From the UHGV virus genome UHGV-0165622: a stretch of 27,204 nt of DNA; one strand, given 5' to 3'. The position numbers were made by a program, and so were the translations under genes. Numbering within the stretch: the stretch's first letter is position 1; the number at the start of each line of letters is the position of its first letter. Under the pieces are notes generated by a model, which was not told the DNA's origin, did not search any database, and was given only the letters and a program-made list of their open reading frames with translations. The stretch comes from a virus. Shown piece by piece: positions 1-27,204 of this stretch.

Positions 1-75
1 GCTGTCTCCGTATGATACCGAAGAGATGCTTGAGGCTATGCGTATTTTTCTGGAAGAACAGGAAGGTGAGCAAAA

Positions 76-390
76 ATGACGATCACAAAACAACGTGTAG
101 AAGAAATCATATCCCGTATTGAAATGTATGGGCATGGTGCCGGGTATACCGCTGATGAGGTTTATGACCTTGCTGTACTGGCGCTGAATTTATCAAATAT
201 CGCAAAACTCAAGCGATACGAGCTTGATATGGATGGTTGTGACTCGTTCGGTCAGGATTGTGGCGCTGACATGACTGAAGATTCTGATGGCGATTATGTC
301 CTGTTTGATGACGTAGTTAAGTTGTTTGAGTTTGATACATTCGAAAGCCCAGTAAAGGAGGCAGCCAGTGAGCGGAAAAAGAATGACTAA
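76..390 (+). CDS. Hypothetical phage early-region protein
   Basis: 104-aa ORF; N-terminus MTITKQRVEE resembles the N-terminus of the ORF at 1413; no recognisable domain. Confidence 0.5.
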   Translation: MTITKQRVEEIISRIEMYGHGAGYTADEVYDLAVLALNLSNIAKLKRYELDMDGCDSFGQDCGADMTEDSDGDYVLFDDVVKLFEFDTFESPVKEAASERKKND

Positions 391-592
391 CAGAGAGCTT
401 GTCGATGCCGCGATTAAGCTTGCTGGTGATTTTTATTCAATGATGGGGTACACGCATCGCCCAGGCTTCAAATATTGGGAGTCTCCTCACCCGCAAGAGC
501 AACTGGTATTTCAAATGGCCTGCCGTGCTTTTGAGGTTATTCGCGGTTCTGATGTGATGGACGCCGTTGCCGACTTGGAGGATGAAGAGTGA
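368..592 (+). CDS. Hypothetical small phage protein
   Basis: 74-aa ORF with GTG start 7 nt after an AAGGAGG Shine-Dalgarno at 354-360; stop overlaps start of next gene. Confidence 0.45.
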   Translation: MSGKRMTNRELVDAAIKLAGDFYSMMGYTHRPGFKYWESPHPQEQLVFQMACRAFEVIRGSDVMDAVADLEDEE

Positions 593-1137
593 GCGAAATT
601 AATTATCAGGCACTGCGTGATGCGGCAGAAAAGGCAACGAAAGGGAGCTACATCGTAGGGCATACATCTGTTAACCAGCACGGCAATTTAACAGGAGTTT
701 TTGTTTGCCAAAAATGGAAAGGAGAACCCGGTGGCGTGATTGCAGAATGTCATGTTAACTGCCTGGTTGAAACAGATGCTCAGGCTTACGCAAACGCTGA
801 ATTTATTGCTGCCTTTAATCCAAATGTTGCGCTGGCACTACTGGATGAACGGGAAAGAAACCAGCAATACATAAAATCCCGCGACAAGGAGAACGAGGAT
901 ATTGCGCTAACGGTAGGGAAGCTGCGCGTTGAGCTTGAAGCAGAAAAACAGCGGGCAAAAGTTCTATTTATGGAAAATGCTCGGCTTAAGTCAGGCATAG
1001 CCGGTCTGATACACCTCGGTATTCGATATGCAGATGTTGAGGTCATGAAAATTGCTGGAGATGCCCAGCTTTCTACCCCATGCACTGACAGCATCATAAA
1101 CAGCATTGCAACAGGCATTCGCATCAAAGGAGAGTGA
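589..1137 (+). CDS. Ea22-like family protein
   Basis: 182 aa; N-terminal SEINYQALRDAAEKA and central coiled-coil region typical of lambdoid Ea22-like proteins; GTG start overlapping upstream stop. Confidence 0.7.
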   Translation: MSEINYQALRDAAEKATKGSYIVGHTSVNQHGNLTGVFVCQKWKGEPGGVIAECHVNCLVETDAQAYANAEFIAAFNPNVALALLDERERNQQYIKSRDKENEDIALTVGKLRVELEAEKQRAKVLFMENARLKSGIAGLIHLGIRYADVEVMKIAGDAQLSTPCTDSIINSIATGIRIKGE

Positions 1138-1138
1138 T

Positions 1139-1402
1139 ATGGCAACTTTAACAAAAAAAGAACGGGCATGGTTGAACGAATTACAGGACGTTCTTGATCG
1201 CTGCCCATCACCGAAAAAAATTGGTTTTTACACCATTGGCGATAAAAGCATTTACCTGTATGACCTACGCCGCATGGATGAAATCATGGAGGCTCTTGAT
1301 AATCGTTCGTCGATGGATTGGTGTGTTGCTGTCCATGATATGAATGCCGGATTTGATGAAAGGATTTTGTTCCCCTCATCAGTTGAAAGCACTGCGGGTT
1401 AA
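1139..1402 (+). CDS. Hypothetical phage protein
   Basis: 87-aa ORF (MATLTKKERAWLNELQD...) with AAAGGAGAG Shine-Dalgarno just upstream. Confidence 0.5.
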   Translation: MATLTKKERAWLNELQDVLDRCPSPKKIGFYTIGDKSIYLYDLRRMDEIMEALDNRSSMDWCVAVHDMNAGFDERILFPSSVESTAG

Positions 1403-1412
1403 GGAGTAACAC

Positions 1413-1556
1413 ATGACCACTATTACCAAAGAACGTATTGAATTGTTCATTAAATTTTCAGGAGGCGGTACTGTGAGTGAAATTAGCTATCAGGCTTCAA
1501 TTACCGCTGGCATTCGCATCAAAGGAGAGGAGCATGGAAATAAAACCAGAGGATGA
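1413..1556 (+). pseudogene. Mosaic remnant ORF combining Ea22-like N- and C-terminal fragments
   Basis: 47-aa ORF: N-terminus like ORF 76, then SEISYQAS (Ea22-like N-terminus), then ITAGIRIKGE (Ea22-like C-terminus); the 21-nt string ggcattcgcatcaaaggagag is duplicated at 1114-1134 and 1509-1529. Confidence 0.35.
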
Positions 1557-1890
1557 GTTAAGCAATATCGTTTTATTTCCGGTAAAAGAGGATGACCCTC
1601 GTAATCAGGTTAATTTTCTTTATGAGCCATCGGAAAGACCATATTGTCATCACGCCTCTGTCCGGGTTGACGAAAAAGAGCGTCAGGTCCGCTGTAAAAT
1701 CTGCGGTGCAGTTGTGGAGCCATTTGACTGGATGCTCTCTGTGGCGAAAAGAGAAACCAGACTGGCAGATGATGTAAGGCACTTGCGCCAGGAGGAGCGG
1801 GAAAGGCGAAAAAATATAGAAAAGCTAATTCAGATTGAGCGTAACGCGAAAGCGCGGATACGCAGGGCGACAAAATCCAGAACTGAATAA
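1534..1890 (+). CDS. Hypothetical protein, basic C-terminus
   Basis: 118-aa ORF starting MEIKPEDEL with AAAGGAGAGGAG Shine-Dalgarno; contains C/H-rich segment CHHASVRV...RCKICGAV. Confidence 0.5.
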   Translation: MEIKPEDELSNIVLFPVKEDDPRNQVNFLYEPSERPYCHHASVRVDEKERQVRCKICGAVVEPFDWMLSVAKRETRLADDVRHLRQEERERRKNIEKLIQIERNAKARIRRATKSRTE

Positions 1891-1983
1891 TTAAATTTAG
1901 CTCTGTTAAAAATTTAATCCTTAACCGGAGGGATTTCTGCACCCTCAGAACATCAGGAGGCCGCCCGAAAGGGCGGTAGTTAA

Positions 1984-2166
1984 ATGCGAAAGTTTAAAAT
2001 AATTATTGAAACGGGAATAGCCGGTGGAGATTTCGAGGATGAATTCGAAGTGGATGATGATGCGACGCCTGATGAAATACATGACGAAGCAAAAGATATT
2101 TTCTTTAACTACTGCAATTACTCACATCACGAAATAAAAGACGAAGAGGAAGAGCAAAATGGCTGA
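1984..2166 (+). CDS. Small acidic hypothetical protein
   Basis: 60-aa ORF, strongly acidic; preceded by a hairpin (gccgcccgaaagggcggt). Confidence 0.4.
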   Translation: MRKFKIIIETGIAGGDFEDEFEVDDDATPDEIHDEAKDIFFNYCNYSHHEIKDEEEEQNG

Positions 2167-2335
2167 TTTTGGTTCAACTAAATACAACGTCAGTTTTGAA
2201 GCATGGCATGAACTGTTAATGGACTATGCAGAGTTACGTGGTGGCAGTGCTGCTGATGCTGAAGCATGGCGTGATGATTATGAAGCAGGAAAAACTCCGG
2301 TCGAAGCATATTGTGATGAGTGGGGCGATGAATGA
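2159..2335 (+). CDS. Small hypothetical protein (not in ORF track)
   Basis: 58-aa ORF MADFGSTKYNVSFEAWHELL...; start overlaps previous stop and stop overlaps next start, consistent with a coupled early operon. Confidence 0.35.
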   Translation: MADFGSTKYNVSFEAWHELLMDYAELRGGSAADAEAWRDDYEAGKTPVEAYCDEWGDE

Positions 2336-2721
2336 GCGAGATTAATTATCAGGAAGGGCATGAAACGGCAGGGCAGGCAAAACCAGTTGCATGGCGATAT
2401 CGCTACGTGAAAAAAGACGTTACAGACTTTCAGGGGAAGCCGTGGGCTGGTGACTGGAAATATGTACCGACAAAAGAGGATTGTAACGACAGGCCGAACT
2501 ATGAAATTCAGGCCTTATTCATCGGCCCGCCAGTCCCGGTGACATCAGAAGGACTGGTTAAAGCCGTGCGCTTTTATGAACAGGTAAAGCGTGAGAATCC
2601 GCCAGTCGAAACAGGAGCATGGAAGGATGCTGTTGACTGGGTGCTCAGAGAGGCCTGCTGCGCTGCCATTCTGGGTAAGCCGACAATCCACCAGCATCCG
2701 GCAATCAGGTTAGCGAATTAA
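2332..2721 (+). CDS. Ea22-like family protein (short paralogue)
   Basis: 129 aa; N-terminus MSEINYQEGHETAG parallels the Ea22-like gene at 589. Confidence 0.6.
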   Translation: MSEINYQEGHETAGQAKPVAWRYRYVKKDVTDFQGKPWAGDWKYVPTKEDCNDRPNYEIQALFIGPPVPVTSEGLVKAVRFYEQVKRENPPVETGAWKDAVDWVLREACCAAILGKPTIHQHPAIRLAN

Positions 2722-2723
2722 CA

Positions 2724-2846
2724 ATGTGGGTTAAACGACTGGTCAGTCAACTGAAAAAAGCTCAGCCGGACTGCAAATTACCGGAGAAGGCGATGGATTA
2801 CCTGAAACGAAATGGACTGATAAGCGTGGAGGATGTTTTACGATGA
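2724..2846 (+). CDS. Small hypothetical protein (40 aa, not in ORF track)
   Basis: Short ORF MWVKRLVSQLKKAQPDCKLPEKAMDYLKRNGLISVEDVLR directly after the Ea22-like stop. Confidence 0.25.
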   Translation: MWVKRLVSQLKKAQPDCKLPEKAMDYLKRNGLISVEDVLR

Positions 2847-2927
2847 ATATTTAGACTAAAGAGTTTGTAACGCTATGTAAGTGATTTTTTCTGGTTTAGA
2901 TATTTATATGTCCGGCCAAATTGAGGT

Positions 2928-3146
2928 GTGTTTAAATGTTATTGCACATTGATTGTAGGGGGAATAATGAAAAACGCATTGCAGTTTTTGTTTGTTGCGT
3001 TCTGGTTGTTCGCATCATGTATGCCCATCATCTTCACAGCAAGGTATATGGAAAAAATTGATGTTTTGATATTAATGTTTGGACATATAAATGCCCTTTT
3101 TTTAGGGGTGTTCATGGCGGTCATGTGCATTGAATACTGGCGGTAA
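2928..3146 (+). CDS. Small hydrophobic (membrane) protein, AT-rich
   Basis: 72-aa ORF with two predicted hydrophobic helices in an AT-rich stretch; true start may be the internal Met (MKNALQF). Confidence 0.3.
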   Translation: MFKCYCTLIVGGIMKNALQFLFVAFWLFASCMPIIFTARYMEKIDVLILMFGHINALFLGVFMAVMCIEYWR

Positions 3147-3229
3147 ATACAGCGAACGCCATTGGTTTAGTTGGATATTTACTGTGCCGGACAAAAACGG
3201 TTTGCGGGGAAATCTTAGTTAAGTAGAAT

Positions 3230-3408
3230 GACTGCGGGTGCTTGAGGCTATCTGTCTCAGGCATGAACACCAAAAGGCAGATAGAGAAAAGCCCCAGTTA
3301 ACATTACGCGTCCTGCAAGACGCTTAACATTAATCTGAGGCCATATCTATGCGACACATAGAGATTAGCCTCTTACGGACCGAAAGGTCAAGGAGAAGCA
3401 GGCTATGA
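3230..3408 (+). promoter_or_regulatory. hok mRNA leader with mok-like upstream ORF (3349-3408) and probable antisense Sok target region
   Basis: 20-codon upstream ORF whose TGA overlaps the hok ATG (ctATGAag); inverted repeats in the leader (tatctgtctc / gcagatagag) fit hok/sok fold-back regulation. Confidence 0.4.
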
Positions 3409-3560
3409 AGCAGCAAAAGGCGATGTTAATCGCCCTGATCGTCATCTGTTTAACCGTCATAGTGACGGCACTGGTAACGAGGAAAGACCTCTGCGAGGTA
3501 CGAATCCGAACCGGCCAGACGGAGGTCGCTGTCTTCACAGCTTACGAACCTGAGGAGTAA
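3405..3560 (+). CDS. hokD: Hok/Gef family type I toxin (small membrane-depolarising peptide)
   Basis: 51 aa, MKQQKAMLIALIVICLTVIVTALVTRKDLCEVRIRTGQTEVAVFTAYEPEE; matches the Hok/Gef signature and is closest to HokD/RelF and HokC from memory; below the 60-aa cutoff of the ORF track. Confidence 0.85.
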   Translation: MKQQKAMLIALIVICLTVIVTALVTRKDLCEVRIRTGQTEVAVFTAYEPEE

Positions 3561-3628
3561 GAGACCCGGCGGGGGAGTAATCTCCCGCCACCTCTGATGT
3601 GCCAGGCATCCTCAACGCACCCGCACTT

Positions 3629-3650
3629 AACCCGCTTCGGCGGGTTTTTG
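3629..3650 (+). terminator. Rho-independent terminator after hok
   Basis: Hairpin cccgc-ttcg-gcggg followed by a T5 run. Confidence 0.7.
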
Positions 3651-3661
3651 CATTAGTCTGG

Positions 3662-3690
3662 TTGACAAAAATAGAAAAATGCGAAAATAT
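3662..3690 (+). promoter_or_regulatory. Putative sigma70 promoter for the 3726-5460 cassette
   Basis: Perfect -35 TTGACA at 3662-3667, 17-nt spacer, weak -10-like AAATAT; AT-rich context. Confidence 0.3.
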
Positions 3691-3725
3691 GTGGTTTACG
3701 AATTCTAAAAAAAGCGAAACTTGAA

Positions 3726-4376
3726 ATGAATGAAAATCAGTTAGCTCCTTGTTGGGAATTTCAACCTTATCTTGCTGAAAACTATGTTCGCCACTTGTTG
3801 GCGGAGATCGCTAACGTACTTGAGCAGCTGTACTATCATAAGCACGCATTAGACAGCAACTGGTCTGAAGGTGTAAGGGCTTATGATTGGGTCAGAAATC
3901 ATCTTATTCAAAATGAAGATGCAATTCCTGGCCTTGAGATGATTTCCAAGGGGTTGGACTATGTAGTTGCTTTAAATAAAGTTCCGCTACAATTTACCAA
4001 AGATTGCATTAATAACCCCAAAAAGAAACATCGTCTGCGTCGAAATAAAGTAGAGTATGAGCAGCTCTCATTGTTTGGTGATGTTGAGGCTGAGCAAGAT
4101 ATTACATGGCGAGTCATAGCTGAGCCTTTTTTATCCGAAGAGGGCGATGGTGAATTAGAGTCCACACTGCCTCGTTGGGAGGTAGCTCTTGTTGGATTTA
4201 ATACTTATGGTGCTCAGATTAGTATAGTTTCTCATCAATCTACAGCATCGATGCCGCTTATGCCTCTTGATTATAACACACTCCCTGACGAAGCGGAGAT
4301 TAATAAGGTGCCTCTTCGTCGGCGTACGAAGGATAAAGATTTGGATGTGAGCAGTGATGGAACATCAGGTGAATAA
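3726..4376 (+). CDS. Unknown 216-aa protein, upstream partner of the HTH/Zn-peptidase gene (candidate toxin or effector)
   Basis: ORF with no motif I recognise; low-GC codon usage; 3' end overlaps the downstream gene by about 20 nt. Confidence 0.7.
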   Translation: MNENQLAPCWEFQPYLAENYVRHLLAEIANVLEQLYYHKHALDSNWSEGVRAYDWVRNHLIQNEDAIPGLEMISKGLDYVVALNKVPLQFTKDCINNPKKKHRLRRNKVEYEQLSLFGDVEAEQDITWRVIAEPFLSEEGDGELESTLPRWEVALVGFNTYGAQISIVSHQSTASMPLMPLDYNTLPDEAEINKVPLRRRTKDKDLDVSSDGTSGE

Positions 4377-5460
4377 CTTCACTGAGTATCGGGGTGATAA
4401 GCTCAAACTAGCGAGAATGGCTGTTGGGCTTTCTTGTGAAGAGTTAGCCGAAAAAATTGGCAAGACAAAGCAATTCGTTAGCAAACTGGAGAAGGGGTGC
4501 AGGCCATCGGAGCAATGTCTTGAGTTAATATCTTCAGCGCTTATGATTAAGTCCAGTTTTCTTTTTACTGAACGAAAATACGCTCTGGAAAGTGATGTCT
4601 GCCATTTTCGGAGTAAGAAGTCCAGGACTCAAACGCTGACTAATAGTGTATTGGCCAGGGCTGAGATTCTTAATATTATAATTTCTGCTGTTGAAGGTGA
4701 AATCGAATTTCCTGACGTTAACATACCGGAGCACCCAGGGGCTGAATTACTTACTCCGAATGATATTGAGCGAGTGGCAGAAGATTGTCGCCGTGCCTGG
4801 AATTTAGGTCTTGGCCCTATATCATCAATGGTTAAATTGGCGGAGAGTTTAGGGGTAATCGTTGCGCATGTTACGGGAGTCGATGATCGTGTTGATGCTT
4901 TTACTGTTCACAATAACAGGCCTGTTATCATCAGGAACAATGTTAAAAAAAGCATATGTAGATTTCGCTCTGATTTAGGTCATGAATTAGGGCATTTAGT
5001 AATGCATGAGGGCATAACGACAGGTGATAAACTTACGGAATCACAAGCCGATCACTTTTCGAGCGCCTTATTAGTTCCCAGGTTATCTTTCATTAAAGAA
5101 TTTCCACGAATACGAGGTAAGCAATTCGACTGGAATGCTCTGGTTGAATTTAAACTTAGATGGAAAATCAGCCTTAAAATGTGTATTTATCGAGCCAGCG
5201 CATTAGGCTTATTGACCCAGGAACAGGCAAGAACTGGCTATATGCATCTTAATTCCAGAGGGTATACGAGAGTTGAACCTGGTGATGAACTTTTGCGCCC
5301 TGAAGAACCCGGCATGCTGGCCGAGGCGATTGAAATGCTGGATGATGCAACCTGGCTAAGAATTCTTATGAAAACTGGCTTGAGCCAAGATTTAATTCGT
5401 GAGTTGTTCTCCATCAACAGACCTATTACAAATCCAAGAAATATTTTCCAGATTGTTTGA
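4354..5460 (+). CDS. HTH_XRE plus ImmA/IrrE-family (COG2856, M78-like) zinc metallopeptidase fusion protein
   Basis: N-terminal XRE helix-turn-helix (LSCEELAEKIGKTKQFVSKLEKGCRPS); HEXXH zinc motif HELGH at about 4979-4993 with downstream Glu; 368 aa; GTG/ATG start overlapping the upstream gene. Confidence 0.85.
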   Translation: MMEHQVNNFTEYRGDKLKLARMAVGLSCEELAEKIGKTKQFVSKLEKGCRPSEQCLELISSALMIKSSFLFTERKYALESDVCHFRSKKSRTQTLTNSVLARAEILNIIISAVEGEIEFPDVNIPEHPGAELLTPNDIERVAEDCRRAWNLGLGPISSMVKLAESLGVIVAHVTGVDDRVDAFTVHNNRPVIIRNNVKKSICRFRSDLGHELGHLVMHEGITTGDKLTESQADHFSSALLVPRLSFIKEFPRIRGKQFDWNALVEFKLRWKISLKMCIYRASALGLLTQEQARTGYMHLNSRGYTRVEPGDELLRPEEPGMLAEAIEMLDDATWLRILMKTGLSQDLIRELFSINRPITNPRNIFQIV

Positions 5461-5464
5461 GTAT

Positions 5465-5486
5465 ACCCGCTTCGGCGGGTTTTTTG
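5465..5486 (+). terminator. Rho-independent terminator after the cassette
   Basis: Same hairpin as at 3629-3650 (acccgcttcggcggg) followed by a T6 run. Confidence 0.7.
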
Positions 5487-5646
5487 TTTTTATTTTCAAC
5501 GTGTTTGAAGTTTTGGACGGTGCCAGAATAGAATCAAAAATACTTAAGTAGCGCGCAGGGATAAGAGGGATGGTCCCTTAAAGGGGAGAGCTAATTATCC
5601 GGAAGGATTCTGATGATGAACATCGAAGAACTGCGTAAAATTTTTT

Positions 5647-5865
5647 GTGAAGATGGCCTTCTATGCTGTGTGCGTTGAAAATGGAAATCTTGTTAGTCAT
5701 TACCGCATTATGTGTTTGCGAAAGAATGGGGCTGCGTTAATTAATTTTGTGGATGCTCGGGTCACGGACGGATTTATCTTGCGCGACGGTGAGTTTGTCA
5801 CTTCATTACAGGTATTGAAAGAGATCGGAATAAAAGCAGGCTTTTCAGCTTTTGCAGAAGAATAA
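5647..5865 (+). CDS. Rem-like small prophage protein (possibly frameshifted at its N-terminus)
   Basis: 72-aa ORF; an upstream ATG at 5613 in another frame (MMNIEELRKIF...) would join in-frame if the T6 run at 5640-5646 were T5, giving an 83-aa product. Confidence 0.5.
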   Translation: MKMAFYAVCVENGNLVSHYRIMCLRKNGAALINFVDARVTDGFILRDGEFVTSLQVLKEIGIKAGFSAFAEE

Positions 5866-5931
5866 ACTCATCTACAATCTTGCGCGGGGCTGAACTCCCG
5901 CTGAGTAACACCGTGCCACCGGAGAAAACCG

Positions 5932-6210
5932 ATGGCACGCAACGCAAAATATTACAAACATGATAATTCGACCGTTCTTGCCCACACGCACGAGCGGTAT
6001 TCTCACGCATTTAAGTCAGACTGGTACCAGCATCCCCCATGCACTGAAGAACAGGCCGAATGGCTGATTCATAACTACCGCAGACGTGGATATGAGTTTA
6101 GGAAAGCCCTCACCCTCGATTATCGTCACTGGATAATCTACGTCAGACTCCCTTATTCCGAACGCCCACCGCGTCCGTCCCGCACATTCCAGCAACGCAT
6201 CTGGAGGTAA
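5932..6210 (+). CDS. Hypothetical basic protein
   Basis: 92-aa ORF ending 1 nt before the GTG start of the DUF968 gene. Confidence 0.45.
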   Translation: MARNAKYYKHDNSTVLAHTHERYSHAFKSDWYQHPPCTEEQAEWLIHNYRRRGYEFRKALTLDYRHWIIYVRLPYSERPPRPSRTFQQRIWR

Positions 6211-6211
6211 C

Positions 6212-7261
6212 GTGCGGGTATTACTTCGACCTGTTCTGGTACCGGAACTCGGGCTGGTGATCGTTAAGCCGGGCCGTGAATCCATGCCGGTATTCCACAA
6301 TACCCGGGTACTGGTGGAGCCGGAACCGAAAAGCATGCGTAATCTGCCGTCCGGGGTCGTTCCTGCCGTTCGCCAGCCGCTGGCGGAGGATAAATCATTA
6401 CTGCCATTTTTCAGCGACGAACGAGTGATTCGTGCTGCTGGTGGCGCTGGCGCATTGTCTGACTGGTTACTGCGCCATGTTAAATCCTGCCAGTGGCCAC
6501 ACGGCGATTATCACCACAGTGAAACCGTCATTCACCGTTATGGTACCGGCGCAATGGTGTTGTGCTGGCACTGCGACAACCAGCTGCGTGACCAGACATC
6601 CGAATCACTCGAGCAACTTGCTCATCAAAACCTGTCAGCATGGATGATTGACGTCATCGGTCACGCAATAAGCGGTACGCAGGAGCGTGAATTATCTCTG
6701 GCTGAATTATCCTGGTGGGCGGTCCGCAATCAGGTGGCGGACGCGCTACCGGAAGTGGTATTACGTCGTTCGCTGGGGTTGCGTGCGGAAAAAATCCGCT
6801 CAATGTACCGTGAAAGCGACATCGTACCGGGAGAGCAGACCGCCACCAGCATACTGAAACAGCGCACAAAAAATATTGCGCCGCTGCCTCACGCCCACCA
6901 GCAACAGAACCCACCACAGGAAAAGACGGTGGTCAGCATTGCCGTTGATCCTGAGTCTCCGGAATCTTTCATGAAACGACCTAAACGTCGCCGCTGGGTT
7001 AACGAGAAATACAAACGCTGGGTGAAGACACAGCCGTGTGCGTGTTGTGGTAAGCCAGCCGACGATCCCCATCACCTGATTGGTCATGGTCAGGGCGGAA
7101 TGGGGACAAAATCTCACGATATTTTCACGCTACCGCTGTGTCGGGAGCATCACAACGAGCTTCATGCGGATCCTCTGGCGTTCGAACAAAAGCATGGTTC
7201 TCAGGTTGATTTAATTTTTCGTTTTCTTGATCACGCCTTTGCAACTGGCGTGCTTGGGTAA
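6212..7261 (+). CDS. DUF968-family prophage protein (YdfU-like) with C-terminal HNH-like Cys/His motif
   Basis: 349 aa; C-terminus CACCGKPADDPHHLIGHGQGG...LCREHHNELH resembles an HNH motif; position upstream of rusA as in Qin-type prophages. Confidence 0.7.
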   Translation: MRVLLRPVLVPELGLVIVKPGRESMPVFHNTRVLVEPEPKSMRNLPSGVVPAVRQPLAEDKSLLPFFSDERVIRAAGGAGALSDWLLRHVKSCQWPHGDYHHSETVIHRYGTGAMVLCWHCDNQLRDQTSESLEQLAHQNLSAWMIDVIGHAISGTQERELSLAELSWWAVRNQVADALPEVVLRRSLGLRAEKIRSMYRESDIVPGEQTATSILKQRTKNIAPLPHAHQQQNPPQEKTVVSIAVDPESPESFMKRPKRRRWVNEKYKRWVKTQPCACCGKPADDPHHLIGHGQGGMGTKSHDIFTLPLCREHHNELHADPLAFEQKHGSQVDLIFRFLDHAFATGVLG

Positions 7262-7273
7262 AAGAGGTGACTG

Positions 7274-7633
7274 ATGCTCATAGATTTGGTTTTACCTTAC
7301 CCGCCGACGGTGAACACTTACTGGCGACGCCGTGGCAGCACATATTTTATCTCGGAGGAGGGAAAGCGTTATCGCCGGGCTGTGGCGCTTATTGTTCGCC
7401 AGCAGCGGCTGAAATTAAGCCTGTCCGGAAGGCTGGCGATAAAGGTGATTGCAGAGCCACCGGATAAGCGTCGTCGCGACCTGGACAATATCCTGAAAGC
7501 ACCGCTGGATGCGCTGACGCATGCGGGAGTGTTAATGGACGATGAGCAGTTTGATGAAATCAATATTGTAGGTGGTCAGCCAGTATCTGGTGGACGGCTG
7601 GGTGTGAAGATTTACAAAATTGAGAGTGAGTGA
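7274..7633 (+). CDS. rusA: RusA-family Holliday junction resolvase
   Basis: 119 aa; conserved RusA residues (PPTVNTYW, RRRDLDN, DALT..GV..DD) and AAAGAGG Shine-Dalgarno. Confidence 0.85.
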   Translation: MLIDLVLPYPPTVNTYWRRRGSTYFISEEGKRYRRAVALIVRQQRLKLSLSGRLAIKVIAEPPDKRRRDLDNILKAPLDALTHAGVLMDDEQFDEINIVGGQPVSGGRLGVKIYKIESE

Positions 7634-8196
7634 GCGTAAATATGATATATCCGGAAATTACAGGCAAAAGCGGCGAGCATTTACGTCTAAAAACGCTGGA
7701 AGCAGTCTGGATCCAGGGGAAATTACGGATGTGGGGGCGGTGGTCGTATATTGGCGGCGGTAAGACGGGAAATATGTTCAACCAATTACTGACCTCTAAA
7801 AAGCTGACAAAAACGGCAATTAACGAGGCGCTCCGGAGGATGAAAAAAGCTGGTCTGGACAAACCTGAACTTGAGGCTTTTTTGCGGGATATGATCAACG
7901 GCAATCAAAAAAGCTGGCTGGCACATTGTACCGATTCAGAGGCGTTAATAATCGACAGGGTTATTGGTGAAGTCCTGGCAGGCTATCCCGGGCTGCTCAA
8001 TGTCCTGAGTCAGCGTTATGTGGGGCGGGGGATGACTAAGCGCAAAATGGCTGAACTGCTGAATGATGCACACCCGGAATGGAGTTTAAGAACCTGTGAA
8101 AGACGCATTGAGCATTGGCTAAAGGTGGCAGAATTTATTTTGTACAAACCAATGGTTATGGCTTTTGGTATAGAGAAAAAAGTTATTGCTTTTTGA
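7630..8196 (+). CDS. Putative late-gene antiterminator Q-like protein
   Basis: 188-aa ORF in the canonical Q position (after rusA, before the tR'-like terminator and lysis region); loose similarity to phage-21/DLP12-type Q from memory. Confidence 0.55.
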   Translation: MSVNMIYPEITGKSGEHLRLKTLEAVWIQGKLRMWGRWSYIGGGKTGNMFNQLLTSKKLTKTAINEALRRMKKAGLDKPELEAFLRDMINGNQKSWLAHCTDSEALIIDRVIGEVLAGYPGLLNVLSQRYVGRGMTKRKMAELLNDAHPEWSLRTCERRIEHWLKVAEFILYKPMVMAFGIEKKVIAF

Positions 8197-8272
8197 CGTA
8201 AAAACTGCTTCAATTCCGGTACGCTTCGCAAAGCTGTACCACGAGGCGAATAGCAGACATGGACATTTGAAA

Positions 8273-8298
8273 GAGCCCGCTTTTTGCGGGTTTTTTTA
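8273..8298 (+). terminator. tR'-like intrinsic terminator downstream of Q
   Basis: Hairpin agcccgc-ttttt-gcggg followed by a T7 run, placed as lambda tR' is. Confidence 0.55.
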
Positions 8299-8420
8299 TG
8301 CCTGAAAAACGGCACAGAACATTAAACGCGCTGGTGGTTGCGAATACCGGTCTTTCAGCTTGCTGGCTTTTCCGACAAGAGTTATTGGTATGTTACGTTA
8401 ACCAGAAAAGGGAAAAAGAC

Positions 8421-8618
8421 ATGCTAAAACAGCAGGATATGACCGAAACCGCCAGAGTGGTGTTTAATGAGTTAAGCGTCACCGAACCGGCGACAGTCGG
8501 GGAGATTGCACAGAATACTTACCTTTCACGCGAACGCTGCCAGTTAATACTGACCCAGCTTGTTATGGCGGGTCTGGCAGACTATCAGTTTGGTTGTTAC
8601 AGACACCTTCAGTCCTGA
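8421..8618 (+). CDS. Small putative winged-helix DNA-binding protein
   Basis: 65 aa; HTH-like segment TVGEIAQNTYLSRERCQLILTQLVMAGL; followed by hairpin ccttcag-tcc-tgaagg and a T-run. Confidence 0.4.
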   Translation: MLKQQDMTETARVVFNELSVTEPATVGEIAQNTYLSRERCQLILTQLVMAGLADYQFGCYRHLQS

Positions 8619-8987
8619 AGGCTTTTTTATTTGTGGTAAATGGGCGGCTGGTGGGTGTGGTGGTTGTTGCTTTCCCGTTGCTGAAAAAGAAAACGCCAGA
8701 CTGTTAGCCGGGTATCAGTTATCTGGAGAAATTTTTAAATACCTCACAATTCAGGCGGTTGACTGTTGTCTGGTTTGCGGGGAGTTTGTTAAAAGAAACT
8801 GGCATGGTGAATCCCCCTGTGCGGAGGGGCAATCAGCGAGTAGGTATATGGGATAATCGCGGATTCAGGTGCTGGTACTGAATTCACCGGGAGGCACCCG
8901 GCACCATGCAATGGCACATAGCGCCACTCTCCAGCCCCTCTCCGGAGGGGCTGTTTATATTGATTTTGTCAGATGTGAGTAAACTCC

Positions 8988-9323
8988 TTATGGACTTTGT
9001 TGTTTTAGTCCATAAGGACATATTTGCAGAGTGCAACGGTTATTAAAGCATTCATTCAATACGTTATCTGTATTTGTAGGACATTCCTGGCTGTTTTTGA
9101 TTAAATTCCAGAATGTTTTATTGAATGGTACTACGTTGTAAATGGTTAAAGGTAGCACTTTGTTATTGAGCATGATACCTGTGTGAGTCAGTGTAAATAT
9201 ACTTTCAGGAGGTAAGAAAGCATCCGATTGATACCAGATTATTAATTTTATTTTACTCCATATGACTGAAAAAGATATTCCGCATGATGGCTGGATAACT
9301 GTATCAATCACAATCCACTTCAT
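8988..9323 (-). CDS. Hypothetical Cys-containing protein in an AT-rich island, opposite strand to the late operon
   Basis: 111-aa ORF; good Shine-Dalgarno (AAGGAAA) upstream of the ATG on the minus strand; AT-rich composition unlike flanking phage genes; an 11-bp perfect inverted repeat (ccttatggact/agtccataagg) lies at its 3' end. Confidence 0.5.
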
Positions 9324-9568
9324 TTAGTTTCCTTGTTTATGTCTTGCTGGTGATGTTCTGAAAAGTATAAATGATATTTTTGAATGTAAACCATAGAGCA
9401 GAATTATTTTTCTGATGTTGTTTATTGTTTATTTAAATGCAGGGTGGTTTATATCTCGTCTTGTAGTTTATCCATGCATATCTGCTTGATGATGAGGTTT
9501 TTATTTAAGGTATGGTTTTGTGTTTTTTCTGTATTACATGTCAGGTATTTTAAAGAATTATTTTTCAG

Positions 9569-11545
9569 ATGGTGGAAAGAACCATGGCATTTAAACACTA
9601 TGATGTTGTCAGGGCGGCATCGCCGTCAGACCTTGCGAAACGACTGACACAAAAACTGAAGGAGGGGTGGCAGCCATTTGGCAGTCCGGTGGCCATCACG
9701 CCTTATACCCTGATGCAGGCCATTGCGGCGGAAGGTGATGTCACCACACCTGTGGTGGTGAAGCCGTCGGATGGAGAAGGCGCAGTTATCAGCACCACCA
9801 GCAACCCGGAGTATTACTTTGTTGTTGCCCTGGCCGGGCAGTCAAACGGTATGGCGTATGGTGAAGGGCTTCCGCTGCCGGAGACATATGACCGTCCGGA
9901 CCCGCGTATTAAACAGCTGGCGCGTCGCAGCACTGTCACGCCGGGTGGTGCGTCCTGTAACTACAATGACATTATTCCTGCGGACCACTGCCTGCATGAT
10001 GTTCAGGATTTGAGTAAGTTTTCACACCCGAAAGCCAGCGCAGCTCAGTATGGATGCGTGGGGCAGGGATTACATATCGCGAAGAAATTGTTGCCGTTTA
10101 TTCCGGCGAATGCCGGTATTCTTCTGGTTCCGTGCTGCCGTGGTGGTTCTGCATTTTTGGCGGGCGATGAAGGTACCTTCAGCGAATCCACCGGCGCAAG
10201 CGAGACCTCGGCACGCTGGGGTGTTGATAAGCCACTGTACAAGGACCTGCTTACCCGTACTCAGGCCGCACTGAAGGCCAACCCTAAAAATATTCTGCTT
10301 GCAGTGGTCTGGATGCAGGGCGAGTTTGATTTGAAACAGGGTGCATACGCCACTCAGCCGGGGCTGTTTGATTCCATGGTGGAAAAATATCGTTCTGACC
10401 TGTCGGAATTCGGAGGTCAGTGTCTCGGGGGCTCTCCGTCATCGGTTCCCTGGATTTGTGGCGACACGACCTACTACTGGAAGCAGACTTATTCTTCGCA
10501 ATACGATGCGGTGTATGGTGCATACAAGACGAAATCCGCAAAAAAAATCTTCTTTGTGCCGTTTATGACGGATGAAAACGGGCGAAATGTGGGTACCAAC
10601 GAGCCGTCAGAAGATCCGGATGTTGCGGATATTGGGTATTACGGAGCCGGTGGTCGAACGGACGCCAAAACCTGGACGACGGCCGACCGTAAAACGCATT
10701 TTGGATCATGGGCACGTCGTGGGATTATTTCCGACCGTCTGGCAACGGCGATTCTTGTGCATGCCGGGAGAAACGCTGAATTCATTACCGGAAAACAGCC
10801 TGATACGGTGAAGCCCACCGGACCTTCCGGTGAAGGTACGGAGAGAGAGCCGGAAGCCCCGGTCAGTAACCGAACCCTGATGAGTCTGCTGGCGTCCGGC
10901 GAAGACCTGGCATCACAGGGCTGGCGCTATTATCACAAACCGGCGAGCGGAGACAATGTTAACAAAAACATTGCTGAAGCGGTGGTCAGTGATGCGGGGG
11001 CTACGGGAGGTAAGGCCCTGCAACTGAATAAACCGGAAAACCACATCTGGTTTCTGGAGCATGATGCAGCCGGACAGGGAGTGGAGTTACTGAAGAAGGG
11101 GGGACGTGTGAGCGTACGGTTTAAGTTGCCGGGTTCACTGGTGCCGAATCAGTTTGCCCTGGGCATTTACTGGCAGTTGTCGTCCCTGCCGGAGGGAGTG
11201 ACGCTGGCAGAGGAAGGCAACGACATGCTGATGTCCTTCTTCCTGCAGACGGATGCGACGAACCTGAACGCGATGCACCACAAGAAGCCGAATGCGAAGC
11301 TGGATACGTTCGGGGTCTTTGATAACGGATGGCACACACTGGCTTTTGAGTTTGCCGGAAACAACAGCATTCAGGTGACGCCGGTACTGGATGAGAAACG
11401 GGGGACGCCGTTCACACTGGTGAAATCTCCGGCATCAGGGGCGGCGGACAAACTGCAACTGACAGGCATATCAAAGGCGGCGACATATACGCTGCTGATT
11501 GACAGTGTGAAGGTGGAAGTGAACAACGCGGACATCGCGGCATGA
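9569..11545 (+). CDS. nanS-p: Prophage sialate O-acetylesterase NanS-p-type protein (N-terminal DUF1737, SGNH/GQSN esterase core)
   Basis: 658 aa; N-terminus MAFKHYDVVRAASPSDLAKRL; esterase motif ALAGQSNGMAYGEG; sits where Stx phages carry the homologous gene between stx and the lysis cassette. Confidence 0.8.
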   Translation: MVERTMAFKHYDVVRAASPSDLAKRLTQKLKEGWQPFGSPVAITPYTLMQAIAAEGDVTTPVVVKPSDGEGAVISTTSNPEYYFVVALAGQSNGMAYGEGLPLPETYDRPDPRIKQLARRSTVTPGGASCNYNDIIPADHCLHDVQDLSKFSHPKASAAQYGCVGQGLHIAKKLLPFIPANAGILLVPCCRGGSAFLAGDEGTFSESTGASETSARWGVDKPLYKDLLTRTQAALKANPKNILLAVVWMQGEFDLKQGAYATQPGLFDSMVEKYRSDLSEFGGQCLGGSPSSVPWICGDTTYYWKQTYSSQYDAVYGAYKTKSAKKIFFVPFMTDENGRNVGTNEPSEDPDVADIGYYGAGGRTDAKTWTTADRKTHFGSWARRGIISDRLATAILVHAGRNAEFITGKQPDTVKPTGPSGEGTEREPEAPVSNRTLMSLLASGEDLASQGWRYYHKPASGDNVNKNIAEAVVSDAGATGGKALQLNKPENHIWFLEHDAAGQGVELLKKGGRVSVRFKLPGSLVPNQFALGIYWQLSSLPEGVTLAEEGNDMLMSFFLQTDATNLNAMHHKKPNAKLDTFGVFDNGWHTLAFEFAGNNSIQVTPVLDEKRGTPFTLVKSPASGAADKLQLTGISKAATYTLLIDSVKVEVNNADIAA

Positions 11546-11901
11546 TAAAAAAAGCCGCCAGCGGTAGGAATGGAAGCTGGCGGAGGTAATCCCAATGGAG
11601 AATGTAAAGAAAAGATGCTTTCGACATCAATCATTTCTAAATGAAAACAGTTCTCATTGTCAACCATAACGGTAAGAAATTATGACATTTATTCATCAGG
11701 TAATGCTGTACTTCTGTATGGCAGTCTGTGTTATGTATCTTCTTTCGGGTGGGTACAGGGCAGTGCGCGATTTCTGGCGCAGGCAGATTGATAAAAGGGC
11801 CGCTGAGAGAATCAGCGCCAGTCAGTCAGCCGGAAGCAAACCCGAAGATCCGCTCATTCCGTAGTCACTTTCTTGACAACACCTTTCAACGAGAAAATCC
11901 C

Positions 11902-12147
11902 ATGTCAGAAATCACATCCCTGGTCACTGCTGAGGCAGTGAAGGAAGTCCTGCGCTCTGAAGAAGTCCTGAGCGCACTGAAACAGAAACTCCGCCAGAAC
12001 CTTGAGTCGCGTCTTGATGCAGAAGTGGATGCCATTCTGGATGAGCTGCTGGGCGTACCAGCGGTTCCGGAGCCGGAAGGTATCGCGGGTGACGGGAGTG
12101 CTTCAGATGGCGGTGAACCCACACCTGACAGCGACATGATGATGTAA
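11902..12147 (+). CDS. Hypothetical acidic protein upstream of the holin
   Basis: 82-aa [25 protein letters not shown]... Confidence 0.45.
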
Positions 12148-12223
12148 GCCTGCGCAAGGGACCATCGGTGTGTGCCGGTGGTCTTTATATTGTTGTGAGC
12201 TTCCGGATAACGGGAGACGGGGT

Positions 12224-12439
12224 ATGTACCAGATGGAAAAAATCACAACAGGTGTGTCATACACCACGTCAGCGGTGGGAACGGGCTACTGGTTCCTGCA
12301 GTTGCTGGACAGGGTTTCCCCGTCTCAGTGGGCGGCAATAGGCGTGCTGGGGAGTCTGCTGTTTGGGCTGCTGACGTACCTGACTAACCTGTATTTCAAA
12401 ATCAAAGAGGACCGGCGTAAGGCGGCGCGGGGAGAGTAA
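12224..12439 (+). CDS. Holin (class II, dual-start MYQM), Stx-phage S type
   Basis: 71 aa; two hydrophobic helices, charged C-terminus [13 protein letters not shown]; dual Met start; GGGAGACGGGG Shine-Dalgarno. Confidence 0.85.
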
Positions 12440-12440
12440 A

Positions 12441-13334
12441 GTGATGAATAAAAAATATGAACTGGTTGTTAAGGGGATAAATAATTACGGGGATAAGGTT
12501 ACTGTTACTGTGAAGCCGGAAGGTGACGGGCAAGCGTCGCTGTTGTTGCCAGATGTGGCGATTAGTCTTGACCGTACTGAAGGTGCCACGCTGGAGTTTT
12601 ACGAAGCTGAGGCGAAAAAGCAGGCGAAGCAGTTTTTCATGGATGTTGCTGCCGGGTTATGTGAATGGAACGAACCGTTGCCGGAAAAGCGCCCCGTAAT
12701 TTTAGAGGCGCAGGATGTGTTGATAACCTACAAAGGAAAGCTACCGGGAAGAATTACTTGTTCTCTGAAGATGCCGCCGTCAACACTGCGGTCAGAAAAA
12801 GATGATGTTGAATCACGTATTGAAAAACTGGAGAGCTACGTCGTTGAGCTGAATAAGAAATGGTCGATATTGGTGCCTTCTGGCGATGAAAAGCAGTTTG
12901 CTGCGTTTGACGATTATTGTCGGAAAGTGATGAGCAGAAATCTCGCAGAGTGTTTCAGTATTCATAATGATAATTTCAGTGACCCGGAATGGGAGTGTAA
13001 CCGGCCATCCTTTGTTGTATCCGGTGATGCTGGGAAAATAACCATCTCAGAAAATGGGAAAGTAACACCTCCATCGCACCAGCACAGTGAGGAGCTCATT
13101 GAATTTGCCATTGATTACCTGAAGAACAATAAAAAGCAGGGGCTGATGAAGCGCGTTGGCCGTTGCATGGGATATCTTCAGGTAGCCGCTGAGATTGAAG
13201 CGCTGGCCAGTGGTGCTGATAAGGATGCAATTGTGCGGGAGGCTCTTCTTCGTGATTTTAATACTCCACCCTTTAAAAAAGTGCCGGCTTACTGGCTTCA
13301 TCCGGGGCTGACTTATCTTAAAGTGCGTATTTAG
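12441..13334 (+). CDS. Unknown 297-aa protein inserted between holin and endolysin
   Basis: ORF starts 2 nt after the holin stop with GGGGAGAG Shine-Dalgarno and ends 36 nt before the endolysin; no recognisable domain; lower GC than neighbours. Confidence 0.7.
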   Translation: MMNKKYELVVKGINNYGDKVTVTVKPEGDGQASLLLPDVAISLDRTEGATLEFYEAEAKKQAKQFFMDVAAGLCEWNEPLPEKRPVILEAQDVLITYKGKLPGRITCSLKMPPSTLRSEKDDVESRIEKLESYVVELNKKWSILVPSGDEKQFAAFDDYCRKVMSRNLAECFSIHNDNFSDPEWECNRPSFVVSGDAGKITISENGKVTPPSHQHSEELIEFAIDYLKNNKKQGLMKRVGRCMGYLQVAAEIEALASGADKDAIVREALLRDFNTPPFKKVPAYWLHPGLTYLKVRI

Positions 13335-13370
13335 TGGGCCAGGGACAGCGGCTGAATATTTAATATATCC

Positions 13371-13904
13371 ATGAACACCAAAATCAAATACGGCCTGTCG
13401 GCTGCCGTTCTGGCGCTGATTGCCGCTGGTGCGCCTGCGCCTGACATTCTCGACCAGTTTCTGGATGAAAAGGAAGGCAACCACACCACGGCATACCGTG
13501 ATGGTGCAGGTATCTGGACCATCTGCCGTGGTGCCATCATGGTGGATGGCAAACCTGTCGTTCCGGGCATGAAGTTGTCGAAGGAAAAATGCGACCAGGT
13601 TAACGCCATTGAGCGTGATAAGGCGCTGGCATGGGTGGAGAAAAACATCAAAGTGCCGCTGACCGAACCCCAGAAAGCGGGGATCGCGTCATTCTGTCCG
13701 TACAACATTGGTCCCGGTAAGTGTTTCCCGTCGACGTTTTACAGACGAATTAATGCTGGTGATCGAAAAGGTGCCTGCGAAGCGATTCGCTGGTGGATTA
13801 AGGACGGTGGCAGAGACTGCCGTATTCGTTCAAACAACTGTTACGGTCAGGTATCCCGTCGTGACCAGGAGAGCGCGCTGGCGTGCTGGGGTATCGACAG
13901 ATAA
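13371..13904 (+). CDS. SAR endolysin (phage lysozyme R, T4-lysozyme fold)
   Basis: 177 aa; N-terminal signal-anchor-release segment GLSAAVLALIAAGAPAP; catalytic region EGNHTTAYRDGAGIWTICRG typical of P21/933W R. Confidence 0.9.
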   Translation: MNTKIKYGLSAAVLALIAAGAPAPDILDQFLDEKEGNHTTAYRDGAGIWTICRGAIMVDGKPVVPGMKLSKEKCDQVNAIERDKALAWVEKNIKVPLTEPQKAGIASFCPYNIGPGKCFPSTFYRRINAGDRKGACEAIRWWIKDGGRDCRIRSNNCYGQVSRRDQESALACWGIDR

Positions 13905-14060
13905 GCAGAATATTTTGCTGAAAAATGAGGAATGGCCACGCGGGCGGATAACACGAAATCCTGCGAACTGGCGAAACGTAAGTGAATAAAAGTAAAAACC
14001 CCGTTTGTTGGCACCAAGCGAGGTTTTGTGTTTCTGACCTTGAGTAAGGCAAGGGAGAAC

Positions 14061-14243
14061 ATGGCGAAGTGTAAACGAATTCTGTTGAGGTTGACTATGA
14101 AAAATGGCCTTGAACTGAAAGCGCCTGTAACTGATGACATCAGCAGAGCACTGGCTTTTGCCATTAAGTGGGTGGCGGTCGGTGTTGCTGTGTCCCCGAT
14201 GCTGTATGGGCTGGCAAAACTGGTCATTGCGTTGAAATCGTGA
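14061..14243 (+). CDS. Small hypothetical protein between R and Rz
   Basis: 60-aa ORF with AGGGAGA Shine-Dalgarno; hydrophobic C-terminus. Confidence 0.3.
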
Positions 14244-14257
14244 AGGGAGGATTAAGC

Positions 14258-14389
14258 ATGTCAGACAAACTCATAACGCTGGCGAAGATCCTCTGTGTAA
14301 TTGTCGGCATTTCATTTTCACTAATGCTGGTTGCTCTTTTTCTTTCCATGGCCTGGATGATGTTGTCTTCGTCGGGGTTGCTGGGGTGA
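14258..14389 (+). CDS. Small hydrophobic peptide (43 aa, not in ORF track)
   Basis: Strong Shine-Dalgarno GAAGGGAGG 7 nt upstream of ATG; single predicted transmembrane helix; stop overlaps Rz start. Confidence 0.3.
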
Positions 14390-14859
14390 ACATAAACCGA
14401 ATGCTTTCCGCGTTTATCGTTATTCTGCTGGTGGCCTGTGGTGCGCTGTGGATGGCAACAGACCATTACCGTGATAACGCGATTACCTACAAAGCGCAGC
14501 GCGATAACAAAGCCAGTGAACTGAAGCTGGCGAACGCAACCATTACTGATATGCAGGTGCGCCAGCGCGATGTTGCTGCGCTCGATGCAAAATACTCGAG
14601 GGAATTAGCCGATGCGAGAGCTGAAAATGAAACTCTTCGCGCTGACGTTGCCGCTGGTCGTAAGCGCCTGCGGATCAACGCCACCTGTCCAGGCTCCGTG
14701 CGTGAAGCCCCCACCACCTCCGGCGTGGATAATGCAACCGGCCCCCAACTGGCAGACACCGTTACACGGGATTATTTCACCCTCAGAGAGCGGCTGATGA
14801 CGATGCACAAGCAACTGGAAGGGGCACAGGACTATATCCGCACTCAGTGCCTGAAATAA
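14386..14859 (+). CDS. Rz inner-membrane spanin (i-spanin)
   Basis: 157 aa; N-terminal TM helix then [15 protein letters not shown] coiled-coil region typical of Rz; GTG start. Confidence 0.8.
14627..14797 (+). CDS. Rz1 outer-membrane lipoprotein spanin (o-spanin), embedded in the +1 frame of Rz
   Basis: Lipobox LVVSAC followed by a proline-rich segment (PPPPPAW), fully nested within Rz. Confidence 0.7.
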
Positions 14860-15169
14860 GTTTTGTTGATGCGCCGTATCGTCGCTATATTCCCTCATTA
14901 ACAGAGACCGCAGCCCGACAGGGAGACTCCTCTGCGCGAGTGTGCGGGGATAATTAAAAACGATGCACACCGGGTTTTTACCGCGTTAATGATTCGCGGG
15001 TTTATCCCGGTGCGATGGTGGAAGAAACAGGAAGCTGTATTACAGAAAGTGCTACTACTGTATCCCGATGCGATGTATGTAATGTGAGTCAGATAATGGC
15101 ACAGGATGTGGTGATGTGGCAGTCTGGAACACAGGATATATTGTCAGAATAAGACCCGTAGGAATAAAA

Positions 15170-15496
15170 ATGAAAAGACGCCTTTTACTACTTTTTCTGT
15201 TATCTGTCCTGGCAGTGGGATGCTCGCAGCAAAAAGCTGATGAGCCCCGGCAATTAGTGACGGTGTATCCACGATATCCGGAATATGCTGCAGCAAATTA
15301 TATCAAGGGGCTGGTTGAGGTTAAGTTCGATATTGGTGCTGATGGGACTGTGACACGGATCGTTTTTCTCCGCTCAGAGCCTCATAATTTGTTTCGTGAT
15401 GAAGTGGTGAAGGCCATGGCGAAATGGCGATTTGAAAAGAATCGCCCCTGTCAGGGAGTGAAGAGACAATTTATCTTTACGCCGTCACGTCCTTGA
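15170..15496 (+). CDS. Lipoprotein with TonB C-terminal-like domain (moron in the bor slot)
   Basis: 108 aa; signal peptide with lipobox LAVGC; YPRYPEYAAANYIKGLVEVKFDIGADGTV resembles the TonB C-terminal domain; Shine-Dalgarno AGGA upstream. Confidence 0.6.
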   Translation: MKRRLLLLFLLSVLAVGCSQQKADEPRQLVTVYPRYPEYAAANYIKGLVEVKFDIGADGTVTRIVFLRSEPHNLFRDEVVKAMAKWRFEKNRPCQGVKRQFIFTPSRP

Positions 15497-15618
15497 TGCT
15501 TCCAGGTAGAGAGGGGCTGGACGCAGGAGAAAAATGAAAGAGCCAGCGGTTATATTTTTGTCATGGCTGACGAGGAATGATGGAAGAAGGCGTTGTATGC
15601 CACACAACGCCTCACTGT

Positions 15619-15972
15619 TCATTTCTTCTTTTTCTCTGGTGGAACCCGATGAATAAGAGTTGCACTGGTTTCCGATGAGATGGCGATATACTCGGGCAAA
15701 GTATGCTGGCAGTTTTCCAACTGGTCAAAAATACCTGCTCTCGTCTGTTGCAATGCCTGCAGCATGCGGCGGCAATGCGCCTTGCTTTTACTAACCATCT
15801 TTCCTTCCTCTATCAGTCGCTGCGTGAACTCATCATGTAATACCAGGTAAATGCGGATGTTATCGGTTTTGGCTACGCAGCATAGTACAAAACGGACAGG
15901 TGCATCCCGGGACGGGGGAGGCGTCACATGTCCCTGTGATGGTTGTTCCGGGTAATGCACTGTGTGGGGCAT
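15619..15972 (-). CDS. Hypothetical protein on the opposite strand near cos
   Basis: 117-aa minus-strand ORF; an upstream minus-strand ORF in another frame (to 16111) encodes a signal-peptide-like N-terminus MKIRNILAISLATSSFS, so a frameshifted gene is possible. Confidence 0.35.
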   Translation of the reverse strand: MPHTVHYPEQPSQGHVTPPPSRDAPVRFVLCCVAKTDNIRIYLVLHDEFTQRLIEEGKMVSKSKAHCRRMLQALQQTRAGIFDQLENCQHTLPEYIAISSETSATLIHRVPPEKKKK

Positions 15973-16249
15973 AAAAATGTCCGATAATTTTACTTTCTAC
16001 CGCAGTTAGTTGATTCGTTGGTCCTGGTAGCACATTGGGCGAGGATTTAAATGCCAGGCAACTGAAGGATGATGTTGCAAGGGAGATAGCGAGAATATTT
16101 CTGATTTTCATTTGATGATGCCTCTGTGTGAAATGACGGTAAACGACGCACTTGTGCCGGCACATAATAGCAAGCACCATAATAGATCAGATTCGATTCT
16201 TGCTGTAAGTGATAATTATTCTCGTTTTCGGGTCCTTTCCGTCGATCCA

Positions 16250-16450
16250 ACAGGTTACGGGGCGGCGACCTCGCGGGTTTTCGCTATTTATGAAAATTTT
16301 CCGGGAACCATGTCCGGTTTCTCTTCAAGTTAACTATATGAAAAATAAAAAAAGAGGTCTTCTGTGAACCGGACATGCACAAAAAATAGACATGTAAGCC
16401 GGACATGACCGGTTTTGTTGTGATTGTGAAGTGAGAGTTTTTGCGAGGTG
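16250..16450 (+). other. cos site: cosN cohesive-end sequence GGGCGGCGACCT at 16260-16271 with downstream cosB-like repeats
   Basis: acgGGGCGGCGACCTcgcgggttttcgctatttatgaaaattttccgg matches the lambda left end from memory; three copies of the motif CCGGACATG (one inverted) between 16307 and 16407, immediately upstream of Nu1. Confidence 0.8.
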
Positions 16451-16454
16451 AGGA

Positions 16455-16964
16455 GTGGCTACGCAGACTGAAGTTGCCAGGCATTTAAGTCTGACCGATC
16501 GCCAGCTTCGCAGATTGCAGAAATTGCCGGGTGCCCCGATATCGAATAAGCGAGGGCAACTGGATCTGGATGCCTGGCGCGATTTTTACATATCGTATCT
16601 GAGAAGAAGTAAAAACGATGTGCCTGATGGCGATAGCGAAGACGACTATGAGGAGAAATTGCTTATTGCCAGATGGGAACTGACAGCAGAACAGGCTGTT
16701 ACACAGCAGTTAAAAAATGAGGTGTCAAAAGGAAAACTTATTGATACCGGGTTCTGTATTTTTGCCCTCAGCAAGCTGGCAATGGCGTTATCCAGTACGC
16801 TTGATTCCATCCCTTTATCCATGCAGCGACAGTTTCCTGATTTAACACCGCGCCATCTTGACCATCTGAAAACCCTTATTGCGAAGGGGGCAAATCAGTG
16901 TGCGCGGGCGGGGGATAAATTACCGGATTTACTCGATGAATATATCAGAGCAACAACTGAATAA
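16455..16964 (+). CDS. Terminase small subunit (lambda Nu1-like)
   Basis: 169 aa; N-terminal winged-HTH and LSKLAMALSSTLDSIPLSMQRQFPDL region parallel lambda Nu1; GTG start after GAGGTGAGGAG Shine-Dalgarno. Confidence 0.85.
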   Translation: MATQTEVARHLSLTDRQLRRLQKLPGAPISNKRGQLDLDAWRDFYISYLRRSKNDVPDGDSEDDYEEKLLIARWELTAEQAVTQQLKNEVSKGKLIDTGFCIFALSKLAMALSSTLDSIPLSMQRQFPDLTPRHLDHLKTLIAKGANQCARAGDKLPDLLDEYIRATTE

Positions 16965-18864
16965 TATGATGAGTGCTGTCACAACAGCATTACAGCCCCT
17001 GATAAGGGCATTGCCGGTGACGCCAGTTGAATGGGCTGATCAAAATTATTATCTGCCTAAAGAATCTTCATATGGTGAGGGAGAATGGAAAACGCTGCCG
17101 TTCCAGATCGCCATCATGAACAGCATGGGGAATGATCAGATCCGGACTGTTAATCTGATTAAATCTGCCCGTGTTGGCTATACAAAGATGTTGCTGGGGG
17201 TGGTCGGGTATTTTATTGAGCATAAATCCCGAAACAGTCTGCTTTTTCAGCCCACGGATTCTGCCGCTGAAGATTTTATGAAGTCTCACGTGGAGGCGAC
17301 GATTCGGGATGTGCCATGTCTGAAAGACCTTTTTCCATGGCTGGGGCGTAAACATCGTGACAATACCCTCACGCTGAAACGCTTTTCATCGGGTGTGGGT
17401 TTCTGGTGCCTGGGCGGCGCTGCCGCCAAAAACTACCGTGAAAAATCCGTGGACGTGGTCTGCTATGACGAACTTTCCTCGTTCGAACCGGATGTCGAAA
17501 AAGAGGGTTCGCCAACCCTGCTTGGGGATAAACGTATTGAGGGCTCTGTATGGCCCAAATCCATTCGCGGCTCGACGCCTAAAATCAAAGGCACCTGCCA
17601 GATCGAAAAAGCGGCCAACGAGTCGGCGCATTTCATGCGTTTTTATGTGCCCTGCCCACACTGTGGGGAGGAGCAGTATCTGAAATTTGGCGATGAATCC
17701 ACGCCTTTTGGCCTTAAATGGGAGAAGGACAGCCCCGAAAGCGTTTTCTACCTCTGTGAACATCATGGCTGCGTGATCCATCAGTCTGAGCTTGACCAGA
17801 GCAACGGGCGGTGGATCTGTGAAAACACGGGGATGTGGACCCGTGACGGTCTGACGTTTTTCAGCGCCGCGGATAATGAAATTCCGCCGCCGCGCTCCAT
17901 CACGTTCCATATCTGGACAGCGTACAGTCCGTTCACCACCTGGGTACAGATAGTCTATGACTGGCTGGATGCACTGAAAGATCCCAACGGCCTGAAAACC
18001 TTTGTGAACACCACGCTGGGCGAGACCTGGGAAGAGGCCGTGGGCGAAAAACTCGATCACCAGGTACTGATGGATAAGGTCGTGCATTACACGGCGGCGG
18101 TGCCTGCCCGGGTGGTTTATCTGACGGCGGGCATTGACTCGCAGCGAAACCGTTTTGAGATGTATGTCTGGGGATGGGCACCGGGAGAGGAAGCTTTTCT
18201 GGTGGATAAAATCATCATTATGGGGCGTCCTGATGAGGAAGAGACGCTGTTACGTGTGGATGCGGCGATCAACAAAAAATACTGCCATGCAGACGGAACC
18301 GAAATGACCATTTCCCGTGTCTGCTGGGACACCGGGGGGATCGATGGTGAAATCGTCTACCAGAGGTCAAAAAAACACGGTGTTTTCCGTGTGCTGCCGG
18401 TAAAAGGCGCGTCTGTCTATGGCAAGCCGGTGATCACCATGCCGAAAACCCGCAATCAGCGGGGCGTTTATCTGTGTGAAGTGGGGACGGACACCGCAAA
18501 AGAAATTCTCTATGCCCGTATGAAAGCCGATCCCACTCCTGCGGATGAAGCCACGTCGTATGCCATCCGTTTTCCTGATGATCCGGAGATTTTTTCGCAG
18601 ACAGAGGCGCAGCAACTGGTCGCGGAAGAGCTTGTGGAGAAGTGGGAAAAAGGAAAGATGCGTCTGCTGTGGGATAACAAAAAGCGGCGTAACGAAGCGC
18701 TGGACTGCCTGGTGTATGCCTACGCGGCATTACGTGTGTCCGTGCAACGCTGGCAGCTTGATCTGGCTGTACTGGCAAAATCCCGGGAAGAAGAGACGAC
18801 CCGGCCAACCCTTAAAGAACTGGCAGCGAAGCTGTCCGGAGGAGTGAATGGTTACAGTCGCTGA
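16936..18864 (+). CDS. Terminase large subunit (lambda gpA-like)
   Basis: 642 aa; long collinear identity with lambda A from memory (VEWADQNYYLPKES, VGYTKMLLGV, KNYREKSVDV, TWVQIV, KRRNEALDC); overlaps the Nu1 3' end as in lambda. Confidence 0.95.
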   Translation: MNISEQQLNNMMSAVTTALQPLIRALPVTPVEWADQNYYLPKESSYGEGEWKTLPFQIAIMNSMGNDQIRTVNLIKSARVGYTKMLLGVVGYFIEHKSRNSLLFQPTDSAAEDFMKSHVEATIRDVPCLKDLFPWLGRKHRDNTLTLKRFSSGVGFWCLGGAAAKNYREKSVDVVCYDELSSFEPDVEKEGSPTLLGDKRIEGSVWPKSIRGSTPKIKGTCQIEKAANESAHFMRFYVPCPHCGEEQYLKFGDESTPFGLKWEKDSPESVFYLCEHHGCVIHQSELDQSNGRWICENTGMWTRDGLTFFSAADNEIPPPRSITFHIWTAYSPFTTWVQIVYDWLDALKDPNGLKTFVNTTLGETWEEAVGEKLDHQVLMDKVVHYTAAVPARVVYLTAGIDSQRNRFEMYVWGWAPGEEAFLVDKIIIMGRPDEEETLLRVDAAINKKYCHADGTEMTISRVCWDTGGIDGEIVYQRSKKHGVFRVLPVKGASVYGKPVITMPKTRNQRGVYLCEVGTDTAKEILYARMKADPTPADEATSYAIRFPDDPEIFSQTEAQQLVAEELVEKWEKGKMRLLWDNKKRRNEALDCLVYAYAALRVSVQRWQLDLAVLAKSREEETTRPTLKELAAKLSGGVNGYSR

Positions 18865-19054
18865 ACTGCAGGCGCTGCGTCAGGCGCGCCTTGATTTATT
18901 AACCGGTAAACGGGTGGTGTCTGTCCAGAAAGATGGTCGCAGAATTGAATATACGGCAGCTTCTCTGGATGAGCTTAACCGGGCGATCAATGATGCGGAG
19001 TCGGTACTGGGGACAACCCGCCGTCGCCGTCGTCCGCTGGGAGTGAGGTTATGA
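18848..19054 (+). CDS. Head-tail joining protein (lambda gpW-like)
   Basis: 68 aa; LTGKRVVSVQKDGRRIEYTAASLDEL parallels lambda W. Confidence 0.85.
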   Translation: MVTVAELQALRQARLDLLTGKRVVSVQKDGRRIEYTAASLDELNRAINDAESVLGTTRRRRRPLGVRL

Positions 19055-20643
19055 AACGAACGCCTGTCCTGATTGATGTGAACGGCGTTCCGCTTCGGGA
19101 GAGCCTCAGCTACAACGGGGGCGGCGCAGGATTTGGCGGGCAAATGGCGGAGTGGTTGCCACCGGCGCAGAGTGCCGATGCGGCCCTGCTGCCCGCGTTG
19201 CGTCTGGGGAATGCCCGGGCAGATGATCTGGTGCGCAATAACGGGATAGCGGCCAATGCGGTGGCCCTGCATAAGGATCACATTGTCGGGCATATGTTTC
19301 TTATCAGCTACCGCCCGAACTGGCGCTGGTTGGGGATGCGGGAGACCGCGACAAAAAGTTTTGTCGATGAGGTGGAGGCGGCCTGGTCAGAATACGCAGA
19401 AGGGGTGTTTGGCGAGATCGACGTGGAAGGGAAACGCACGTTTACAGAATTTATTCGTGAAGGTGTGGGCGTTCATGCGTTTAACGGCGAAATCTTTGTG
19501 CAGCCGGTCTGGGATACGGAGAGTACGCAACTGTTTCGTACGCGTTTTAAAGCCGTGAGTCCGAAACGGGTGGACACGCCAGGACATGGTATCGGGAACC
19601 GTTTTCTGCGGGCCGGGGTGGAGGTCGATCGATATGGTCGTGCCGTTGCGTACCATATCTGTGAGGATGATTTTCCGTTCTCCGGGAGTGGACGATGGGA
19701 ACGGATCCCGCGTGAACTTCCCACCGGGCGTCCGGCCATGCTGCATATTTTCGAGCCGGTGGAGGACGGGCAGACCCGTGGAGCCAATCAGTTTTACAGC
19801 GTTATGGAACGGCTGAAGATGCTCGATTCCCTGCAGGCAACACAGCTTCAGTCGGCCATAGTGAAGGCGATGTATGCAGCGACGATTGAAAGTGACCTTG
19901 ATACCGAAAAGGCCTTTGAATATATCGCCGGTGCGCCGCAGGGGCAGAAGGATAATCCGCTTATTAATATTCTGGATAAGTTCTCCACCTGGTATGACAC
20001 GAATAGCGTGACGCTGGGCGGTGTCAAAATTCCGCACCTTTTCCCCGGTGATGATCTGAAACTTCAGACCGCGCAGGATTCAGACAATGGATTTTCGGCG
20101 CTTGAACAGGCGCTGCTGCGGTATATCGCCGCCGGTCTTGGCGTTTCCTACGAACAGTTGTCCCGTGATTACTCGAAGGTCAGTTATTCAAGTGCCCGCG
20201 CATCCGCCAATGAGTCGTGGCGCTATTTTATGGGGCGGCGAAAATTTATTGCGTCCCGGCTGGCCACGCAGATGTTTTCCTGCTGGCTGGAAGAGGCACT
20301 TCTTCGGGGGATTATTCGTCCGCCACGGGCACGTTTTGATTTTTATCAGGCGCGATCAGCCTGGTCACGGGCTGAGTGGATTGGAGCCGGAAGAATGGCC
20401 ATTGACGGGCTCAAGGAGGTTCAGGAATCAGTGATGCGCATTGAGGCCGGACTGAGCACGTATGAGAAAGAGCTGGCGCTGATGGGCGAGGATTATCAGG
20501 ACATTTTCCGCCAGCAGGTCAGGGAATCTGCAGAGCGGGAAAAAGCCGGACTCTCACGTCCGGTGTGGATAGCGCAGGCGTATCAGCAGCAGATAGCGGA
20601 GAGTCGCAGGCCGGAAGAGGAGACAACACCACGTGAGACGTAA
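19051..20643 (+). CDS. Portal protein (lambda gpB-like)
   Basis: 530 aa; position and sequence collinear with lambda B. Confidence 0.95.
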   Translation: MKRTPVLIDVNGVPLRESLSYNGGGAGFGGQMAEWLPPAQSADAALLPALRLGNARADDLVRNNGIAANAVALHKDHIVGHMFLISYRPNWRWLGMRETATKSFVDEVEAAWSEYAEGVFGEIDVEGKRTFTEFIREGVGVHAFNGEIFVQPVWDTESTQLFRTRFKAVSPKRVDTPGHGIGNRFLRAGVEVDRYGRAVAYHICEDDFPFSGSGRWERIPRELPTGRPAMLHIFEPVEDGQTRGANQFYSVMERLKMLDSLQATQLQSAIVKAMYAATIESDLDTEKAFEYIAGAPQGQKDNPLINILDKFSTWYDTNSVTLGGVKIPHLFPGDDLKLQTAQDSDNGFSALEQALLRYIAAGLGVSYEQLSRDYSKVSYSSARASANESWRYFMGRRKFIASRLATQMFSCWLEEALLRGIIRPPRARFDFYQARSAWSRAEWIGAGRMAIDGLKEVQESVMRIEAGLSTYEKELALMGEDYQDIFRQQVRESAEREKAGLSRPVWIAQAYQQQIAESRRPEEETTPRET

Positions 20644-22138
20644 TCTTTCACACATTATTGCCGCAGCATTCAATGAACCGCTGCTTCTGGAGCCCGCCTA
20701 TGCGCGGGTTTTCTTTTGCGCGCTCGGGCGCGAGATGGGGGCAGCAAGTCTTTCGGTACCACAACAACAGGTACAGCTTGATGCTCCCGGAATGCTGGCT
20801 GAAACGGACGAGTACATGGCCGGAGGTAAACGACCGGCCCGTGTTTACCGGGTGGTGAACGGTATTGCTGTACTGCCGGTGACCGGCACGCTGGTGCACC
20901 GGCTGGGCGGTATGCGGCCATTTTCCGGAATGACAGGCTATGACGGCATTGTCGCCTGTCTTCAGCAGGCAATGGCGGATAGCCAGGTGCGGGGCGTACT
21001 GCTGGACATTGACAGTCCGGGCGGGCAGGCCGCCGGCGCGTTTGACTGCGCTGACATGATTTACCGCCTCCGTCAGCAGAAGCCGGTCTGGGCACTGTGC
21101 AATGACACTGCCTGTTCTGCAGCCATGCTGCTGGCGTCGGCCTGCTCCCGACGGCTGGTTACCCAGACATCCCGTATCGGCTCCATTGGCGTGATGATGA
21201 GCCATGTCAGCTATGCCGGTCATCTGGCGCAGGCCGGTGTGGATATCACGCTGATTTATGCCGGGGCGCACAAGGTGGATGGCAATCAGTTTGAAGCGTT
21301 GCCGGCAGAGGTTCGCCAGGACATGCAGCAGCGGATTGATGCGGCGCACCGGATGTTTGCCGAAAAAGTGGCGATGTATACCGGGTTGTCTGTGGATGCG
21401 GTCACGGGAACAGAGGCCGCCGTTTTTGAAGGTCAGTCCGGCATTGAGGCCGGGCTGGCGGATGAATTAATCAATGCGTCGGATGCCATCAGTGTGATGG
21501 CCACGGCGCTGAACAGTAATGTCAGAGGAGGCACTATGCCGCAATTAACTGCAACGGAAGCCGCCGTGCAGGAGAACCAGCGAGTGATGGGGATCCTGAC
21601 ATGCCAGGAAGCGAAAGGACGTGAACAGCTTGCCACGATGCTGGCAGGGCAACAGGGCATGAGCGTTGAACAGGCCCGGGCGATTCTGGCCGCGGCGGCA
21701 CCACAGCAGCCGGTGGCATCCGCGCAGAGTGAAGCCGATCGCATTATGGCGTGTGAAGAAGCGAACGGTCGTGAACAACTGGCGGCAACGCTGGCGGCGA
21801 TGCCGGAGATGACGGTGGAAAAAGCCCGCCCGATCCTGGCGGCTGCACCACTGGCGGATGCCGGGCCCTCACTTCGTGATCAGATCATGGCCCTGGATGA
21901 GGCAAAAGGGGCAGAAGCGCAGGCTGAAAAACTGGCGGCCTGCCCGGGAATGACCGTGGAGAACGCCCGGGCTGTGCTGGCTGCGGGATCAGGTAAGGCC
22001 GAACCGGTCTCTGCATCCACAACCGCCCTGTTTGAACATTTCATGGCGAATCATTCACCGGCAGCGGTGCGGGGTGGCGTGTCACAGACGTCAGCAGACG
22101 GTGATGCGGACGTGAAAATGCTCATGGCCATGCCATGA
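20633..22138 (+). CDS. Head maturation protease / scaffold (lambda gpC-like, S49 peptidase; Nu3-like C-terminal region)
   Basis: 501 aa; ClpP/S49-like core (GIAVLPVTGTLVHR, DSPGGQAAGAFD); C-terminal Ala-rich tandem repeats; GTG start overlapping the portal stop. Confidence 0.9.
   Translation: MRRNLSHIIAAAFNEPLLLEPAYARVFFCALGREMGAASLSVPQQQVQLDAPGMLAETDEYMAGGKRPARVYRVVNGIAVLPVTGTLVHRLGGMRPFSGMTGYDGIVACLQQAMADSQVRGVLLDIDSPGGQAAGAFDCADMIYRLRQQKPVWALCNDTACSAAMLLASACSRRLVTQTSRIGSIGVMMSHVSYAGHLAQAGVDITLIYAGAHKVDGNQFEALPAEVRQDMQQRIDAAHRMFAEKVAMYTGLSVDAVTGTEAAVFEGQSGIEAGLADELINASDAISVMATALNSNVRGGTMPQLTATEAAVQENQRVMGILTCQEAKGREQLATMLAGQQGMSVEQARAILAAAAPQQPVASAQSEADRIMACEEANGREQLAATLAAMPEMTVEKARPILAAAPLADAGPSLRDQIMALDEAKGAEAQAEKLAACPGMTVENARAVLAAGSGKAEPVSASTTALFEHFMANHSPAAVRGGVSQTSADGDADVKMLMAMP
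21590..22000 (+). repeat. Three imperfect tandem ~150-bp (50-aa) repeats within the scaffold-like C-terminus of gpC
   Basis: Repeat units begin CQEAKGREQLATMLAG..., CEEANGREQLAATLAA..., LDEAKGAEAQAEKLAA..., each followed by a ...TVE.AR.ILAA segment. Confidence 0.6.
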
Positions 22139-22174
22139 AGTCAGTGCTGACCATCAATATGAGGTTTTAACAAA

Positions 22175-22522
22175 ATGGTGACGAAAACCATCACTGAACA
22201 GCGTGCGGAAGTACGTATTTTTGCCGGTAATGATCCGGCTCATACCGCCACAGGCAGCAGCGGGATTTCTTCTGCAACACCGGCTCTGACGCCCCTGATG
22301 CTGGATGAAGCCACCGGGAAACTGGTGGTCTGGGATGGACAGAAAGCCGGTAGTGCGGTTGGCATACTGGTACTGCCGCTTGAAGGCACAGAGACAGCGC
22401 TGACGTATTACAAGTCGGGAACCTTTGCGACGGAGGCAATCCACTGGCCTGAAAGTGTGGATGAACACAAAAAGGCAAATGCCTTTGCCGGCACAGCCCT
22501 GAGTCACGCGGCTCTGCCGTAA
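22175..22522 (+). CDS. Head decoration protein (lambda gpD-like)
   Basis: 115 aa; DPAHTAT, TPLMLD, WDG..AVGIL, FYKSGTF, AFAGTA motifs parallel lambda D. Confidence 0.85.
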   Translation: MVTKTITEQRAEVRIFAGNDPAHTATGSSGISSATPALTPLMLDEATGKLVVWDGQKAGSAVGILVLPLEGTETALTYYKSGTFATEAIHWPESVDEHKKANAFAGTALSHAALP

Positions 22523-22579
22523 CACGTTATCAGGCCACCATGGTGGCCTGACTGATTTCTGAATGAAAGGAACTGATTT

Positions 22580-23608
22580 ATGGGATTGTTTACGACCCGC
22601 CAGTTACTCGGTTATACCGAACAAAAAGTTAAATTCCGTGCGCTGTTTCTGGAGCTGTTTTTCCGCCGTACGGTGAATTTCCACACCGAAGAGGTGATGC
22701 TGGACAAAATTACCGGAAAAACGCCGGTGGCGGCCTATGTCTCCCCGATCGTTGAAGGAAAAGTGCTGCGCCATCGTGGTGGTGAAACCCGCGTGTTGCG
22801 TCCGGGCTACGTCAAGCCGAAACACGAATTTAATTACCAGCAGGCGGTTGAGCGCCTTCCTGGTGAAGATCCATCTCAACTGAATGATCCGGCTTACCGC
22901 CGTCTGCGTATCATTACCGATAACCTCAAACAGGAAGAGCACGCCATTGTCCAGGTGGAAGAAATGCAGGCGGTAAATGCTGTGTTGTATGGCAAATACA
23001 CCATGGAAGGAGACCAGTTCGAGAAAATTGAGGTCGATTTTGGCAGGTCGACGAAGAATAACATCACTCAGGGTAGTGGTAAGGAGTGGTCAAAACAGGA
23101 TCGTGACACGTTCGATCCTACACATGATATTGACCTCTACTGCGACCAGGCCAGCGGTCTTGTGAATATTGCCATTATGGACGGTACCGGCTGGCGTCTT
23201 CTGAATGGTTTTAAGCTGTTCCGCGAAAAACTGGATACCCGTCGCGGTTCAAATTCTCAACTCGAAACGGCAGTGAAAGATCTGGGCGCAGTGGTGTCCT
23301 TCAAGGGGTATTACGGCGATCTGGCCATTGTGGTGGCGAAAACGTCTTATATAGCAGAAGACGGTATCGAAAAACGTTATCTTCCAGATGGCATGCTGGT
23401 TCTGGGGAATACTGCTGCAGATGGGATCCGTTGTTACGGTGCCATTCAGGATGCTCAGGCGTTGTCCGAAGGTGTGGTGGCCTCTTCCCGTTATCCGAAA
23501 CACTGGCTGACGGTAGGGGATCCCGCCCGTGAATTTACCATGACGCAGTCCGCGCCGCTGATGGTGTTGCCGGACCCGGATGAGTTTGTGGTGGTACAGG
23601 TGAAATAA
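22580..23608 (+). CDS. Major capsid protein (lambda gpE-like)
   Basis: 342 aa; collinear with lambda E (YVSPIV, PGYVKPKHE, DPAYRR, AIVQVEEMQAV, KLDTRRGSNS, LETAVKDLG, GDPAREFTM, QSAPLM). Confidence 0.95.
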   Translation: MGLFTTRQLLGYTEQKVKFRALFLELFFRRTVNFHTEEVMLDKITGKTPVAAYVSPIVEGKVLRHRGGETRVLRPGYVKPKHEFNYQQAVERLPGEDPSQLNDPAYRRLRIITDNLKQEEHAIVQVEEMQAVNAVLYGKYTMEGDQFEKIEVDFGRSTKNNITQGSGKEWSKQDRDTFDPTHDIDLYCDQASGLVNIAIMDGTGWRLLNGFKLFREKLDTRRGSNSQLETAVKDLGAVVSFKGYYGDLAIVVAKTSYIAEDGIEKRYLPDGMLVLGNTAADGIRCYGAIQDAQALSEGVVASSRYPKHWLTVGDPAREFTMTQSAPLMVLPDPDEFVVVQVK

Positions 23609-23659
23609 TCCGTGAGCGGGGGCGAAATGCCCCCGTGTCTTTTTTCACAGGGGGCTGAT

Positions 23660-24034
23660 ATGGCAACGAAAGAGCAAAATCTGAAACGGCTTGATGAACT
23701 GGCCCTGATTCTGGGGCGTGAGCCGGATATATCCGGGAGTGCCGCAGAGATAGCGCAGCGGGTGGCAGAATGGGAAGAGGAAATGCAGTCATCCGGCGAT
23801 GATGTACAGGTTATGAATATGGATATCCGGGAGCGGGAAACCGCGGCTCATGATGTTCGTGAGGAAACATCCGGCGCGTTAACGCGCATCAGAGTTCTGA
23901 CCTGCCTCCATCTCTGTGGCGTTGATGGTGAAACGGGGGAATCCGTTGAGCTTGCGGATGTTGGTCGGGTGATTCTGATTATGTCCTCAGATGCAAAAAC
24001 ACACGTTGATGGTGGAATGGCTGTTTATGCGTGA
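23660..24034 (+). CDS. DNA packaging protein (lambda FI-like)
   Basis: 124-aa ORF between E and FII, FI-like in size and position; a hairpin (gggggcgaaatgccccc) plus T-run lies just upstream at about 23618-23650. Confidence 0.65.
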   Translation: MATKEQNLKRLDELALILGREPDISGSAAEIAQRVAEWEEEMQSSGDDVQVMNMDIRERETAAHDVREETSGALTRIRVLTCLHLCGVDGETGESVELADVGRVILIMSSDAKTHVDGGMAVYA

Positions 24035-24380
24035 TTTTCAGAATGCCTTTGATGCCGCCCTTGCCGGGGTGGACAGTACGATTGTTGAAGTGATGGGGAT
24101 CCGTGCGCAGTTCACCTCCGGAGCACAACGTGGCGGCGAAGTTCAGGGGGTTTTTGACGATCCGGAGTCGCTGGGTTTTGCCGGTGGCGGGGTCCGTATT
24201 GAAGGAAGCAGCCCGTCATTATTTGTGCGGACGGATACGGTGCGTGCCGTGCGGCGTGGTGACACGCTGACCATTAACGGCGAGATGTTCTGGGTGGATC
24301 GTGTTTCTCCGGATGACGGGGGAAGCTGTTATCTCTGGCTCAACCGTGGGCAACCACCCGCTGTTAACCGGCGACGATAA
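24027..24380 (+). CDS. Head-tail connector protein (lambda FII-like)
   Basis: 117 aa; GVFDDPE, GVRIEGSSPSLFVRTD, FWVDRVSPDDGGSC.LWL.RG.PPAVNRRR parallel lambda FII. Confidence 0.85.
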   Translation: MRDFQNAFDAALAGVDSTIVEVMGIRAQFTSGAQRGGEVQGVFDDPESLGFAGGGVRIEGSSPSLFVRTDTVRAVRRGDTLTINGEMFWVDRVSPDDGGSCYLWLNRGQPPAVNRRR

Positions 24381-24395
24381 ACGCAGGGGGAAATT

Positions 24396-24929
24396 ATGGC
24401 GATAAAAGGGCTTGATCAGGCGATTGATAATCTGAGCCGGGTTCGTAAAAACGCCATTCCGGCGGCTTCAGCAATGACGATTAACCGCGTGGCCACAACG
24501 GCGATTAATCAGTCTTCATCACAGGTTGCCCGGGAGACAAAGGTACGCCGGAAACTGGTTAAGGAACGGTCCAGACTGAAACGGGCGACGGTCAGAAATC
24601 CGAACGCAAAAATTATCGTTAACCGCGGTGATCTTCCAGTGATTAAGCTGGGGATCAGGATGCTGGGCCGTCGTCCGAACAGCATACTTAAAGCCGGTCA
24701 GCATCGGTATCAGCGGGCATTCATTCAGCGATTAAAAAACGGTCGCTGGCATGTCATGCAGCGTGTGGCCGGGAAAAACCGTTACCCTATTGATGTGGTG
24801 AAAATCCCGATGGCGGCCCCACTGAAACAGGCGTTTGATGAGAATGTTGACCGTATCCGGCGTGAACGCCTGCCCGGAGAACTGGCATCCGCGCTGAAAC
24901 AACAACTGAGGATTGCGATAAAACGATGA
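24396..24929 (+). CDS. Tail completion protein (lambda gpZ-like)
   Basis: 177 aa; MAIKGL.QA..NLSR, QVARETKVRRKLVKER.RLKRATV, NGRWHVMQRVAGKNRYPIDVVKIPMA parallel lambda Z. Confidence 0.9.
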   Translation: MAIKGLDQAIDNLSRVRKNAIPAASAMTINRVATTAINQSSSQVARETKVRRKLVKERSRLKRATVRNPNAKIIVNRGDLPVIKLGIRMLGRRPNSILKAGQHRYQRAFIQRLKNGRWHVMQRVAGKNRYPIDVVKIPMAAPLKQAFDENVDRIRRERLPGELASALKQQLRIAIKR

Positions 24930-25321
24930 AACACACTGATATCCGTGCTGCAGTGCTGGATGCACTCGAGCAGCATGAACACGGGGCGACGCTGTTTGAT
25001 GGTCGCCCCGTTGTTTTTGACGAAGAGGATTTTCCTGCGATCGCGGTTTATCTGACGGATGCAGAGTATACCGGTGAAGAGCTGGATGCAGATACCTGGC
25101 GGGCCACACTGCATATTGAGGTGTTTTTACCGGCACAGGTACCGGATTCAGAGCTTGATCAGTGGATGGAAAGCCGGATTTACCCGGCGATGACCGCGAT
25201 CCCGGCACTGGCAGGACTGATTACCACGATGGTTACGCAGGGCTATGAGTATCGTCGTGATGACGATATGGCGTTATGGAGTTCTGCAGATCTGACTTAT
25301 TCCATTACATACGAGATGTGA
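24926..25321 (+). CDS. Tail terminator protein (lambda gpU-like)
   Basis: 131 aa; position between Z and V and similarity to lambda U. Confidence 0.85.
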
Positions 25322-25328
25322 GGACGAT

Positions 25329-26078
25329 ATGGCAACACCAAATCCCCTGGAGCCGGTAAAAGGTGCCGGTACCACTCTGTGGGTTTACAACGGCAAGGGT
25401 GATGCTTATGCAAACCCGTTGTCAGACGCTGACTGGCAGCGACTGGCTAAGGTGAAGGATCTGACGCCGGGCGAGATGACGGCAGAATCCTACGATGATA
25501 ACTACCTGGATGATGAAGACGCAGACTGGACCGCGACCGGGCAGGGGCAGAAATCTGCAGGTGATACCAGTTTTACGCTGGCCTGGAAACCGGGAGAGGA
25601 AGGTCAGAAAGGGCTTATAGGCTGGTTTGAAAGCGGCGATGTCCGGGCCTATAAAATCCGTTTTCCGAATGGCACGGTGGATGTGTTTCGTGGCTGGGTC
25701 AGCAGTATCGGTAAGGCCGTGACGGCGAAAGAAGTGATCACCCGCACGGTGAAAGTCACTAACGTGGGTAAACCTTCTGTAGCGGAAGAACGCAGCAAAA
25801 TTACGCCGGTCAGTGCGATTAAGGTGACGCCGACATCCGGTACGGTGGCAAAAGGGAAAACAACCACCCTGACCGTTACTGTGGAACCGGAAAATGCAAC
25901 GGATAAGACATTCAGGGCGATTTCCGCCGATCCATCAAAAGCCACCATTAGCGTGAAAGATATGACGATTACTGTGACGGGGGTTAAGGATGGAAAAGTC
26001 AGCATCCCTGTGATTTCCGGTAATGGTCAGTTTGCTGCGGTGGCTGAAATTACCGTTAATAATGTGCCGGGTGGCTAA
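25329..26078 (+). CDS. Major tail tube protein (lambda gpV-like) with C-terminal Ig-like (Big_2-type) domain
   Basis: 249 aa; N-terminal V-like region; C-terminal Thr/Val-rich beta-sandwich-like segment ([37 protein letters not shown]). Confidence 0.9.
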
Positions 26079-26096
26079 AGAGCTGAGAGATAAGCG

Positions 26097-26528
26097 ATGT
26101 TCCTGAAAACAGAACAATTTGAATATAACGGTGTATCCGTCACGCTTTCTGAGCTGTCTGCGCTGCAGCGTATTGAGCATCTTGCCCTCCTGAAACGGCG
26201 GGCAGAAGAGGCTGAAGCCAGCGGCAACCTGCAGGTGAGTGTGGAAGATCTTGTCAGAACCGGCGCGTTTCTGGTGGCGATGTCCCTGTGGCATAACCAT
26301 CCACAGAAAACGCAGTCACCGTCAATGAATGAGGCCGTGATGAAGATAGAGCAGGAAGTGCTCACCACCTGGCCTGCTGATGCCATTGCCCGGGCGGAAG
26401 ACGTGGTGTTGCGTCTGTCCGGGATGATCGAAGCTGTTCGTCCGGATACTGATATTACTGAAGTGGCGAAAAATAACACGCTGACTGATGATGATTTTTC
26501 TGCGGGAAAGTCTTCGACGGTGAGCTGA
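26097..26528 (+). CDS. Tail assembly chaperone (lambda gpG-like)
   Basis: 143-aa ORF ending shortly after a GGGAAAG slippery heptamer. Confidence 0.8.
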   Translation: MFLKTEQFEYNGVSVTLSELSALQRIEHLALLKRRAEEAEASGNLQVSVEDLVRTGAFLVAMSLWHNHPQKTQSPSMNEAVMKIEQEVLTTWPADAIARAEDVVLRLSGMIEAVRPDTDITEVAKNNTLTDDDFSAGKSSTVS

Positions 26529-26968
26529 ACTTTGCCCTCAGACTGGCGCGTGAGATGGGGAGACCCGACTGGCGCGCCATGCTTGCCGGGATGACATCCA
26601 CCGAATATGCCGACTGGCACCGTTTTTACCGCACGCATTATTTTCAGGATACCCAGCTGGATATGCATTTTTCCGGGCTGACGTACGCTGTACTCAGCCT
26701 GTTTTTTTGCGATCCGGATATGCATCCCTCTGATTTCAGTCTGCTTGTCCCCCGGCATGAGGAAGAGCAGGTGGAGAGGCCGGATGAGGACAAAATGCTG
26801 ATGCAGAAAGCGGCAGGACTTGCCGGAGGCGTCCGGTTCGGTGGGGACGGAGGGGGCGATATTTTATCGTCTGCGGATGTGGCGGATGTCATGGTGGATG
26901 ATGCCGCATTAATGATGGCTTCAGCGGGGATTCCGGGAGGTGTGAGATATGTCCCAGCCGGTTGGTGA
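26097..26968 (+). CDS. Tail assembly chaperone G-T fusion via programmed -1 ribosomal frameshift
   Basis: Slippery sequence GGGAAAG at 26504-26510; the downstream ORF (track 26555-26968) is in the -1 frame relative to G and runs to the start of H, as in lambda. Confidence 0.7.
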
Positions 26969-27204
26969 TCTTGTTATTGACCTGAGTCTGGATGCGGTCC
27001 GTTTCGATGAGCAGATGAGCCGGGTAAGGCGTCATTTTTCAGGTCTGGATACTGACGCCAGAAAAACCGCAACTGTCGTTGAGCAGGGGCTGAGCCGCCA
27101 GGCGCTGGCTGCACAAAAAGCAGGGATTTCCGTCGGGCAGTATAAAGCGGCCATGCGAACCCTGCCCGCACAGTTTACGGATATCGCCACGCAGCTTGCC
27201 GGTG
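26949..27204 (+). CDS. Tape measure protein (lambda gpH-like), 5' part only; continues beyond window
   Basis: MSQPVGDLVIDLSLDAVRFDEQMSRVRRHFSG...AQKAGISVGQYKAAMRTLPAQFTDIATQLAG parallels the lambda H N-terminus; no stop in window. Confidence 0.85.
   Translation, partial: MSQPVGDLVIDLSLDAVRFDEQMSRVRRHFSGLDTDARKTATVVEQGLSRQALAAQKAGISVGQYKAAMRTLPAQFTDIATQLAG

Follow-up and report, generated by a model that had tools for sequence, protein, structure and literature searches.

As PMC3029335 recounts, short conserved sequences at gene boundaries were proposed as recombination sites of lambdoid phages by Clark, Inwood, Cloutier & Dhillon (2001), in work on HK620, and by Susskind & Botstein (1978), in the modular theory. 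The ea22 genes of Stx phages are mosaic and join a common N-terminal and coiled-coil part to unrelated C-terminal domains (PMC10834534). The Red system efficiently recombines DNA that is diverged by 22% (PMC2327257), and in about half of lambdoid mosaics homologous recombination has left traces at the flanks (PMC3945230). The epsilon34 genome paper makes no mention of ead/ea22 mosaics.

We analysed a stretch of 27,204 nt from the UHGV virus genome UHGV-0165622 (hereafter the window), the early part of which resembles these systems. Positions 1–2900 probably form a string of co-directional, tightly coupled small accessory genes within the nin-like portion of an E. coli lambdoid prophage. As far as the lambdoid boundary sequences are described in PMC3029335, the window shares with them conserved gene borders, unrelated flanks and mosaic joints, of the kind proposed as sites at which recombination reassorts modules, and does not differ from them in principle; one boundary, a 21-mer at the 3′end of Ea22 followed by TGA-n-ATG, is quantified here. 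The Ea22 gene at 589–1137 has the N-terminal segment, the Ead_Ea22 coiled-coil signature and the swappable C-terminal domain of lambda ea22 and its Stx variants, and its terminal DNA matches that of lambda ea22 at both the 5′ and the 3′ end. Unlike lambda ea22, which is located between exo and xis, it lies in the nin-like region of the rightward operon beside replication and Q genes, and the window adds a relic of 27 Ea22 codons as well as a hybrid gene in which only about the first 16 codons are from Ea22. As in homeologous recombination by Red or Rad52-like proteins, blocks of 100% identity are edged by partial similarity ('HR traces') and exchange takes place between phages and (defective) prophages (PMC2327257; PMC3945230), but the arms in the window can be as short as 21–32 nt. 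Because the window contains no recombinase gene, we infer the acting enzyme. Integron cassettes are likewise small promoterless genes that are swapped as units between short conserved junctions within one operon; however, the window lacks an integrase, an attC-like imperfect inverted repeat and a site-specific junction, and the resemblance is functional only.

Gene content of the cluster

Within the nin-like region, the cluster is followed on the same strand by hok/sok, DUF968, RusA and a Q-like antiterminator; it is not situated between the recombination genes and xis/int of a leftward operon and does not belong to the lambda exo–xis interval (b-region). In the closest prophage it comes after the replication genes and DUF977, and the same modules occupy exo–xis-type positions in ArgO145, PhiR49_2 and VSe13. 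No place in 50,697 phage records or in 5,426 complete E. coli genomes covered the whole 1–2900 arrangement to 80% or more. An Rfam scan revealed no known RNA element in positions 1–3200, the sole match being sok at 3236–3407, and internal promoters or terminators that could delimit modules were no more frequent in positions 1–3200 than expected by chance. None of ten ORFs received an NCBIfam name, and PADLOC gave no defence match for the Ea22 gene or the 357-nt gene described below.

All genes of the cluster are encoded on the plus strand. The first, at 76–390 (104 aa; phrog_3126, function unknown), overlaps the stop codon of the upstream ORF as ATGA and shows 82% DNA identity to the PhiR49_2 gene upstream of Ea22. 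It is followed by an ORF of 69 aa at 383–592 (74 aa if GTG 368 is the start), which matches only the C-terminal part of phrog_4132 and whose TGA overlaps the GTG of Ea22 as GTGA; in several relatives homology begins at 354–356. Downstream of Ea22, the ORF at 1139–1402 (87 aa; phrog_1714, function unknown) has at least four different preceding genes among relatives. The 357-nt gene at 1534–1890 (118 aa; phrog_1621, with a weak zinc-ribbon signal) is usually preceded in relatives by a full-length Ea22. A portable intergenic spacer at 1891–1983, containing the hairpin CCGCCC-GAAA-GGGCGG at 1961–1976, precedes a DUF4014 gene in other phages. In the window it precedes a DUF7167 gene at 1984–2166 (60 aa; E = 9.6e-14) and an ORF of 58 aa at 2159–2335, which matches the C-terminal part of phrog_519 and whose stop codon overlaps the next start as ATGA.

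The Ea22 gene, its repeated ends and two hybrid reading frames

ORF 589–1137 encodes a complete Ead/Ea22-like protein of 182 aa that matches Pfam PF13935 over profile positions 1–139 of 139 (E = 4.3e-36, 125 bits against a cut-off of 27), as well as 16 PHROG families. It is the only true member of the Ea22 family in the cluster. A conserved N-terminal and coiled-coil part (589 to about 948) is followed by a variable C-terminal domain (about 949–1113) and a conserved tail (1114–1134), and positions 588–948 are 95% identical to ArgO145 gp18.

Both ends of this gene recur in the window. The 5′ motif TGAGCGAAATTAATTATCAGG, which corresponds to the 5′end of lambda ea22 (GTGAGCGAAATTAACTCTCAGGCACTGCGTGA), occurs without mismatch at 590–610, with three mismatches at 1474–1494 and with one at 2333–2353, and nowhere else in the 27.2 kb; 100 dinucleotide-preserving shuffles gave no match. 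These positions place the start codons at GTG 589, GTG 1473 and ATG 2332. A preliminary description had reported three Ea22-like 5′ends at 589, 1467 and 2332, of which the first and last are confirmed and the second is corrected to 1473, since SEISYQ is encoded at 1476–1493 and the earlier coordinate is 6–9 nt too low. The second copy (GTG-SEISYQA) spans 1473–1497, and the third spans 2327–2380 and is 78% identical to 584–637. Some other phages carry genuine Ea22 genes in the slot of the third copy, and homology to these stops at 2352–2380. As the preliminary description had also stated, the Ea22-like 3′end is present twice: GGCATTCGCATCAAAGGAGAG is found exactly at 1114–1134 and 1509–1529, with no further match in the window allowing up to three mismatches and none in the shuffles, and it matches the 3′end of lambda ea22, GCTGGCATTCGCATCAAAGGAGAGTGA. 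Across positions 1–3300 the longest exact direct repeat is 21 nt, compared with a maximum of 14 in 100 shuffles, and the best 35-nt window contains 28 matches, compared with a shuffle maximum of 26. The shared segments are identical or nearly so at the DNA level and do not represent a mere peptide motif.

The 3′ boundary sequence at 1114–1141 consists of the 21-mer and the linker TGAtATG, and holds the Shine–Dalgarno sequence (SD) and the start codon of the next gene. The 168 related loci contain 142 exact copies of the 21-mer, preceded by at least 10 classes of upstream sequence that share less than 70% identity and encode unrelated C-terminal domains, and followed by at least 15 downstream classes; at this gene border a short sequence has been conserved between flanks that are, on either side, unrelated among phages. 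In these loci the 21-mer shows almost no synonymous variation, and its few variants are mostly nonsynonymous. Inspection of the repeat listing revealed no inverted repeat or structure at the motif. The 21-mer and linker are common to lambda, Stx phages, P22-like phages and phage-plasmid-like replicons of ~110 kb. Loci with the Ea22 motif can be drawn from roughly 3,700 E. coli genomes that gave hits.

The second copies of both ends lie within an ORF of 47 aa at 1413–1556, annotated as a hypothetical protein in RefSeq (WP_000207966.1 in E. coli ATCC 25922), which has its own PHROG family (phrog_19884) and does not match PF13935. Sequence homology divides it into four pieces. Piece 1 (1403–1454) comprises the SD and first 14 codons of an 'EaA'/DUF550-type gene; 689R5 'EaA' matches it without mismatch within an enclosing block (1126–1454) of 98.5% identity, and homology to the VSe13 DUF550 gene, at its 5′end, likewise runs through 1454. 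Piece 2 (1453–1476) stems from a DUF977 ('LygF') gene, of which it holds the final 24 nt with the TGA at 1474–1476; the sequence it has in common with piece 1 at their joint is just 2 nt long (AA, 1453–1454). Piece 3 is the second Ea22 5′end and piece 4 (1498–1533, encoding SITAGIRIKGE) the second Ea22 3′end. Since piece 4 lacks a stop codon, the frame extends over the first 23 nt of the next gene. Full-length Ea22 in ArgO145 (gp18) and in L011 runs on into the 357-nt gene in the same way, and full-length Ea22 genes with this 23-nt overlap end in GIRIKGEEHGNKTRG and a stop. The view that the 47-aa ORF contains an internally deleted Ea22 is upheld, with ~8 N-terminal and ~11 C-terminal codons fused in frame, and the fragments recognised earlier are indeed from Ea22; the DUF977-derived piece had been missed. 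An N-terminus like that of ORF 76, as had been suggested, is rejected in favour of the perfectly matching EaA/DUF550-type 5′end. As a donor, ORF 76 agrees by eye at ~23 of 33 nt (~70%) and needs a codon gap, and a 13-nt repeat match (D19) to it is out of register relative to the two ATGs.

The chimera did not arise recently in this genome, contrary to the earlier reading: the same junction is present in 73 of 5,426 complete E. coli genomes, in which the junction probe is covered in full, and in 16 IMG/VR loci, and the probe (88 nt) is 100% identical in prophages of the E. coli ATCC 25922 type. The Ea22 relic situated behind an intact DUF977 gene is still more widespread than the chimera junction, and is older than it. 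Positions 1453–2605 are 97% identical to 640R1. A full-length parent Ea22 beginning SEISYQAS was not found in the 168 fetched loci, allowing up to three mismatches. Starting from an ancestor with the order DUF977–Ea22–357-nt gene, the body of Ea22 would have been deleted, leaving ~8 and ~11 codons in frame, and a later join at 2-nt microhomology may have fused the first 14 codons of an EaA-type gene to the final 24 nt of DUF977, giving the 47-aa ORF. Variants of the relic (by eye, ~6 nonsynonymous changes and one synonymous change) are consistent with a lack of selection on the peptide. The ORF is most likely a translated by-product, presumably functionless, that keeps ribosome traffic through the operon continuous.

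The third Ea22 5′end opens a different kind of hybrid. ORFs 2332–2721 (129 aa) and 2724–2846 (40 aa) are one gene of 171 aa at 2332–2846 (phrog_660) that is split by a 1-nt deletion at 2677 (AAA to AA). ORF 2332–2721 does not match PF13935, and its DNA similarity to Ea22 is confined to 2327–2380, so that the third Ea22-like ORF of the preliminary description retains its Ea22 5′end but is not Ea22 beyond the first ~48 nt (~16 codons). The 'ACLAME 31' gene, which follows EaA in other phages, has a 3′end with 86% identity to positions 2748–2846.

Mosaic joints and identity tracts in related loci

Points at which homology to related loci starts or stops were compared with the conserved ends. The loci were picked for carrying Ea22 or the 357-nt gene and many share ancestry, and the enrichment of breakpoints is descriptive rather than a clean statistical test. 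In the 168 loci, breakpoints cluster at the Ea22 start codon, at the end of the coiled coil and at the stop/start linker. Homology starts at 584–597, at or a few bases from the Ea22 start codon, behind about ten different upstream sequences. It ends at 941–953, at the border between the coiled coil and the C-terminal domain (~948), with at least five different continuations. At the 3′end of ORF 589–1137 breakpoints fall at 1129–1163, and those at 1137–1143, just past the next ATG, lead into at least eight downstream genes. Further starts are found at 1505–1507. Mosaic joints coincide with conserved sequence in this homology-selected set of non-independent loci, and the proposal of modular shuffling by recombination is borne out in that the shared segments coincide with homology start and stop points in about 170 related loci.

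Long tracts of identity with different partners adjoin one another along the cluster. Positions 1–955 are identical to plasmid pR9-658-1, 887–1143 to 11 IMG/VR loci, 1112–1432 to CMS-2020a except for one mismatch, and 1363–3300 to the ATCC 25922 type except for one mismatch. These tracts overlap in shared stretches of 32–70 nt, a pattern consistent with that expected from homologous crossovers. Adjacent tracts of 100% identity with different partners show that some exchange was recent, as previously claimed, but this does not extend to the 47-aa chimera.

Origin of the gene order and its significance

We consider it likely that the gene order was built by repeated exchange with temperate phages, channelled through short conserved gene ends. 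One homology arm would be the 5′ segment of Ea22, from the start codon to about codon 120, and the other the 21–24-nt Ea22 3′ tail fused to the SD/stop/start linker (AAAGGAGAG-TGA-n-ATG), both serving general or phage-encoded (Red/RecT/Erf-type) recombination. With the conserved ends acting as homology arms, Ea22 C-terminal domains and neighbouring genes would be swapped as cassettes, and occasional illegitimate joins would add to the exchange and leave relics. That the conserved ends are a substrate for homologous recombination is consistent with the 32–70-nt tract overlaps. Recombineering efficiency drops steeply below ~30 nt, and a tail of 21–24 nt is short for efficient Red or RecA recombination, which counts against this explanation. 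Moreover, since the tail carries an SD and a stop/start coupling signal, its conservation may be partly functional and not a recombination footprint. Illegitimate recombination is demonstrably part of the history, given the 2-nt EaA/DUF977 join and an Ea22 deletion without an identified parent.

A rival explanation is the Hendrix model, in which joints are random and illegitimate, survivors at gene borders are selected, and the Ea22 ends would be kept by function (as an N-terminal peptide, a C-terminal GIRIKGE tail and an SD/stop–start coupling signal) rather than as recombination substrates. Besides the 2-nt junction, it accommodates the homology of the ATCC 25922 type, which begins precisely with the TGA that follows an unrelated DUF4014 gene lacking an Ea22 tail, the presence of the downstream ribosome-binding site and start codon in the linker, and the fact that most mosaic boundaries have no conserved sequences (PMC3029335). 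We nevertheless regard it as rather unlikely for this locus, because in at least 10 unrelated C-terminal-domain contexts the 21-mer has kept its synonymous sites unchanged and varies mostly at nonsynonymous ones, unlike what peptide-level selection on old, independent lineages would leave, and because tracts of perfect identity overlap in common zones, as expected of homologous crossovers. An origin within the genome, by tandem duplication of one Ea22 in a prophage followed by divergence and deletion, would explain why 1.8 kb of one strand contains the copies as direct repeats. Sequence comparison effectively refutes it: each copy is far closer to other phages (640R1, ArgO145 gp18) than to the other copies in the window, the sequences between the copies are mutually unrelated, and the same modules are found elsewhere in other orders and genome regions.

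The extreme nucleotide-level conservation of the 21-mer could instead suggest that the ends are targeted by a specific nuclease or recombinase, for example an HNH endonuclease, in an integron-like or homing-like manner. HNH endonuclease genes do lie beside Ea22-like genes in VSe13, and are annotated under matches in several E. coli prophages, and one belongs to the same gene cluster of ArgO145, two genes downstream of gp13. However, positions 1–3300 contain no HNH or integrase gene, breakpoints spread over tens of nucleotides and also fall inside shared genes, and the motif has no associated inverted repeat or structure, making dedicated exchange very unlikely. It also seems improbable that selection has made the Ea22 3′ tail and linker (GCTGGCATTCGCATCAAAGGAGAG-TGA-n-ATG), along with the Ea22 5′ segment, into a portable 'cassette junction' on which neighbouring HNH nucleases might act or which phage single-strand annealing proteins might favour. 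If this were true, lambdoid and P22-like phages and phage-plasmids of ~110 kb would share a common, integron-like market of accessory genes, and nucleotide invariance across unrelated flanks would reflect selection for exchangeability.

Returning to exchange through short conserved ends, the phenomenon is the already known boundary-sequence mosaicism of lambdoid phages: the repeated ends are known lambda-like swap sequences, and the locus is a clear but ordinary case. It has consequences for annotation, where a few initial residues are no reliable basis for an 'Ea22-like' label (only one candidate of the three belongs to the family), the 47-aa 'hypothetical protein' annotated across many E. 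coli genomes represents a recombination scar of four pieces, and ORFs 2332–2721 and 2724–2846 are a single broken gene. The locus opens no new question but provides a clean and quantifiable example of boundary-sequence mosaicism, and since one 21-nt junction links the lambda, Stx, P22-like and phage-plasmid pools, it may serve as a test bed for accessory gene exchange driven by short homology.

Ea22 ends and their gene neighbourhood

The first 2900 nt of the window contain ten densely packed ORFs, all on the + strand, in which the stop and start codons of neighbours overlap or almost touch: ATGA at 76, GTGA at 589, the linker TGAtATG at 1135-1141, a 23-nt ORF overlap at 1534-1556 and ATGA at 2332. 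In 1-3200, sites resembling promoters or terminators do not exceed the number expected by chance, and an Rfam scan gave sok (3236-3407) as its sole match. The cluster is followed on the same strand by hok/sok, a DUF968 gene, RusA and a Q-like antiterminator (DUF1133/antitermQ), and replication genes and a DUF977 gene precede the cluster in the closest prophages. Because of these downstream genes and this gene order, the cluster is assigned to a lambdoid E. coli prophage's rightward early operon, within the nin-like part; a lambda-type exo-xis position was rejected on account of the neighbours on its two sides. The same modules are found at exo-xis-type positions in phages ArgO145, PhiR49_2 and the P22-like VSe13.

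Beyond the cluster, the hok/sok type I toxin-antitoxin module (3236-3560; Rfam sok E = 3e-24, Pfam HOK_GEF E = 1.2e-23) has an intrinsic terminator on its 3′ side (3629-3646). The window also has a 2.27-kb insertion at 3649-5914, absent from the ATCC 25922-type prophage and bracketed by ACCCGCTTCGGCGGGTTTTT, a terminator hairpin present twice (~3629-3650 and ~5466-5487). Its ORFs 3726-4376 (PADLOC RmrT, E = 4.6e-25) and 4354-5460 (RmrA, E = 6e-105; Pfam HTH_3 and Peptidase_M78) are a predicted Rosmer-type toxin-antitoxin/anti-phage defence pair.

There are three copies of the Ea22-type 5′ motif, at 590-610 (no mismatches), 1474-1494 (three) and 2333-2353 (one), and an exact 21-mer, GGCATTCGCATCAAAGGAGAG, occurs twice, at 1114-1134 and 1509-1529. 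Alignment with phage lambda identified the two motifs as the genuine termini of ea22. No further copies of either were detected in the 27-kb window, neither occurred in 100 shuffles, and the longest exact repeat in 1-3300 is 21 nt, compared with 14 nt in shuffles. The repeated Ea22-like ends noted in the preliminary description are therefore present at the DNA level; the middle 5′ end exists as described but lies slightly off the position of 1467 assigned to it, with a GTG start at 1473 and SEISYQ encoded by 1476-1493. Two signals of the next gene lie within the tail of the 21-mer region, its Shine-Dalgarno sequence and its stop/start linker.

ORF 589-1137 is a bona fide member of the Ead/Ea22 family (Pfam, E = 4.3e-36). 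The same status had been suggested for ORF 2332-2721 (129 aa) and is not upheld: its Ea22 likeness is confined to 2327-2380, a Pfam search gave no match, and together with ORF 2724-2846 (40 aa) it makes up a single 171-aa gene (phrog_660) that a 1-nt deletion at 2677 (AAA to AA) has broken in two. More than 30 IMG/VR relatives lack the deletion, and the ATCC 25922 lineage has it too. In other phages this slot is occupied by a genuine Ea22, and the C-terminal module of the split gene shows 86% identity to the 3′ end of 'ACLAME 31', a gene that elsewhere is situated after the small gene EaA. ORFs 383-592 and 2159-2335 match just the C-terminal parts of longer PHROG families (positions 110-178 of 179 in phrog_4132 and 76-137 of 143 in phrog_519, respectively) and may be further truncated or recombined modules.

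Homology endpoints and recent exchange

We aligned 160 IMG/VR loci encoding relatives of the 357-nt gene (ORF 1534-1890) or of the Ea22 protein, together with ten loci from annotated records (phages, lambda among them, as well as one E. coli chromosome and one plasmid), to 1-3300 and sorted them into 62 distinct architectures. Homology endpoints cluster at few positions. Homology starts at 584-597, no more than a few bases from the start codon and preceded by about ten different upstream sequences, and ends at 941-953, the border between coiled coil and C-terminal domain, with at least five continuations. Further ends fall at 1129-1163, mostly at 1137-1143 directly past the next ATG, with at least eight different downstream genes, and starts at 1111-1135, where at least four different genes lie 5′ of the 264-nt gene (ORF 1139-1402). 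Homology both starts and ends at 1453/1454, where EaA and DUF977 sequence join inside the 47-aa chimera, starts at 1505-1507, where the Ea22 3′ end of the chimera's relic begins, and, for the genuine Ea22 genes in the slot of ORF 2332, ends at 2352-2380, just inside that ORF. The intergenic spacer at 1883-1983, which contains the hairpin CCGCCC-GAAA-GGGCGG (1961-1976), is a portable junction too: it lies 5′ of a DUF7167 gene in the window and, in the prophage of ATCC 25922 (common part limited to 1953-1978) and in ArgO145 (1883-1978), 5′ of a DUF4014 gene.

The exact 21-mer occurs 142 times over all compared loci, flanked by at least ten unrelated upstream and at least 15 downstream classes. 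Its synonymous variation is nearly nil and its few variants are mainly nonsynonymous. An anciently conserved peptide is at odds with this pattern, which fits either the recombinational spread of a DNA segment or selection acting on its nucleotide sequence.

Recent exchange is visible as four tracts with four different partners: 1-955 (100% identity to the 110.9-kb E. coli plasmid pR9-658-1), 887-1143 (identical in 11 IMG/VR loci), 1112-1432 (one base different from the 109-kb 'phage CMS-2020a') and 1363-3300 (one base different, at 2125, from ATCC 25922-type prophages). Successive tracts share 69, 32 and 70 nt, as would be expected of homologous crossovers. The whole arrangement was found in no phage record and in none of the 5,426 complete E. 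coli genomes searched. The left part of the cluster (1-955 and 1112-1432; loci L166 and L167) is identical or nearly so to DNA of the two ~110-kb E. coli replicons, pR9-658-1 and 'phage CMS-2020a', and therefore Ea22-type modules circulate among lambdoid prophages, P22-like phages and phage-plasmid-like elements. In pR9-658-1, ISEcp1-blaCTX-M-15 lies ~1 kb from the matching DNA.

Composition and age of the 47-aa ORF

Judged by its matches, the 47-aa ORF (1413-1556) is a chimera of four pieces. Positions 1403-1454 match the start of the phage 689R5 gene 'EaA' (Shine-Dalgarno sequence and 14 codons) without mismatch, within a block (1126-1454) that is 98.5% identical, and a VSe13 DUF550 gene is homologous over the same stretch up to 1454. 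Next, at 1453-1476, come the final 24 nt of a DUF977/'LygF' gene with its TGA; in phage 640R1 and ~30 IMG/VR loci an intact DUF977 gene precedes exactly the same Ea22 relic. This relic comprises ~8 N-terminal codons from GTG 1473 fused in frame to ~11 C-terminal codons (SITAGIRIKGE; SIATGIRIKGE in ORF 589-1137), and bears out the internally deleted Ea22 recognised earlier. The frame continues 23 nt into the 357-nt gene, a run-on shared with the full-length Ea22 genes of ArgO145 (gp18) and locus L011, terminating GIRIKGEEHGNKTRG*. Relic variants read off the sequences carry ~6 nonsynonymous changes to one synonymous, which suggests a peptide without selection.

ORF 76, proposed as donor of the N-terminus, is displaced by EaA; its faint likeness probably reflects the similar first codons of many genes downstream of the tail (MTTIT, MTTMT, MATLT, MATFT). 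Nor is the chimera recent, as had been supposed: its complete junction is present in 73 of the 5,426 E. coli genomes, ATCC 25922 and ST131 strains among them, and in 16 IMG/VR loci, and it forms a PHROG family by itself. Commoner still is the relic linked to DUF977, which has diverged variants, so both are old relative to this genome. In ATCC 25922 (locus L001), a DUF977 pseudogene with an internal stop (2012-2434) and, ~0.9 kb downstream, the separate 24-nt remnant in the chimera (3319-3342) mean that the DUF977 3′ end is there twice, in different sequence versions.

Probable recombination at shared boundaries

The best-supported reading is a known mechanism, in which short boundary sequences and shared gene segments are used for recombination. 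Conserved boundaries and segments would supply the homology arms on which general or phage-encoded recombination acts, and selection for an intact operon would sieve the rarer illegitimate joins. The boundary-sequence proposal is that of Susskind & Botstein (1978) and Clark et al. (2001), both cited through PMC3029335; Red recombines diverged DNA efficiently (PMC2327257), and about half of lambdoid mosaics carry traces of homologous recombination (PMC3945230). In the ea22 mosaic the N-terminal/coiled-coil part is common and the C-terminal domains are unrelated (PMC10834534). The main rival, less probable but credible, is purely illegitimate recombination with selection, the Ea22 ends being conserved for function; it certainly explains the EaA/DUF977 join, an illegitimate event because the two genes share just AA (1453-1454). 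Intragenomic duplication as the origin of the Ea22 copies is excluded, every copy having much closer relatives outside the window, and a dedicated nuclease-driven cassette system, for which the HNH genes adjoining Ea22 in some relatives are the sole basis, is a low-probability speculation.

The shuffling described earlier is right as regards recombinational mosaicism and the internally deleted Ea22, and wrong as regards the N-terminal donor, the recency of the chimera and the Ea22 status of the third ORF. Phenomenon and sequences alike are known and already in the databases; the value of the cluster lies in annotation clean-up and in providing a tidy worked example.

What the first reader, a model, noticed from the sequence alone, without database searches (positions are those of the whole stretch)
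3230..3560. hok/Gef type I toxin locus hidden below the ORF-track size cutoff, directly upstream of the cassette
A 51-aa Hok-family peptide is encoded at 3405-3560 with a short mok-like upstream ORF (3349-3408) whose stop overlaps the hok ATG. Unlike K-12 hokD, which I recall lying downstream of relBE, there is no relBE here; the gene follows Ea22-like cargo. A type I toxin sitting beside a putative TA-like defence cassette makes this a small addiction/defence islet inside the prophage.
Basis: partly seen in the sequence, partly recalled or inferred. Interest (0 to 1): 0.5.

Follow-up and report, generated by a model that had tools for sequence, protein, structure and literature searches.

The report
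Complete hokD/sok toxin-antitoxin module in prophage
This is an ordinary, already annotated hok/mok/sok type I toxin-antitoxin module of a lambdoid E. coli prophage, complete with its regulatory RNA leader (which the K-12 hokD copy lacks) and sitting next to a RosmerTA defence cassette.

Summary
The ORF at 3405-3560 encodes a 51-aa peptide identical in protein and DNA to E. coli K-12 HokD (Pfam HOK_GEF, 82.9 bits). The 19-codon upstream ORF at 3349-3408 ends in a TGA that overlaps the hok ATG.

Unlike K-12 hokD, whose leader is replaced by relE, this copy keeps the whole hok/sok regulatory region:
- Rfam RF01794 matches 3236-3407 at 106.7 bits.
- A 5' tac / 3' fbi closing helix is predicted.
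- The mok Shine-Dalgarno is sequestered by GCCCC.
- A terminator lies at 3629-3646.
- On the minus strand there is a homologue of the validated sokW RNA of phage 933W/Sp5 (about 3355 to 3287, promoter 3362-3391).

Homologous DNA occurs in 4938 of 5426 complete E. coli genomes, where RefSeq calls the gene hokD. The exact leader variant occurs in 798.

The neighbouring cassette (3726-5460) matches PADLOC RmrT/RmrA (RosmerTA). The hok module is a separate mosaic unit found beside many other cargos, so functional coupling is not shown.

Minor points: the mok frame differs from both 933W and R1, and a roughly 25-nt hypervariable block at the Sok recognition site keeps its hairpin.

Verdict: a known kind, low interest.

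The parts
3201..3229 (+). Putative hok promoter: weak -35 (TTTGCG/TTGCGG, about 3201-3207) and -10 TAGAAT (3224-3229), 6 nt upstream of the mRNA start
   Evidence: Read from the sequence. The -10 and its spacing to the Rfam model start at 3236 are shared with 933W hokW. The consensus scan did not call it because the -35 matches only 3 of 6. This is an inference.
3236..3651 (+). Full-length hok (mok-hok) mRNA, about 416 nt
   Evidence: The Rfam RF01794 model starts at 3236 and a terminator lies at 3629-3646 followed by a T run. The MFE is -170.5 kcal/mol, z=-8.1 against shuffles. Homology to other loci ends at 3648-3650.
3236..3247 (+). tac element (GGGUGCUUGAGG) at the 5' end
   Evidence: It pairs with 3610-3622 in the MFE. 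All 12 pairs are kept in 66 of 66 related loci. R1-type hok mRNA shows the same closure.
3291..3295 (+). ucb / anti-SD box (GCCCC) that sequesters the mok Shine-Dalgarno
   Evidence: 3291-3295 pairs with 3337-3341 in the MFE. The same GCCCC/GAGG pairing is predicted in the R1 control.
3337..3340 (+). mok Shine-Dalgarno (GAGG), 8 nt upstream of the mok ATG
   Evidence: Read from the sequence. It is invariant in 67 related loci.
3349..3408 (+). mok-like leader ORF of 19 codons, with its TGA overlapping the hok ATG (ATGA)
   Evidence: The same ATG is the annotated mokW start in 933W.
3343..3368 (+). Hypervariable mok-start hairpin, which is the target of the Sok 5' tail
   Evidence: Mean column entropy is 0.60 here against 0.09-0.13 in the flanking leader. 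There are 17 haplotypes among 67 loci with the same toxin, and almost all fold into the same hairpin with different stem sequences.
3287..3355 (-). Sok antisense RNA, about 69 nt: a 5' single-stranded tail, then a long hairpin and UUUU
   Evidence: It is positionally homologous to the annotated 71-nt sokW of 933W. Its fold is -29.3 kcal/mol, z=-5.0. It covers the mok SD and the mok AUG.
3362..3391 (-). Sok promoter: -35 TTGACC (3391-3386), 18-nt spacer, -10 TAATCT (3367-3362)
   Evidence: It aligns with the 933W sokW promoter (TTGCCT, 17 nt, TAACCT). Mutation of that promoter's -10 abolished antitoxin activity (PMC8621323). The consensus scan did not call it.
3391..3395 (+). hok Shine-Dalgarno (AGGAG), 9 nt upstream of the hok ATG
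   Evidence: Read from the sequence. This is the point from which K-12 hokD becomes identical to the window.
3405..3560 (+). hok toxin gene, 51 aa, identical to HokD
   Evidence: Pfam HOK_GEF at 82.9 bits. It is 51/51 identical to K-12 HokD, 47/51 to HokW and 22/52 to R1-type Hok. PGAP annotates the gene as hokD in matching genomes.
3610..3622 (+). fbi (fold-back inhibition) element, CCUCAA(C)GCACCC
   Evidence: It pairs with tac at 3236-3247 and is conserved.
3629..3651 (+). Intrinsic terminator of the hok mRNA (AACCCGC-TTCG-GCGGGTT, then a T run)
   Evidence: Terminator scan. Compensatory changes occur at 3 of its 7 pairs.

Best explanation
The region 3190-3651 is a complete, self-contained hok/mok/sok type I toxin-antitoxin module of the prophage hokD/hokW subtype. 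The proposed mechanism, step by step, follows.
1. A weak promoter makes a stable hok mRNA of about 416 nt.
2. The 5' end of that mRNA (tac) is clamped to its 3' end (fbi), and the mok ribosome-binding site is hidden by an upstream GCCCC box, so the RNA is translationally silent.
3. Slow 3' trimming is expected to free the leader.
4. Ribosomes then translate the 19-codon mok ORF, terminate on the hok start codon (AUGA) and reinitiate, producing the 51-aa membrane toxin Hok.
5. A short-lived antisense RNA, Sok, is made from the opposite strand across the mok start. It pairs with the mok SD and AUG and blocks this step, probably with RNase III cleavage of the duplex.
6. When Sok synthesis stops, Hok is made and the cell membrane is damaged. 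Sok synthesis could stop through loss of the prophage, shut-off of host transcription, or prophage induction with sense read-through from the early operon.

What is shown here: the sequence elements, their homology and the predicted pairings. What is inferred from R1 hok/sok and from Sp5 hokW/sokW: expression, 3' processing, translational coupling, toxicity and the biological trigger.
For: - Toxin: Pfam HOK_GEF at 82.9 bits. The peptide is 100% identical to K-12 HokD and 92% identical to HokW, which is toxic on induction and inserts into the inner membrane.
- Leader: Rfam RF01794 gives a full-length hit at 106.7 bits against a gathering score of 59.
- Long-range tac-fbi helix and ucb-mok SD pairing: both are predicted in the MFE (z=-8.1). 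R1-type hok mRNA reproduces them as a positive control. tac-fbi is 100% paired in 66 related loci.
- Sok: it is positionally homologous to the annotated sokW and has the expected tail, hairpin and U-tract fold. Its promoter aligns with the sokW promoter, whose mutation unmasks toxicity.
- mok: the ATG and SD are invariant across loci. For R1 it has been shown that only mok translation up to the hok start is required, and that stops beyond the hok start are harmless (PMC9841398). That matches this 19-codon ORF exactly.
- Persistence: this exact leader variant is present in 798 of 5426 complete E. coli genomes and in 12 of 80 IMG/VR loci.
- Module boundaries at about 3189-3224 and 3648-3650 recur against different flanks.
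Against: - No expression data exist for this copy.
- The generic sigma-70 scan found no promoter on either strand in 3000-3800. Both promoters are identified by homology only.
- Thermodynamic folding of a 3'-truncated mRNA does not open the mok SD. The same failure occurs for the R1 control, so this test is uninformative.
- This variant carries a 2-nt deletion just after the mok ATG relative to most relatives. The deletion removes the CU that forms a YUNR motif at the equivalent loop position in R1 (CUAG) and 933W (CUGA). That could slow Sok binding.
- Earlier work, cited, reported that some chromosomal hok loci do not mediate post-segregational killing.
Confidence: 0.88

Rival explanations
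1. The locus is a structurally intact but functionally silent relic. It is carried along with the prophage, Hok is never produced from the native transcript, and the locus gives no maintenance, defence or lysis phenotype.
For: - Chromosomal hokA, hokB and hokC loci were reported unable to mediate post-segregational killing (summarised in bioRxiv 10.1101/2025.08.07.668861).
- mok is cut to 19 codons by a net -1 frame change relative to the majority form.
- The loop lacks the YUNR found at the R1 and 933W position.
- No consensus promoters were found.
Against: - Every regulatory element is present and conserved.
- The toxin CDS is intact and identical across hundreds of prophages.
- The variant is frequent, not sporadic.
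- The 92%-identical hokW/sokW is active from its native prophage.
- A chromosomal single copy of R1 hok is lethal without Sok.
- mok truncation at the hok start is functionally tolerated in R1.
Confidence: 0.15
2. The module's main role is not addiction or defence. It acts as a phage-encoded lysis helper: on induction Sok disappears, Hok permeabilises the membrane before holin and endolysin act, and more progeny are released.
For: - This was shown for hokW-sokW in Sp5. Sok was lost after mitomycin C in a RecA-dependent way, HokW appeared about 1 h before endolysin, and the deletion mutant released half as many phage (PMC8621323).
- In the window hok is co-oriented with the early and nin-region genes and Sok is antisense to them. 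Induced read-through could therefore interfere with the Sok promoter. This last point is an inference.
Against: - The effect in Sp5 was only two-fold.
- The module is also frequent in defective prophages such as Qin and on plasmids, where lysis help is irrelevant.
- Whether this prophage is inducible is unknown.
Confidence: 0.35
3. hok/sok and the adjacent RmrT/RmrA pair form one functional addiction/defence islet, either co-regulated or co-selected as a unit.
For: - The two are directly adjacent, 75 nt apart.
- The same hokD-Rosmer junction appears in at least 237 E. coli genomes, for example strain 042.
- At least 7 of 72 related loci carry a PADLOC-recognised cassette at this same junction: two Rosmer types and PDC-S42.
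Against: - An intrinsic terminator separates the two units.
- Homology of the hok module stops at 3648-3650 in 76 of 80 loci.
- Most loci have Rem, or nothing, in the slot.
- A survey of thousands of hok loci found no enrichment next to defence systems.
Confidence: 0.1

Closest known systems
hokW/mokW/sokW of Stx2 phages 933W and Sp5 (Sakai prophage 5)
   Same: - About 92% nucleotide identity over the module, and the toxin is 47/51 identical.
- Same promoter, tac, ucb, mok ATG, Sok, fbi and terminator layout.
- Same place in a lambdoid genome.
- Experimentally a type I TA system.
   Different: - mokW is in frame with hokW: the starts are 57 nt apart, giving a 70-aa N-extended Hok. Here the spacing is 56 nt and mok stops on the hok start.
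- The sequence of the mok-start hairpin, which is the Sok 5' tail target, differs.
- The Sok promoter has TTGACC with an 18-nt spacer instead of TTGCCT with 17 nt.
- The downstream neighbours differ.
E. coli K-12 hokD (relF) in the Qin prophage
   Same: The CDS and 3' UTR are identical: 156/156 nt and 51/51 aa. The fbi and terminator are the same, and the position relative to rem/DUF968/Q in related prophages is the same.
   Different: In K-12 the similarity starts only about 15 nt upstream of the ATG. The promoter, tac, ucb, mok and sok are replaced by the 3' end of relE. K-12 hokD is therefore a truncated copy, and the window holds the complete one.
hok/mok/sok (parB) of plasmid R1 and IncF plasmids
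   Same: The architecture is the same, as are the predicted tac-fbi and ucb-SD(mok) pairings. There are 19 mok codons upstream of the hok start, and Sok overlaps the mok translation initiation region.
   Different: - The toxin is only 22/52 identical.
- R1 mok continues for 70 codons in the +1 frame, with the starts 58 nt apart.
- R1 is on a plasmid and has proven post-segregational killing.

Membership tests
[quoted passage not shown] | Small hydrophobic Hok/Gef toxin (Pfam PF01848) | tested here: met
   82.9 bits against a cutoff of 22, covering model positions 1-42 of 42. The peptide is identical to HokD.
[quoted passage not shown] | Conserved structured 5' leader of the hok mRNA (Rfam RF01794) | tested here: met
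   106.7 bits against a gathering score of 59, covering model positions 1-157 of 157, at 3236-3407.
[quoted passage not shown] | A mok reading frame with its own SD, translated across the hok translation initiation region | tested here: met
   GAGG at 3337-3340 and ATG at 3349, with 19 codons ending at ATGA on the hok start. The frame and length differ from R1 and 933W. Translation only up to the hok start is sufficient in R1.
[quoted passage not shown] | A cis-encoded antisense Sok RNA overlapping the mok SD and AUG, with its own promoter and a terminator hairpin | tested here: met
   The sequence is homologous to the annotated sokW. The fold shows a 5' tail plus hairpin plus U tract, z=-5.0. 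Promoter activity itself is not testable here, and the consensus scan was negative.
[quoted passage not shown] | Long-range 5'-3' (tac-fbi) pairing that closes the full-length mRNA, and ucb sequestration of the mok SD | tested here: met
   3236-3247 pairs with 3610-3622, and 3291-3295 pairs with 3337-3341, in the MFE. The R1 control gives the same result. The pairing is 100% kept in related loci but invariant, so there is no covariation within this set.
[quoted passage not shown] | Refolding triggered by 3' processing that exposes the mok SD and the Sok target | tested here: inconclusive
   MFE folds of 3'-truncated RNA keep the SD paired, but so does the R1 reference, which is known experimentally to open. 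A local fold does show the expected mok SD/dcb stem and target hairpin in all haplotypes.
[quoted passage not shown] | YUNR U-turn motif in the target loop for fast Sok binding | tested here: inconclusive
   R1 has CUAG and 933W has CUGA just after the mok AUG. The window has AUGCGACAC, with no YUNR there, and so does the commonest haplotype. The motif is short and frequent elsewhere. Its role is known from Franch et al. 1999, as cited in PMC6562991.
[quoted passage not shown] | Toxicity of Hok, and its neutralisation by Sok | not testable with these tools
   Only by analogy: HokW, which is 47/51 identical, is toxic and is neutralised by sokW.
RosmerTA (RmrT/RmrA) defence system (the neighbouring cassette) | An RmrT toxin followed by an RmrA antitoxin carrying HTH and M78/IrrE peptidase domains | tested here: met
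   PADLOC gives RmrT 86.4 bits for 3726-4376 and RmrA 349.3 bits for 4354-5460. Pfam finds HTH_3 and Peptidase_M78 in the second ORF. Anti-phage activity was not tested.

The most novel reading that the evidence does not exclude
The roughly 25-nt island of extreme sequence diversity at the mok start, which is the Sok 5'-tail target (3343-3368), sits inside an otherwise 93-99% identical module that encodes an identical toxin. Its hairpin is preserved by compensatory changes. This pattern could reflect diversifying selection that keeps the hok/sok modules of co-resident lambdoid prophages orthogonal, so that one prophage's Sok cannot rescue loss of another. On this reading the 19-codon 'mini-mok' form would be one such specificity allele rather than decay.
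Probability: 0.25. Interest if true: 0.4.

Novelty: already known. Interest (0 to 1): 0.15.

Why it matters
It matters little as a discovery. hokD/hokW-type loci are annotated in most E. coli genomes, and a 92%-identical copy has been studied experimentally.

It is still useful in three ways.
- Annotation: Sok, mok and the regulatory RNA elements are not annotated in RefSeq records, and they can be placed here to the base.
- Correction: K-12 hokD is the truncated exception, not the rule.
- Mapping: the junction right after the hok terminator is a recurrent insertion slot for defence cassettes in lambdoid prophages.

Tried and rejected
- The generic promoter scan of 3000-3800 found none. Both promoters fall below its 4-of-6 rule, so homology to 933W and R1 was used instead.
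- Folding 3'-truncated hok mRNA to see the 'open' active form did not open the mok SD. The R1 positive control fails the same way, so the test was dropped as uninformative.
- Covariation counting on 67 close relatives showed that most helices are invariant. Eight pairs have double changes, against 2.8 in shuffles, so support is only modest. tac-fbi covariation is visible only against R1: GGGUGC/GCACCC versus GGCGC/GCGCC.
- A test for avoidance of identical Sok haplotypes within one genome was inconclusive without a proper null. Eighty of 798 genomes carry the window haplotype twice. Of two IMG/VR genome pairs, one shares a haplotype and one does not.
- A literature search for the 'hok mRNA family' paper returned nothing useful.
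- The NCBIfam Hok models score below their cutoffs for this peptide. This reflects model specificity rather than evidence against membership, given the Pfam hit and the identity to HokD.
- The Rfam sub-threshold hits ceN48, rsmX and isrK were dismissed as chance or as terminator-driven.

Full report
**Observation.** The ORF at 3405-3560 (+) encodes MKQQKAMLIALIVICLTVIVTALVTRKDLCEVRIRTGQTEVAVFTAYEPEE. An ATG at 3349 opens a 19-codon ORF, MRHIEISLLRTERSRRSRL, whose TGA (3406-3408) overlaps the hok ATG (3405-3407).

The peptide matches Pfam HOK_GEF over the whole model at 82.9 bits, E=1.2e-23. It is identical in protein (51/51) and DNA (156/156) to E. coli K-12 hokD. It is 47/51 identical to HokW of phage 933W and 22/52 identical to the R1-type plasmid Hok.

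The region upstream of the toxin gene, 3236-3407, matches the Rfam hok/sok leader model RF01794 end to end. The score is 106.7 bits against a gathering score of 59, E=5.9e-25, and the match is found again in a whole-window scan. The hit is on the plus strand because the model describes the hok mRNA leader, to which Sok is antisense.

**How common it is.** A 531-nt query around the locus matches 4938 of 5426 complete E. coli genomes, with a median of 2 and up to 9 places per genome. The gene under the match is annotated by RefSeq as 'type I toxin-antitoxin system toxin HokD'. The query also matches 79 phage records, among them 933W, where mokW, hokW and the antisense sokW are annotated, and several hundred plasmids. 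IMG/VR holds at least 576 prophage or phage loci encoding a relative; the 80 that were fetched all encode the identical peptide.

**Anatomy (window coordinates).**
- *hok promoter.* The -10 TAGAAT is at 3224-3229, with a weak -35 about 17 nt upstream. The mRNA start is placed at about 3236, where the Rfam model begins.
- *Full-length mRNA fold.* The 416-nt transcript 3236-3651 folds to -170.5 kcal/mol, z=-8.1. Its first 12 nt (GGGUGCUUGAGG, tac) pair with 3610-3622 (CCUCAA(C)GCACCC, fbi).
- *mok SD sequestration.* The mok Shine-Dalgarno GAGG (3337-3340) is paired with GCCCC (3291-3295, the ucb or anti-SD box).
- *Control.* The R1-type hok mRNA, folded the same way, shows the same two interactions. 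The difference in tac (GGGUGC here, GGCGC in R1) is matched by the difference in fbi (GCACCC here, GCGCC in R1).
- *hok SD and terminator.* The hok SD AGGAG is at 3391-3395. A terminator hairpin at 3629-3646 is followed by a T run.

**Sok.** On the minus strand the sequence aligns with the annotated 71-nt sokW of 933W. This gives a -35 TTGACC (3391-3386), an 18-nt spacer, a -10 TAATCT (3367-3362), a start at G 3355 and an end near 3287. This 69-nt RNA folds into a 13-nt 5' tail, a long hairpin and UUUU, at -29.3 kcal/mol, z=-5.0. It covers the mok SD and the mok AUG.

The generic promoter scan called neither promoter, so both rest on homology. For sokW, mutation of the -10 unmasked HokW toxicity and sokW in trans restored growth (PMC8621323).

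**Relation to K-12 hokD.** Alignment shows that K-12 hokD shares sequence with the window only from about 15 nt upstream of the ATG. Everything 5' of that (promoter, tac, ucb, mok, sok) is replaced in K-12 by the end of relE.

**The mok frame.** Among 80 IMG/VR loci with the identical toxin, 67 have the mok ATG 57 nt before the hok ATG. In those, mok is in frame and gives a 70-aa N-extended Hok, as annotated for mokW. Twelve have the window's 56-nt spacing (19 codons, with the stop on the hok start). Three lack a recognisable mok start, including K-12-like copies without the leader.

The R1-type locus has 58 nt and a 70-codon mok in the +1 frame. The Mok peptide is therefore not conserved; only its start and its passage to the hok start are. 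This agrees with experiments on R1, where stop codons in mok upstream of the hok start abolish toxicity and those beyond it do not (PMC9841398).

The window's arrangement is the minimal form that those data predict to be sufficient. It is well suited to termination-reinitiation, which is an inference. The exact 35-nt variant (3338-3372) is present in 798 of 5426 complete genomes, so it is an established allele and not a private frameshift.

**Variation.** In an alignment of 67 distinct loci the module is 93-99% conserved except for one block, 3343-3368. Mean column entropy there is 0.60, against 0.09-0.13 for the flanking leader, and there are 17 haplotypes.

Folded locally, nearly all haplotypes form the same structure. 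An outer AGGC/GCCU stem pairs the mok SD with a downstream box. An inner hairpin carries the mok AUG in its 5' arm, with different stem sequences and loops.

This block is the part of the mRNA bound by the Sok 5' tail, together with the Sok start and -10 region. It invites the idea of specificity alleles. My two crude checks do not show avoidance of identical alleles within one genome, so I keep the idea as a low-probability reading.

Relative to R1 (CUAG) and 933W (CUGA), the window lacks a YUNR motif just after the mok AUG. The commonest haplotype also lacks one. The significance is unclear.

**Context.** All genes in this part of the window are on the plus strand. In order they are: an Ead/Ea22-like ORF (589-1137), small cargo ORFs, hok/sok, a two-gene cassette, then DUF968 (6212-7261) and RusA (7274-7633). 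This is the region of a lambdoid prophage between the replication genes and the nin/Q region, the same layout as in strains EBJ003 and 042.

The cassette at 3726-4376 and 4354-5460 matches PADLOC RmrT (86 bits) and RmrA (349 bits; HTH plus M78 peptidase), that is, RosmerTA. The same hokD-Rosmer junction occurs in at least 237 complete genomes.

The hok module behaves as an independent mosaic unit. In 80 loci its homology to the window begins at about 3189-3224 and ends at 3648-3650, whatever the flanks. The slot to its right holds one of the following:
- Rem.
- Nothing.
- DUF1367.
- A lipoprotein-like ORF.
- An HTH/M78 pair.
- A second, different RmrT/RmrA pair.
- PDC-S42.

At least 7 of 72 loci carry a PADLOC-recognised cassette there, so the junction is a recurrent cargo and defence slot. 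There is no sign of functional coupling: a terminator separates the units, and a large survey found no enrichment of hok near defence systems.

**Mechanism and role.** The best-supported explanation is the classical hok/mok/sok mechanism set out in the Best explanation section. Its sequence elements and pairings are shown here. Expression, processing, coupling and toxicity are inferred from R1 and from Sp5 hokW/sokW.

The biological role in a prophage is open. The candidates are:
- Prophage maintenance.
- Abortive response to transcription shut-off by a lytic phage. R1 hok/sok partially excludes T4, as cited.
- Help with lysis on induction, as shown for Sp5. There sokW vanished after mitomycin C in a RecA-dependent way and the deletion halved phage release.

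Sok is antisense to the early rightward operon here. I therefore suggest, as an inference only, that induced read-through could shut the Sok promoter off. The Sp5 authors left that step unexplained.

**Verdict.** The finding is real and correctly interpreted, but it is an already known and widely annotated system. Interest is low.

Noticed in passing
window 3726-5460 (+): The two overlapping ORFs (216 aa and 368 aa) match PADLOC RmrT (86 bits) and RmrA (349 bits; HTH_3 plus Peptidase_M78), that is, a RosmerTA defence cassette. The same hokD-Rosmer junction is found in at least 237 complete E. coli genomes, including strain 042.
   Followed up: partly
window ~3651 junction; loci L006-L085: The slot just right of the hok terminator is variable cargo in related prophages. 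It holds Rem, nothing, DUF1367, a lipoprotein-like ORF, an HTH/M78 pair (L019), a second and different RmrT/RmrA pair (L053, L073), or PADLOC PDC-S42 (L044). At least 7 of 72 loci carry a recognised defence cassette there.
   Followed up: partly
window 3343-3368: This is a hypervariable island (17 haplotypes, entropy 0.60 against about 0.1 in the flanks) at the mok start and Sok 5'-tail target, among loci that encode an identical toxin. The hairpin architecture is kept by different stem sequences. Identical haplotypes do co-occur in some genomes.
   Followed up: partly
window 3349-3408 vs L001 2656-2868 and L005: There are three different mok configurations in one family. The window has 56 nt between the starts and a 19-codon ORF that stops on the hok ATG. 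933W and most prophage loci have 57 nt, with mok in frame as a 70-aa extended Hok. R1-type plasmids have 58 nt and a 70-codon mok in the +1 frame.
   Followed up: yes
window 3543-3545: Hok codon 47 is TAC in a TACG context (GCTTACGAACC). A recent preprint reports TadA A-to-I editing (Tyr to Cys) at this kind of site in hokB and similarly in hokC, hokD and hokE.
   Followed up: no
window 8773-8962 (+): There is a full-length match to Rfam RF02076 STnc100 sRNA (132.4 bits against a gathering score of 47), downstream of the RusA/Q region.
   Followed up: no
window 2928-3146 (+): A small, very hydrophobic ORF (72 aa from a GTG, or about 59 aa from an internal ATG) lies just upstream of the hok module. 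It has no Pfam, NCBIfam or PADLOC match.
   Followed up: no
window 1-8200: No complete E. coli genome covers 80% or more of this 8.2-kb stretch in one place; the best is 69% at 97% identity. The window's combination of upstream cargo, this hok leader allele and Rosmer looks like a particular mosaic. None of the 80 IMG/VR loci combines the window-type leader with Rosmer.
   Followed up: partly
phage record PP818812.1 (hit H28): A phage deposited as an Actinobacillus pleuropneumoniae phage carries a hok module 94.6% identical to this E. coli one. This is an odd host assignment for an enterobacterial lambdoid module.
   Followed up: no

Follow-up and report, generated by a model that had tools for sequence, protein, structure and literature searches.

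Known systems close to the locus

Morons of lambdoid phages, reportedly described in 2000 by Juhala and colleagues and by Hendrix and colleagues, resemble the locus studied here in several respects: extra genes are found between genes that are adjacent in relatives, they are followed by a terminator and have an atypical composition, a promoter of their own lies upstream (a candidate one in our case) and expression is expected from the prophage. The difference is that here the same 20-nt hairpin stands on both sides of the extra genes and is the exact joint common to at least five cargos, which points to homology-guided and not purely random joining. Prophages and satellites also have defence hotspots (e.g. 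P2/P4, which Rousset and colleagues are said to have described in 2022), and there too a fixed position between conserved phage genes is filled with alternative defence or toxin-antitoxin (TA) cargos in different strains; in our slot, however, a terminator hairpin and not just core genes forms the left boundary, and the cargos carry a second copy of this hairpin.

In T4-type phages, recombination between repeated stem-loop/promoter elements termed PeSLs was proposed to insert or delete ORFs, and mini-circles were detected (PMC2839356). These elements, as seen in RB49/phi1, have ~100 conserved bp, promoter included, and there are roughly 50 of them per lytic T4-type genome (PMC2839356). Our locus is comparable in that a regulatory element with a terminator stem-loop flanks variable ORFs and is single where the ORF is absent; however, instead of a many-copy, promoter-bearing element of ~100 bp, we found a 20-nt terminator in two copies, with a promoter on one side only, in a temperate lambdoid prophage, and GGTTGACAAA is common only to the RosmerTA variants.

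The literature describes RosmerTA as a family of TA systems for phage defence, with an ImmA protease as the antitoxin (PMC10440598). The genes between our two hairpins have the same layout, a putative variable toxin upstream and a predicted HTH plus ImmA/IrrE-type metallopeptidase antitoxin downstream, and nothing unusual was detected in their proteins. As for the hok/sok type I TA loci (hokD/relF of prophage Qin, hokW of 933W), the first hairpin ends a typical hok locus, with no difference to be noted.

The hairpin pair and the cassette that it brackets

The features discussed below lie in a window of 27.2 kb, the whole stretch of DNA that was analyzed:

3236-3407, + strand: hok/sok regulatory region (Rfam RF01794 "sok", 106.7 bits, E 1.7e-24)
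3405-3560, + strand: hokD-type Hok toxin gene, 51 aa (PF01848 Hok/gef, E 1.2e-23)
3630-3649, + strand: T1, predicted intrinsic terminator of the hok mRNA and left joint of the cassette (terminator scoring, fold, single copy in cassette-free relatives)
3650-3725, + strand: 10-nt linker and putative rmrTA promoter/leader, on to the rmrT ATG at 3726-3728 (leader conservation)
3726-4376, + strand: rmrT, RosmerTA toxin candidate, 216 aa (PADLOC RmrT PDLC03929, E 4.6e-25)
4354-5460, + strand: rmrA, predicted RosmerTA antitoxin, 368 aa (PADLOC RmrA PDLC03943, E 6e-105 over 340 residues)
5465-5484, + strand: T2, predicted terminator of the rmrTA operon and right joint of the cassette (terminator scoring, fold, flank comparison)
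5613-5865, + strand: rem-like gene, with a frameshift caused by one inserted nt near 5660 (aligned to L001 rem and to L003)
5932-6210, + strand: conserved 92-aa gene, right edge of the variable slot (backbone homology back at 5915)
7630-8196, + strand: Q-like antiterminator gene (PF06576 DUF1133, E 6e-106; PF06530 Phage_antitermQ, E 8e-8)

The earlier note had reported the same string after hok and after the peptidase gene, which we confirmed, its ranges being 1-2 nt wider than the repeat. The 20-mer ACCCGCTTCGGCGGGTTTTT has exactly two copies in the window, T1 and T2, whose starts are 1835 nt apart; their identity covers exactly 20 nt with no extension on either side, and no third copy was found in the window even when 3 mismatches were allowed. 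T1 lies 70 nt past the hok stop and T2 begins 4 nt past the rmrA stop, each in the orientation of the gene that precedes it. Both copies (ACCCGC-TTCG-GCGGGT plus a T-run; a 16-nt perfect stem-loop) scored as terminator-like, with a GC-rich stem of 6-7 bp (5 GC pairs), a TTCG loop and then 5-6 T, and their RNA folds reached -15.1 and -10.9 kcal/mol (z -3.4 and -2.9). They thus have the sequence features of intrinsic terminators and are predicted to be Rho-independent. When positions 2800-6300 were scanned against Rfam, sok was the one model that matched; the hairpin region gave isrK at chance level (E 0.8), so the hairpin is not accounted for by any known RNA family. None of 100 dinucleotide shuffles contained two ACCCGCTTCGGCGGGTTTTT matches; random sequence is nevertheless the wrong null for this pair, because the 20-mer is a very common phage terminator.

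Judged by its protein matches, the cassette between T1 and T2 is a RosmerTA anti-phage TA operon, that is, a known type and not a new system. RmrA combines an N-terminal XRE-type HTH (PF01381, HTH_3, E 5e-7) with an ImmA/IrrE (M78) metallopeptidase domain (PF06114, Peptidase_M78, E 6e-11), whose HELGH motif can be read from the translation. The toxin candidate is adjacent and upstream in the same operon, overlapping rmrA by 23 nt; its product matched no Pfam family. The 69-nt leader (3660-3728) holds GGTTGACAAAA (-35), a candidate -10 (TGcGAAAAT/AAATAT) and two GCGAAA repeats. Across 12 loci its length is constant and its identity 85-94%, compared with 68-80% for the coding regions, and its perfect TTGACA box is invariant across these diverged loci. 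A consensus promoter scan of the window did not flag the leader, so that we only infer its promoter activity.

The cassette has 41.5% GC (GC3 35-38%), the neighbours ~50-54% (GC3 ~55%) and the whole window 50.3%. The description of an AT-rich two-gene block therefore stands as far as the cassette goes, but AT-richness runs past T2 into an equally AT-rich rem region (41.6%), and equating the AT-rich block with the cassette was rejected. Downstream, the Q-like gene lies ~2.1 kb away; its position suggests why it should make a difference to a lysogen whether transcription stops at T2. The hok homologues in related E. coli records are annotated as hokD.

The insert is discrete and has a direct repeat at each end, so the 20-mer could also be a target-site duplication or a hairpin recognized by dedicated mobile machinery that acts in trans (e.g. 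a hairpin-targeting HUH transposase, an integron-like recombinase or a terminator-seeking retroelement), and hairpin-shaped sites are used by several mobile systems. Against this, the cassette encodes only rmrT and rmrA, with no recombinase, transposase, integrase or reverse transcriptase gene, and a repeat search of its ends gave no terminal inverted repeats and nothing repeated besides the 20-mer; a transposon or MITE reading was dropped on the latter ground. The combination of a transposase and terminal inverted repeats inside direct repeats that marks insertion sequences is absent from the cassette, and a 16-nt perfect stem-loop with no integrase nearby does not make an integron cassette. 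Moreover, 20 nt is much longer than the usual target duplications, the hairpin is much shorter than attC sites, and loops and T-runs differ between copies, which leaves no fixed crossover point. We give such machinery hardly any credence.

Empty sites and the nearest backbone

For the comparison of the slot ~60 loci were examined. All hok loci fetched that lacked plus-strand cargo (16/16) carry a single hairpin, and in the rem-bearing ones (e.g. L001, phage HannyBb) it runs straight into the rem-like gene, cacttaACCCGCTTCGGCGGGTTTTTgtttttattttcaacg, as the earlier note had predicted for cassette-free relatives; the opposite case that it had named, relatives without the cassette and with two separated hairpins, did not occur among these 16. 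The empty-site sequence equals the left flank of copy 1 joined to the right flank of copy 2, with no bases left over or missing. Genes that the cassette separates, or their counterparts, adjoin in relatives, as hok-T-rem in L001, L002 and others and as hok-T-92-aa gene in L009 and L181. Loci with plus-strand cargo have two hairpins in all cases, counting a degenerate first copy in L010, and the minus-strand cargo of L005 (RelE/ParE plus HTH) has only one.

The proposal of an insertion by recombination within the terminator is consistent with junctions that fall exactly at the hairpin. A deletion between the two copies gives the same pattern, and the cassette-free forms could be such deletions. 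The length of the T-run (always 6 T in T2, 5 T in T1 and in empty sites) fits both directions and does not discriminate between them.

The nearest backbone, L181, is 99.4% identical up to window position 3648, the end of copy 1; relative to it the segment from 3649 to 5914, cassette and rem together, is replaced, and homology is back at 5915. This joint replacement, and the match in GC between the cassette and rem with its leader, would suit a history in which the two-hairpin state is the older one: an AT-rich block of rmrTA, terminator and rem first took the place of whatever stood after the hok terminator, and hok-T-rem arose by a later deletion between the hairpins through slippage or short-repeat recombination. 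A deletion between 20-nt direct repeats would in fact yield exactly the empty site observed. We consider this order of events improbable. Cassette-free hok-T-rem loci are far commoner and more diverse, with only 237 cassette carriers among 4968 genomes matching some part of the region, and the same cassette also occurs without rem (L158-161). The rarity of the cassette, together with its presence at ≥99% identity in 224 of the carrier records (E. coli genomes), suggests that it was gained recently. In E. coli ABU 83972 the cassette is 100% identical. In any case this history departs from the explanation we prefer only in direction, because recombination confined to the hairpin would still be required.

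Cargos and right flanks of the slot

The slot after the hok terminator contains at least five different plus-strand cargos, each bracketed by the hairpin:

rmrTA-1, + strand: the window, also L158-161
rmrTA-2, + strand: L006 (RmrA 43% identical)
rmrTA-3, + strand: phage Tritos (RmrA 32% identical, unrelated toxin)
Fic/Doc pair, + strand: L121/L112
130-aa ORF, + strand: L010

These cargos are followed by three unrelated right flanks (rem-type, 92-aa-gene-type and L097-type), and rmrTA-1 itself is found with two different right flanks, one in the window and another in L158-161. In every case the base that follows the T-run is already the first of the right flank, just as it is in the corresponding empty site, and no spacer remnants or spacer duplications were seen at the slot junctions. 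Five cargos and three right flanks joined exactly at the hairpin favour crossovers confined to the terminator. In L158-161 the hairpin has a TACG loop together with a TTTTG run of the right-flank type; this hybrid-like form could have come about by a crossover within the 3' stem or, equally well, by a point mutation. In L012/L115 the sequence upstream of the hairpin resembles the 3' end of the Tritos rmrA, but the upstream gene there is a different 468-aa ORF and this lead was dropped. A search of genome contigs with RmrA returned one locus only, in Escherichia albertii, with the same arrangement.

The hairpin and RosmerTA in other contexts

A scan of IMG/VR gave at least 124 exact copies of the 20-mer, 103 of these in at least 91 unrelated flank contexts. 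The window itself holds three further CCCGC-loop-GCGGG-Tn hairpins, which makes five with a CCCGC/GCGGG stem in all. RosmerTA homologues outside the hok context all end in an ACCCGC-loop-GCGGGTTTTT terminator of their own, with variable loops. Since the 20-mer is generic and RosmerTA homologues bring their own ACCCGC-stem terminators, the identity of T1 and T2 is by itself weak evidence of duplication, and could be partly convergent. Of the "duplicated" terminator of the earlier note, then, the two identical copies remain and the duplication is unsupported. The finding that it had named as contrary to its reading, a common hairpin, holds by half: the hairpin is generic among phages, yet the exact 20-mer occurs only twice in the window.

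T2 is not simply the inherited terminator of the RosmerTA family, because the spacer between the rmrA stop and the terminator is 4 nt in the window vs 16-20 nt in the non-hok homologues. The same hairpin is also met in another slot. In L169, rmrTA that is ~80% identical in nucleotides lies between the tape-measure gene and a lambda-M-like tail gene and ends in the exact 20-mer; in L066/L045 a different moron, a DUF6694 lipoprotein gene, occupies this tape-measure/M slot and also ends in the exact 20-mer. Upstream, a hairpin stands exactly 10 nt before the conserved GGTTGACAAAA in L167, L178, L169 and L170/171, as in the window; L167 and L178 alone have it clearly in the ACCCGC/GCGG form, and it is degenerate in L169 and built on another stem in L170/171.

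Much of this would be expected of an ordinary moron that arrived by illegitimate recombination with its own strong, convergent terminator, by chance the commonest of the UUCG-loop hairpins, so that the hairpin homology had no mechanistic part and selection kept only those insertions that left the hok terminator intact. Such an origin fits the many unrelated contexts, the five similar stems in the window alone and the ACCCGC-stem terminators of all the non-hok RosmerTA homologues. It also fits a second hairpin that appears only with plus-strand cargos, as expected of the cargo's own terminator, and the case of L162, where 167 nt lie between the terminator of the cassette and the resident one. 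It needs, however, the insertion and the end of the insert to fall exactly at T-runs, and this to have happened separately in no fewer than four or five cargos and three right flanks; remnants or duplications of spacer are not seen. Furthermore, the second hairpins of the hok-slot cargos have loops of T(T/A)CG or CTCG, like that of hok, whereas the non-hok homologues mostly have loops of 5-6 nt. On balance we regard an ordinary moron as an unlikely account of the locus.

Proposed origin and spread

Our preferred explanation, to which we assign a probability of about 0.6, is that the locus is a terminator-bracketed RosmerTA "moron" of 1.8 kb, placed in the hokD-terminator slot of a lambdoid prophage and linked with its neighbours through crossovers that fell only within the hairpin. 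Such crossovers would be possible because the RosmerTA family terminator shares with the hok terminator the ACCCGC/GCGGGT stem, a generic phage stem. It may be that a cassette bearing the hairpin, possibly in circular form, integrated at the resident copy, that a flank was exchanged at the hairpin, or that the reverse deletion took place. A length of 20 bp is at or below that needed for efficient RecA-type recombination, which counts against a crossover at the hairpin.

With regard to expression, T1 would end the hok mRNA, the cassette would start with its own sigma-70-type promoter and leader, and T2 would end the rmrTA transcript. In a lysogen, read-through from hok would be kept out of the cassette and transcription of the cassette would be kept from rem, rusA and the Q-like antiterminator. 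From T1, a candidate promoter of its own and T2 we infer an autonomous, insulated unit in the lysogen. The earlier interpretation of a terminator-bracketed insertion forming an insulated unit is partly supported.

The whole hok-T-rmrTA-T block would later have spread among E. coli prophages by homologous recombination in longer flanks. The near-identical block of recent transfers extends from inside hok (~3462) to 5561, 77 nt past T2, that is, past both hairpins; the transfers that can be traced thus used longer flanks and not the hairpin, and the expectation of recent breakpoints at the hairpin was rejected. As far as the alignments tell, the recent spread is by ordinary recombination of this kind.

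A broader proposal is that the ACCCGC-UUCG-GCGGG-U5 hairpin acts as a portable "anchor" that moves defence and TA cassettes among slots of temperate enterobacterial phages (hok, tape-measure/M and post-replication nin) through short-homology crossovers or mini-circles. We offer this tentatively, with the odds rather against it. If true, it would be a lambdoid counterpart of the PeSL shuffling of T4-type phages and a concrete case of the "linker sequence" model by which Susskind and Botstein accounted for phage mosaicism.

Implications for prophage mosaicism

The locus neatly illustrates a kind of phage mosaicism that is already known, with the hairpin marking the joint at which cassettes are swapped. 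A further lesson is that, with a hairpin as ubiquitous as this one, identical terminators around a block say little by themselves about duplication. For the E. coli lambdoid prophages, the interval after the hokD terminator is a hotspot of defence and TA genes. If crossovers are truly confined to a generic terminator of 20 nt, this would be a natural example of defence-cassette swapping that spares the neighbouring genes, and it would speak to a long-standing issue, namely whether phage mosaics are joined at short conserved boundary sequences or at random, with selection acting afterwards.

Two copies of a terminator hairpin flank a two-gene cassette

A 20-nt sequence, ACCCGCTTCGGCGGGTTTTT, is present in exactly two copies in the window, T1 and T2, located as follows.

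3405-3560: Hok/gef gene (PF01848), with an Rfam match to sok upstream
3630-3649, plus strand: T1, 70 nt past the Hok/gef gene
5465-5484, plus strand: T2, starting 4 nt after the stop codon of the gene for a 368-aa HTH and Peptidase_M78 protein

The earlier note had reported identical hairpins after hok and after the peptidase gene, and the exact 20-mer is indeed found at both sites, although the ranges given there were 1-2 nt too wide. Identity between the copies, spaced 1835 nt apart, covers exactly 20 nt and stops at both ends. No third copy was detected in the 27.2-kb window with up to 3 mismatches permitted, and none of the dinucleotide shuffles of the window yielded two matches. Both copies look like terminators: the stem of 6-7 bp contains five GC pairs and is closed by a TTCG loop, and a T-run follows. 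The RNA folds are stable, with predicted energies of -15.1 (T1) and -10.9 kcal/mol (T2), z ~ -3 each. Three more hairpins share the CCCGC...GCGGG stem and the T-run and differ in the loop; they lie at 8276 (+), 20693 (+) and 8742 (-), and the one at 8276 directly follows a Q-like gene and may be a tR'-like site.

Relatives lacking the cassette carry a single hairpin

Complete E. coli genomes, phage records and IMG/VR contigs supplied the comparison loci (labeled L001, L002 and so on), and hairpins were tallied in all loci having hok and the 92-aa gene. A single hairpin was present in 16/16 loci without plus-strand cargo, as the earlier note had expected of relatives without the cassette. In cassette-free loci the left flank of this hairpin is that of T1 and the right flank that of T2, as in ...cacttaACCCGCTTCGGCGGGTTTTTgtttttattttcaacg... 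from E. coli AH19F006 and phage HannyBb. Loci with plus-strand cargo had two hairpins, counting a degenerate first copy in L010. E. coli Ecol_745, which has the closest backbone, matches the window at 99.4% identity as far as 3648, the end of T1, and identity restarts at 5915 (98.3%); this strain has neither the cassette nor rem, and the two may have entered together. Gain and loss of the cassette are both compatible with these comparisons, since a T1 x T2 deletion leaves the same empty site.

The hok terminator borders a hotspot of alternative cargos

The content found after the hok terminator differs between strains, as listed below.

Content of the slot after the hok terminator (content; loci; hairpins)
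Nothing; L009 and L181 (Ecol_745); one
rem; L001 (AH19F006) and L002; one
rmrTA-1, the RosmerTA of the window; window and ~35 loci; two
Second RosmerTA (RmrA 43%, RmrT 24% identical); L006; two
Third RosmerTA (RmrA 32% identical, unrelated toxin); L007 (phage Tritos); two
59-aa ORF and Fic/Doc pair; L121, L112; two
130-aa ORF; L010; two, the first degenerate
RelE/ParE and HTH pair on the opposite strand; L005, 1263-1971 (-); one

All plus-strand cargos lie between two hairpin copies, each with at most 3 mismatches to the 20-mer, and cargos were found with three unrelated right flanks. The first base of the right flank is the one right after the T-run, the same as in the matching empty site (L121 compared with L097, L010 with L009 and the window with L001); moreover, the cassette of the window is joined to another right flank in L158-161. 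The slot is thus a hotspot with the hairpin as its exact joint, and cargo and flank assort independently. Random joining would have to strike the same nucleotide repeatedly, so the simplest explanation is that crossovers were confined to the hairpin. The single hairpin of L005 is an ACCTGC variant that may terminate both convergent genes bidirectionally.

Upstream of hok/sok, window positions 2900-3235 are unrelated to 358-1317 of L003 (E. coli DEC5B); the window has a 72-aa hydrophobic ORF there (2928-3146) and DEC5B a SIR2-family gene, so a second variable slot, possibly defence-related, lies on the other side of hok.

The cargo is a RosmerTA system with a conserved leader

On profile matches, the two ORFs between T1 and T2 are identified as a RosmerTA system: PADLOC RmrA matches the peptidase gene over almost its whole length (E 6e-105) and RmrT the 216-aa upstream ORF (E 4.6e-25), the two genes overlapping by 23 nt. 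RosmerTA is described as a family of phage-defence toxin-antitoxin systems with diverse toxins, the antitoxin being an ImmA-type protease that often carries an HTH (PMC10440598). A 69-nt leader (3660-3728) begins 10 bases past T1, GGTTGACAAAA...GCGAAAATAT...GGTTTAC...AAAAAGCGAAACTTGAAATG; it is 69 nt long in 12 loci with 85-94% identity, the coding regions of the same loci being 68-80% identical. A perfect TTGACA and a candidate -10 (TGcGAAAAT/AAATAT) make it likely that the cassette has its own promoter, which is presumably active; a consensus promoter scan gave no call at the leader, and a canonical Shine-Dalgarno is absent before the rmrT ATG. The leader also contains invariant blocks and a pair of GCGAAA direct repeats spaced 35 nt apart, which could serve the RmrA HTH as operators or form part of a structured leader.

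The cassette has 41.5% GC and a GC3 of 35-38%; the whole window has 50.3% GC, neighbour genes have a GC3 of ~55%, and the rem region after T2 is as AT-rich as the cassette (41.6% GC). The rem-like gene (5613-5865) is frameshifted by a 1-nt insertion, an extra T near 5660 (GGCCTTCTATG in the window, GGCC-TCTATG in L001 and L003), and is either a pseudogene or the product of a sequencing error.

The hairpin class is widespread

An IMG/VR scan found at least 124 exact copies of the 20-mer. Among the matches listed, hok precedes 18 and rmrA 3; the remaining 103 are spread over at least 91 unrelated flank contexts, in which a ribosome-binding site or promoter often comes next. The earlier note had named a common hairpin as grounds for refuting its reading, and this applies by half: the hairpin is common among phages, but the exact 20-mer is not repeated elsewhere in the window.

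RosmerTA cassettes with ~80% (or 68%) nucleotide identity to that of the window occur in contexts without hok. Their homology to the window begins at 3627-3659; in the ~80% group it extends as far as the rmrA stop codon (5458-5460), or to T2 in the case of L169, and in the 68% group the match fades by ~5290. Nearly all terminate with an ACCCGC/GCGGGT stem and varying loops (TATAT, CATTG, TGCTT, TGCAT, TTCAT, CAATGT and, once, TTCG), L174/L175 being exceptions with a different stem. As in the window, a hairpin precedes the -35 box by exactly 10 nt in L167, L178, L169 (degenerate) and L170/171 (other stem). The cassette family therefore brings such a hairpin along, and this accounts for its ability to recombine with the hok terminator. 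Some of the identity between T1 and T2 could reflect this shared hairpin class rather than a copy made at insertion, and that identity alone is weak evidence of duplication.

An independent case of alternative cargos ended by the 20-mer is a slot with the tape-measure gene on one side and the lambda-M-like tail gene on the other: L169 (3275-5146) has the cassette there, with the exact 20-mer at its end and then the M gene, and L066 (4666-5469, -) and L045 have a DUF6694 lipoprotein moron with the same 20-mer before M. Hairpin-guided joining is not the sole route, since L162 has two distinct terminators, that of the cassette and the resident one; they are spaced 167 nt apart, and a C5-methyltransferase 3'-end remnant lies in the gap. 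In another phage context, represented by L048 (reverse strand, ~1000-2600), L162/L168/L178 and L092, what comes after the cargo terminator is the 3' end of a C5 DNA methyltransferase gene, as a remnant or a duplicate (..CGNAVPPPFAEALVRANLPE..); in L048 the 5' half of the hairpin, ACCCGCTGCGGC, recurs where the remnant starts, a repeat that hints at microhomology joining between hairpin and coding sequence.

Recent spread of the module

Of 5426 complete E. coli genomes, 237 have the cassette; identity to the window is at least 99% in 224 records. DEC5B and GN4738 (L003 and L004) share 99.9-100% identity with the window in the cassette, against only 61-89% in rem, the 92-aa gene and DUF968. This stretch of near-identity starts inside hok, at ~3462, and extends to 5561, 77 nt past T2. 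The module is thus being passed between prophages of diverged sequence through ordinary homologous recombination in longer flanks, and the pattern indicates recent lateral spread of the whole module, the hairpin joints being a record of older events. In NZ_CP069459.1 (E. coli FDAARGOS_1249) an otherwise identical cassette is broken into two parts, and the annotation beneath the match includes an IS5-family transposase.

Proposed function and comparison with known systems

We propose that T1 ends the hok mRNA and keeps read-through out of the TA operon. In the lysogen this operon would rely on its own promoter, probably under autoregulation by the RmrA HTH acting at the two GCGAAA repeats. T2 would keep cassette transcription out of rem, rusA and the Q-like antiterminator gene (7630-8196), where read-through could do harm. 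Joining would proceed by short-homology recombination at the hairpin, plausibly through a phage Rad52-type recombinase; such recombinases tolerate short homology. It may involve a circle, by analogy with the intermediates proposed for PeSLs (PMC2839356).

Transposon and integron readings were rejected, as no recombinase, terminal inverted repeats or attC-like site was found at the cassette. PeSL shuffling in T4-type phages is alike in that one regulatory hairpin brackets the cargo, but PeSLs have ~100 bp of conservation and many genomic copies, which the hairpin of the window does not. Locus and cargo belong to known kinds, the former matching the description of a lambdoid moron and the latter being an ordinary RosmerTA member; what is modestly notable is that a ubiquitous 20-nt terminator recurs as a precise joint for alternative defence and TA cargos.

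Follow-up and report, generated by a model that had tools for sequence, protein, structure and literature searches.

The window analysed here is the whole stretch of 27,204 nucleotides from the virus genome UHGV-0165622, and the locus of interest consists of two genes on its + strand, rmrT (3726..4376), which codes for a 216-aa protein, and rmrA (4357..5460), which codes for a 367-aa protein. A sequence-only reading of this DNA had described two + strand reading frames overlapping by about 20 nt, and the overlap is indeed 20 nt when the second gene begins with ATG. The candidate starts of rmrA are GTG 4354 and ATG 4357; the latter, which yields the 367-aa product, is the RefSeq start and the sole start kept among diverged relatives. 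The cassette is as AT-rich as had been noticed, with a GC content of 41.5%, while the window as a whole has 50.3% and the upstream 3.6 kb have 45.5%. The hok locus said to lie beside it is a true hok/sok type I toxin-antitoxin locus (3236..3560, + strand), in which Rfam sok RF01794 is found at 3236-3407 with 106.7 bits and the product of the hokD ORF (3405-3560), named after the annotation of the same gene in E. coli 042, matches Pfam HOK_GEF (E 1.2e-23).

The terminators that had been proposed to bracket the cassette are present as a terminator-like hairpin with a T run at each end (3629-3646 and 5465-5480), and both sites correspond to the same exact 20-mer, ACCCGCTTCGGCGGGTTTTT, which forms a direct repeat on the + strand. 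The left copy (3630..3649) is the hokD terminator hairpin and marks the left junction, while the right copy (5465..5484) serves as the terminator of the cassette and marks the right one, the cassette having inserted cleanly, as 1835 bp, into the hokD terminator. A copy with 100% identity is present in 237 of the 5426 complete E. coli genomes, with strains 042, ABU 83972 and VR50 among the carriers, and the uninterrupted site, matched in one piece, is found in 2774 of the 5426. The clean insertion and its absence from 2774 genomes with the same flanks support its status as accessory cargo. Promoter, two genes and terminator make the cassette a self-contained and dispensable unit within an E. 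coli lambdoid prophage.

The promoter and leader occupy positions 3660..3725 of the + strand, with the TTGACA -35 element pointed out earlier at 3662-3667 and a candidate -10 element, AAATAT, at 3685-3690. A generic promoter scan calls no promoter at TTGACA 3662-3667, because the -10 candidate is weak. Over the 69 nt that run from GGTTGACA up to the ATG, 60 positions (87%) are nevertheless identical in two diverged cassettes (L055 and L059), whose proteins are only 60-73% identical to those of the query and whose sequences further upstream are unrelated; since the leader is more conserved than the proteins, it is an element under selection. TTGACA(A) is present about 55 nt upstream in distant family members too. 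The region is made of two imperfect 33-nt direct repeats (3660-3692 and 3693-3725), both of which contain GGTTnAC and GCGAAA and which match at 20/33 positions in register and at 22/33 at the best offset. Tandem Repeats Finder does not call the 33-nt repeat, and its sole support comes from our custom shuffle test, in which 0 of 2000 shuffles reached 22/33. We regard these repeats as a putative RmrA operator.

RmrA contains the N-terminal XRE helix-turn-helix (HTH) and the HELGH zinc-peptidase motif that had been read from the sequence: Pfam HTH_3 matches aa 16-62 (about nt 4393-4566, E 5e-7), Peptidase_M78 matches aa 176-281 (about nt 4882-5199, E 6.5e-11), and the HELGH motif is intact at aa 209-213 (nt 4981-4995), followed downstream by the usual acidic motif E228-x3-D-x-F. 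A further C-terminal region follows the peptidase. HELGH is kept in 23 of 23 prophage loci, which were taken from 53 retrieved for closer analysis and span 100% to 50% in toxin identity. The PADLOC RmrA model PDLC03943 matches aa 11-350 (E 6.2e-105) and 13 further RmrA models also match, the next-best non-Rosmer match in PADLOC being CapP (E 1.6e-14). The only matches of the RmrA sequence in the PDB are HTH repressors.

RmrT is an acidic (pI 4.9), soluble protein without a transmembrane segment, which has no match in Pfam or NCBIfam; neither database gives anything consistent for 55 diverse RmrT homologues. It matches the PADLOC RmrT model PDLC03929 over profile positions 5-195 of 198 (E 4.6e-25), a model that all 55 homologues match as well, and PHROG 5786 (E 8e-85). 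A toxin profile finds nothing among PDB sequences. Although an earlier AlphaFold run with 13 close homologues gave a poor model (pLDDT 62), the AlphaFold2 model built with the 55-sequence alignment has a pLDDT of 87.9, and Foldseek finds no significant match to it in the PDB. RmrT is probably cytoplasmic, and a restriction-endonuclease-like fold is weakly suggested for it. The RmrT family does not contain the catalytic D...(D/E)xK motif that PD-(D/E)xK nucleases have on strands 2 and 3: D79 is present in part of the family only, and strand 3 carries [QRK]89-F without an acidic-x-K motif. The polar residues that are conserved in the family are D43, E110, Q113, R129 and E133.

The toxin is carried by 53 IMG/VR prophage contigs, and a tblastn search with it against 50,697 deposited phage genomes gives no match. 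A gene of roughly 360-375 aa coding for an HTH+M78 protein lies directly downstream of the toxin gene in all 23 prophage loci analysed, in a Vibrio thalassae locus considered below and in four of the four distant members examined, whose neighbourhoods are unrelated. The pair moves between prophage contexts. Gene pair, 69-nt promoter/leader and HELGH motif persist among diverged prophages as well as at unrelated chromosomal locations. The dN/dS values are 0.04-0.17 for rmrT and 0.02-0.04 for rmrA. Toxin and antitoxin genes are invariably found as a pair, and purifying selection acts on both.

What kind of module this is can be judged by comparison with characterized systems. In Vibrio mimicus VM573, Vmi480 is lethal when expressed in E. 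coli and is neutralised by co-expressed Vmi470, while the Vmi470 peptidase alone is harmless; the toxin is in use as a counter-selection marker (Luo et al. 2015, PMC4671572). As a stand-in for the VM573 sequence itself we used the V. thalassae orthologue, which was identified via primer-encoded termini and fits the published pair in its protein lengths (198 and 362 aa), in the 5-bp spacer between the genes and in each of these four termini. RmrT is 26% identical to the Vmi480 orthologue over 176 aa (BLASTP, E 7e-15), i.e., over most of its length, and RmrA is 47% identical to the Vmi470 orthologue (E 1e-123). In both cases the toxin gene comes first and the gene for the HTH and zinc-peptidase antitoxin lies directly downstream, the two forming an operon that has a promoter of its own, and both match the same PADLOC models, PDLC03929 and PDLC03943. 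The differences are that the Vibrio genes are separated by a 5-bp spacer whereas those of the cassette overlap by 20 nt, that RmrT, with 216 aa against the 198 aa of Vmi480, is longer in its acidic insert and tail, and that the Vibrio pair is located on a mobilisable genomic island (PMC4671572) whereas the cassette resides in an E. coli lambdoid prophage. Judged by sequence, gene 1 belongs to a gammaproteobacterial toxin family of about 200 aa (PDLC03929, the Vmi480 family).

Rosmer systems are defined by their antitoxin, which is paired with swappable toxins, and the RosmerTA of E. coli OLC-716 is an experimentally verified defence system whose rmrA could not be deleted (Millman et al. 2022). 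It has the same two-gene architecture as the cassette, and its RmrA is 29% identical to the one described here over 301 aa (E 2e-35) with the same HELGH...E-x3-D-x-F motifs, but the two RmrT proteins share no sequence similarity (best E 7). It is thus the antitoxin, together with a match to another RmrT profile, that ties the cassette to Rosmer. A related pair is the prophage pair E101_02645/E101_02644 of E. coli E101, which makes clpP essential, an effect relieved by the toxin mutation T46S (Rousset et al. 2021, bioRxiv 10.1101/2020.05.25.114553). Since its authors report identities of 33% to Vmi480 and 42% to Vmi470, the pair would by transitivity belong to the same family as the cassette. 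Its toxin, like RmrT, has no predicted domain, and both are E. coli prophage pairs, but the accessions are different (WP_001179380.1/WP_000481765.1 versus WP_001004956.1/WP_000401168.1 here). ClpP dependence is known from the E101 pair only, and a ClpP link for the cassette would depend on these reported identities. Finally, RmrTA of Gordonia phage Kita protects against some BASEL coliphages (Ernits et al. 2023, PMC10440598); it too is a Rosmer module borne by a phage, and its antitoxin is a protease of the ImmA type, but its RmrT D5 is membrane-targeted and depolarising, unlike the acidic, soluble RmrT described here.

It is therefore highly probable that the cassette represents the Vmi480/Vmi470 subtype of RosmerTA toxin-antitoxin modules, here in a lambdoid E. 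coli prophage, with an XRE HTH fused to an M78/ImmA-IrrE peptidase that matches the RmrA profile and an adjacent co-oriented gene that matches an RmrT profile. The HMM search that the sequence-only reading had recommended, in which each protein matched a PADLOC Rosmer model, upholds its guess of a RosmerTA-type module. By analogy with the systems above, RmrT is expected to be toxic and to be neutralised by RmrA, and the cassette may by the same reasoning confer resistance to phages. The system is of an already known kind that is recognised by standard tools.

The same toxin-antitoxin module may, however, serve mainly to stabilise the prophage by killing the cells that lose it, rather than to provide anti-phage immunity, an explanation that we consider unlikely although worth taking seriously. 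The cassette adjoins hok/sok, a classic post-segregational killing locus, some of its distant homologues adjoin integrases or sit on genomic islands, as Vmi480/Vmi470 sits on a mobilisable one, and the phage protection known for Rosmer systems comes from modules with toxins other than the Vmi480 type. On the other hand, the antitoxins of the protective systems of OLC-716 and Kita are homologous to RmrA, and several prophages carry the module as a moron in their late-regulatory region, which is usual for superinfection-exclusion cargo. Addiction and defence roles are not mutually exclusive.

Another way to read a RosmerTA-like pair is to reverse the roles, so that the HTH-peptidase would be the toxic protein and the upstream protein its antidote. 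This is the arrangement in PD-lambda-2, where the Xre-peptidase alone is toxic and is rescued by an upstream HigB-like protein (Vassallo et al. 2022), and COG2856 was predicted to be a toxin by Makarova et al. 2009. For the cassette we find it very improbable: in the Vibrio pair it is the upstream protein that kills on its own, the peptidase that is harmless, and their co-expression that rescues, the E101 suppressor mutations fall in the upstream gene, and the rmrA of OLC-716 resists deletion.

The pair might also be the immunity switch of the prophage itself, an ImmR/ImmA-like repressor with an anti-repressor protease acting on phage promoters, given that HTH+M78 proteins include the repressor-cleaving ImmA and IrrE and that the HTH has a target on DNA, as seen from the conserved operator-like repeats. 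We consider this extremely improbable, because that conserved target is the promoter of the cassette, no separate ImmR-like substrate gene adjoins it, a separate cI/cro-like immunity region lies about 7.7 kb upstream of it in E. coli 042, the same pair is found at non-prophage chromosomal sites, and 2774 genomes with otherwise matching flanks do without it. ImmA/ImmR, IrrE/DdrO and CapP/CapH share with RmrA the functional coupling of an M78 HExxH peptidase to an XRE HTH, but there protease and repressor are two distinct proteins and regulate other genes, whereas in RmrA they are fused and paired with a toxin. An ImmR/ImmA switch was accordingly rejected as a candidate: the HTH is fused to the protease, the neighbour is a toxin homologue, and the cassette is optional, with neither an adjoining repressor gene nor a location in the immunity region.

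That the module is a defence system whose effector belongs to no described family, as the sequence-only reading had it, has almost no probability left, for although the lack of Pfam and NCBIfam matches, the RefSeq name and the dissimilarity to the verified RmrT of OLC-716 all agree with it, the protein matches PDLC03929 and PHROG 5786 and is homologous to the experimentally toxic Vmi480 (26%, E 7e-15). A match to a well-characterised family, which that reading had named as a reason to abandon its proposal, was found in part: what the protein matches is a catalogued family of validated toxicity, though not one characterised biochemically.

How the RosmerTA module would work can be outlined as follows, our search of the Rosmer literature having returned no mechanistic paper. 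In the lysogen, both genes would be driven by the promoter with the strong -35 element, and the HTH of RmrA would bind the GGTTnAC...GCGAAA sites overlapping the -35 element and the leader, so that the operon would be auto-repressed. RmrT would be held inactive by RmrA, and the strict conservation of HExxH, together with the ClpP dependence of the related E101 pair, suggests proteolysis rather than simple sequestration. An infecting phage may then upset the balance, be it by a trigger protein, by host shut-off or by damage to DNA; the freed RmrT would probably act on nucleic acid, growth would stop and the infection would be aborted. The steps of this scheme that we infer include the binding of RmrA to its operator, neutralisation by proteolysis and triggering by a phage. 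A more specific version, which is speculative and which we hold to be rather unlikely in full, is that RmrT is a degenerate protein of the restriction-endonuclease fold with a non-canonical active or binding site formed by the five conserved polar residues, that it is cleaved by the zinc peptidase of RmrA and the fragments are cleared by ClpP, and that the leader repeats are the RmrA operator. Such a "protease antitoxin" logic, if true, would be unlike the sequestration of classical type II systems.

The discovery value of the assignment is small, since the PADLOC Rosmer models already match both proteins strongly and the toxin family has been validated since 2015. Its value lies in annotation: the names RmrT (Vmi480 family) and RmrA can replace "hypothetical protein" and "helix-turn-helix domain-containing protein", under which RefSeq lists the pair in 237 complete E. 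coli genomes. To this the analysis adds several leads for the family, namely a weakly supported nuclease-like fold of the toxin, a set of conserved residues, and a strongly conserved promoter/operator region.

As the sequence-only reading had described, the cassette carries two overlapping plus-strand ORFs. The first, rmrT (3726-4376), codes for a putative toxin of 216 aa; the second, rmrA, extends from a GTG at 4354 or an ATG at 4357 to 5460 and codes for the putative antitoxin, 367 aa long when read from the ATG. The latter codon is the RefSeq start (WP_000401168.1, 367 aa) and the sole start codon conserved among diverged relatives, and thus the overlap is 20 nt. Pfam confirms the claimed combination of an N-terminal XRE helix-turn-helix with an HELGH zinc-peptidase motif in the second product, placing HTH_3 at aa 16-62 and Peptidase_M78 at aa 176-281, with HELGH at aa 209-213 and, from E228 onward, the usual acidic motif. 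The 216-aa protein has no match in Pfam or NCBIfam. In PADLOC, it matches the RmrT model PDLC03929 (E 4.6e-25, profile positions 5-195 of 198), and the 367-aa protein matches the RmrA model PDLC03943 (E 6.2e-105) as well as thirteen other RmrA models, so the guess of a RosmerTA-type module was right. The PHROGs families of the pair are 5786 (unknown function) for the toxin and 2439 for the antitoxin.

The name RosmerTA goes back to Millman et al. 2022, who described a Zn-peptidase antitoxin paired with a toxin whose function was unknown and credited prior toxin-antitoxin work to Luo 2015 and Rousset 2021. The system that they verified is that of E. coli OLC-716; its RmrA resembles that of the window (29% identity, E 2e-35), whereas the two RmrT proteins are unrelated, which fits the view of Rosmer as an antitoxin hub whose toxins can be exchanged. 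When 1.84 billion cluster representatives were searched exhaustively with a profile, the window toxin fell into a family of 69 clusters (E <= 1e-3), in which most proteins measure 195-225 aa. The members come from Enterobacterales, Aeromonas, Vibrio, Photobacterium, Pseudomonas and Methylobacter, and every one is labelled hypothetical. All 55 aligned full-length members match PDLC03929 and no other PADLOC model, and a consistent Pfam match was found in none of the 55.

It was shown that vmi480 (198 aa), from a genomic island of Vibrio mimicus, alone kills E. coli, that vmi470 (362 aa, HTH and Zn peptidase), which lies 5 bp downstream, neutralises it when co-expressed, and that a single deletion of vmi470 is not obtainable (Luo et al. 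2015, PMC4671572); vmi480 now serves as a counter-selection marker (PMC4671572). An orthologue was sought by scanning reference genomes with a degenerate pattern back-translated from the cloning primer of Luo et al. The Vibrio thalassae locus L065 agrees with the published primers in all checkable respects: a 198-aa toxin (termini MTKKPEFY...QKKVSDE), a 5-bp intergenic spacer and a 362-aa antitoxin (MIYQAVN...PLRSV). With this locus as a stand-in for Vmi480/Vmi470, identity to the window pair is 26% for the toxin (E 7e-15) and 47% for the antitoxin (E 1e-123). Because the L065 pair shows this homology and also matches PDLC03929 and PDLC03943, the cassette is, as judged by homology, a Vmi480/Vmi470-type RosmerTA. 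The suggestion that its effector belongs to no described family was mistaken, given the PDLC03929 match and the homology to Vmi480, whose toxicity had already been demonstrated. An E. coli E101 prophage pair, with 33% identity to Vmi480 and 42% to Vmi470, renders clpP essential, and the toxin substitution T46S relieves this (Rousset et al., bioRxiv 10.1101/2020.05.25.114553); its accessions differ from those of the window pair, to which it is likened indirectly, through the authors' stated identities to Vmi480/Vmi470.

Relatives of the cassette at 50-100% identity occur on 53 IMG/VR prophage contigs, 23 of which, with toxin identities from 100% to 50%, form our detailed set. In all 23, an rmrA with HELGH lies downstream of the toxin gene, overlapping it by 14-20 nt except in L059, where the script gave an earlier in-frame start; the neighbours vary, with hok in some loci and in others the Q antiterminator gene, which may stand before or after the pair. 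Divergence is faster in the toxin than in the antitoxin (e.g., 50% vs 63% identity), and both genes are under purifying selection: where dS is unsaturated, dN/dS is 0.04-0.17 in the toxin gene and 0.02-0.04 in the antitoxin gene. Four distant toxin genes (<25% identity to that of the window), found in metagenomes and in unrelated genomes, each precede a 371-377-aa HTH and M78 gene; their neighbourhoods are unrelated, and two of the four adjoin integrases. On Methylobacter-type contigs (L004-L006, 3163-5717) the Rosmer pair comes directly after a HigB-toxin pair, and in L008 (1787-6603) its neighbours are a phage integrase on one side and, on the other, a DUF2188 gene with a reverse-transcriptase gene; such clustering resembles a defence or toxin-antitoxin island. 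That the module serves addiction rather than defence is conceivable but rather improbable, and the two roles are not mutually exclusive.

The cassette is AT-rich relative to the phage backbone, as had been noticed (41.5% GC, where the window as a whole has 50.3% and the 3.6 kb upstream have 45.5%), and its reported setting likewise holds: a complete hok/sok locus lies upstream, and terminator-like hairpins at 3629-3646 and 5465-5480 bracket it. There are exactly two copies of the 20-mer ACCCGCTTCGGCGGGTTTTT, one at 3630-3649 and one at 5465-5484. When 5426 complete E. coli genomes were compared with an 'empty site' built by joining 3300-3649 directly to 5485-6200, 2774 of them matched it unbroken at ~96% identity, as hokD-rem-hypothetical; 237 of the 5426 contain the full cassette, nearly all at >=99% identity. 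The cassette is therefore an optional 1835-bp insertion into the hokD terminator. Related cassettes (83-87% identical) in L044, L045 and L050, three further prophage settings, also have on both flanks AACCCGC-loop-GCGGGTTTTT terminator hairpins with different loops, and such common terminators may be the recombination sites that move the cassette between prophages. In E. coli FDAARGOS_1249 (NZ_CP069459.1 1256685-1259711), an otherwise 100% identical cassette region is cut in two by an IS5 family transposase and may represent a natural knock-out of the module.

Elsewhere in the window, a full-length Rfam STnc100 sRNA (132 bits, 8773-8962, plus strand) comes shortly after the Q antiterminator gene (7630-8196), where a late-promoter leader transcript would be positioned. 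The lowest GC of the window follows (8988-9500; 32.6% in 9001-9500), where a minus-strand ORF (8988-9323, 111 aa) without a Pfam match may be another piece of cargo, inserted between Q and the esterase/lysis region. The product of the plus-strand gene at 9569-11545 is 658 aa long, has DUF1737, SASA (sialate O-acetylesterase) and DUF6645 domains, and is annotated in E. coli 042 as a SASA family carbohydrate esterase. In E. coli 042, Q and the esterase are separated by three tRNA genes and a DNA methyltransferase, whereas ARAGORN found no tRNA gene in the whole window; the late-regulatory region thus differs between prophages with an identical cassette.

The -35 element attributed to the cassette, TTGACA, is present at 3662-3667 in a well-conserved leader, but a generic sigma-70 scan called no promoter there, the -10 candidate that fits best, AAATAT after a 17-nt spacer, being weak. 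Identity over the 69 nt that run from GGTTGACA to the toxin ATG is 87% between cassettes with saturated synonymous sites and 60-73% protein identity; further upstream, the sequences of these cassettes are unrelated. These 69 nt hold two imperfect 33-nt direct repeats, both with GGTTnAC and GCGAAA, at a score reached by none of 2000 shuffles. We infer a real promoter with an overlapping putative operator for the RmrA HTH. In distant family members (L002, L004, L007, L008), a consensus TTGACA(A) precedes the toxin start by ~55 nt, and at 2850-3000 of L007 there are four TTGACA(A/C) copies at intervals of 15-18 nt; TTGACA(A) may be both the -35 element and the RmrA recognition site. An ImmR/ImmA-like prophage immunity switch is an unlikely reading of the pair: the conserved DNA target is the cassette's own promoter, the prophage has a separate cI/cro-like region, and the cassette is optional and also found outside prophages.

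By analogy with homologues, for which this was shown or published, the upstream protein would be the toxin and the peptidase fusion its antidote; the reversed roles of PD-lambda-2 are contradicted by the Vmi480/Vmi470 experiments and highly improbable. The RmrT of Gordonia phage Kita is membrane-depolarising, whereas the window toxin is set apart from it by being acidic (pI 4.9) and soluble. The canonical catalytic motif of PD-(D/E)xK nucleases is not conserved across the toxin family, in which the conserved polar residues are D43, E110, Q113, R129 and E133; an activity directed at nucleic acid is a tentative best guess. RmrA might neutralise the toxin by proteolysis, a more attractive possibility than plain sequestration because HExxH is strictly kept in every RmrA and the E101 pair is reportedly ClpP-dependent. 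The locus is already known in kind, and standard defence-finder tools would label it Rosmer; the remaining value lies in the improved annotation and a few mechanistic leads.

Follow-up and report, generated by a model that had tools for sequence, protein, structure and literature searches.

The 216-aa protein encoded at positions 3726 to 4376 of the window (the whole 27,204-nucleotide stretch of DNA that was analysed) is, as judged from profile matches and gene neighbourhood, RmrT, the toxin component of a RosmerTA system carried on a prophage, and the overlapping downstream gene encodes the corresponding antitoxin RmrA. The system itself is already known; what is new here is that the RmrT family concerned, PDLC03929, has a conserved consensus motif for binding the beta sliding clamp. 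This motif, QLSLF, is the most informative feature of RmrT, and its conservation suggests that killing may proceed via jammed DNA replication. The toxicity of RmrT and its neutralization by RmrA are assumed by analogy with other Rosmer systems. The two genes and the elements recognized within rmrA are as follows.

3726..4376, plus strand: rmrT, encoding a 216-aa protein of the RosmerTA toxin family (open reading frame with ATG start; PADLOC RmrT PDLC03929; PHROG 5786; AlphaFold model).
4357..5460, plus strand: rmrA, encoding a 367-aa antitoxin-family protein (Pfam, PADLOC, NCBIfam, RefSeq ATG start).
About 4402 to 4542, plus strand: XRE-type helix-turn-helix (HTH) of RmrA, residues ~17–63 (Pfam HTH_3, E = 5e-07).
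About 4882 to 5199, plus strand: M78 zinc peptidase domain of RmrA, residues ~177–282 (Peptidase_M78, E = 6e-11).
4981..4995, plus strand: intact zinc-binding/catalytic motif HExxH (HELGH) of RmrA, residues 209–213 (from the sequence).

The open reading frame that a sequence-only reading had placed at 3726–4376 was borne out; an identical gene is present in RefSeq (WP_001004959.1, labelled 'hypothetical protein'). The protein matched the PADLOC profile RmrT PDLC03929 (E = 4.6e-25, profile positions 5–195 of 198) and PHROG 5786 (E = 8e-85), and because two profile libraries match over the full length, the frame is not a chance one. Homologues occur in Enterobacterales, Aeromonas, Vibrio, Photobacterium, Pseudomonas and Belnapia. 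Searches of Pfam-A and NCBIfam with RmrT gave zero matches even at E ≤ 1, and no membrane helix is predicted because the maximum Kyte–Doolittle hydropathy over 19 residues is only 0.84, in agreement with the earlier view that the protein has no recognizable domain or membrane signature; a membrane toxin was rejected on the same grounds. The wider claim that no functional signature exists held for Pfam, NCBIfam and transmembrane segments, but it had missed the clamp motif at residues 113–117. Likewise, the C-terminal tail does lie over the start of the peptidase gene but is not simply acidic as had been stated, since residues 175–216 are of mixed charge, with nine D/E against six K/R including an RRR-K-K run. 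A stretch within this tail, at about residues 187–200, is conserved.

The start of rmrA is GTG 4354 or ATG 4357, the latter taken by RefSeq, and the gene ends at 5460; RmrA residues are numbered here on the 368-aa reading from GTG 4354. RmrA matched PADLOC PDLC03943 (E = 6e-105, profile positions 2–342 of 370) and the NCBIfam spr1629-family antitoxin model (E = 1.5e-45, under the model's cutoff). The start of rmrA shares 20–23 nt with the end of rmrT, corresponding to the last six to seven codons of rmrT, in a different frame, which makes translational coupling plausible. Thus, of the proposed coupling to a Zn-peptidase/HTH gene, the nature of the partner and the overlap are established by HTH_3, Peptidase_M78, HExxH and the shared nucleotides, while the coupling itself stays at the level of plausibility. 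An HTH+M78 gene follows the RmrT-family gene in all 53 related viral contigs found by a viral-contig scan with close-homologue alignment, and in five of the six distant homologues examined; the Belnapia homologue has a UvrD helicase as its neighbour and not RmrA. The sequence-only reading was right to regard the protein as the effector partner of an HTH-Zn-peptidase in a toxin–antitoxin-like pair, which PADLOC names as RmrT and RmrA of RosmerTA. The pair does not represent a novel type of system, as RosmerTA was described in 2022 and PDLC03929 is already modelled in defence-system databases. The RefSeq labels for the cassette are only 'hypothetical protein' and 'helix-turn-helix domain-containing protein'.

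RosmerTA is an anti-phage toxin–antitoxin system, and the verified pair comes from Escherichia coli OLC-716; transformation with its rmrA deletion failed, 'possibly due to toxicity', and its partner is a toxin without assigned function (Millman et al., 2022). Tn-seq of three Pectobacteriaceae species showed rmrA to be essential, Rosmer toxins make ClpX or ClpP essential, and phage protection has been demonstrated for other Rosmer pairs. In E. coli E101, a point mutation that relieved toxicity lay in the domain-less protein encoded upstream, and the toxin behind clpP essentiality is WP_001179380.1 (Rousset, 2020). WP_001004959.1 and WP_032253520.1 belong to the RmrT family of the window and WP_000286846.1 to the Millman family. 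The literature searched held no experiments on PDLC03929 and no anti-phage record for the cassette of the window. In a further reading, the roles are reversed or shared: the HTH-peptidase would be the harmful partner, restrained or targeted by the 216-aa protein, which might for instance be a clamp-bound replication sensor. Such an arrangement has a precedent in PD-lambda-2, an E. coli system that likewise has a small upstream protein and an Xre-peptidase fusion, where the peptidase fusion is toxic alone and the upstream protein rescues, and NetFlax calls toxin/antitoxin assignment near the ImmA/Rosmer node uncertain at network edges. However, the failed rmrA deletion, the essentiality of rmrA in Tn-seq, the location of the E101 mutation and the antagonism of RipA by RipB in a further Rosmer pair all speak for RmrA as the antitoxin, and we consider the reversed assignment highly improbable.

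The rmrT–rmrA pair forms a cassette of about 1.8 kb in a lambdoid prophage of E. coli, inserted at the terminator of hokD and delimited by the following elements.

3629..3650, plus strand: left boundary, the hokD intrinsic terminator hairpin (AACCCGCTTCGGCGGGTT + T-run), copy 1 of a duplicated ~21-nt sequence (terminator scan).
3659..3719, plus strand: candidate promoter/operator (sequence, repeat finder; operator function inferred).
5465..5486, plus strand: right boundary, terminator hairpin copy 2 (ACCCGCTTCGGCGGGT + T-run) (terminator scan, repeat, alignment).

The exact repeat CCCGCTTCGGCGGG is found at 3631 and 5466. Alignment with the cassette-free phage mEp460 showed identity through ...GGGTTTTTG followed by divergence, and identity with cassette-free phages restarts at the right hairpin, which acts as the cassette terminator. 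A consensus promoter scan upstream of rmrT called no promoter. A promoter is nevertheless proposed at 3659..3719 because a perfect and conserved −35 element (TTGACA, 3662–3667) coincides with a repeat structure, namely two imperfect direct repeats of 28 nt each (3659–3686 and 3692–3719) that the repeat finder placed at a spacing of 33 nt; the −10 candidates are weak (AAATAT at 3685–3690 or TGcGAAAAT at 3680–3688). The repeats may serve as an operator. About 70 nt of upstream sequence are conserved among cassettes whose proteins share just 50–63% identity. Some 4% of complete E. coli genomes have the cassette in a lambdoid prophage; O55:H7 strains and ExPEC isolates from the clinic are among them.

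The candidate clamp-binding motif lies in the middle of rmrT.

4062..4076, plus strand: codons of QLSLF, residues 113–117, candidate beta-sliding-clamp-binding motif (sequence, family conservation, literature consensus).

The consensus for binding of the beta clamp is a pentapeptide QL[S/D]LF (QxxLF) or a hexapeptide QLxLx[LF], and a QLSLF peptide has submicromolar affinity for the E. coli clamp. In RmrT, the motif is preceded by a basic run (PKKKHRLRRNK) and followed by an acidic linker (GDVEAEQD), and six-frame translation of the window showed it to be the sole match to QL[SD]LF. In an alignment of 62 RmrT-family sequences with about 20% identity, the loop contained the relaxed motif Q[LMFIVY]x[LMIF][FLMIY] or its six-residue variant in 48 homologues and the strict form in 30, against means of 4.0 (relaxed) and 0.5 (strict) when the loops of the same 62 homologues were shuffled. 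Outside the motif loop, just seven matches were found in approximately 11,500 residues. Even the relaxed form is missing from 14 of the 62, most of which have near-variants such as QGSLF and QQLAF. The clamp contact is proposed from a short linear motif, and hydrophobic L-x-L-F patterns can also be structural.

The consensus anchored on the motif was Q (48 of 48), L (28), S (25), L (40) and F (22). Pentapeptide and hexapeptide forms alternate among homologues (QLSLF, QLSLDL, QLSLPL, QLNLAF), and proline occurs inside the motif; this alternation together with the internal proline is typical of a clamp-binding motif and fits a packed helix poorly. The motif lies between a conserved glutamate and a variable linker, with 12–19 residues up to the next strand and with insertions and deletions right after it. 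The Belnapia homologue keeps QLSLAL without an adjoining RmrA, which argues against the motif being a docking site for RmrA.

The main competing explanation is that RmrT is a Rosmer toxin hitting another target, with QLSLF being structural, or a site at which RmrA or ClpX makes contact or cleavage occurs through them. Several observations are in its favour. The AlphaFold model from the deeper alignment (pLDDT 86) placed residues 108–115 in a helix, with the motif at the helix end, at moderate-to-good confidence, and the block 111–120 had a mean pLDDT of 73 and is thus not clearly disordered, whereas the model from the shallow alignment had pLDDT below 50 across residues 96–123. Furthermore, E110, at position −3 to the motif, is nearly invariant (92%) and lies outside known clamp motifs, Rosmer toxins are diverse, with at least one membrane toxin among them, and RmrT shows no detectable sequence homology to the clamp-targeting toxin RipA. 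On the other hand, the family consensus is identical with that of clamp-binding motifs, down to the Gln at position 1 and the Ser at position 3, the alternating lengths and the proline variants are hard to reconcile with a packed helix, the motif persists beside a UvrD helicase, and RmrT has no transmembrane segment. On balance, we regard another target as unlikely, though it deserves serious attention.

A second alternative arises from the predicted fold. Foldseek of the RmrT model against the BFVD viral structures gave no match at E ≤ 0.001, and a sequence-profile search of the PDB gave nothing usable; the AlphaFold model weakly resembles restriction-endonuclease folds. RmrT could be a clamp-tethered nuclease, with DNA cleavage by a restriction-endonuclease-like core and QLSLF bringing the protein to clamps at the fork. 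However, among the PD-(D/E)xK positions, D78 ahead of strand 2 is not conserved and strand 3 has R/Q89 in place of (D/E)xK, and the family alignment contains no conserved lysine. An active PD-(D/E)xK nuclease was downgraded for these reasons, and we consider the tethered-nuclease explanation improbable. The bulk of RmrT resembles a restriction-endonuclease-like scaffold that is catalytically dead and carries the motif on a variable loop.

The reading that we prefer, and to which we give about an even chance, is that RmrT is a non-enzymatic clamp poison, a RosmerTA toxin held by RmrA. The sequence shows the cassette to be a self-contained insertion at the hokD terminator that brings along a conserved putative promoter region and a terminator. 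By extension from other Rosmer systems, the HTH of RmrA would repress the promoter and RmrT would be kept harmless, probably with the help of host ClpXP. Once this balance is upset, perhaps by an infecting phage, the presumably exposed QLSLF of free RmrT would enter the hydrophobic cleft of DnaN, between domains II and III, where RmrT would be in competition with clamp clients such as Pol III. Host replication would then stall, as would that of phages relying on the host clamp, and the outcome would be arrested growth or abortive infection. Lambda-like phages, P1 and P2 use the clamp of the host, in contrast to T4 and T7 with processivity factors of their own.

RosmerTA counts as one of the more widespread defence systems described in recent years, and the mode of killing has been explained for few of its toxins. 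The published cases diverge, from a membrane pore (phage Kita) to the DnaN clamp (RipA), and the conserved clamp motif of PDLC03929 offers a directly testable mechanism; the case is strengthened by a similar motif in the verified family.

Comparison with related systems places RmrT among several partial parallels. An Xre-HTH together with an M78 peptidase of the ImmA/IrrE type, next to a small partner protein, is likewise found in PD-lambda-2 (Vassallo et al., 2022) and in ImmR/ImmA of ICEBs1. PD-lambda-2 differs in having three genes, the first HigB-like, with the peptidase fusion as the toxic part, and ImmA of ICEBs1 is an anti-repressor protease and not an antitoxin. The RosmerTA pair of Gordonia phage Kita is phage-encoded as well, with an ImmA-type antitoxin, and its toxin (RmrT D5) depolarizes membranes (PMC10440598); the Kita toxin has a predicted membrane-localized C-terminal region, in contrast to the RmrT of the window (hydropathy maximum 0.84).

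Two systems are relevant to the proposed target. RipAB (Spr1630/Spr1629) of Streptococcus pneumoniae is a Rosmer-family toxin–antitoxin system whose toxin targets the DnaN clamp (PMC12795458). It has the same gene order, a domain-less toxin of similar size and an antitoxin of the same type, RipB being RmrA PDLC03945 and the RmrA of the window matching the spr1629 model of NCBIfam; RipA acts on the hydrophobic pocket of the clamp, where QLSLF would bind. However, RipA belongs to the RmrT family PDLC03931, and RipAB lies on the chromosome and is tied to competence. A canonical internal motif is lacking in RipA, which has just an N-terminal x-x-[DE]-[LI]-F, and the RipA paper mentions no motif (PMC12795458); an internal QFPLV in RipA of S. 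mitis was rejected as a clamp motif since other members of the family do not conserve it. Homology between RmrT and RipA was also rejected, as hhalign gave a probability of 0.3%, whether the comparison was with RipA by itself or with an alignment of 10 RipA sequences. In SocAB of Caulobacter crescentus, the toxin SocB binds the beta clamp and blocks replication elongation, and SocA is a ClpXP adaptor. SocB is thus a proteinaceous clamp-occupying toxin under ClpXP control, in line with the ClpX or ClpP essentiality caused by Rosmer toxins, although its antitoxin is an adaptor, unlike the HTH-peptidase RmrA; according to the RipA authors, SocB does not resemble RipA (PMC12795458). For both RipA and SocB, suppressor substitutions in dnaN line the hydrophobic cleft. 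Transfer of a mechanism to RmrT from RipA or from the verified RmrT family is by analogy only.

The verified RosmerTA of OLC-716 shares with the pair of the window a toxin-first two-gene operon, an XRE-HTH + M78 antitoxin and a domain-less toxin of ~200–240 aa. Its RmrT belongs to PDLC03935 and that of the window to PDLC03929; BLASTP detected no similarity between the two, and hhalign of the families was not significant (E = 0.056), with a collinear alignment and both motifs in register, so that homology is unproven. PDLC03935 carries QLKLDL, QMDLDL or NLDLF in a loop immediately ahead of a hydrophobic segment that contains W, and QLSLF is similarly placed in the RmrT of the window. [quoted passage not shown] Tentatively, PDLC03929, PDLC03935 and perhaps PDLC03931 might represent one design, a dead nuclease-like scaffold with a canonical clamp-binding peptide on a variable loop, and RosmerTA in general might be a replisome-poisoning form of abortive infection under a peptidase antitoxin and ClpXP. 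If so, the RmrT of the window, with its perfect QLSLF, would be the clearest example from E. coli. Clamp poisoning would also account for the ClpX/ClpP essentiality in Rosmer strains, paralleling SocAB.

The 216-aa ORF was analysed together with the gene that follows it, and the pair was delimited as follows.

3726-4376, + strand: rmrT, ORF of 216 aa with an ATG start
GTG 4354 or ATG 4357 to 5460, + strand: rmrA, ORF of 367/368 aa; the ATG is the RefSeq start

The 216-aa ORF proposed by the sequence-only reading was found on the + strand with its ATG, and it is a real gene, correctly delimited. Its product, said there to have no recognizable domain, matched nothing in Pfam-A or NCBIfam even at E ≤ 1, and hydropathy gave no membrane helix (best 19-residue window, 0.84). 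The postulated HTH/Zn-peptidase partner was confirmed: RmrA carries an N-terminal HTH_3 and a C-terminal Peptidase_M78 domain (Pfam), in which the HELGH zinc motif (residues 209-213) is intact, and the genes share 20-23 nt, so that the last 6-7 codons of rmrT lie over the rmrA start. The C-terminal tail of RmrT, described earlier as acidic and overlapping the peptidase start, does overlap it but is of mixed charge (9 D/E and 6 K/R).

PADLOC assigned the 216-aa protein, over nearly its full length, to RmrT model PDLC03929 (E=4.6e-25) and the peptidase to RmrA model PDLC03943 (E=6e-105); the protein is almost certainly the RmrT of RosmerTA, a toxin-antitoxin system first described by Millman et al. 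(2022). These calls bear out the proposal that the effector is the peptidase's partner. The system itself was already catalogued. Reversed roles, by analogy with PD-lambda-2, would be very improbable. RmrA has been described as a hub antitoxin that partners many different RmrT toxins (Ernits et al., 2023). In PHROGs, RmrT falls in phrog_5786 (function unknown; E=8e-85) and RmrA in phrog_2439; in RefSeq, WP_001004959.1 (RmrT) is called 'hypothetical protein' and WP_000401168.1 (RmrA) 'helix-turn-helix domain-containing protein'.

The window is a lambdoid prophage, whose downstream genes include those for RusA, Q and a DUF968 protein. The following features accompany the pair.

3236-3407, + strand: sok RNA (Rfam RF01794, 106.7 bits)
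3405-3560, + strand: hokD, ORF for the 51-aa HokD
3629-3650 and 5465-5486: two copies of the hokD terminator hairpin ACCCGCTTCGGCGGGTTTTT, bracketing the cassette
3659-3686 and 3692-3719: 28-nt imperfect direct repeats TGGTTGACAAAAATAGAAAAATGCGAAA / TGGTTTACGAATTCTAAAAAAAGCGAAA, 33 nt apart, overlapping a perfect -35
8773-8962, + strand: STnc100 sRNA (Rfam RF02076, 132 bits), 3′ of the Q antiterminator gene
9569-11545, + strand: 658-aa ORF, 3′ of a very AT-rich stretch (GC 0.31-0.33, ~9000-9600)

The type I toxin-antitoxin locus hok/sok lies immediately 5′ of the Rosmer cassette, placing two unrelated toxin systems back to back.

Phage mEp460 has these flanks in common with the window and lacks both cassette genes. 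The comparison put the cassette precisely at the terminator of hokD: identity extends to ...ACCCGCTTCGGCGGGTTTTTG, is lost, and returns at the second hairpin copy (5465-5486). The cassette-free phage has a single copy, and the cassette, ~1.8 kb in size, ends 3′ with the second. The duplicated hairpin suggests that the cassette was inserted by recombination at the terminator, or that it captured a terminator. A perfect TTGACA (-35) lies at 3662-3667, and the ~70-nt region 5′ of rmrT is strongly kept even where the cassette proteins share only 50-63% identity; this region may be an autoregulated promoter with candidate RmrA operators. A generic scan called no promoter 5′ of rmrT because the -10 is weak.

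The rmrT gene was present in 237 of 5426 complete E. coli genomes, with at least 99% identity in 224 records. Close relatives were found on 53 viral contigs (IMG/VR), all 53 with rmrA directly 3′. Among these loci only the E. coli-type ones keep the hokD flank, the more divergent ones lying in other contexts, and the cassette has therefore moved between prophage contexts. RmrT has changed faster than RmrA: identities to the window pair (RmrT and RmrA, respectively) were 85% and 92%, 63% and 73%, and 50% and 63%.

A word-indexed search yielded only 21 close RmrT relatives, from Enterobacterales; a profile search of 1.84 billion representatives yielded 69 family proteins at E ≤ 1e-3, nearly all of 190-230 aa and every homologue named 'hypothetical protein', from Aeromonas, Vibrio, Photobacterium, Pseudomonas, Belnapia (an alphaproteobacterium) and metagenomes. 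The 62-sequence alignment showed ~16-28% identity to the window RmrT and no invariant column, and all four distant members scanned matched PDLC03929. Six distant members, most of them in prophage contexts (ERF, RecT/YqaJ, integrase or CI-like repressor genes), were examined for their neighbours. In four, an HTH+M78 gene (342-376 aa) comes next, overlapping or close by; in metagenomic P0043 (locus L024, 2287-4036) the antitoxin is encoded by two separate genes, one for an HTH protein (152 aa) and one for an M78 peptidase (223 aa); and in Belnapia a helicase gene takes the place of rmrA.

2501-3202 of Belnapia rosea FMXZ01000034.1 (locus L023): RmrT homologue P0086, which keeps QLSLAL
3225-5297 of the same record: UvrD-type helicase, 690 aa, 3′ of P0086

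Within 2.5 kb there is no M78 gene, and the helicase may be an alternative partner of the RmrT scaffold.

A candidate motif for binding the beta sliding clamp, DnaN, was found in RmrT.

4062-4076, + strand: QLSLF, RmrT residues 113-117, candidate clamp-binding motif

No other QL[SD]LF occurs when the window is translated in all six frames. Bacterial clamp-binding motifs follow the consensus QL[S/D]LF, more generally QxxLF, with positions 1, 4 and 5 critical; QLSLF is the PolC motif and the experimental 'full consensus', with submicromolar affinity for the E. coli clamp, and hexapeptide forms such as QLSLPL, a tight binder from E. coli, are also known. The motif was counted across the 62 sequences in the loop between a conserved Glu (E110, 92%) and a conserved Trp-Arg (W128/R129). 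The relaxed form occurred in 48 of 62 loops (shuffled loops: mean 4.0, maximum 12) and the strict form in 30 (mean 0.5, maximum 5), with seven relaxed matches in the other ~11,500 residues; since the sequences are homologues, these counts reflect how well the motif is conserved and are not independent occurrences. With the motif as anchor, the family reads Q (48/48), L (28), S (25), L (40) and F (22, or 12 one position later), followed by acidic residues, and 12-19 residues separate the motif from the next strand.

Penta- and hexapeptide forms alternate in the family (QLSLF, QMTLF, QFSLF, QLSLL, QLSLDL, QLNLAF, QLSLPL), some with an internal Pro, which fits a linear clamp-binding peptide rather than a packed amphipathic helix. 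This bears on the alternative that RmrT has another target and QLSLF is structural, which we consider possible but rather unlikely. The retention of QLSLAL in Belnapia, where no RmrA is adjacent, argues against the motif being a mere RmrA contact.

Given 13 close homologues, AlphaFold produced a poor model (pLDDT 62; residues 96-123 below 50); with the 62-sequence alignment pLDDT was 86 and pTM 0.76, giving the following elements and an extended C-terminal tail.

18-37 and 45-62, with short 101-104 and 108-115: predicted helices
70-74, 80-83, 86-92, 127-135, 150-158 and 164-171: predicted strands

QLSLF lies at the end of helix 108-115 (mean pLDDT 73 for block 111-120). Searches of BFVD and PDB sequences returned no match. 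The conserved polar residues are D43, R51, R/Q89, E110, Q113, R129 and E133; the family conserves neither the canonical D...(D/E)xK positions nor any Lys, and the core is therefore read as a putative nuclease-like scaffold, one probably devoid of catalytic activity. These absences also count against RmrT being a clamp-tethered nuclease, which we regard as improbable. A conserved tail segment, [LIV]-x4-[VLI]-x2-[RK] (residues ~187-200, nt ~4284-4325; EINKVPLRRR in the window), has pLDDT ~84-86 without secondary structure in the 62-sequence model and may serve RmrA or ClpX as a signal for docking or degradation.

What is read from the sequence is a self-contained mobile rmrT-rmrA prophage cassette, with the HTH and HExxH of RmrA intact and a consensus clamp motif in RmrT. 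By extension from other Rosmer systems, RmrT would be toxic, RmrA would neutralize it and probably autoregulate the operon, and ClpXP would help to keep it harmless. From the motif, and from RipA and SocB, free RmrT would occupy the DnaN cleft through QLSLF and displace Pol III and other clamp clients, and replication would stop in the host and in phages relying on its clamp. That RmrT is such a clamp poison we hold with moderate confidence. RmrT is moderately interesting, as it opens a cheap and incisive way to test experimentally how a widespread defence toxin works.

Links to ClpXP recur in related systems. In S. pneumoniae clpX is essential due to spr1630 (ripA), and in Pectobacteriaceae only in RosmerTA-carrying strains; a prophage TA of E. 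coli E101, whose toxin has no domain and which its authors relate to a putative Vibrio mimicus TA module, makes clpP essential. SocB, a clamp-binding toxin of Caulobacter, is degraded by ClpXP, aided by SocA.

RosmerTA (2022), a clamp-targeting Rosmer toxin (2025) and the PADLOC model for PDLC03929 are already known. The canonical clamp-binding motif conserved in PDLC03929 appears to be new, as does the similar motif in the verified PDLC03935; in the searched literature 'Rosmer' and 'sliding clamp' occurred together only in the RipA study, and the window protein accessions were not mentioned. RipA (Spr1630, with antitoxin RipB) is the sole Rosmer toxin with a known target, the DnaN clamp, and its paper names no motif. 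The locus was recovered from a Streptococcus mitis genome via a primer published with that paper.

3874-4605 of the S. mitis locus (L015): RipA orthologue

RipA belongs to RmrT family PDLC03931 and RipB to RmrA family PDLC03945. Between RipA and the window family no similarity in sequence was detectable (hhalign probability 0.3%), and RipA's own family conserves only an N-terminal x-x-[DE]-[LI]-F (QDLF / TDLF / REIF); this element may be RipA's clamp-binding determinant. It resembles the C-terminal half of the clamp-binding motif and is absent from the RipA paper. BLASTP likewise finds no relation between the window RmrT and the one that Millman et al. verified (E. coli OLC-716, PDLC03935). 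Enteric members of PDLC03935 carry QLKLDL / QLNLDL / QMDLDL, and Vibrio, Photobacterium and Shewanella members carry NLDLF / NYDMF, in the loop immediately N-terminal of a 'DLWFLLY' segment. The profile-profile alignment of PDLC03935 with the window family was not significant (E=0.056), though collinear over 120 columns with motifs and Trp-containing segments in register. The clamp is thus indicated for three Rosmer toxin families, in one through experiment and in two through a conserved motif.

What the first reader, a model, noticed from the sequence alone, without database searches (positions are those of the whole stretch)
5613..5865. rem-like gene split by a homopolymer run
An ATG at 5613 opens an ORF (MMNIEELRKIF...) that ends after 21 codons, while the main ORF (5647-5865) is in the +1 frame. 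Removing one T from the T6 run at 5640-5646 joins them into a single 83-aa protein. This suggests a sequencing error, a recent frameshift, or a slippage-prone start region.
Basis: seen in the sequence. Interest (0 to 1): 0.35.

Follow-up and report, generated by a model that had tools for sequence, protein, structure and literature searches.

The report
Frameshifted rem antirepressor gene in prophage
This is the known prophage antirepressor gene rem, broken by one extra T in codon 16 rather than in the nearby run of six T's; it is an ordinary one-off null allele or a sequencing error.

Summary
ORF A runs 5613-5678 (21 aa) and ORF B runs 5647-5865 (72 aa, +1 frame). Together they are rem, the Qin-type antirepressor of the DicA repressor. 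The break is not at the T6 run. That run (5641-5646) is identical in E. coli K-12 and in every intact copy I read base by base. The lesion is an extra T at 5659/5660 (CCTTCT instead of CCTCT).

Deleting that T gives the native 83-aa protein, MMNIEELRKIFCEDGLYAVC.... This protein already exists in another metagenome contig. Deleting a T from the T6 run also gives 83 aa, but it replaces the conserved CEDGL motif with VKMAF.

The +T allele occurs in 0 of 2,270 complete E. coli genomes that carry this segment. It is also absent from three other collections. The repaired 80-mer is identical in 1,761 records.

The window is a low-coverage metagenome contig. It is otherwise free of isolated indels, so a real mutation is somewhat more likely than an error, but only the reads can decide. 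Either way the finding is ordinary.

The parts
5465..5490 (+). Intrinsic terminator ending the upstream rmrA gene. It is also the left edge of homology to the K-12 rem region.
   Evidence: The terminator scan found the stem ACCCGCTTCGGCGGGT followed by a T-run. Megablast matches to rem loci begin at window 5481.
5505..5534 (+). Promoter-like site, TTGAAG-18-TAGAAT, a candidate rem promoter. This is a consensus match only.
   Evidence: One search scored it 9 of 12 matches. The shuffle expectation is 1.0 sites per region, so the evidence is weak.
5601..5607 (+). Shine-Dalgarno-like GGAAGGA, 5 nt upstream of the rem ATG.
   Evidence: Read from the sequence. It is identical in K-12.
5613..5660 (+). 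The 5' part of rem: codons 1-16 in the native frame, MMNIEELRKIFCEDGL. Read on in this frame, the ORF stops at TGA 5676-5678.
   Evidence: The N-terminus is conserved across the family.
5641..5646 (+). The T6 run, unaltered. It is not the lesion.
   Evidence: The run is identical in K-12 and in contigs L008, L010, L011, L013 and L014. It lies inside the repaired 80-mer that is 100% identical in 1,761 E. coli records.
5659..5660 (+). The lesion: TT where all intact copies have a single T. Codon 16 reads CTC in intact copies and CT+T in the window. This is a 1-nt insertion that shifts the reading frame.
   Evidence: The allele is in 0 of 2,270 E. coli genomes that carry this segment. It has no exact match in GTDB representative genomes, IMG/VR or JGI metagenomes.
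5662..5865 (+). The 3' part of rem: native codons 17-83 plus the stop, now in the +1 frame. It lies inside ORF B (5647-5865).
   Evidence: Deleting one T at 5659/5660 gives an 83-aa protein identical to P0121.

Best explanation
The locus is rem, a small antirepressor gene (83 aa) of lambdoid prophages. In E. coli K-12 Qin, Rem relieves repression by the short, non-cleavable DicA repressor.

In this contig, codon 16 (CTC) carries one extra T at 5659/5660. Translation from the native ATG at 5613 therefore ends after 21 codons. The remaining 67 native codons lie in the +1 frame, with no ribosome-binding site of their own. As written, this is a null allele.

Shown: the identity of the gene, the exact position of the lesion, and the fact that the allele is unique. 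Inferred: that the insertion is a real, recent mutation in the sampled population rather than an assembly error (about 60:35), and that the result is loss of Rem-dependent prophage derepression.
For: Identity of the gene and position of the lesion:
- The K-12 rem alignment has a single indel at 5659/5660, and the T6 run is unchanged.
- Five independent metagenome contigs show the same thing.
- The repaired protein is exactly P0121, which exists in ENA.
- The repair at TT scores 160 bits on the family HMM. The repair at T6 scores 147 bits.
- The E-D/N-G-L-Y motif is nearly invariant in the family.
- Synteny is conserved: hok/TA cargo, rem, a 92-aa gene, ydfU, rusA, Q.

Function:
- Ectopic expression of K-12 rem raised dicBp expression 165-fold. 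It also caused DicB/DicF-dependent filamentation and growth inhibition (PMC10448788).

Real mutation rather than artefact:
- About 21 kb of the contig aligns at 99.4% to an ST131 prophage with no isolated indels. The gaps there lie only in two divergent patches, at 5937-6013 and 8842-8859. A separate 2.5-kb aligned piece has one isolated 1-nt indel, at 3578.
- The site is a dinucleotide, not a homopolymer.
- rem is often lost. The nearest prophage lacks it entirely.
- Public data hold several differently truncated or rearranged Rem proteins, for example P0031, P0034, P0037, P0045, P0063, P0107 and P0113.
Against: - The allele is seen in only one contig, a SPAdes metagenome node with k-mer coverage of about 7. 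No reads are available, so a consensus error cannot be excluded.
- No other database sequence shares the allele. This fits a private mutation and an artefact equally well.
- The cognate repressor lies outside the window, so the functional consequence for this prophage is untested.
Confidence: 0.6

Rival explanations
1. Sequencing or assembly artefact. The sampled phage has an intact rem, and the extra T was introduced in the low-coverage consensus.
For: - The contig is ERZ654457 NODE_205 with a k-mer coverage of 6.96.
- The allele is absent from all four collections searched.
- Apart from this one base, the gene shows no decay. The repaired protein is identical to a protein that exists elsewhere.
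Against: - About 21 kb of the same contig aligns to a 99.4%-identical prophage without isolated indels. The only isolated indel in the roughly 23.8 kb that aligns is at 3578.
- The site is TT, not a long homopolymer. From my own knowledge, short-read indel errors at such sites are rare.
Confidence: 0.35
2. Leaky +1 ribosomal frameshift at CUU-CUA. The peptidyl-tRNA-Leu slips from CUU (5658-5660) to UUC while the rare CUA codon waits in the A site. Reading then continues at UAU, which would give exactly the native GLYAV join and a low level of full-length Rem.
For: - Read from the sequence: CUU CUA U lets the tRNA re-pair on UUC, and the product would be the native protein.
- From my own knowledge: prfB (CUU UGA C) and Ty1 (CUU AGG C) both use CUU for +1 slips, and CUA is the rarest Leu codon in E. 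coli.
Against: - The frameshift is not conserved. It is in 0 of 2,270 genomes, and the repaired 80-mer is identical in 1,761 records.
- There is no Shine-Dalgarno-like stimulator just upstream; the sequence there is GAAGAUGGC.
- Efficiency without a stimulator is expected to be about 1% or less.
Confidence: 0.03
3. ORF B (5647-5865, or from the ATG at 5653) is translated on its own as a functional Rem that lacks its N-terminus.
For: ORF B keeps 67 of the 83 native residues and scores 125 bits on the family HMM.
Against: - There is no Shine-Dalgarno sequence before 5647 or 5653; the sequence there is AAAATTTTTTGTGAAG.
- No orthologue starts there.
- The missing segment contains nearly invariant residues: E5, E6, L7, R8, I10, F11, G15. 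In the low-confidence model it forms the N-terminal helix.
- The ENA gene caller called no gene here.
Confidence: 0.02

Closest known systems
Rem of E. coli K-12 Qin cryptic prophage (b1561; Pfam PF27490), antirepressor of DicA
   Same: - The rem region (5481-5957) is 97.9% identical in nucleotide sequence. Within the 342-column alignment around the gene there are 7 substitutions and one indel.
- The repaired protein differs from K-12 Rem at 4 of 83 residues.
- The 5' leader, Shine-Dalgarno sequence and T6 run are identical.
- The downstream neighbours are the same: a 92-aa gene and ydfU.
   Different: - The window copy has one extra T in codon 16, so it encodes only 21 aa from the native start.
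- The upstream cargo is a RosmerTA pair instead of relBE-hokD.
Rem-like genes of O157 PPompW prophages and of Rac from strain 442/2 (85-86 aa)
   Same: Same family and same position in the prophage. The N-terminal EELR.IF.EDGLY motif and the C-terminal EFVTSL...KAGFSAF motif are conserved.
   Different: They are only 77-80% identical in nucleotide sequence and carry a 3-4-residue insertion (for example SQQR in PPompW). They are intact.
Gifsy/Fels antirepressors GfoA and FsoA of Salmonella
   Same: Small antirepressors that act on short, non-cleavable prophage repressors. Rem was found by PSI-BLAST starting from them (PMC10448788).
   Different: - From my own knowledge, the Gifsy antirepressor genes are controlled by LexA. 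No LexA box lies upstream of rem here.
- The signal that induces Rem is unknown.
- I did not test sequence similarity to these proteins.
prfB-type programmed +1 frameshift
   Same: A CUU codon followed by a slowly decoded codon, at a +1 frame junction.
   Different: - There is no conservation and no Shine-Dalgarno-like stimulator.
- The ancestral state is an uninterrupted ORF.

Membership tests
Rem antirepressor family (PF27490; RefSeq 'protein Rem') | Full-length sequence homology to K-12 Rem | tested here: met
   After repair at 5659/5660, the protein is 94-95% identical to the top-ranked clusters (P0001, P0002), with E about 4e-45. It scores 160 bits on a family HMM. The hits carry a precomputed PF27490 label. 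The local Pfam and NCBIfam copies hold no model for this family.
Rem antirepressor family (PF27490; RefSeq 'protein Rem') | Uninterrupted ORF of about 83-87 codons from the conserved ATG | tested here: not met
   The extra T at 5659/5660 ends the native frame after 21 codons.
Rem antirepressor family (PF27490; RefSeq 'protein Rem') | Conserved position between the TA/defence cargo and the 92-aa gene, ydfU, rusA and Q | tested here: met
Rem antirepressor family (PF27490; RefSeq 'protein Rem') | Derepresses a DicA-type repressor encoded by the same prophage | not testable with these tools
   The activity is known only for K-12 Rem (PMC10448788). The immunity region lies outside the window.
Homopolymer contingency or slippage locus | The frameshift lies in the run, and run length varies among copies | tested here: not met
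   The T6 run is identical in K-12 and five metagenome contigs. It also lies within the 80-mer that is identical in 1,761 records. The indel is 13 nt downstream of the run.
Programmed +1 ribosomal frameshift (prfB-like) | The frameshift is conserved among orthologues | tested here: not met
   0 of 2,270 genomes carry it. It is absent from three other collections.
Programmed +1 ribosomal frameshift (prfB-like) | Slippery CUU followed by a slow codon, plus an upstream Shine-Dalgarno-like stimulator | tested here: inconclusive
   CUU-CUA is present. No Shine-Dalgarno-like element lies 3 nt upstream.
LexA-controlled Gifsy-type antirepressor | LexA box in the promoter region | tested here: not met
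   There is no match to the consensus within 3 mismatches anywhere in the window. There is no CTGT-N8-ACAG between 5460 and 5612.

The most novel reading that the evidence does not exclude
The extra T happens to create a CUU-CUA +1 shift site. A small fraction of ribosomes would then still make full-length native Rem. This would turn a strong, toxic antirepressor into a heavily attenuated one rather than a null.
Probability: 0.03. Interest if true: 0.3.

Novelty: already known. Interest (0 to 1): 0.1.

Why it matters
It matters little. If the insertion is real, this prophage has lost its Rem antirepressor. By analogy with Qin, it would then no longer be derepressed through Rem, while spontaneous or stress-driven switching could remain (PMC10448788). 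This is one more example of decay or loss of a gene that is toxic when over-expressed and that the closest prophage has lost altogether.

The practical lesson concerns annotation. Two different single-base repairs both give an 83-codon ORF, and only comparison with orthologues shows which one is right.

Tried and rejected
- **Repair at the T6 run.** Rejected: the run is unchanged in intact copies, and the product loses the conserved CEDGL motif.
- **Search for the +T allele elsewhere.** There were no hits in complete E. coli genomes, GTDB representative genomes, IMG/VR or JGI metagenomes. The exact 72-aa and 70-aa ORF B products are not in the 15-billion-protein collection either.
- **Family libraries.** Pfam (local copy), NCBIfam and PADLOC gave nothing for Rem. 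The only hit was a meaningless 16-bit match to SocB, against a cut-off of 210 bits.
- **Structure.** The AlphaFold2 model built on 21 homologues was poor (pLDDT 60; helix 4-14, then four long strands). The Foldseek search of PDB and the PDB profile search gave nothing significant; the best E-values were 0.38 and 0.53.
- **LexA box upstream of rem.** None found.
- **Rfam.** No RNA family lies in 5400-6000.
- **Antisense ORFs.** I did not pursue 5578-5700 or 5798-6010 on the minus strand. They have no supporting evidence.

Full report
**Observation.** ATG 5613 opens MMNIEELRKIFCEDGLLCCVR, which stops at TGA 5676-5678. A 72-codon ORF runs 5647-5865 in the +1 frame. The T-run is 5641-5646 (six T's); position 5640 is an A. 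Deleting one T from the run does fuse the two ORFs into 83 codons.

**What the gene is.** Megablast of 5480-5960 against 5,426 complete E. coli genomes hits 3,011 of them. Most hits are at about 98% identity and are annotated 'rem: protein Rem'. In K-12 the order of genes is relB, relE, hokD, rem, a 92-aa gene, ydfU, then an antiterminator gene (ydfT). The window has hok/sok, two cargo genes, rem, the 92-aa gene, ydfU (DUF968), rusA and Q (DUF1133). More distant copies, 77-80% identical in nucleotide sequence, sit at the same position in O157 PPompW prophages and in a Rac-type phage.

**Where the lesion is.** The alignment to K-12 rem shows an identical leader, Shine-Dalgarno sequence, start codon and T6 run. 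It has exactly one indel: GGCCTTCTATGC in the window against GGCCTCTATGC in K-12. Four other metagenome contigs that encode the same 92-aa neighbour, plus contig L014, all have the single T and the same T6 run.
- Deleting one T at 5659/5660 gives MMNIEELRKIFCEDGLYAVCVENGN.... This 83-aa protein is present, residue for residue, in an independent ENA contig (P0121 on L014).
- Deleting a T from the T6 run gives ...KIFVKMAFYAVC... instead.

In an alignment of 26 natural family members, which go down to 61% identity to the repaired protein, G15 and Y17 are nearly invariant and the motif E-D/N-G-L-Y is conserved. Family HMMs prefer the TT repair by 11-14 bits. The gene really is frameshifted, but the homopolymer is innocent.

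**How common the allele is.**
- The window's 81-mer across the site is found at 100% identity in none of the 2,270 E. coli genomes that carry this segment. The listed best hits are at 98.8%, which is one gap.
- The same stretch with one T removed is 100% identical in 1,761 records.
- Exact-pattern scans for the +T allele found nothing in GTDB species representatives, IMG/VR or JGI metagenomes.
- The intact pattern occurs in E. coli, E. ruysiae and Shigella flexneri representatives.
- The ORF B product is not in the 15-billion-protein collection.

**Real or artefact.** The window is ENA assembly ERZ654457, NODE_205_length_27204_cov_6.96. This is a low-coverage short-read-style metagenome contig, and its gene caller called nothing at rem.

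Against a general error problem:
- Positions 5915-27204 align at 99.4% to an ST131 prophage. Gaps there lie only in two divergent patches, with no isolated single-base indels. The separate 1135-3648 piece has one isolated 1-nt indel, at 3578.
- The site is a dinucleotide, not a long homopolymer.

In favour of real decay:
- That closest prophage lacks rem altogether.
- Public data contain several differently truncated or rearranged Rem proteins.
- Ectopic Rem is toxic through DicB and DicF.

I put a real mutation at about 60% and an artefact at about 35%. Only the reads can settle it.

**Function and consequence.** Ragunathan et al. 2023 (PMC10448788) showed that ectopic expression of K-12 rem raises dicBp expression 165-fold. 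DicA normally represses that promoter. Expression also causes filamentation that depends on DicB and DicF. Rem was found through similarity to the Gifsy and Fels antirepressors, and its natural inducing signal is unknown.

As written, the window allele makes a 21-aa peptide. ORF B lacks a Shine-Dalgarno sequence and lacks the conserved N-terminal segment, which is helix 4-14 in a low-confidence model. The inferred outcome is loss of Rem-dependent derepression. The cognate repressor is outside the window, so this step is inference. No LexA box precedes rem. There is a weak promoter-like site at 5505-5534, and the upstream terminator is at 5465-5490.

**Speculative reading.** The insertion creates CUU-CUA-U. 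A +1 slip of tRNA-Leu from CUU to UUC, before the rare CUA codon, would restore exactly the native protein. Nothing supports this beyond the sequence itself. The frameshift is not conserved and there is no stimulator. I give it about 3%.

**Verdict.** This is a known gene with an ordinary private frameshift or an error. Interest is low.

Noticed in passing
window 3726-5460: The two genes directly upstream of rem are a RosmerTA-type anti-phage defence pair. The 216-aa protein matches RmrT (E 4.6e-25). The 368-aa HTH plus M78-peptidase protein matches RmrA (E 6e-105). The pair sits in the cargo slot where K-12 Qin carries relBE-hokD.
   Followed up: partly
window 3236-3560: A hok/sok type I toxin-antitoxin module. 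Rfam sok matches at 3236-3407 (107 bits), and a 51-aa HOK_GEF gene was called at about 3405-3560.
   Followed up: no
window 3649-5914: This is a mosaic replacement. The closest prophage (ST131-type, 99.4% identical elsewhere) has only about 60 bp here, so it lacks both the RosmerTA pair and rem.
   Followed up: partly
window 8773-9323: The sRNA STnc100 lies at 8773-8962 on the + strand (132 bits). It is followed by an IraM/PmrD-family gene on the minus strand at 8988-9323, downstream of Q.
   Followed up: no
proteins P0032 and P0041 (public E. coli chromosome-length contigs): Some public Rem proteins read MMNIEELRKIFVKMASML..., then return to frame. This is what a lost T in the T6 run plus a later compensating indel would give. 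The run may therefore be a homopolymer error site in other assemblies, though not in this window.
   Followed up: partly
L019 (JAGZPX010000007.1, 22,874 bp): A contig binned into a 'Veillonella parvula' MAG carries an exact 36-nt match to the intact E. coli rem sequence. It is probably a mis-binned enterobacterial prophage contig.
   Followed up: no
window 4904-4919: A perfect CTGT-N8-ACAG half-site pattern, LexA-box-like, lies inside the rmrA coding sequence. Two perfect matches occur in the window overall, and the count within 1 mismatch is 13 against about 8 expected by chance.
   Followed up: no

Follow-up and report, generated by a model that had tools for sequence, protein, structure and literature searches.

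What occupies the stretch between the Q-like antiterminator gene and the nanS-p-type esterase gene of a lambdoid prophage when the toxin genes that Stx phages carry there are missing? In the viral DNA analysed here (UHGV-0165622; 27,204 nt, called the window), this slot corresponds to 8300-9568. An earlier note on the sequence proposed that the slot has different cargo in the place of stx. Our analysis led to another answer. Very probably, 8300-9568 represents the PR'-proximal moron slot of a lambdoid E. coli prophage in its smallest form, free of any cassette, with two conserved flank modules joined directly; the junction would have arisen by recombination or deletion, without any swap of stx for other cargo. 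The features on which this reading is based are listed in Table 1.

Table 1. Features of the slot and of its boundary genes (window positions)
Feature	Position	Strand	Remarks
DUF968 gene	6212-7261		Upstream of RusA
RusA gene	7274-7633		Upstream of Q-like gene
Q-like late antiterminator gene, 188 aa	7630-8196	+	Upstream slot boundary; DUF1133, Phage_antitermQ, phrog_753
Intrinsic terminator, tR'-like	8268-8298	+	About 75 nt after Q stop; stem CCCGC/GCGGG plus A/U pairs, then U7 run
Conserved left-flank module	8286-8658	+	Terminator 3' half, small ORF and its terminator
Gene for 65-aa winged-helix-like protein	8421-8618	+	First ORF past terminator; phrog_331
Short hairpin and U-run, weak terminator	8606-8627	+	Hairpin 8606-8621; overlaps small-ORF stop codon
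DUF3927 3' remnant	8633-8707	+	C-terminal ~22 codons only; Pfam DUF3927
Junction microhomology GCTGGTGGGTGT, 12 nt	8647-8658		Left flank meets right flank; cassette site in other phages
STnc100-family sRNA gene	8773-8962	+	Rfam RF02076 coordinates; terminator 8932-8953 and U-tract
Perfect 12-bp hairpin	8985-9018	-	Inverted repeat, 100% complementary; overlaps last codons and stop of iraL
iraL, IraM-family RssB anti-adaptor gene, 111 aa	8988-9323	-	AT-rich; convergent with sRNA gene
iraL 5' UTR, transcription start (9356) and sigma-70 promoter	9324-9400	-	-10 TATACT, -35 region TTTACA
nanS-p-type sialate O-acetylesterase gene, 658 aa	9569-11545	+	Downstream slot boundary; DUF1737, SASA and DUF6645

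The earlier note had read the boundaries of the slot as a Q-like gene and an esterase gene, and the Pfam domains and phrogs of the two products agree with that. The product of 7630-8196 matched Pfam DUF1133 with 352 bits and Phage_antitermQ with 32.6 bits (cutoff 26), was assigned to phrog_753 ('anti-termination protein Q-like', E 1.6e-80) and gave a distant match to the solved Q21 (6p18, E 7e-4). The genes ahead of it are DUF968 and RusA, an order also seen in the other lambdoid prophages that we examined. By its family and by the place of its gene, past RusA and before the late region, the predicted product is a Q21-like phage Q antiterminator. On the other side, the esterase belongs to phrog_143, and its gene shows synteny with its counterparts in the Stx2a phage, in phage 2851 and in the E2348/69 and O157 prophages. 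It is followed by DUF1378, DUF826, an S21-type holin, lysozyme and Rz. We found no PasA/PasC-like sRNA between the esterase and holin genes, a stretch occupied by the DUF1378 and DUF826 ORFs. The position of the slot downstream of PR' matches the published moron site (Tree et al. 2014, PMC4104026), in keeping with its description in the earlier note as a known moron hotspot.

That the slot lacks stx and tRNA genes, as the note had also observed, was borne out by four kinds of search. ARAGORN detected no tRNA gene in the whole window; the Rfam tRNA model gave no match at E<=1 over 7000-12500 and none at the gathering score in the whole window. When the whole window was searched by tblastn with Stx2A, Stx2B and the phage methylase, only chance-level matches were obtained (best E values 0.24-1.0), and the sole match of these queries within the slot was 16 aa long (E 4.6). 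Sensitive blastn with the methylase-tRNA-stx2AB module of the Stx2a phage (word size 7) and with the IS200-tRNA interval of CFT073 yielded nothing in 8300-9568. By these tblastn, blastn and tRNA scans, the window does not have the arrangement expected of a stx-converting toxin locus, in which Q and the esterase are separated by stxA/stxB together with tRNA genes. The earlier note had suggested looking in the interval for tRNA genes and stx remnants, and none was detected. As no remnant of stx, tRNA or methylase genes was found, nothing in the sequence indicates an earlier presence of stx.

The slot does contain a small HTH-like ORF, several hairpins and an AT-rich minus-strand gene, roughly where the note had placed them. 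In the arrangement that we propose, the left flank (8268-8658) consists of a tR'-like terminator past the Q21-related Q gene, a conserved 65-aa gene and a weak terminator. The first of these folds with -18.2 kcal/mol (z -5.1; RNA fold), and alignments revealed that two other Q types, those of Stx2a_EH1910 and CFT073, are followed at the same distance by an equivalent GCGGG-T7 hairpin. Its position suggests that it is tR'. Between the Q stop codon and this terminator, a consensus scan found no plus-strand sigma-70 site that could be PR', and manual inspection of the same stretch found no hexamer pair with acceptable spacing.

The 65-aa ORF is a real gene. A Shine-Dalgarno-like AAGGGA motif lies 8 nt ahead of its ATG at 8421, and the product matches phrog_331 with an E value of 5.5e-37. 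The family comprises 334 protein clusters at E<=1e-3; the best 120 of these are 78-100% identical to the window protein and come from Escherichia, Shigella, Salmonella, Klebsiella, Citrobacter and Buttiauxella. The 17 homologues that we aligned were 79-94% identical to it. Compared with the copy in the Stx2a phage, the gene shows 6 synonymous and 3 non-synonymous differences (counted by eye in the alignment). Many homologues carry the NCBI name 'TrmB family transcriptional regulator'; the match of the window protein to Pfam TrmB (18 bits, E 0.003) is below the cutoff of 25.6. The AlphaFold model (pLDDT 71) has three helices and a short wing, and its leading Foldseek matches are mostly winged-helix domains, all with E >= 0.69 and none significant. 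Profile and sequence searches of the PDB returned nothing relevant or significant for this protein. The predicted winged-helix fold is thus a reading that stays below significance in both family and fold searches. A longer reading of 106 aa from the ATG at 8298 was disfavoured: that start lies within the T-run of the terminator and lacks a Shine-Dalgarno motif, and the homologues from other genera have lengths of 63-69 aa. The hairpin at the end of the gene (8606-8627) was matched in the terminator scan and is weak (-6.8 kcal/mol, z -1.6). We also considered a 98-aa ORF at 8560-8856. It has no family match and overlaps the DUF3927 remnant and the sRNA gene, and we treated it as spurious; the 'TciB' annotation in the equivalent region of phage JLK-2012 was treated likewise.

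The left-flank module recurs in several contexts. It is 94.1% identical to the stretch just past the Q gene of the Stx2a phage LC567834, and a non-stx O157:H7 prophage is 91.7% identical to the window without a break from DUF968 to 8663. It lies downstream of four different Q genes (567, 822, 381 and 690 nt), and in three other contexts it ends at 8658-8663. The block formed by Q and the small ORF was present with at least 80% query cover in 722 of 5426 complete E. coli genomes.

The right flank (8647-9568) consists of a truncated DUF3927 ORF, an STnc100-family sRNA and the convergent iraL gene. The sRNA matches RF02076 over its full length (model positions 1-206) with 132.4 bits against a gathering score of 47 (E 6e-30). 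Folded from 8802, it has a minimum free energy of -69.5 kcal/mol (z -3.0) and forms a multibranch helix closed by the 5' GCAUGGUG; its terminator is a 9-bp GC-rich stem with a T-rich tail behind it. In alignments, the 5' end estimated by RNA-seq for the related EPEC sRNA PasD2 (GCATGGTGAATCC) falls on 8802, and the TTT-TTAAAA block immediately before it does not vary among the copies aligned, with TTAAAA as a conserved -10-like box. On this 5' end and this conservation, the transcript is probably about 160 nt long, with a start near 8802 and a promoter of its own. The plus-strand scan for a consensus sigma-70 site gave no promoter for the sRNA. TTGACT at 8760 was rejected as part of such a promoter, being without a -10 element at 16-19 nt. 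Compared with the Stx2a copy, the U-tract (UGUUUAUAUU) is poorer, which may weaken Hfq binding or termination.

The closest known counterpart is STnc100/EcOnc27/sRNA103 of EHEC, which is found just downstream of stx2B (PMC12711010, PMC12370729), at a distance of 75 nt (PMC12370729). It shares with the window sRNA the full-length model match, the multibranch fold closed by the 5' end, the Rho-independent terminator and the location immediately ahead of the esterase region. In EDL933, STnc100 copies have been found to be transcribed, with Northern-blot confirmation for one of them (PMC5331693), and EcOnc27 has been crosslinked to Hfq (PMC7873438). We rejected the identification of the window sRNA as PasD of EPEC: the alignment is confined to the first ~40 nt (78.6%, E 0.001), a 5' part that resembles PasD2, and the 3' half and seed UGUGAG of PasD are not shared. 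Published work places Hfq-binding sRNAs on either side of the moron site that lies downstream of PR' (PMC4104026, PMC7873438). The anti-sRNAs AsxR and AgvB (RF02702, RF02703) gave no match at E<=1 in 7000-12500 and none at the gathering score across the window; unlike at sites with a moron anti-sRNA of this type, the convergent partner of the window sRNA is iraL. By analogy with its relatives, which are Hfq-bound in EHEC and EPEC, the window sRNA would act in trans, probably with Hfq.

The AT-rich part of the slot (GC 0.30-0.34 over 9000-9600, against 0.45-0.58 in the flanks) includes iraL. The encoded protein is identical to CFT073 IraL at 110 of 111 positions, 59.5% identical to K-12 IraM and 69% identical to the IraM-like protein of the Stx2a phage; it scored 161.4 bits with NCBIfam NF007393 ('anti-adapter protein IraM'; cutoff 121). 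Placed on the window, the 5'-RACE sequence of CFT073 iraL mRNA spans 9356-9325 with 2 UTR mismatches, and the 88 nt upstream of the iraL start, including the -10 element TATACT, are identical to CFT073 at 87 positions. [quoted passage not shown] The STnc100-iraL block was present with a cover of at least 80% in 1424 of the 5426 complete genomes.

To see how these elements are arranged elsewhere, we compared the window with other phages and prophages. In the Stx2a phage Stx2_EH1910 (LC567834), Q is followed by the small ORF, as in the window (94% nucleotide identity), and then by a methylase gene, three tRNA genes, stx2AB, STnc100 (75 nt after stx2B), an iraM-like gene on the minus strand and the esterase gene. 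The Stx2c phage 2851 (FM180578) has the order Q, three tRNA genes, stx2cAB, STnc100, iraM-like gene and esterase. Both phages thus have the same Q-esterase slot as the window, with STnc100 right after stx2B and a convergent iraM-family gene before the esterase; what they have in addition between the flanks is the tRNA genes and stx2AB, plus the methylase in Stx2_EH1910. Their iraM-like proteins are 69-73% identical to that of the window, and the right flank of Stx2_EH1910 is only 69% identical to it in DNA. An IraL/IraM homologue was present in 46 phage records, and at least 32 of these have names that mark them as Stx2-converting.

Three loci without stx were also informative. UTI89 has the small ORF, the methylase, three tRNA genes, two STnc100 copies and a truncated esterase gene. 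The non-stx O157:H7 prophage, which has the Q of the window, continues with the small ORF, an HTH gene, two tRNA genes, TerB, DUF3927, STnc100 and the esterase. At the iraL locus of the CFT073 potB prophage (Hryckowian et al. 2014, PMC4045071), the neighbours of iraL are the same as in the window, namely a DUF3927-type ORF, STnc100 and the start of a DUF1737 esterase. CFT073 differs upstream in its Q gene, which is of another type (822 nt), and in its IS200, three tRNA genes and DUF3927 ORF of nearly full length; downstream, its esterase gene is truncated; the window instead has the small winged-helix-like module, no tRNA genes, a truncated DUF3927 ORF and an intact 658-aa esterase. Overall, STnc100 was found beside the esterase or its remnant in Stx2a_EH1910, 2851, UTI89, CFT073, PhiR5_1 and the O157 prophage.

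The same arrangement as in the window is present in a standard reference strain. A prophage of ATCC 25922 (NZ_CP009072.1) is 98.7% identical to window 6010-13000 in one piece of 7 kb, with the order DUF968, RusA, DUF1133 Q, small ORF, DUF3927 remnant, IraM-family gene and esterase; there, the esterase gene is frameshifted and the sRNA is not annotated by PGAP. Window 7630-9700 was covered to at least 80% in 68 genomes, ATCC 25922 and 67 further complete ones. The contents of the slot are all known elements, either annotated or published.

Could the HTH gene and the AT-rich gene nevertheless be alternative moron cargo, gained in place of the tRNA-stx genes as an independent replacement that confers other lysogenic-conversion functions? 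The gene iraL has a classic moron anatomy: it is AT-rich (GC ~0.32), has its own promoter and opposes late transcription. Presumably, some Stx phages (933W type) run from stx2B to the esterase without iraM, which we counted in favour of a replacement. Yet the same three elements, the small ORF, STnc100 and the iraM-family gene, coexist with stx in Stx2a and Stx2c phages and are therefore not in the position of the cassette, and that position, 8658/8659, is empty in the window. We consider a replacement improbable. As the three elements occur in stx phages, they are better described as conserved flanks of the moron slot than as replacement cargo, and the proposal of the earlier note, different cargo in the place of stx, is not supported. 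The co-occurrences and the wide distribution point to conserved backbone and not to variable cargo, an outcome that the note itself had named as counting against its proposal.

Where the cassette would sit was indicated by the junction. Alignments and blastn showed that the Stx2a phage departs from the window after 8658 into its methylase region and that similarity to CFT073 starts at about 8647; from there to 9741, the right module is 96.9% identical to CFT073. We searched the 5426 complete E. coli genomes with a 241-nt query spanning the joint, counting as intact those matches that covered at least 80% of its length. An intact junction was present in 201 of the genomes and also in the isolated phage PhiR5_1. 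Any match to the query was found in 2827 genomes, and in the sampled remainder the match stops or starts at 8649-8658. As the matches break here, the cassette belongs at 8658/8659, where the window has none. The variable cargo found elsewhere (methylase, tRNA genes, stxAB, TerB and HTH genes) sits between the two flanks.

The joint has left its mark on DUF3927. The remnant scored 29.9 bits and covers profile positions 31-53 of 53 only, short of a full-length match. A near-full-length DUF3927 ORF lies directly upstream of STnc100 in CFT073 (profile positions 6-53) and in the O157 prophage (2-50); in ATCC 25922, PGAP calls a 24-aa 'DUF3927 family protein' at this site. The two flanks meet at the 12-nt microhomology, where DUF3927 is truncated. 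Since the junction cuts this ORF, we infer that it arose by recombination or deletion involving a prophage with the Q/small-ORF module and a CFT073-like iraL prophage. On the few loci compared, the event may have been a deletion within one prophage or an exchange between two.

A related possibility is that the window is a recent derivative of an Stx2 phage from which methylase-tRNA-stx2AB was lost by a clean deletion that ran from the small-ORF module to the stretch ahead of STnc100. Up to the cassette boundary, identity of the left flank to Stx2a phages is 94-98%, the genes on either side are ordered as in Stx2a_EH1910, and a preprint on Pas sRNAs raises the possibility that prophages have repeatedly lost stx (10.64898/2026.05.13.724894). 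However, the flank formed by STnc100, iraL and the esterase is 69% identical to the Stx2a phage compared and 97% identical to the non-stx CFT073 prophage, the Q gene of the window is of another type than that of the Stx2a phage, and the cut DUF3927 ORF was neither annotated nor detected at that place in the Stx2a and Stx2c phages examined. The lack of any stx, tRNA or methylase remnant also speaks against such a deletion. We regard recent stx loss as improbable, too. The truncated DUF3927, the closeness of the right flank to CFT073 and the lack of remnants favour module recombination over it.

How would such a slot be expressed? The earlier note expected either Q-dependent late transcription or promoters within the slot. 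The second part holds for iraL, whose start has been mapped in CFT073 and whose upstream region is nearly identical here; the first applies, as an expectation, to the other two protein genes. The small gene lies behind the tR'-like terminator and would thus be expressed mainly when Q renders RNA polymerase terminator-resistant. Likewise, the small gene and the esterase gene sit behind the terminators at 8268-8298, 8606-8627 and 8932-8953 and would mainly be read after Q has acted at PR'. Late transcription would then cross iraL in the antisense direction. In the lysogen, iraL would be read from a sigma-70 promoter of its own, in the orientation opposite to late transcription. CFT073 IraL binds RssB and stabilizes RpoS in log phase, as established by two-hybrid, pull-down and half-life assays (PMC4045071); loss of iraL in CFT073 shortens the log-phase half-life of RpoS from ~5 to ~2.5 min. 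Given the 99% identity of the two proteins, the window IraL would also sequester RssB, block delivery of RpoS to ClpXP and raise RpoS in growing cells.

A bolder reading, which we think unlikely, makes the PR'-proximal slot a dedicated RpoS-tuning island, in which the 65-aa phrog_331 protein couples Q-dependent transcription to the cassette, the sRNA or iraL. The 12-nt joint at 8647-8658 may then be a preferred site of cassette exchange rather than a chance microhomology. The PR'-tR' transcript of Stx phages (StxS) activates rpoS translation (PMC7873438), RpoS is stabilized by iraM/iraL, and behind at least four Q gene variants the first gene past tR' is that of phrog_331.

With contents and arrangement already known, the current understanding of these prophages is unchanged. 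The genes found where stx 'should' be are the conserved scaffolding of the toxin cassette and not substitutes for the toxin, and the window, with its joint at 8647-8658, offers a clean 'empty-site' reference for the boundaries of stx/tRNA/methylase cassettes in lambdoid prophages. Besides an STnc100-family sRNA, this lysogen has iraL, a gene that elevates log-phase RpoS in uropathogenic strains. The slot would thereby give it an RpoS stabilizer and a trans-acting sRNA, both independent of prophage induction.

The small-ORF module stops at 8658-8663, and this boundary is a recurrent breakpoint, as seen from the joint at 8647-8658 of the window and from the compared loci L002, L004, L007, L010 (the UTI89 prophage) and L011. 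Beyond it, the compared loci continue in five different ways: with a methylase, with an HTH gene, with a methylase and tRNAs without stx, with a kinase/phosphatase context, or with the DUF3927 remnant. A DNA methyltransferase lies ≈ 150 nt after the small ORF in three of them (Stx2a phage Stx2_EH1910, UTI89 and strain 503025), an arrangement reminiscent of a controller-protein/methylase pair.

On the other side of the slot, the nanS-p-type esterase gene (9569-11545) is an intact 658-aa ORF in the window. In E. coli ATCC 25922 the gene (7970-9932 of locus L006) is annotated as frameshifted, and in CFT073 and UTI89 it is reduced to its DUF1737 part. Between esterase and holin, EPEC and EHEC prophages encode the sRNAs PasA and PasC, whereas the window has DUF1378 and DUF826 ORFs; no PasA-like sequence was found at 11546-12169. 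Downstream of the lysis genes, the ORF with a TonB domain is likewise named 'TonB family protein' in the ATCC 25922 annotation.

Two overlapping ORFs in the nin region (3726-5460) match the Rosmer anti-phage defence pair. They are flanked by hok/sok on one side and DUF968 on the other. The sok RNA match indicates that a hok/sok type I toxin–antitoxin locus is present upstream of the pair.

Features in the window and in compared loci
Feature	Position	Strand	Details
sok antitoxin RNA	3236-3407	+	Rfam, 106.7 bits
RmrT match	within 3726-5460	+	216 aa; E 4.6e-25
RmrA match	within 3726-5460	+	368 aa; HTH_3 + Peptidase_M78; E 6e-105
DUF1378 ORF	11682-11864		
DUF826 ORF	within 11728-12147		
TonB C-terminal domain ORF	15116-15496	+	126 aa
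STnc100 pair, phage vB_EcoS-640R1 (L001)	3124-3317 and 3593-3781		
STnc100 pair, UTI89 prophage (L010)	6154-6344 and 6622-6831		
IraM-family ORF, Stx2c phage 2851 (L009)	6501-6830 (FM180578.1 24233-24562)		72.7% identical to window IraL

Phage vB_EcoS-640R1 and the UTI89 prophage each carry two diverged STnc100 copies in tandem in the same slot. The equivalent of window 8649-8910 in phage JLK-2012 (JQ347801.1) is 24338-24598, deposited as an ORF for 'TciB-like inhibition of cell division or resistance to colicin'. This ORF covers the 3' end of DUF3927 and the 5' half of STnc100. Its 98-aa counterpart in the window (8560-8856) had no family support and probably reflects an ORF wrongly annotated across the sRNA. 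An unannotated IraM-family ORF sits between stx2B and the esterase gene in the reference record of Stx2c phage 2851, and many other Stx2c and Stx2a phage records likewise hold such an ORF, also unannotated, at this position.

What the first reader, a model, noticed from the sequence alone, without database searches (positions are those of the whole stretch)
8988..9323. AT-rich, opposite-strand gene with a strong ribosome-binding site inside the late region
A 111-aa ORF on the minus strand sits in a markedly AT-rich island with a canonical AAGGAAA Shine-Dalgarno upstream and an 11-bp perfect inverted repeat at its 3' end. Its orientation against the late operon and its foreign composition mark it as an independently transcribed moron. 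The product is hydrophobic at the N-terminus and has a Cys-containing C-terminus ([22 protein letters not shown]); function unknown.
Basis: seen in the sequence. Interest (0 to 1): 0.5.

Follow-up and report, generated by a model that had tools for sequence, protein, structure and literature searches.

The report
Prophage iraL gene, a known RpoS stabiliser
The opposite-strand AT-rich ORF is real but ordinary: it is iraL, a prophage-borne E. coli gene already shown to protect the stress sigma factor RpoS from degradation by blocking the adaptor protein RssB.

Summary
A 111-aa ORF lies at 8988-9323 (-), in a 31.7% GC island within a 50% GC window. It has an AAGGAAA ribosome-binding site and a perfect inverted repeat at its 3' end (12 bp, not 11).

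Its function is known. The product matches IraL of uropathogenic E. coli CFT073 (c1429) at 110 of 111 residues. The region from -100 to +33 around the published iraL transcription start differs at 3 of 133 bases. IraL binds RssB and stabilises sigma-S in log phase (Hryckowian 2014, PMC4045071).

The protein scores 161 bits on NCBIfam "anti-adapter protein IraM" (cutoff 121). It is 62% identical to K-12 IraM, and its model overlays the solved IraM core (8TWD, TM 0.91). The same ORF occurs in 1446 of 5426 complete E. coli genomes and is annotated there.

It is a discrete 630-bp moron cassette (8953-9582). It sits between the terminator of an STnc100-type sRNA and a nanS-p-like esterase gene, downstream of a Q-like antiterminator, at the position stx occupies in Stx phages.

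Verdict: already known, low interest. One point the searched papers do not mention: four C-terminal cysteines are among the most conserved residues in the whole family.

The parts
8988..9323 (-). iraL coding sequence (111 aa), an RssB anti-adaptor of the IraM/IraL/RssC family
   Evidence: ORF list and translation. 110/111 aa and 333/336 nt identical to CFT073 iraL. NCBIfam NF007393 scores 161.4 bits against a cutoff of 121. PDB 8twd_A IraM E = 1.2e-31. dN/dS against iraM is 0.19.
9328..9334 (-). Shine-Dalgarno sequence AAGGAAA, with 5 nt between it and the ATG
   Evidence: Read from the sequence. It lies within the 33-nt leader of the published iraL mRNA.
9324..9356 (-). 33-nt 5' leader; transcription start inferred at 9356 by identity with the 5'-RACE-mapped CFT073 iraL mRNA end (ACATCACCAGCAAG...)
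   Evidence: Published mRNA 5' end in PMC4045071. Position of the match in the window. The leader differs from CFT073 at +15 and +31 only.
9357..9456 (-). iraL promoter region (-100 to -1). A probable -10 hexamer TATACT at 9364-9369 is my own reading; the -35 is weak.
   Evidence: Identical to CFT073 from -100 to -2, with one difference at -1. In CFT073 the -100..+33 fragment plus the coding region is enough to complement a deletion and to raise sigma-S in K-12. The consensus promoter scan did not pick this promoter up.
8985..9018 (-). 12-bp perfect inverted repeat (10-nt loop) spanning the last codons and the stop codon; a 3' stem-loop without a proper U-tract
   Evidence: It is absent from K-12 iraM, which ends at ...PYGLK*.
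8953..9582 (.). The 630-bp AT-rich iraL cassette (31.7% GC), i.e. the moron proper
   Evidence: Homology with the iraL-less phage PhiR5_1 ends at 8952 and resumes at 9583. PhiR5_1 has 233 unrelated bp in between. GC values.
8773..8962 (+). Left boundary: an STnc100-family sRNA gene with its intrinsic terminator (stem 8932-8953 plus T-run), convergent with iraL
   Evidence: Rfam RF02076, 132.4 bits against a gathering score of 47, full model length. Terminator scan.
9586..11545 (+). Right boundary: nanS-p-like esterase gene (DUF1737 + SASA + DUF6645). The likely true start is the ATG at 9586, not the mechanical ORF start at 9569.
   Evidence: Pfam domains. RefSeq annotation of homologous loci. 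The junction alignment shows homology starting near this ATG.
7630..8196 (+). Q-like late antiterminator gene, which places iraL in the 5' part of the late operon
   Evidence: Pfam DUF1133 (352 bits) and Phage_antitermQ (32.6 bits, cutoff 26). PHROG 753 'anti-termination protein Q-like'.

Best explanation
The ORF is iraL, a prophage-borne paralogue of iraM. Shown for the near-identical CFT073 gene: it is transcribed from its own promoter during exponential growth in the lysogen. The 111-aa product binds the response-regulator-like adaptor RssB, in two-hybrid assays through its N-terminal receiver domain. RssB then delivers less sigma-S (RpoS) to the ClpXP protease. Sigma-S half-life roughly doubles, so the general stress regulon is partly on even in log phase. 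Inferred here: the N-terminal ~78 residues form the PmrD-like beta-barrel that contacts RssB, as in the IraM-RssB crystal structure. The gene is a 630-bp AT-rich cassette inserted antisense just after the terminator of an STnc100-type sRNA and just before the nanS-p-like esterase gene, downstream of Q. In the lysogen the upstream terminators would shield it from late-promoter read-through. After induction, Q-modified polymerase would transcribe across it in antisense.
For: Identity: 110/111 aa identical to CFT073 IraL, with 3 nt differences in 336. The -100..+33 promoter and leader fragment differs at 3 of 133 positions, and -100..-2 is identical. The published 5'-RACE mRNA end matches at window 9356. 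Synteny matches the CFT073 potB prophage: Q, small ORFs, iraL(-), DUF1737/esterase, holin, lysozyme, terminase. Family: NCBIfam IraM scores 161 bits against a cutoff of 121. Identity to K-12 IraM is 62%. PDB 8TWD IraM gives E = 1e-31. The AF2 model of residues 1-80 has block-mean pLDDT 77-91 and matches 8twd_A at TM 0.91 and rmsd 1.2 A, then PmrD structures. Of the 14 IraM residues listed as RssB contacts, 10 are identical, 3 are conservative changes (T13S, L75I, I64V) and 1 differs (H63N). Function, from the literature on CFT073 and S. sonnei iraL: deletion lowers log-phase sigma-S and halves its half-life (~5 to ~2.5 min). The native-promoter clone raises sigma-S in K-12. IraL co-purifies with RssB and binds its N-terminal domain in two-hybrid assays. 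iraL mRNA (c1429) rises 1.6 log2 after a 23-to-37 C upshift, and IraL levels were higher in a fur mutant. Reality of the gene: dN/dS is 0.19, and it is present in 1446 of 5426 complete E. coli genomes.
Against: Nothing was measured in the strain this window comes from. The allele has one substitution (L59 here, V59 in CFT073) and three promoter or leader SNPs (-1, +15, +31) of untested effect. The -35 element is weak, and the consensus scan missed the published promoter. No canonical intrinsic terminator follows the gene on its own strand. The published two-hybrid result (IraL binds only the RssB N-terminal domain) differs from IraM. So copying the IraM-RssB interface onto IraL is an inference, even though most cluster II and III residues (which contact the RssB C-terminal domain and linker) are conserved. 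The antisense and terminator-shielding ideas are inferred from layout only.
Confidence: 0.95

Rival explanations
1. It is functionally an IraM orthologue: a PhoP/PhoQ-activated anti-adaptor induced by Mg2+ starvation, not the log-phase expressed IraL.
For: RefSeq and NCBIfam name it 'anti-adapter protein IraM'. One PhoP-box-like site (TGTTTATTGTTTATTTA, 1 mismatch) lies at 9419-9435, which is -63 to -79 from the inferred start. It is the only match that good in the 27-kb window.
Against: It is only 62% aa and 71% nt identical to K-12 iraM, against 99% to iraL. The upstream regions of iraM and this gene do not align at all. NF007393 is a 'subfamily' model that covers both. The PhoP-like site arises in 4% of local dinucleotide shuffles of this AT-rich stretch. 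It is in reverse orientation and not at the -35 position.
Confidence: 0.04
2. The gene is intact but silent or inactive in this host, for example through H-NS silencing of the AT-rich cassette or the -1/+15/+31 SNPs. It would then be a passenger with no phenotype.
For: At 31.7% GC it is a typical H-NS target composition. H-NS regulation of iraM is cited in the literature (reference list seen). The IraL paper notes alleles with a -35 point mutation of unknown activity. There are three SNPs in the promoter and leader.
Against: The -100..-2 region, including the promoter core, is identical to the expressed CFT073 allele. The ORF allele is 100% identical in other genomes and at least 99% identical in 817 of them. 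Selection is purifying.
Confidence: 0.08
3. It is a chance ORF in AT-rich DNA, or a small secreted or membrane protein, as the hydrophobic N-terminus might suggest.
For: AT-rich DNA has few stop-free stretches by design of the code, and the N-terminus is rich in I/V/W.
Against: About 50 full-length homologues exist across Enterobacteriaceae. dN/dS is 0.19. A crystal structure of the homologous N-terminal region shows a soluble beta-barrel bound to cytoplasmic RssB. There is experimental evidence for the 99% identical protein.
Confidence: 0.01

Closest known systems
IraL of uropathogenic E. coli CFT073 (c1429; Hryckowian et al. 2014, PMC4045071)
   Same: 110/111 residues and 333/336 nt are identical. 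The promoter and 5' leader are the same, as is the position in a lambdoid prophage between Q and the lysis genes, opposite strand.
   Different: L59 here instead of V59. There are SNPs at -1, +15 and +31. Here the downstream esterase gene is intact, whereas it is truncated in CFT073. The Q module differs (188-aa DUF1133 type against 273 aa). There are no tRNA genes upstream.
IraM (YcgW/ElbA, b1160) of E. coli K-12
   Same: Same family and fold, 62% identity. Most RssB-contact residues are conserved, and so is the C-terminal Cys4 motif.
   Different: The promoter is unrelated: iraM is PhoP-dependent and induced by Mg2+ starvation. IraM ends 4 residues earlier and has no 3' inverted repeat. It lies next to the e14 element. 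It is reported to bind both RssB domains, whereas IraL bound only the N-terminal domain in two-hybrid assays.
IraM-like genes of Stx2a/Stx2c-converting phages (e.g. phage 2851, Stx2_EH2201)
   Same: 72.7% identical protein. The slot and orientation are the same: opposite strand, immediately upstream of the nanS-p/yjhS esterase gene.
   Different: A distinct clade. It sits directly after stx2B rather than after an STnc100 sRNA. It is left unannotated in most of those phage records.
RssC of Salmonella and IraM-named proteins of Citrobacter, Klebsiella, Enterobacter and others
   Same: Same family by profile search, with full-length alignment that includes the Cys4 tail. RssC is described as IraL/IraM-like in PMC4045071.
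   Different: Only 20-41% identical. Their contexts were not examined here.
PmrD (connector protein that binds phospho-PmrA)
   Same: Same unusual beta-barrel fold (Foldseek TM 0.70-0.74 to 4HN7, 2JSO, 2RQX). Both are small proteins that bind a response-regulator receiver domain.
   Different: About 12-22% identity over the structural alignments. No Cys4 tail (PmrD chains are 81-88 residues). Different target (PmrA, not RssB) and a different outcome (protection from dephosphorylation).
IraD and IraP anti-adaptors
   Same: Same target (RssB) and same outcome (sigma-S stabilisation).
   Different: No sequence similarity, and they use different interaction surfaces.

Membership tests
IraM/IraL/RssC anti-adaptor family (NCBIfam NF007393) | Whole-protein score above the curated cutoff of the family model | tested here: met
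   161.4 bits against a cutoff of 121, covering residues 1-110 of 111.
IraM/IraL/RssC anti-adaptor family (NCBIfam NF007393) | PmrD-like antiparallel beta-barrel plus helix in residues ~1-78 | tested here: met
   AF2 model with block-mean pLDDT 77-91 over residues 1-80. It matches 8twd_A (IraM) at TM 0.91 and rmsd 1.2 A, and PmrD is the next best match. This is a prediction, not a solved structure.
IraM/IraL/RssC anti-adaptor family (NCBIfam NF007393) | Conservation of the IraM residues that contact RssB (clusters I-III of PMC10844676) | tested here: met
   Cluster I is 5/5 identical. Cluster II is 3/5 identical plus T13S and L75I. Cluster III is 2/4 identical plus I64V and H63N.
IraM/IraL/RssC anti-adaptor family (NCBIfam NF007393) | Binds RssB and slows ClpXP degradation of sigma-S | not testable with these tools
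   Shown experimentally for the CFT073 protein, which differs at one residue.
IraL clade (as defined in PMC4045071) | At least 95% nucleotide identity to CFT073 iraL over the whole coding region | tested here: met
   333/336 = 99.1%.
IraL clade (as defined in PMC4045071) | iraL promoter and regulatory region at least 96% identical to CFT073 | tested here: met
   130/133 identical over -100..+33. 96.9% identical over window 8647-9741.
IraM proper (K-12 orthologue) | At least 95% identity to K-12 iraM, and the iraM (PhoP-dependent) upstream region | tested here: not met
   71% nt and 62% aa identity. The upstream regions do not align.
Phage moron | Discrete insert that is absent from related phages and deviates in base composition | tested here: met
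   Sharp junctions at 8952/8953 and about 9583 against PhiR5_1. 31.7% GC against 48-54% in the flanks.
Phage moron | Own promoter and own terminator | tested here: inconclusive
   Promoter: the sequence is identical to a 5'-RACE-mapped promoter. Terminator: two hairpins lie downstream (8985-9018 and 8932-8953), but neither has a U-tract on the minus strand.

The most novel reading that the evidence does not exclude
The C-terminal tail (residues 81-103) is not a disposable flexible tail. It was left out of the solved IraM structure and is described there as less conserved. I propose it is a Cys4 metal-binding or redox-sensitive knuckle, C-P-x(9-10)-C-x(4-5)-C-x4-C-P, needed for anti-adaptor stability or activity. 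In an alignment of 31 family members down to 20% identity, the only invariant residues are M1, P12, W72, C81, C97 and C102. C92, P82, P103 and W30 are at least 90% conserved. If this is right, IraL and IraM could couple sigma-S stability to zinc or thiol-redox status. A second, weaker idea is that the convergent STnc100 sRNA and iraL transcripts overlap at their 3' ends and regulate each other.
Probability: 0.3. Interest if true: 0.4.

Novelty: already known. Interest (0 to 1): 0.1.

Why it matters
This adds nothing new for the field. iraL, its product, its target and its prophage location were published in 2014, and the gene is routinely annotated. For annotating this window, it identifies a lysogenic-conversion gene that raises RpoS levels during growth and is enriched in uropathogenic E. 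coli and Shigella isolates. It also shows that the slot just upstream of the nanS-p esterase gene carries RpoS-stability genes in both Stx and non-Stx lambdoid phages. The only thread worth a specialist's attention is the strict conservation of the four C-terminal cysteines, a region missing from the available structure.

Tried and rejected
**Pfam.** The scan of the ORF found nothing, even at E <= 10. The protein database's precomputed column lists PF11183 for all relatives. I could not reproduce that hit and do not rely on it.

**Promoter scan.** The consensus scan did not find the published iraL promoter. It reported two other minus-strand sites, 9431-9403 and one inside the CDS, at a rate no higher than in shuffles. 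I treat these as noise.

**PhoP box.** One 1-mismatch site lies at 9419-9435. Its local chance rate is 4%, and the K-12 iraM upstream region has only 2-mismatch sites. I kept it as a weak lead only.

**C-terminal tail against the PDB.** The best hit had E = 0.57, and AF2 gives the tail pLDDT below 50. There is therefore no structural support for, or evidence against, a folded Cys4 site.

**Literature on the tail.** Searches for zinc or cysteine together with IraM found no paper that discusses the tail cysteines.

**tRNA scan.** No tRNA genes were found in the window.

**Signal-peptide or membrane-protein reading.** Rejected on the structural homology.

**Chance ORF.** Rejected on conservation and dN/dS.

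Full report
**1. The observation.** The minus-strand ORF at 8988-9323 exists as described. It has an ATG start and 111 codons, and its translation ends ...[31 protein letters not shown].

It lies in a clear AT-rich island. GC in 300-bp windows falls to 0.30-0.34 between 9000 and 9600, against 0.48-0.58 on either side. GC is 33.6% for the ORF and 28.6% for the 245 bp upstream of it. The whole window is 50.3%.

AAGGAAA lies at 9328-9334 (-), with 5 nt between it and the ATG. The inverted repeat at the 3' end is perfect and 12 bp long (8985-8996 / 9007-9018, 10-nt loop). It includes the stop codon.

**2. What it is.** The product is IraL.
- It scores 161.4 bits on NCBIfam NF007393 'anti-adapter protein IraM' (curated cutoff 121), end to end.
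- It matches the crystallised IraM fragment 8TWD chain A at E = 1.2e-31.
- It is 62% identical to K-12 IraM.
- It is 110/111 identical to the protein at CFT073 1343465-1343800, with 333/336 identical nucleotides. That CFT073 gene is iraL, c1429.

Hryckowian et al. 2014 (PMC4045071) mapped the CFT073 iraL mRNA 5' end to ACATCACCAGCAAGGCATAAACAAGGAAACCA. The same string, with two substitutions, begins at window 9356 on the minus strand and gives a 33-nt leader. Over the -100..+33 fragment the window and CFT073 differ at -1, +15 and +31 only. In that paper this fragment, together with the coding region, drives functional expression. The upstream region of K-12 iraM does not align with this region at all.

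By the paper's own criteria this is iraL, not iraM. Those criteria are at least 95% identity across the coding region and at least 96% in the regulatory region.

**3. Structure check.** An AlphaFold2 model built on 16 family members is confident for residues 1-80 (block-mean pLDDT 77-91). It has seven strands and one helix. Foldseek places it on 8twd_A (IraM in complex with RssB) at TM 0.91 and rmsd 1.2 A. Three PmrD structures follow, and nothing else is significant. This agrees with the description of the IraM fold in PMC10844676.

That paper lists 14 IraM residues as RssB contacts. Ten are identical in this protein, three are conservative changes (T13S, L75I, I64V) and one differs (H63N).

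**4. How it works.** The steps shown experimentally are for the CFT073 and Shigella sonnei alleles.
- iraL is transcribed in mid-log phase from its own promoter.
- Deletion lowers log-phase sigma-S and cuts its half-life from about 5 to about 2.5 min.
- Single-copy complementation with the native promoter restores it.
- The cloned gene raises log-phase sigma-S in K-12.
- IraL co-purifies with RssB, and in two-hybrid assays it binds the RssB N-terminal receiver domain only.
- Later transcriptomic and proteomic work reports a 1.6 log2 increase in iraL mRNA after a 23-to-37 C upshift and higher IraL in a fur mutant.

Three steps are inferred for this window: that this allele behaves the same, that it uses the IraM-like surface on RssB, and that it is expressed in the lysogen.

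**5. Anatomy and context.** The neighbours on the plus strand are:
- DUF968 (6212-7261)
- RusA (7274-7633)
- a Q-like antiterminator (7630-8196: DUF1133 plus Phage_antitermQ, PHROG 753)
- small ORFs
- then, after iraL, a nanS-p-like esterase (DUF1737 + SASA + DUF6645)
- DUF1378
- a P21-type holin
- a DUF1327 protein
- lysozyme.

So iraL is in the 5' part of the late operon, antisense to it. In Stx2_EH2201 the order is Q, methylase, tRNAs, stx2AB, an iraM-like gene on the opposite strand, the yjhS/nanS-p esterase, holin. The esterase-proximal slot is therefore the same.

Comparison with phage PhiR5_1, which lacks the gene, gives sharp junctions. Homology runs to 8952, the last base pair of a GC-rich terminator stem, and resumes at 9583, just before the esterase ATG at 9586. 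PhiR5_1 has 233 unrelated bp in between. The moron is thus a 630-bp cassette, 8953-9582, at 31.7% GC.

The terminator at 8932-8953 (+ strand, followed by TTTATATTGATTTT) belongs to a full-length Rfam STnc100 sRNA at 8773-8962 (132 bits, gathering score 47). That sRNA is convergent with iraL.

On its own strand iraL is followed by two strong hairpins but no U-tract. How its transcript ends is therefore open.

**6. Distribution.** The ORF is present at 90% identity or better in 1446 of 5426 complete E. coli genomes, with 1-3 copies per genome. In the listed records it is annotated 'anti-adapter protein IraM'.

The 1-kb region with both flanks is at least 80% covered in 1428 genomes. The immediate context is therefore nearly always the same.

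Four deposited phage genomes (the vB_EcoS-...R series) carry it at 97% protein identity. A further 41 phage records, mostly Stx2c and Stx2a phages, carry a 72.7% identical relative.

The wider prophage backbone is mosaic. Against CFT073, homology around iraL covers only window 8647-9741, and the Q modules and tRNA content differ.

**7. Family breadth and the one feature not found in the searched papers.** A profile search of 1.84 billion representative proteins found 95 hits. About 50 are full-length proteins of 105-126 aa. The named ones come from Salmonella, Citrobacter, Klebsiella, Enterobacter, Intestinirhabdus, Dryocola and Franconibacter.

In an alignment of 31 members at 20-62% identity to the window protein, the only invariant residues are M1, P12, W72, C81, C97 and C102. 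W30, P82, C92 and P103 are at least 90% conserved. The same four cysteines are invariant among the 16 closer relatives.

This motif, C-P-x(9-10)-C-x(4-5)-C-x4-C-P, lies wholly in the tail. The IraM crystal structure omits that tail, and its authors describe it as less conserved and flexible. They also found full-length IraM proteolytically unstable and insoluble on its own. AF2 gives the tail pLDDT below 50, and it has no PDB relatives. I found no discussion of these cysteines in the searchable literature.

A structural zinc site or a redox-sensitive element is a reasonable hypothesis, but it is untested.

**8. Verdict.** Its function is not unknown. It is iraL, a published and widely annotated RssB anti-adaptor that stabilises RpoS. 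Novelty: already known. Interest is low, about 0.1. The residual interest lies in the conserved Cys4 tail and in the convergent arrangement with STnc100.

Noticed in passing
window 8773-8962 (+): A full-length STnc100-family sRNA gene (Rfam RF02076, 132 bits against a gathering score of 47). It ends in the intrinsic terminator 8932-8953 and is convergent with iraL, with the 3' ends about 25-35 nt apart. RefSeq places a minus-strand 'hypothetical protein, incomplete' pseudogene over the equivalent stretch (window ~8792-8917), which is probably spurious.
   Followed up: partly
window 8988-9323 (-), residues 81-103 of the product: Three of the four C-terminal cysteines (C81, C97, C102) are invariant, and the fourth (C92) plus P82 and P103 are at least 90% conserved, across 31 IraM/IraL-family proteins down to 20% identity. 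This makes them among the most conserved residues of the family. The tail is missing from the solved IraM structure and is described there as less conserved.
   Followed up: partly
window 9419-9435 (+): A PhoP-box-like direct repeat, TGTTTATTGTTTATTTA (1 mismatch), lies 63-79 nt upstream of the inferred iraL start. It is the best match in the window, but 4% of local shuffles of this AT-rich stretch give one.
   Followed up: partly
L007 4501-4824 (Stx2_EH2201) and about 40 other Stx2a/Stx2c phage records: A distinct IraM/IraL-family clade (72.7% identical to the window protein) sits on the opposite strand between stx2B and the nanS-p/yjhS esterase gene. It is unannotated in most of these phage records.
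   Followed up: partly
window 3236-3407 (+): A sok antitoxin RNA (Rfam RF01794, 106.7 bits). Related prophages annotate a hokD toxin gene in this part of the early region (at 2696-2851 in L004, 5127-5282 in L001 and 28301-28456 in L003), so this is probably a hok/sok-type toxin-antitoxin locus.
   Followed up: no
window 12441-13334 (+): A 297-aa ORF between the holin and lysozyme genes. Only residues 2-101 match DUF1327/YdfR. The full length matches PHROG 1085 (unknown function). RefSeq annotates the homologous copies as truncated 'YdfR family' pseudogenes, which may be a mis-call.
   Followed up: no
window 9569-9586 (+): The mechanical ORF start of the esterase gene (ATG 9569) lies inside the iraL cassette. 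Homology with other phages and the RefSeq annotation point to the ATG at 9586 as the true start, so the cassette supplies the esterase's ribosome-binding region.
   Followed up: partly
window 8275-8298 (+): A hairpin GCCCGC-TTTTT-GCGGGT followed by a T-run, about 80 nt after the Q-like gene. It looks like a tR'-type terminator of a short late-promoter transcript. It is visible in the sequence, but the terminator scan did not list it.
   Followed up: no
window 1-27204; compare L001 8125-8374 and L003 32304-32553: There are no tRNA genes in this window, whereas the iraL prophages of CFT073 and MCJCHV-1 carry tRNA-Ile/Arg genes between Q and the iraL block. The Q gene is also of a different type. 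The iraL block is therefore shared among otherwise mosaic prophages.
   Followed up: partly
proteins P0001-P0020: The protein database's precomputed Pfam column lists PF11183 for nearly all IraM/IraL relatives. Yet hmmscan of the window protein and of K-12 IraM against the Pfam-A copy here returns nothing, even at E <= 10.
   Followed up: partly

Follow-up and report, generated by a model that had tools for sequence, protein, structure and literature searches.

Does a nanS-p-type esterase gene in a prophage that lacks Shiga toxin genes mark that prophage as a relative of Stx phages, and what would such an enzyme do for its carrier? These questions arise from a stretch of 27,204 nucleotides of viral DNA (UHGV virus genome UHGV-0165622), referred to here as the window, in which such a gene was found without stx. 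The initial annotation placed this esterase typically downstream of stx in Stx prophages and described the backbone as toxin-less and Stx-phage-like. It suggested that the prophage either preceded an Stx-phage lineage or descended from one, and that the esterase is selected independently of the toxin. In this study, the window gene proved to be real, ordinary, and already known, adding a further allele to a mosaic family that has been described before.

The esterase gene and its late-region setting

The window ORF listing contains a plus-strand ORF of 658 codons at 9569-11545, and the GQSN motif and DUF1737 domain that had been read in it are both present (Table 1). The start, in contrast to the earlier reading, was corrected. 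Homologue N-termini in the alignment all read MAFKHYD, MTFKHYD, or MSIKHYD; the second ATG is the PGAP start in near-identical genes, including one that is 99.9% identical; and a Shine-Dalgarno-like run, GGTGGAAAG, lies upstream of this ATG. Because these observations agree, translation most likely begins at this second ATG (9584), which gives a protein of 653 aa. An identical protein appears in 2948 collection blocks, and the 90%-identity cluster has 3518 members.

Table 1. Features of the window from the Q-like gene to the end of the lysis cassette
Feature	Position	Strand	Basis or remark
Q-like late antiterminator (DUF1133, weak Phage_antitermQ match)	7630..8196	+	Pfam
GC hairpin then T7 run, just 3' of Q	8273..8299	+	Read from the sequence by eye; automated scan did not list the hairpin
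IraM/IraL-family anti-adaptor gene	8988..9323	-	NCBIfam NF007393, 161 bits vs cutoff 121; named by PGAP
nanS-p-type sialate O-acetylesterase gene	9584..11545	+	653 aa from likely start; longest ORF from 9569 = 658 aa
DUF1737, N-terminal	9590..9733, aa 8-55	+	Pfam E 9.5e-16; short-loop variant
NanS-like SGNH/SASA catalytic esterase domain	9800..10756	+	3PT5 match E 1.5e-118 over aa 78-396
GQSN, presumed Ser nucleophile	9836-9847	+	G85-Q86-S87-N88 (653-aa numbering)
WMQGE	10310-10324	+	W243-M244-Q245-G246-E247
Conserved His in THF	10694-10702	+	H372
Lectin-like jelly-roll C-terminal domain, DUF6645, 6YP6-like	10973..11527	+	6YP6 E 1.3e-60
Lysis cassette downstream of nanS-p, DUF1378 first	11682..14859	+	Pfam
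DUF826, between DUF1378 and holin	within 11682..14859	+	Pfam
P21-type holin	12170/12224-12439	+	Pfam
DUF1327/YdfR-like ORF	12441-13334	+	Pfam
Lysozyme	13371-13904	+	Pfam
Rz	14386-14859	+	Pfam

The Pfam scores for the three esterase domains are far above chance. Besides the N-terminal DUF1737, SASA matches aa 88-279 (E 6e-9) and DUF6645 matches aa 508-621 (E 2e-43). Additionally, the protein matches the solved structures of NanS/YjhS (3PT5) and of the NanS-p C-terminal domain (6YP6). GQSN, WMQGE, and H372 are invariant across a 9-sequence alignment that includes chromosomal NanS; this alignment and the trees cover five reference alleles and four database clusters, rather than the full set of seven EDL933 paralogues. 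The phylogeny and alignment, the Pfam matches, and the structure matches place the protein with NanS-p, as the initial annotation had proposed, and the window gene reads as an intact NanS-p-family sialate O-acetylesterase, not an unrelated SGNH enzyme. No signal peptide or transmembrane segment was found in the protein; its N-terminus, MAFKHYDVVRAASPSDLAKR, is hydrophilic, and the maximum Kyte-Doolittle 19-residue score over the whole protein is 1.38.

Purifying selection acts on all three domains. Compared with Stx1-phage and O157 non-Stx alleles, dN/dS per domain is 0.10-0.37, with 0.11-0.15 for the catalytic domain and 0.10-0.13 for DUF1737, the strongest constraint among the three, and all these values are approximate because dS is near saturation (1.1-2.0).

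The gene is placed between the DUF1133 Q-like gene and the holin, lysozyme, and Rz genes. The Q-like protein belongs to a family that differs from the Q of 933W and BP-4795. One O157:H7 genome carries the Q module, at 96% identity, in the late region of a prophage without stx, and a query with 7630-9583 gave 11-12 matching places in O157:H7 genomes. The hairpin and T7 run behind Q appear to occupy the expected tR' position. Between Q and nanS-p, the slot holds one small ORF and the minus-strand iraM-like gene, which sits in a GC island (30-34%). In Stx phages, the place of this IraM/IraL-like gene in the cargo slot is taken by stxAB. Downstream, the same lysis-cassette gene order is present in BP-4795, PhiR12, and loci L005 to L011. 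The head belongs to the lambda/21 type, with genes for gpE and gpD, and the major capsid protein is 99% identical to that of phage 21.

Predicted role of the esterase

We consider it very probable that the window gene is late-region cargo of an unexceptional lambdoid prophage without stx, inserted between Q and the lysis cassette, and that its product is a sialate O-acetylesterase of the NanS-p family, which would be released by lysis and free Neu5Ac. The function is predicted from homologues at 60-65% identity, namely 933W Z1466/p42, other NanS-p proteins of EDL933 and O104:H4, and phi24B gp84. On induction, nanS-p would be transcribed from a Q-dependent late promoter; z1466 is induced as a late gene (PMC8065619). 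Because a simple scan of 7600-12500 gave no sigma-70-like promoter on the plus strand, this late promoter is placed by analogy alone. Because a signal peptide is absent, the enzyme would exit only at phage lysis, either free or virion-bound through DUF1737. The SGNH-type active site, formed by the Ser of GQSN and the conserved His, would strip Neu5,9Ac2 on mucin glycans of its 9-O-acetyl groups. Targeting of the enzyme to carbohydrate is a probable role of the C-terminal lectin-like domain. The freed Neu5Ac could be used by surviving lysogens via the core nanATEK pathway; the esterase would be a shared benefit, with its cost borne by the induced subpopulation. Q, a variable cargo slot, nanS-p, and the lysis genes form a freely recombining module; the slot accepts several alternative cargoes, stx being only one of them, and in the window it carries the IraM/IraL-like gene.

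The benefit of the esterase could also go to the phage instead of the host. A possible but doubtful reading is that the window esterase is mainly a virion component, with DUF1737 docking on capsid hexons in the manner of phi24B gp84. The esterase and lectin domains would then help the particle adhere to O-acetylated sialomucin or travel through it, or would alter acetylated glycans on the target-cell surface. Such a role is compatible with that of late-region cargo, and the two are not exclusive. The precedent comes from cryo-EM and proteomics of phi24B, where the DUF1737 of the NanS-p homologue gp84 is a hexameric, proteolytically processed capsid decoration (bioRxiv 10.64898/2026.04.10.717836). 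A Tyr of the window protein aligns with the hexon-pore-anchoring Tyr of gp84 (Tyr42 of 933W p42), and the strong constraint on DUF1737 points in the same direction. However, phi24B is a podovirus with a T=9 capsid, on which binding of the domain is confined to the face-centre hexons, and the window prophage encodes a lambda/21-type gpE capsid protein and a gpD decoration protein. T=7 capsids of the lambda/21 type are not known to have a face-centre hexon. Moreover, the Tyr-bearing loop is 3 aa shorter in the window protein, the SISSP processing motif is absent after the domain, and the short-loop variant is not bound to one head type.

The distribution of head types was followed in phage records. 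The window-type DUF1737 variant occurs in 74 of them, including Stx2c, 1717, 2851, and BP-4795-type phages, and a lambda-gpE-type capsid protein occurs in 124; the two overlap only in 10 Stx1a phages and in PhiR12/PhiR5. The idea that the DUF1737 variant tracks capsid type, which would have carried the phi24B capsid-binding result further, was rejected, as the records show no simple one-to-one relation. At least two clearly distinct head types, and probably a third, are found together with NanS-p. It is conceivable, though unlikely, that DUF1737 makes NanS-p a head-type-independent decoration, used on gpD-bearing lambda/21-type T=7 capsids as well as on T=9 phi24B capsids, in which case NanS-p would be a device, widespread among temperate coliphages, for adhering to mucus, and not a host-benefit gene. 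If true, this role could explain why ~42% of complete E. coli genomes keep nanS-p, in up to 8 copies, regardless of stx.

Very unlikely, in our assessment, is an alternative substrate, whereby the enzyme acts not on free or mucin-bound Neu5,9Ac2 but on another O-acetylated glycan, such as the LPS O-antigen or capsular polysialic acid, and helps the phage to adsorb or to control superinfection. Over the catalytic segment aa 251-395, identity is only 60-65% to the assayed alleles and 43% to NanS, and because of this divergence the substrate preference could differ from that of the assayed alleles. The C-terminal lectin-like domain has also diverged from these alleles (47-57% identity), and LPS de-O-acetylation has been raised as an open possibility in a review (PMC8065619). 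However, every member of the diverse set of NanS-p alleles tested so far cleaves Neu5,9Ac2 and removes O-acetyl groups from mucin (PMC8065619), and the core catalytic motifs of the window protein are the same as those of NanS.

Relation of the prophage to Stx phages

The window contains no stx or stx remnants, and the description "toxin-less" holds, as the best tblastn matches for StxA2 (E 0.38) and StxB2 (E 0.25) are at chance level. Similarly, ARAGORN found no tRNA genes in the window, including the ileZ-argN-argO set present in 933W upstream of the toxin slot; these tRNAs are not Stx-phage-specific because the non-Stx prophages L005 and L006 carry them. For the backbone, the non-Stx phages PhiR12/PhiR5 cover 55-59% of the window at 93-95% identity, and phage 21 covers 42% at 91% identity, whereas no Stx phage covers more than 26%, at 86% identity. 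As judged by these matches, the carrier is a common stx-free lambda-like E. coli prophage with a phage-21/lambda-type head and tail. Only the generic lambdoid late region is left of the proposed Stx-phage-like backbone, which is otherwise nearest to PhiR12, PhiR5, and phage 21. In the synteny comparison, the order of nanS-p, DUF1378, DUF826, P21-type holin, YdfR/DUF1327, lysozyme, and Rz does match that of BP-4795, an Stx1 phage, and patches of the DNA are 75-95% identical, but the same layout exists in non-Stx phages and prophages.

The allele itself is only 60-65% identical to any Stx-phage NanS-p, and the best allele among the phage records reaches at most 65%. Its DUF1737 variant is shared with Stx1a and Stx2c phages at 93-98%, and its C-terminus, a distinct variant, recurs at 91-98% in many E. 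coli alleles that resemble Stx-phage alleles in their N-terminal and catalytic parts. The domain trees of NanS-p alleles are incongruent. Furthermore, in one recombinant allele (P0002), aa 1-250 are 933W-type and aa 251-653 window-type, and in another (P0034), the N-terminus and catalytic domain are BP-4795-type and the C-terminus window-type. From these alignments, the nanS-p gene presents as a domain mosaic, with recombination breakpoints predicted near aa 55-75, about 250, and about 395-465.

Among the 5426 complete E. coli genomes, 2301 (~42%) carry nanS-p-like DNA, in 5004 copies and with up to 8 per genome, versus 602 genomes with stx2 and 349 with stx1 (together 1103 places). On these numbers, at least ~78% of the copies would be expected to lack stx within 3 kb. 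The exact window protein follows three or more distinct Q/cargo arrangements and goes with two packaging modules, which have different terminases. Its upstream modules include methylase-TerB-DUF3927 and DUF3927-IraM, and in the contexts inspected it was never beside stx. In a non-Stx prophage of O157:H7 that carries the Q type of the window, the order is tRNAs-TerB-DUF3927-esterase. The genome counts, together with dN/dS values of 0.1-0.25, support the earlier proposal that the esterase is kept independently of stx, an independence already published between 2013 and 2023 (PMC3658417, PMC10462455, PMC8065619). Activity and growth phenotypes have been reported for NanS-p from both Stx and non-Stx prophages (PMC8065619, PMC10462455). 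Finding NanS-p apart from Shiga toxin is usual and has been documented before; the notion that the gene typically lies downstream of stx is an effect of which phages were sequenced, as about two thirds of the NanS-p-bearing phage records are named Stx phages.

That the prophage derives from an Stx phage by loss of stx, or is a direct precursor yet to gain it, is highly improbable: the gene order shared with BP-4795, the shared DUF1737 variant, and the recombinant alleles, which represent exchange between the window allele and Stx-phage alleles, speak for such an origin, but the absence of stx and ileZ-argN-argO remnants, the Q of another family, the low coverage by Stx phages, the diverged esterase, the same stx-free layout in other stx-less prophages and phages, and the great excess of nanS-p over stx copies in E. 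coli all speak against it. Moreover, an "Stx-phage lineage" is not a coherent clade because lambdoid phages are mosaics.

A "virulence-phage" gene found apart from the toxin does not signal a decayed or nascent Stx phage, and the present result provides a calibration point. As cargo of lambdoid prophages in E. coli, nanS-p ranks among the commonest genes. The slot ahead of it can be filled interchangeably, with stx, iraM/iraL-like, methylase, or TerB genes among the cargoes. The general interest of the esterase lies in access to O-acetylated mucin sialic acid and possibly in phage adherence to mucus.

Comparison with known NanS-p systems

[quoted passage not shown] The catalytic motifs, the lack of a signal peptide, and the position from Q to lysis in a lambdoid phage are all as in the window. 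The overall identity is 60-64% (DUF1737 65%, linkers 10-30%, catalytic 61-82%, C-terminus 57%). In contrast to these alleles, the window esterase has neither stxAB nor tRNAs in front of it, and its DUF1737 differs in the loop and motif described above. The carriers also differ, the window being a lambda/21-type long-tailed phage and the 933W type short-tailed.

The NanS-p of the Stx1 phage BP-4795 (ORF43, "yjhS") has the same DUF1737 variant as the window, at 93% identity, and in both cases the gene is followed by DUF1378 - ORF - holin - YdfR - lysozyme - Rz. In contrast, the catalytic domain is 61-84% and the C-terminus 57% identical, and stx1AB lies directly upstream in BP-4795. The non-Stx lambda-like phages PhiR12/PhiR5, with a 660-aa esterase, are stx-free and have the Q - slot - esterase - lysis order of the window. 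For PhiR12, the head and tail module is ~94% and DUF1737 96% identical to the window, while the remainder of the esterase has diverged (catalytic 63-76%, C-terminus 47%). The same stx-free order is found in the non-Stx prophage of O157:H7 SS TX 754-1, whose 616-aa esterase is 55% identical overall.

Finally, the chromosomal NanS (YjhS) of E. coli (3PT5) has a homologous catalytic fold and motifs; across the catalytic domain, the identity is 43-67%, depending on the segment. The NanR-regulated nanCMS operon encodes NanS as a periplasmic protein, which is not known to be phage-borne. NanS represents the "short" form, without both flanking domains (PMC3658417).

Identity of the esterase and its setting

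The features that the initial annotation had ascribed to the esterase, namely, an ORF of 658 codons, a GQSN motif and a DUF1737-like N-terminus, are all present, and this observation is correct far beyond chance. The true start, however, is likely at nt 9584, giving a product of 653 aa instead of 658 aa, because the N-terminus of every homologue reads MAFKHYD, MTFKHYD or MSIKHYD, PGAP annotations of near-identical genes begin with the second ATG, and this ATG is directly preceded by GGTGGAAAG. Additionally, the protein matches the solved structures of the E. coli NanS/YjhS catalytic domain (3PT5; aa 78-396, E 1.5e-118) and the NanS-p C-terminal domain (6YP6; aa 469-653, E 1.3e-60). RefSeq WP_016244528.1, which is 99.8% identical, is annotated as a SASA family carbohydrate esterase.

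Features of the esterase and of the surrounding prophage
Feature	Position	Strand	Remarks
Insertion	nt 3649-5914		2.27 kb
First insertion ORF	nt 3726-4376	+	216 aa; PADLOC RmrT match, E 4.6e-25
Second insertion ORF	nt 4354-5460	+	368 aa; HTH_3 and Peptidase_M78; RmrA match, E 6e-105
DUF968, then RusA genes			5' of the Q-like gene
DUF1133 Q-like antiterminator	nt 7630-8196
GC hairpin and T7	nt 8273-8299		~75 nt 3' of the Q-like gene, at the expected tR' position; missed by automated scan
Small ORF	nt 8406-8603	+
Hairpin, 9 bp, 7 GC pairs	nt 8932-8953		Between the small + strand ORF and the 3' end of the iraM-like gene; could be a terminator for both strands
IraM/IraL-family gene	nt 8988-9323	-	In a 30-34% GC island
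nanS-p	nt 9569-11545	+	After the IraM/IraL-family gene in the gene order, 5' of DUF1378
GQSN motif	nt 9836-9847
DUF1737 domain	aa 8-55	+	Pfam E 9.5e-16
SASA (sialic-acid-specific acetylesterase) domain	aa 88-279	+	Pfam E 6e-9
DUF6645 domain	aa 508-621	+	Pfam E 2e-43
DUF1378, DUF826, P21-type holin, DUF1327/YdfR-like ORF, lysozyme, Rz			In this order 3' of nanS-p
DUF1327/YdfR-like ORF	nt 12441-13334	+	297 aa; between the holin and lysozyme genes
TonB_C ORF	nt 15116-15496	+	126 aa; Pfam TonB C-terminal domain, E 1e-12
Phage-21-type terminase, portal, gpD-like decoration protein, gpE-like capsid protein, tail genes			3' of the TonB_C ORF

We aligned nine sequences: the window protein, 933W p42 (Stx2a phage), BP-4795 ORF43 (Stx1 phage), the esterase of the non-Stx phage PhiR12, four E. 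coli database clusters and chromosomal NanS. G-Q-S-N, W-M-Q-G-E, C-G-D-T-T, E-D-P-D and the His of the THF motif are invariant in all of them. No signal peptide or membrane segment was found in the window esterase (maximum KD19 of 1.38). In the catalytic-domain tree rooted on NanS, the phage alleles form a single clade that includes the window allele, yet the latter lies outside the tight 933W/BP-4795 cluster. The NanS-p type is thus borne out, as this phylogeny, set beforehand as the refutation test, gave no grouping with unrelated SGNH esterases. When the Stx1-phage allele and a non-Stx O157 allele serve as references, DUF1737 has a dN/dS of 0.10-0.13, the catalytic domain one of 0.11-0.15 and the C-terminal domain one of 0.24-0.37; these ratios point to purifying selection on all three domains, with dS near saturation. 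Collectively, the window protein is a NanS-p-family member that shows all testable defining features, and by analogy it would be an active esterase.

A prophage of E. coli Ecol_745 is 99.4% identical to the window from 5915 to its end. Relative to this prophage, the window carries an insertion just past the hokD region, the two ORFs of which resemble a Rosmer-type anti-phage defence pair and would be prophage cargo. In the slot where Stx phages carry stxAB, the window has a gene for an RssB anti-adaptor of the IraM/IraL family (NCBIfam NF007393; 161 bits, cutoff 121). It runs antisense to the late operon and lies within an AT-rich island at about 8950-9560. This gene may be of the iraL type known in UPEC CFT073 (PMC4045071); if so, RpoS would be stabilised by it in lysogens. 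Moreover, the DUF1327/YdfR match of the ORF between holin and lysozyme is restricted to the first ~100 aa, and the C-terminal ~200 aa gave no family match; YdfR-like proteins in other prophages have ~116 aa, and the Ecol_745 counterpart is a truncated pseudogene according to PGAP. The TonB_C ORF, which follows Rz and precedes the small terminase subunit gene, is a second cargo-like gene of the late region; Ecol_745 and a further compared locus (L010) have it as well.

Relationship to Stx phages

The initial annotation placed the esterase on a toxin-less Stx-phage-like backbone. In a comparison of window positions 3000-27204 with 50,697 phage records, the non-Stx phages PhiR12 and PhiR5 (55-59% coverage, 93-95% identity) and phage 21 (42%, 91%) match best, while the best Stx phage reaches 26% coverage at 86% identity; the description therefore holds only in a generic lambdoid sense. 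Similarly, the gene order from nanS-p to Rz is identical to that of the Stx1 phage BP-4795, but it is equally shared with three stx-free contexts: PhiR12, a prophage of O157:H7 SS TX 754-1 (DUF1133 Q, HTH, tRNA-Ile, tRNA-Arg, TerB, DUF3927, a 616-aa esterase, holin) and strain DS566 (Q, tRNAs, DUF3927, IraM, then the same 653-aa esterase). The window contains no tRNA genes, and tblastn searches of it with StxA2 and StxB2 returned only chance matches (best E 0.38 and 0.25, respectively).

Among 5426 complete E. coli genomes, nanS-p-like DNA occurs in 2301, with 5004 places in total and as many as 8 in one genome. The window allele is found at full length in 369 genomes, and 226 records, ST131 among them, carry it at ≥99% identity. 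stx2 occurs at 743 places in 602 genomes and stx1 at 360 places in 349. Even with nanS-p beside every stx locus, at least 78% of the copies and at least 59% of the nanS-p-positive genomes would be stx-free; nanS-p without stx is the usual case in E. coli. The premise of a Stx-phage lineage reflects sampling bias, because approximately two thirds of the phage records with a NanS-p bear the name of a Stx phage, whereas most genomic copies are stx-free. Collectively, the window came out in every test as neither a Stx phage nor a Stx-phage remnant, and the proposal that it is a precursor or derivative of such a lineage is unsupported.

The suggestion that the esterase is selected independently of the toxin is correct, although it is not new. 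Long three-domain nanS copies, "invariably associated with prophage remnants", were reported in stx-negative EAEC, ExPEC and EPEC in 2013 (Vimr; PMC3658417, Table 3), and stx-negative occurrence was restated in 2021 and 2023 (PMC8065619, PMC10462455). The feature is real, ordinary and already known.

Proposed function and possible capsid docking

Domain architecture, intact catalytic motifs, lack of an export signal, purifying selection and late-operon position are direct observations. By analogy with characterised homologues, nanS-p would be transcribed from the late promoter upon induction, z1466 (933W p42) being one of the genes with the strongest induction (PMC8065619), and the esterase would be set free at lysis. 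It would then take O-acetyl groups off Neu5,9Ac2 and mucin glycans and allow E. coli growth on both; all seven NanS-p enzymes of EDL933 and five of O104:H4, among them the ones encoded by non-Stx prophages, were shown to act in this way (PMC8065619, PMC10462455). The C-terminal jelly-roll domain is a proposed carbohydrate binder.

DUF1737 might also dock the esterase on lambda-type capsids. In phi24B, DUF1737 decorates a T=9 capsid as a hexamer at the face-centre hexons, with proteolytic processing (2026 preprint, bioRxiv 10.64898/2026.04.10.717836). The window prophage, in contrast, has a lambda/21-type gpE and gpD head; the Tyr-bearing loop of its DUF1737 is shorter by 3 aa, and the protein lacks the SISSP motif. 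We rejected the idea that the DUF1737 variant tracks head type, as there is no one-to-one link: the window-type variant occurs in 74 phage records (Stx1a 24, Stx2c 17, Stx2-converting 11, plus PhiR12/PhiR5, 2851 and BP-4795) and the lambda-gpE-type capsid protein in 124, of which only 10 are Stx1a phages and none is a Stx2c phage.

Recombination around and within nanS-p

Within the assembly collection, 2948 blocks contain precisely this 653-aa protein. In the distinct contexts sampled, it is preceded either by a PF03589-type Q, DNA methylase, TerB and DUF3927, with HNH/Terminase_2 packaging, or by Q, DUF3927 and an IraM-like gene, and never by a toxin gene. The full Q-to-esterase arrangement of the window is common to only 52 genomes; a break lies near 8650, and the two parts that it separates, the Q half and the iraM-esterase half, undergo recombination independently of each other. 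The junction of iraM and esterase is found widely, in combination with several different Q modules. In four loci of other genomes (L007-L009, L011), the identical esterase accompanies a different antiterminator (PF03589), methylase-TerB-DUF3927 cargo and HNH plus Terminase_2 packaging. The block of esterase and lysis genes is thus mobile among phages whose head-packaging systems differ.

No phage-record protein is >65% identical to the window esterase, yet 3518 members make up the cluster of this esterase at 90% identity.

Identity of phage esterases to the window allele, by segment
Segment	933W	BP-4795	PhiR12
DUF1737	65%	93%	96%
Catalytic, aa 75-250	82%	84%	76%
Catalytic, aa 251-395	61%	61%	63%
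C-terminal domain	57%	57%	47%

In the database protein P0002, aa 1-250 are 933W-type (98-100% in the DUF1737 and catalytic segments) and the remainder from aa 251 is window-type (98-100%), placing a junction near aa 250. In P0034, a BP-4795-type N-terminus and catalytic domain (94-100%) pass near aa 395 into a window-type C-terminus (94-95%). Furthermore, comparison of window 9584-11545 with P0002, P0012, P0034 and P0061 revealed linker 1 (aa 56-74) as a separate hypervariable cassette, and the trees of the three nanS-p domains are incongruent. The database nanS-p alleles are clear intragenic recombinants. This domain mosaicism agrees with the mosaic of D/SASA/CTR variants described for Stx2a phages (PMC10462455).
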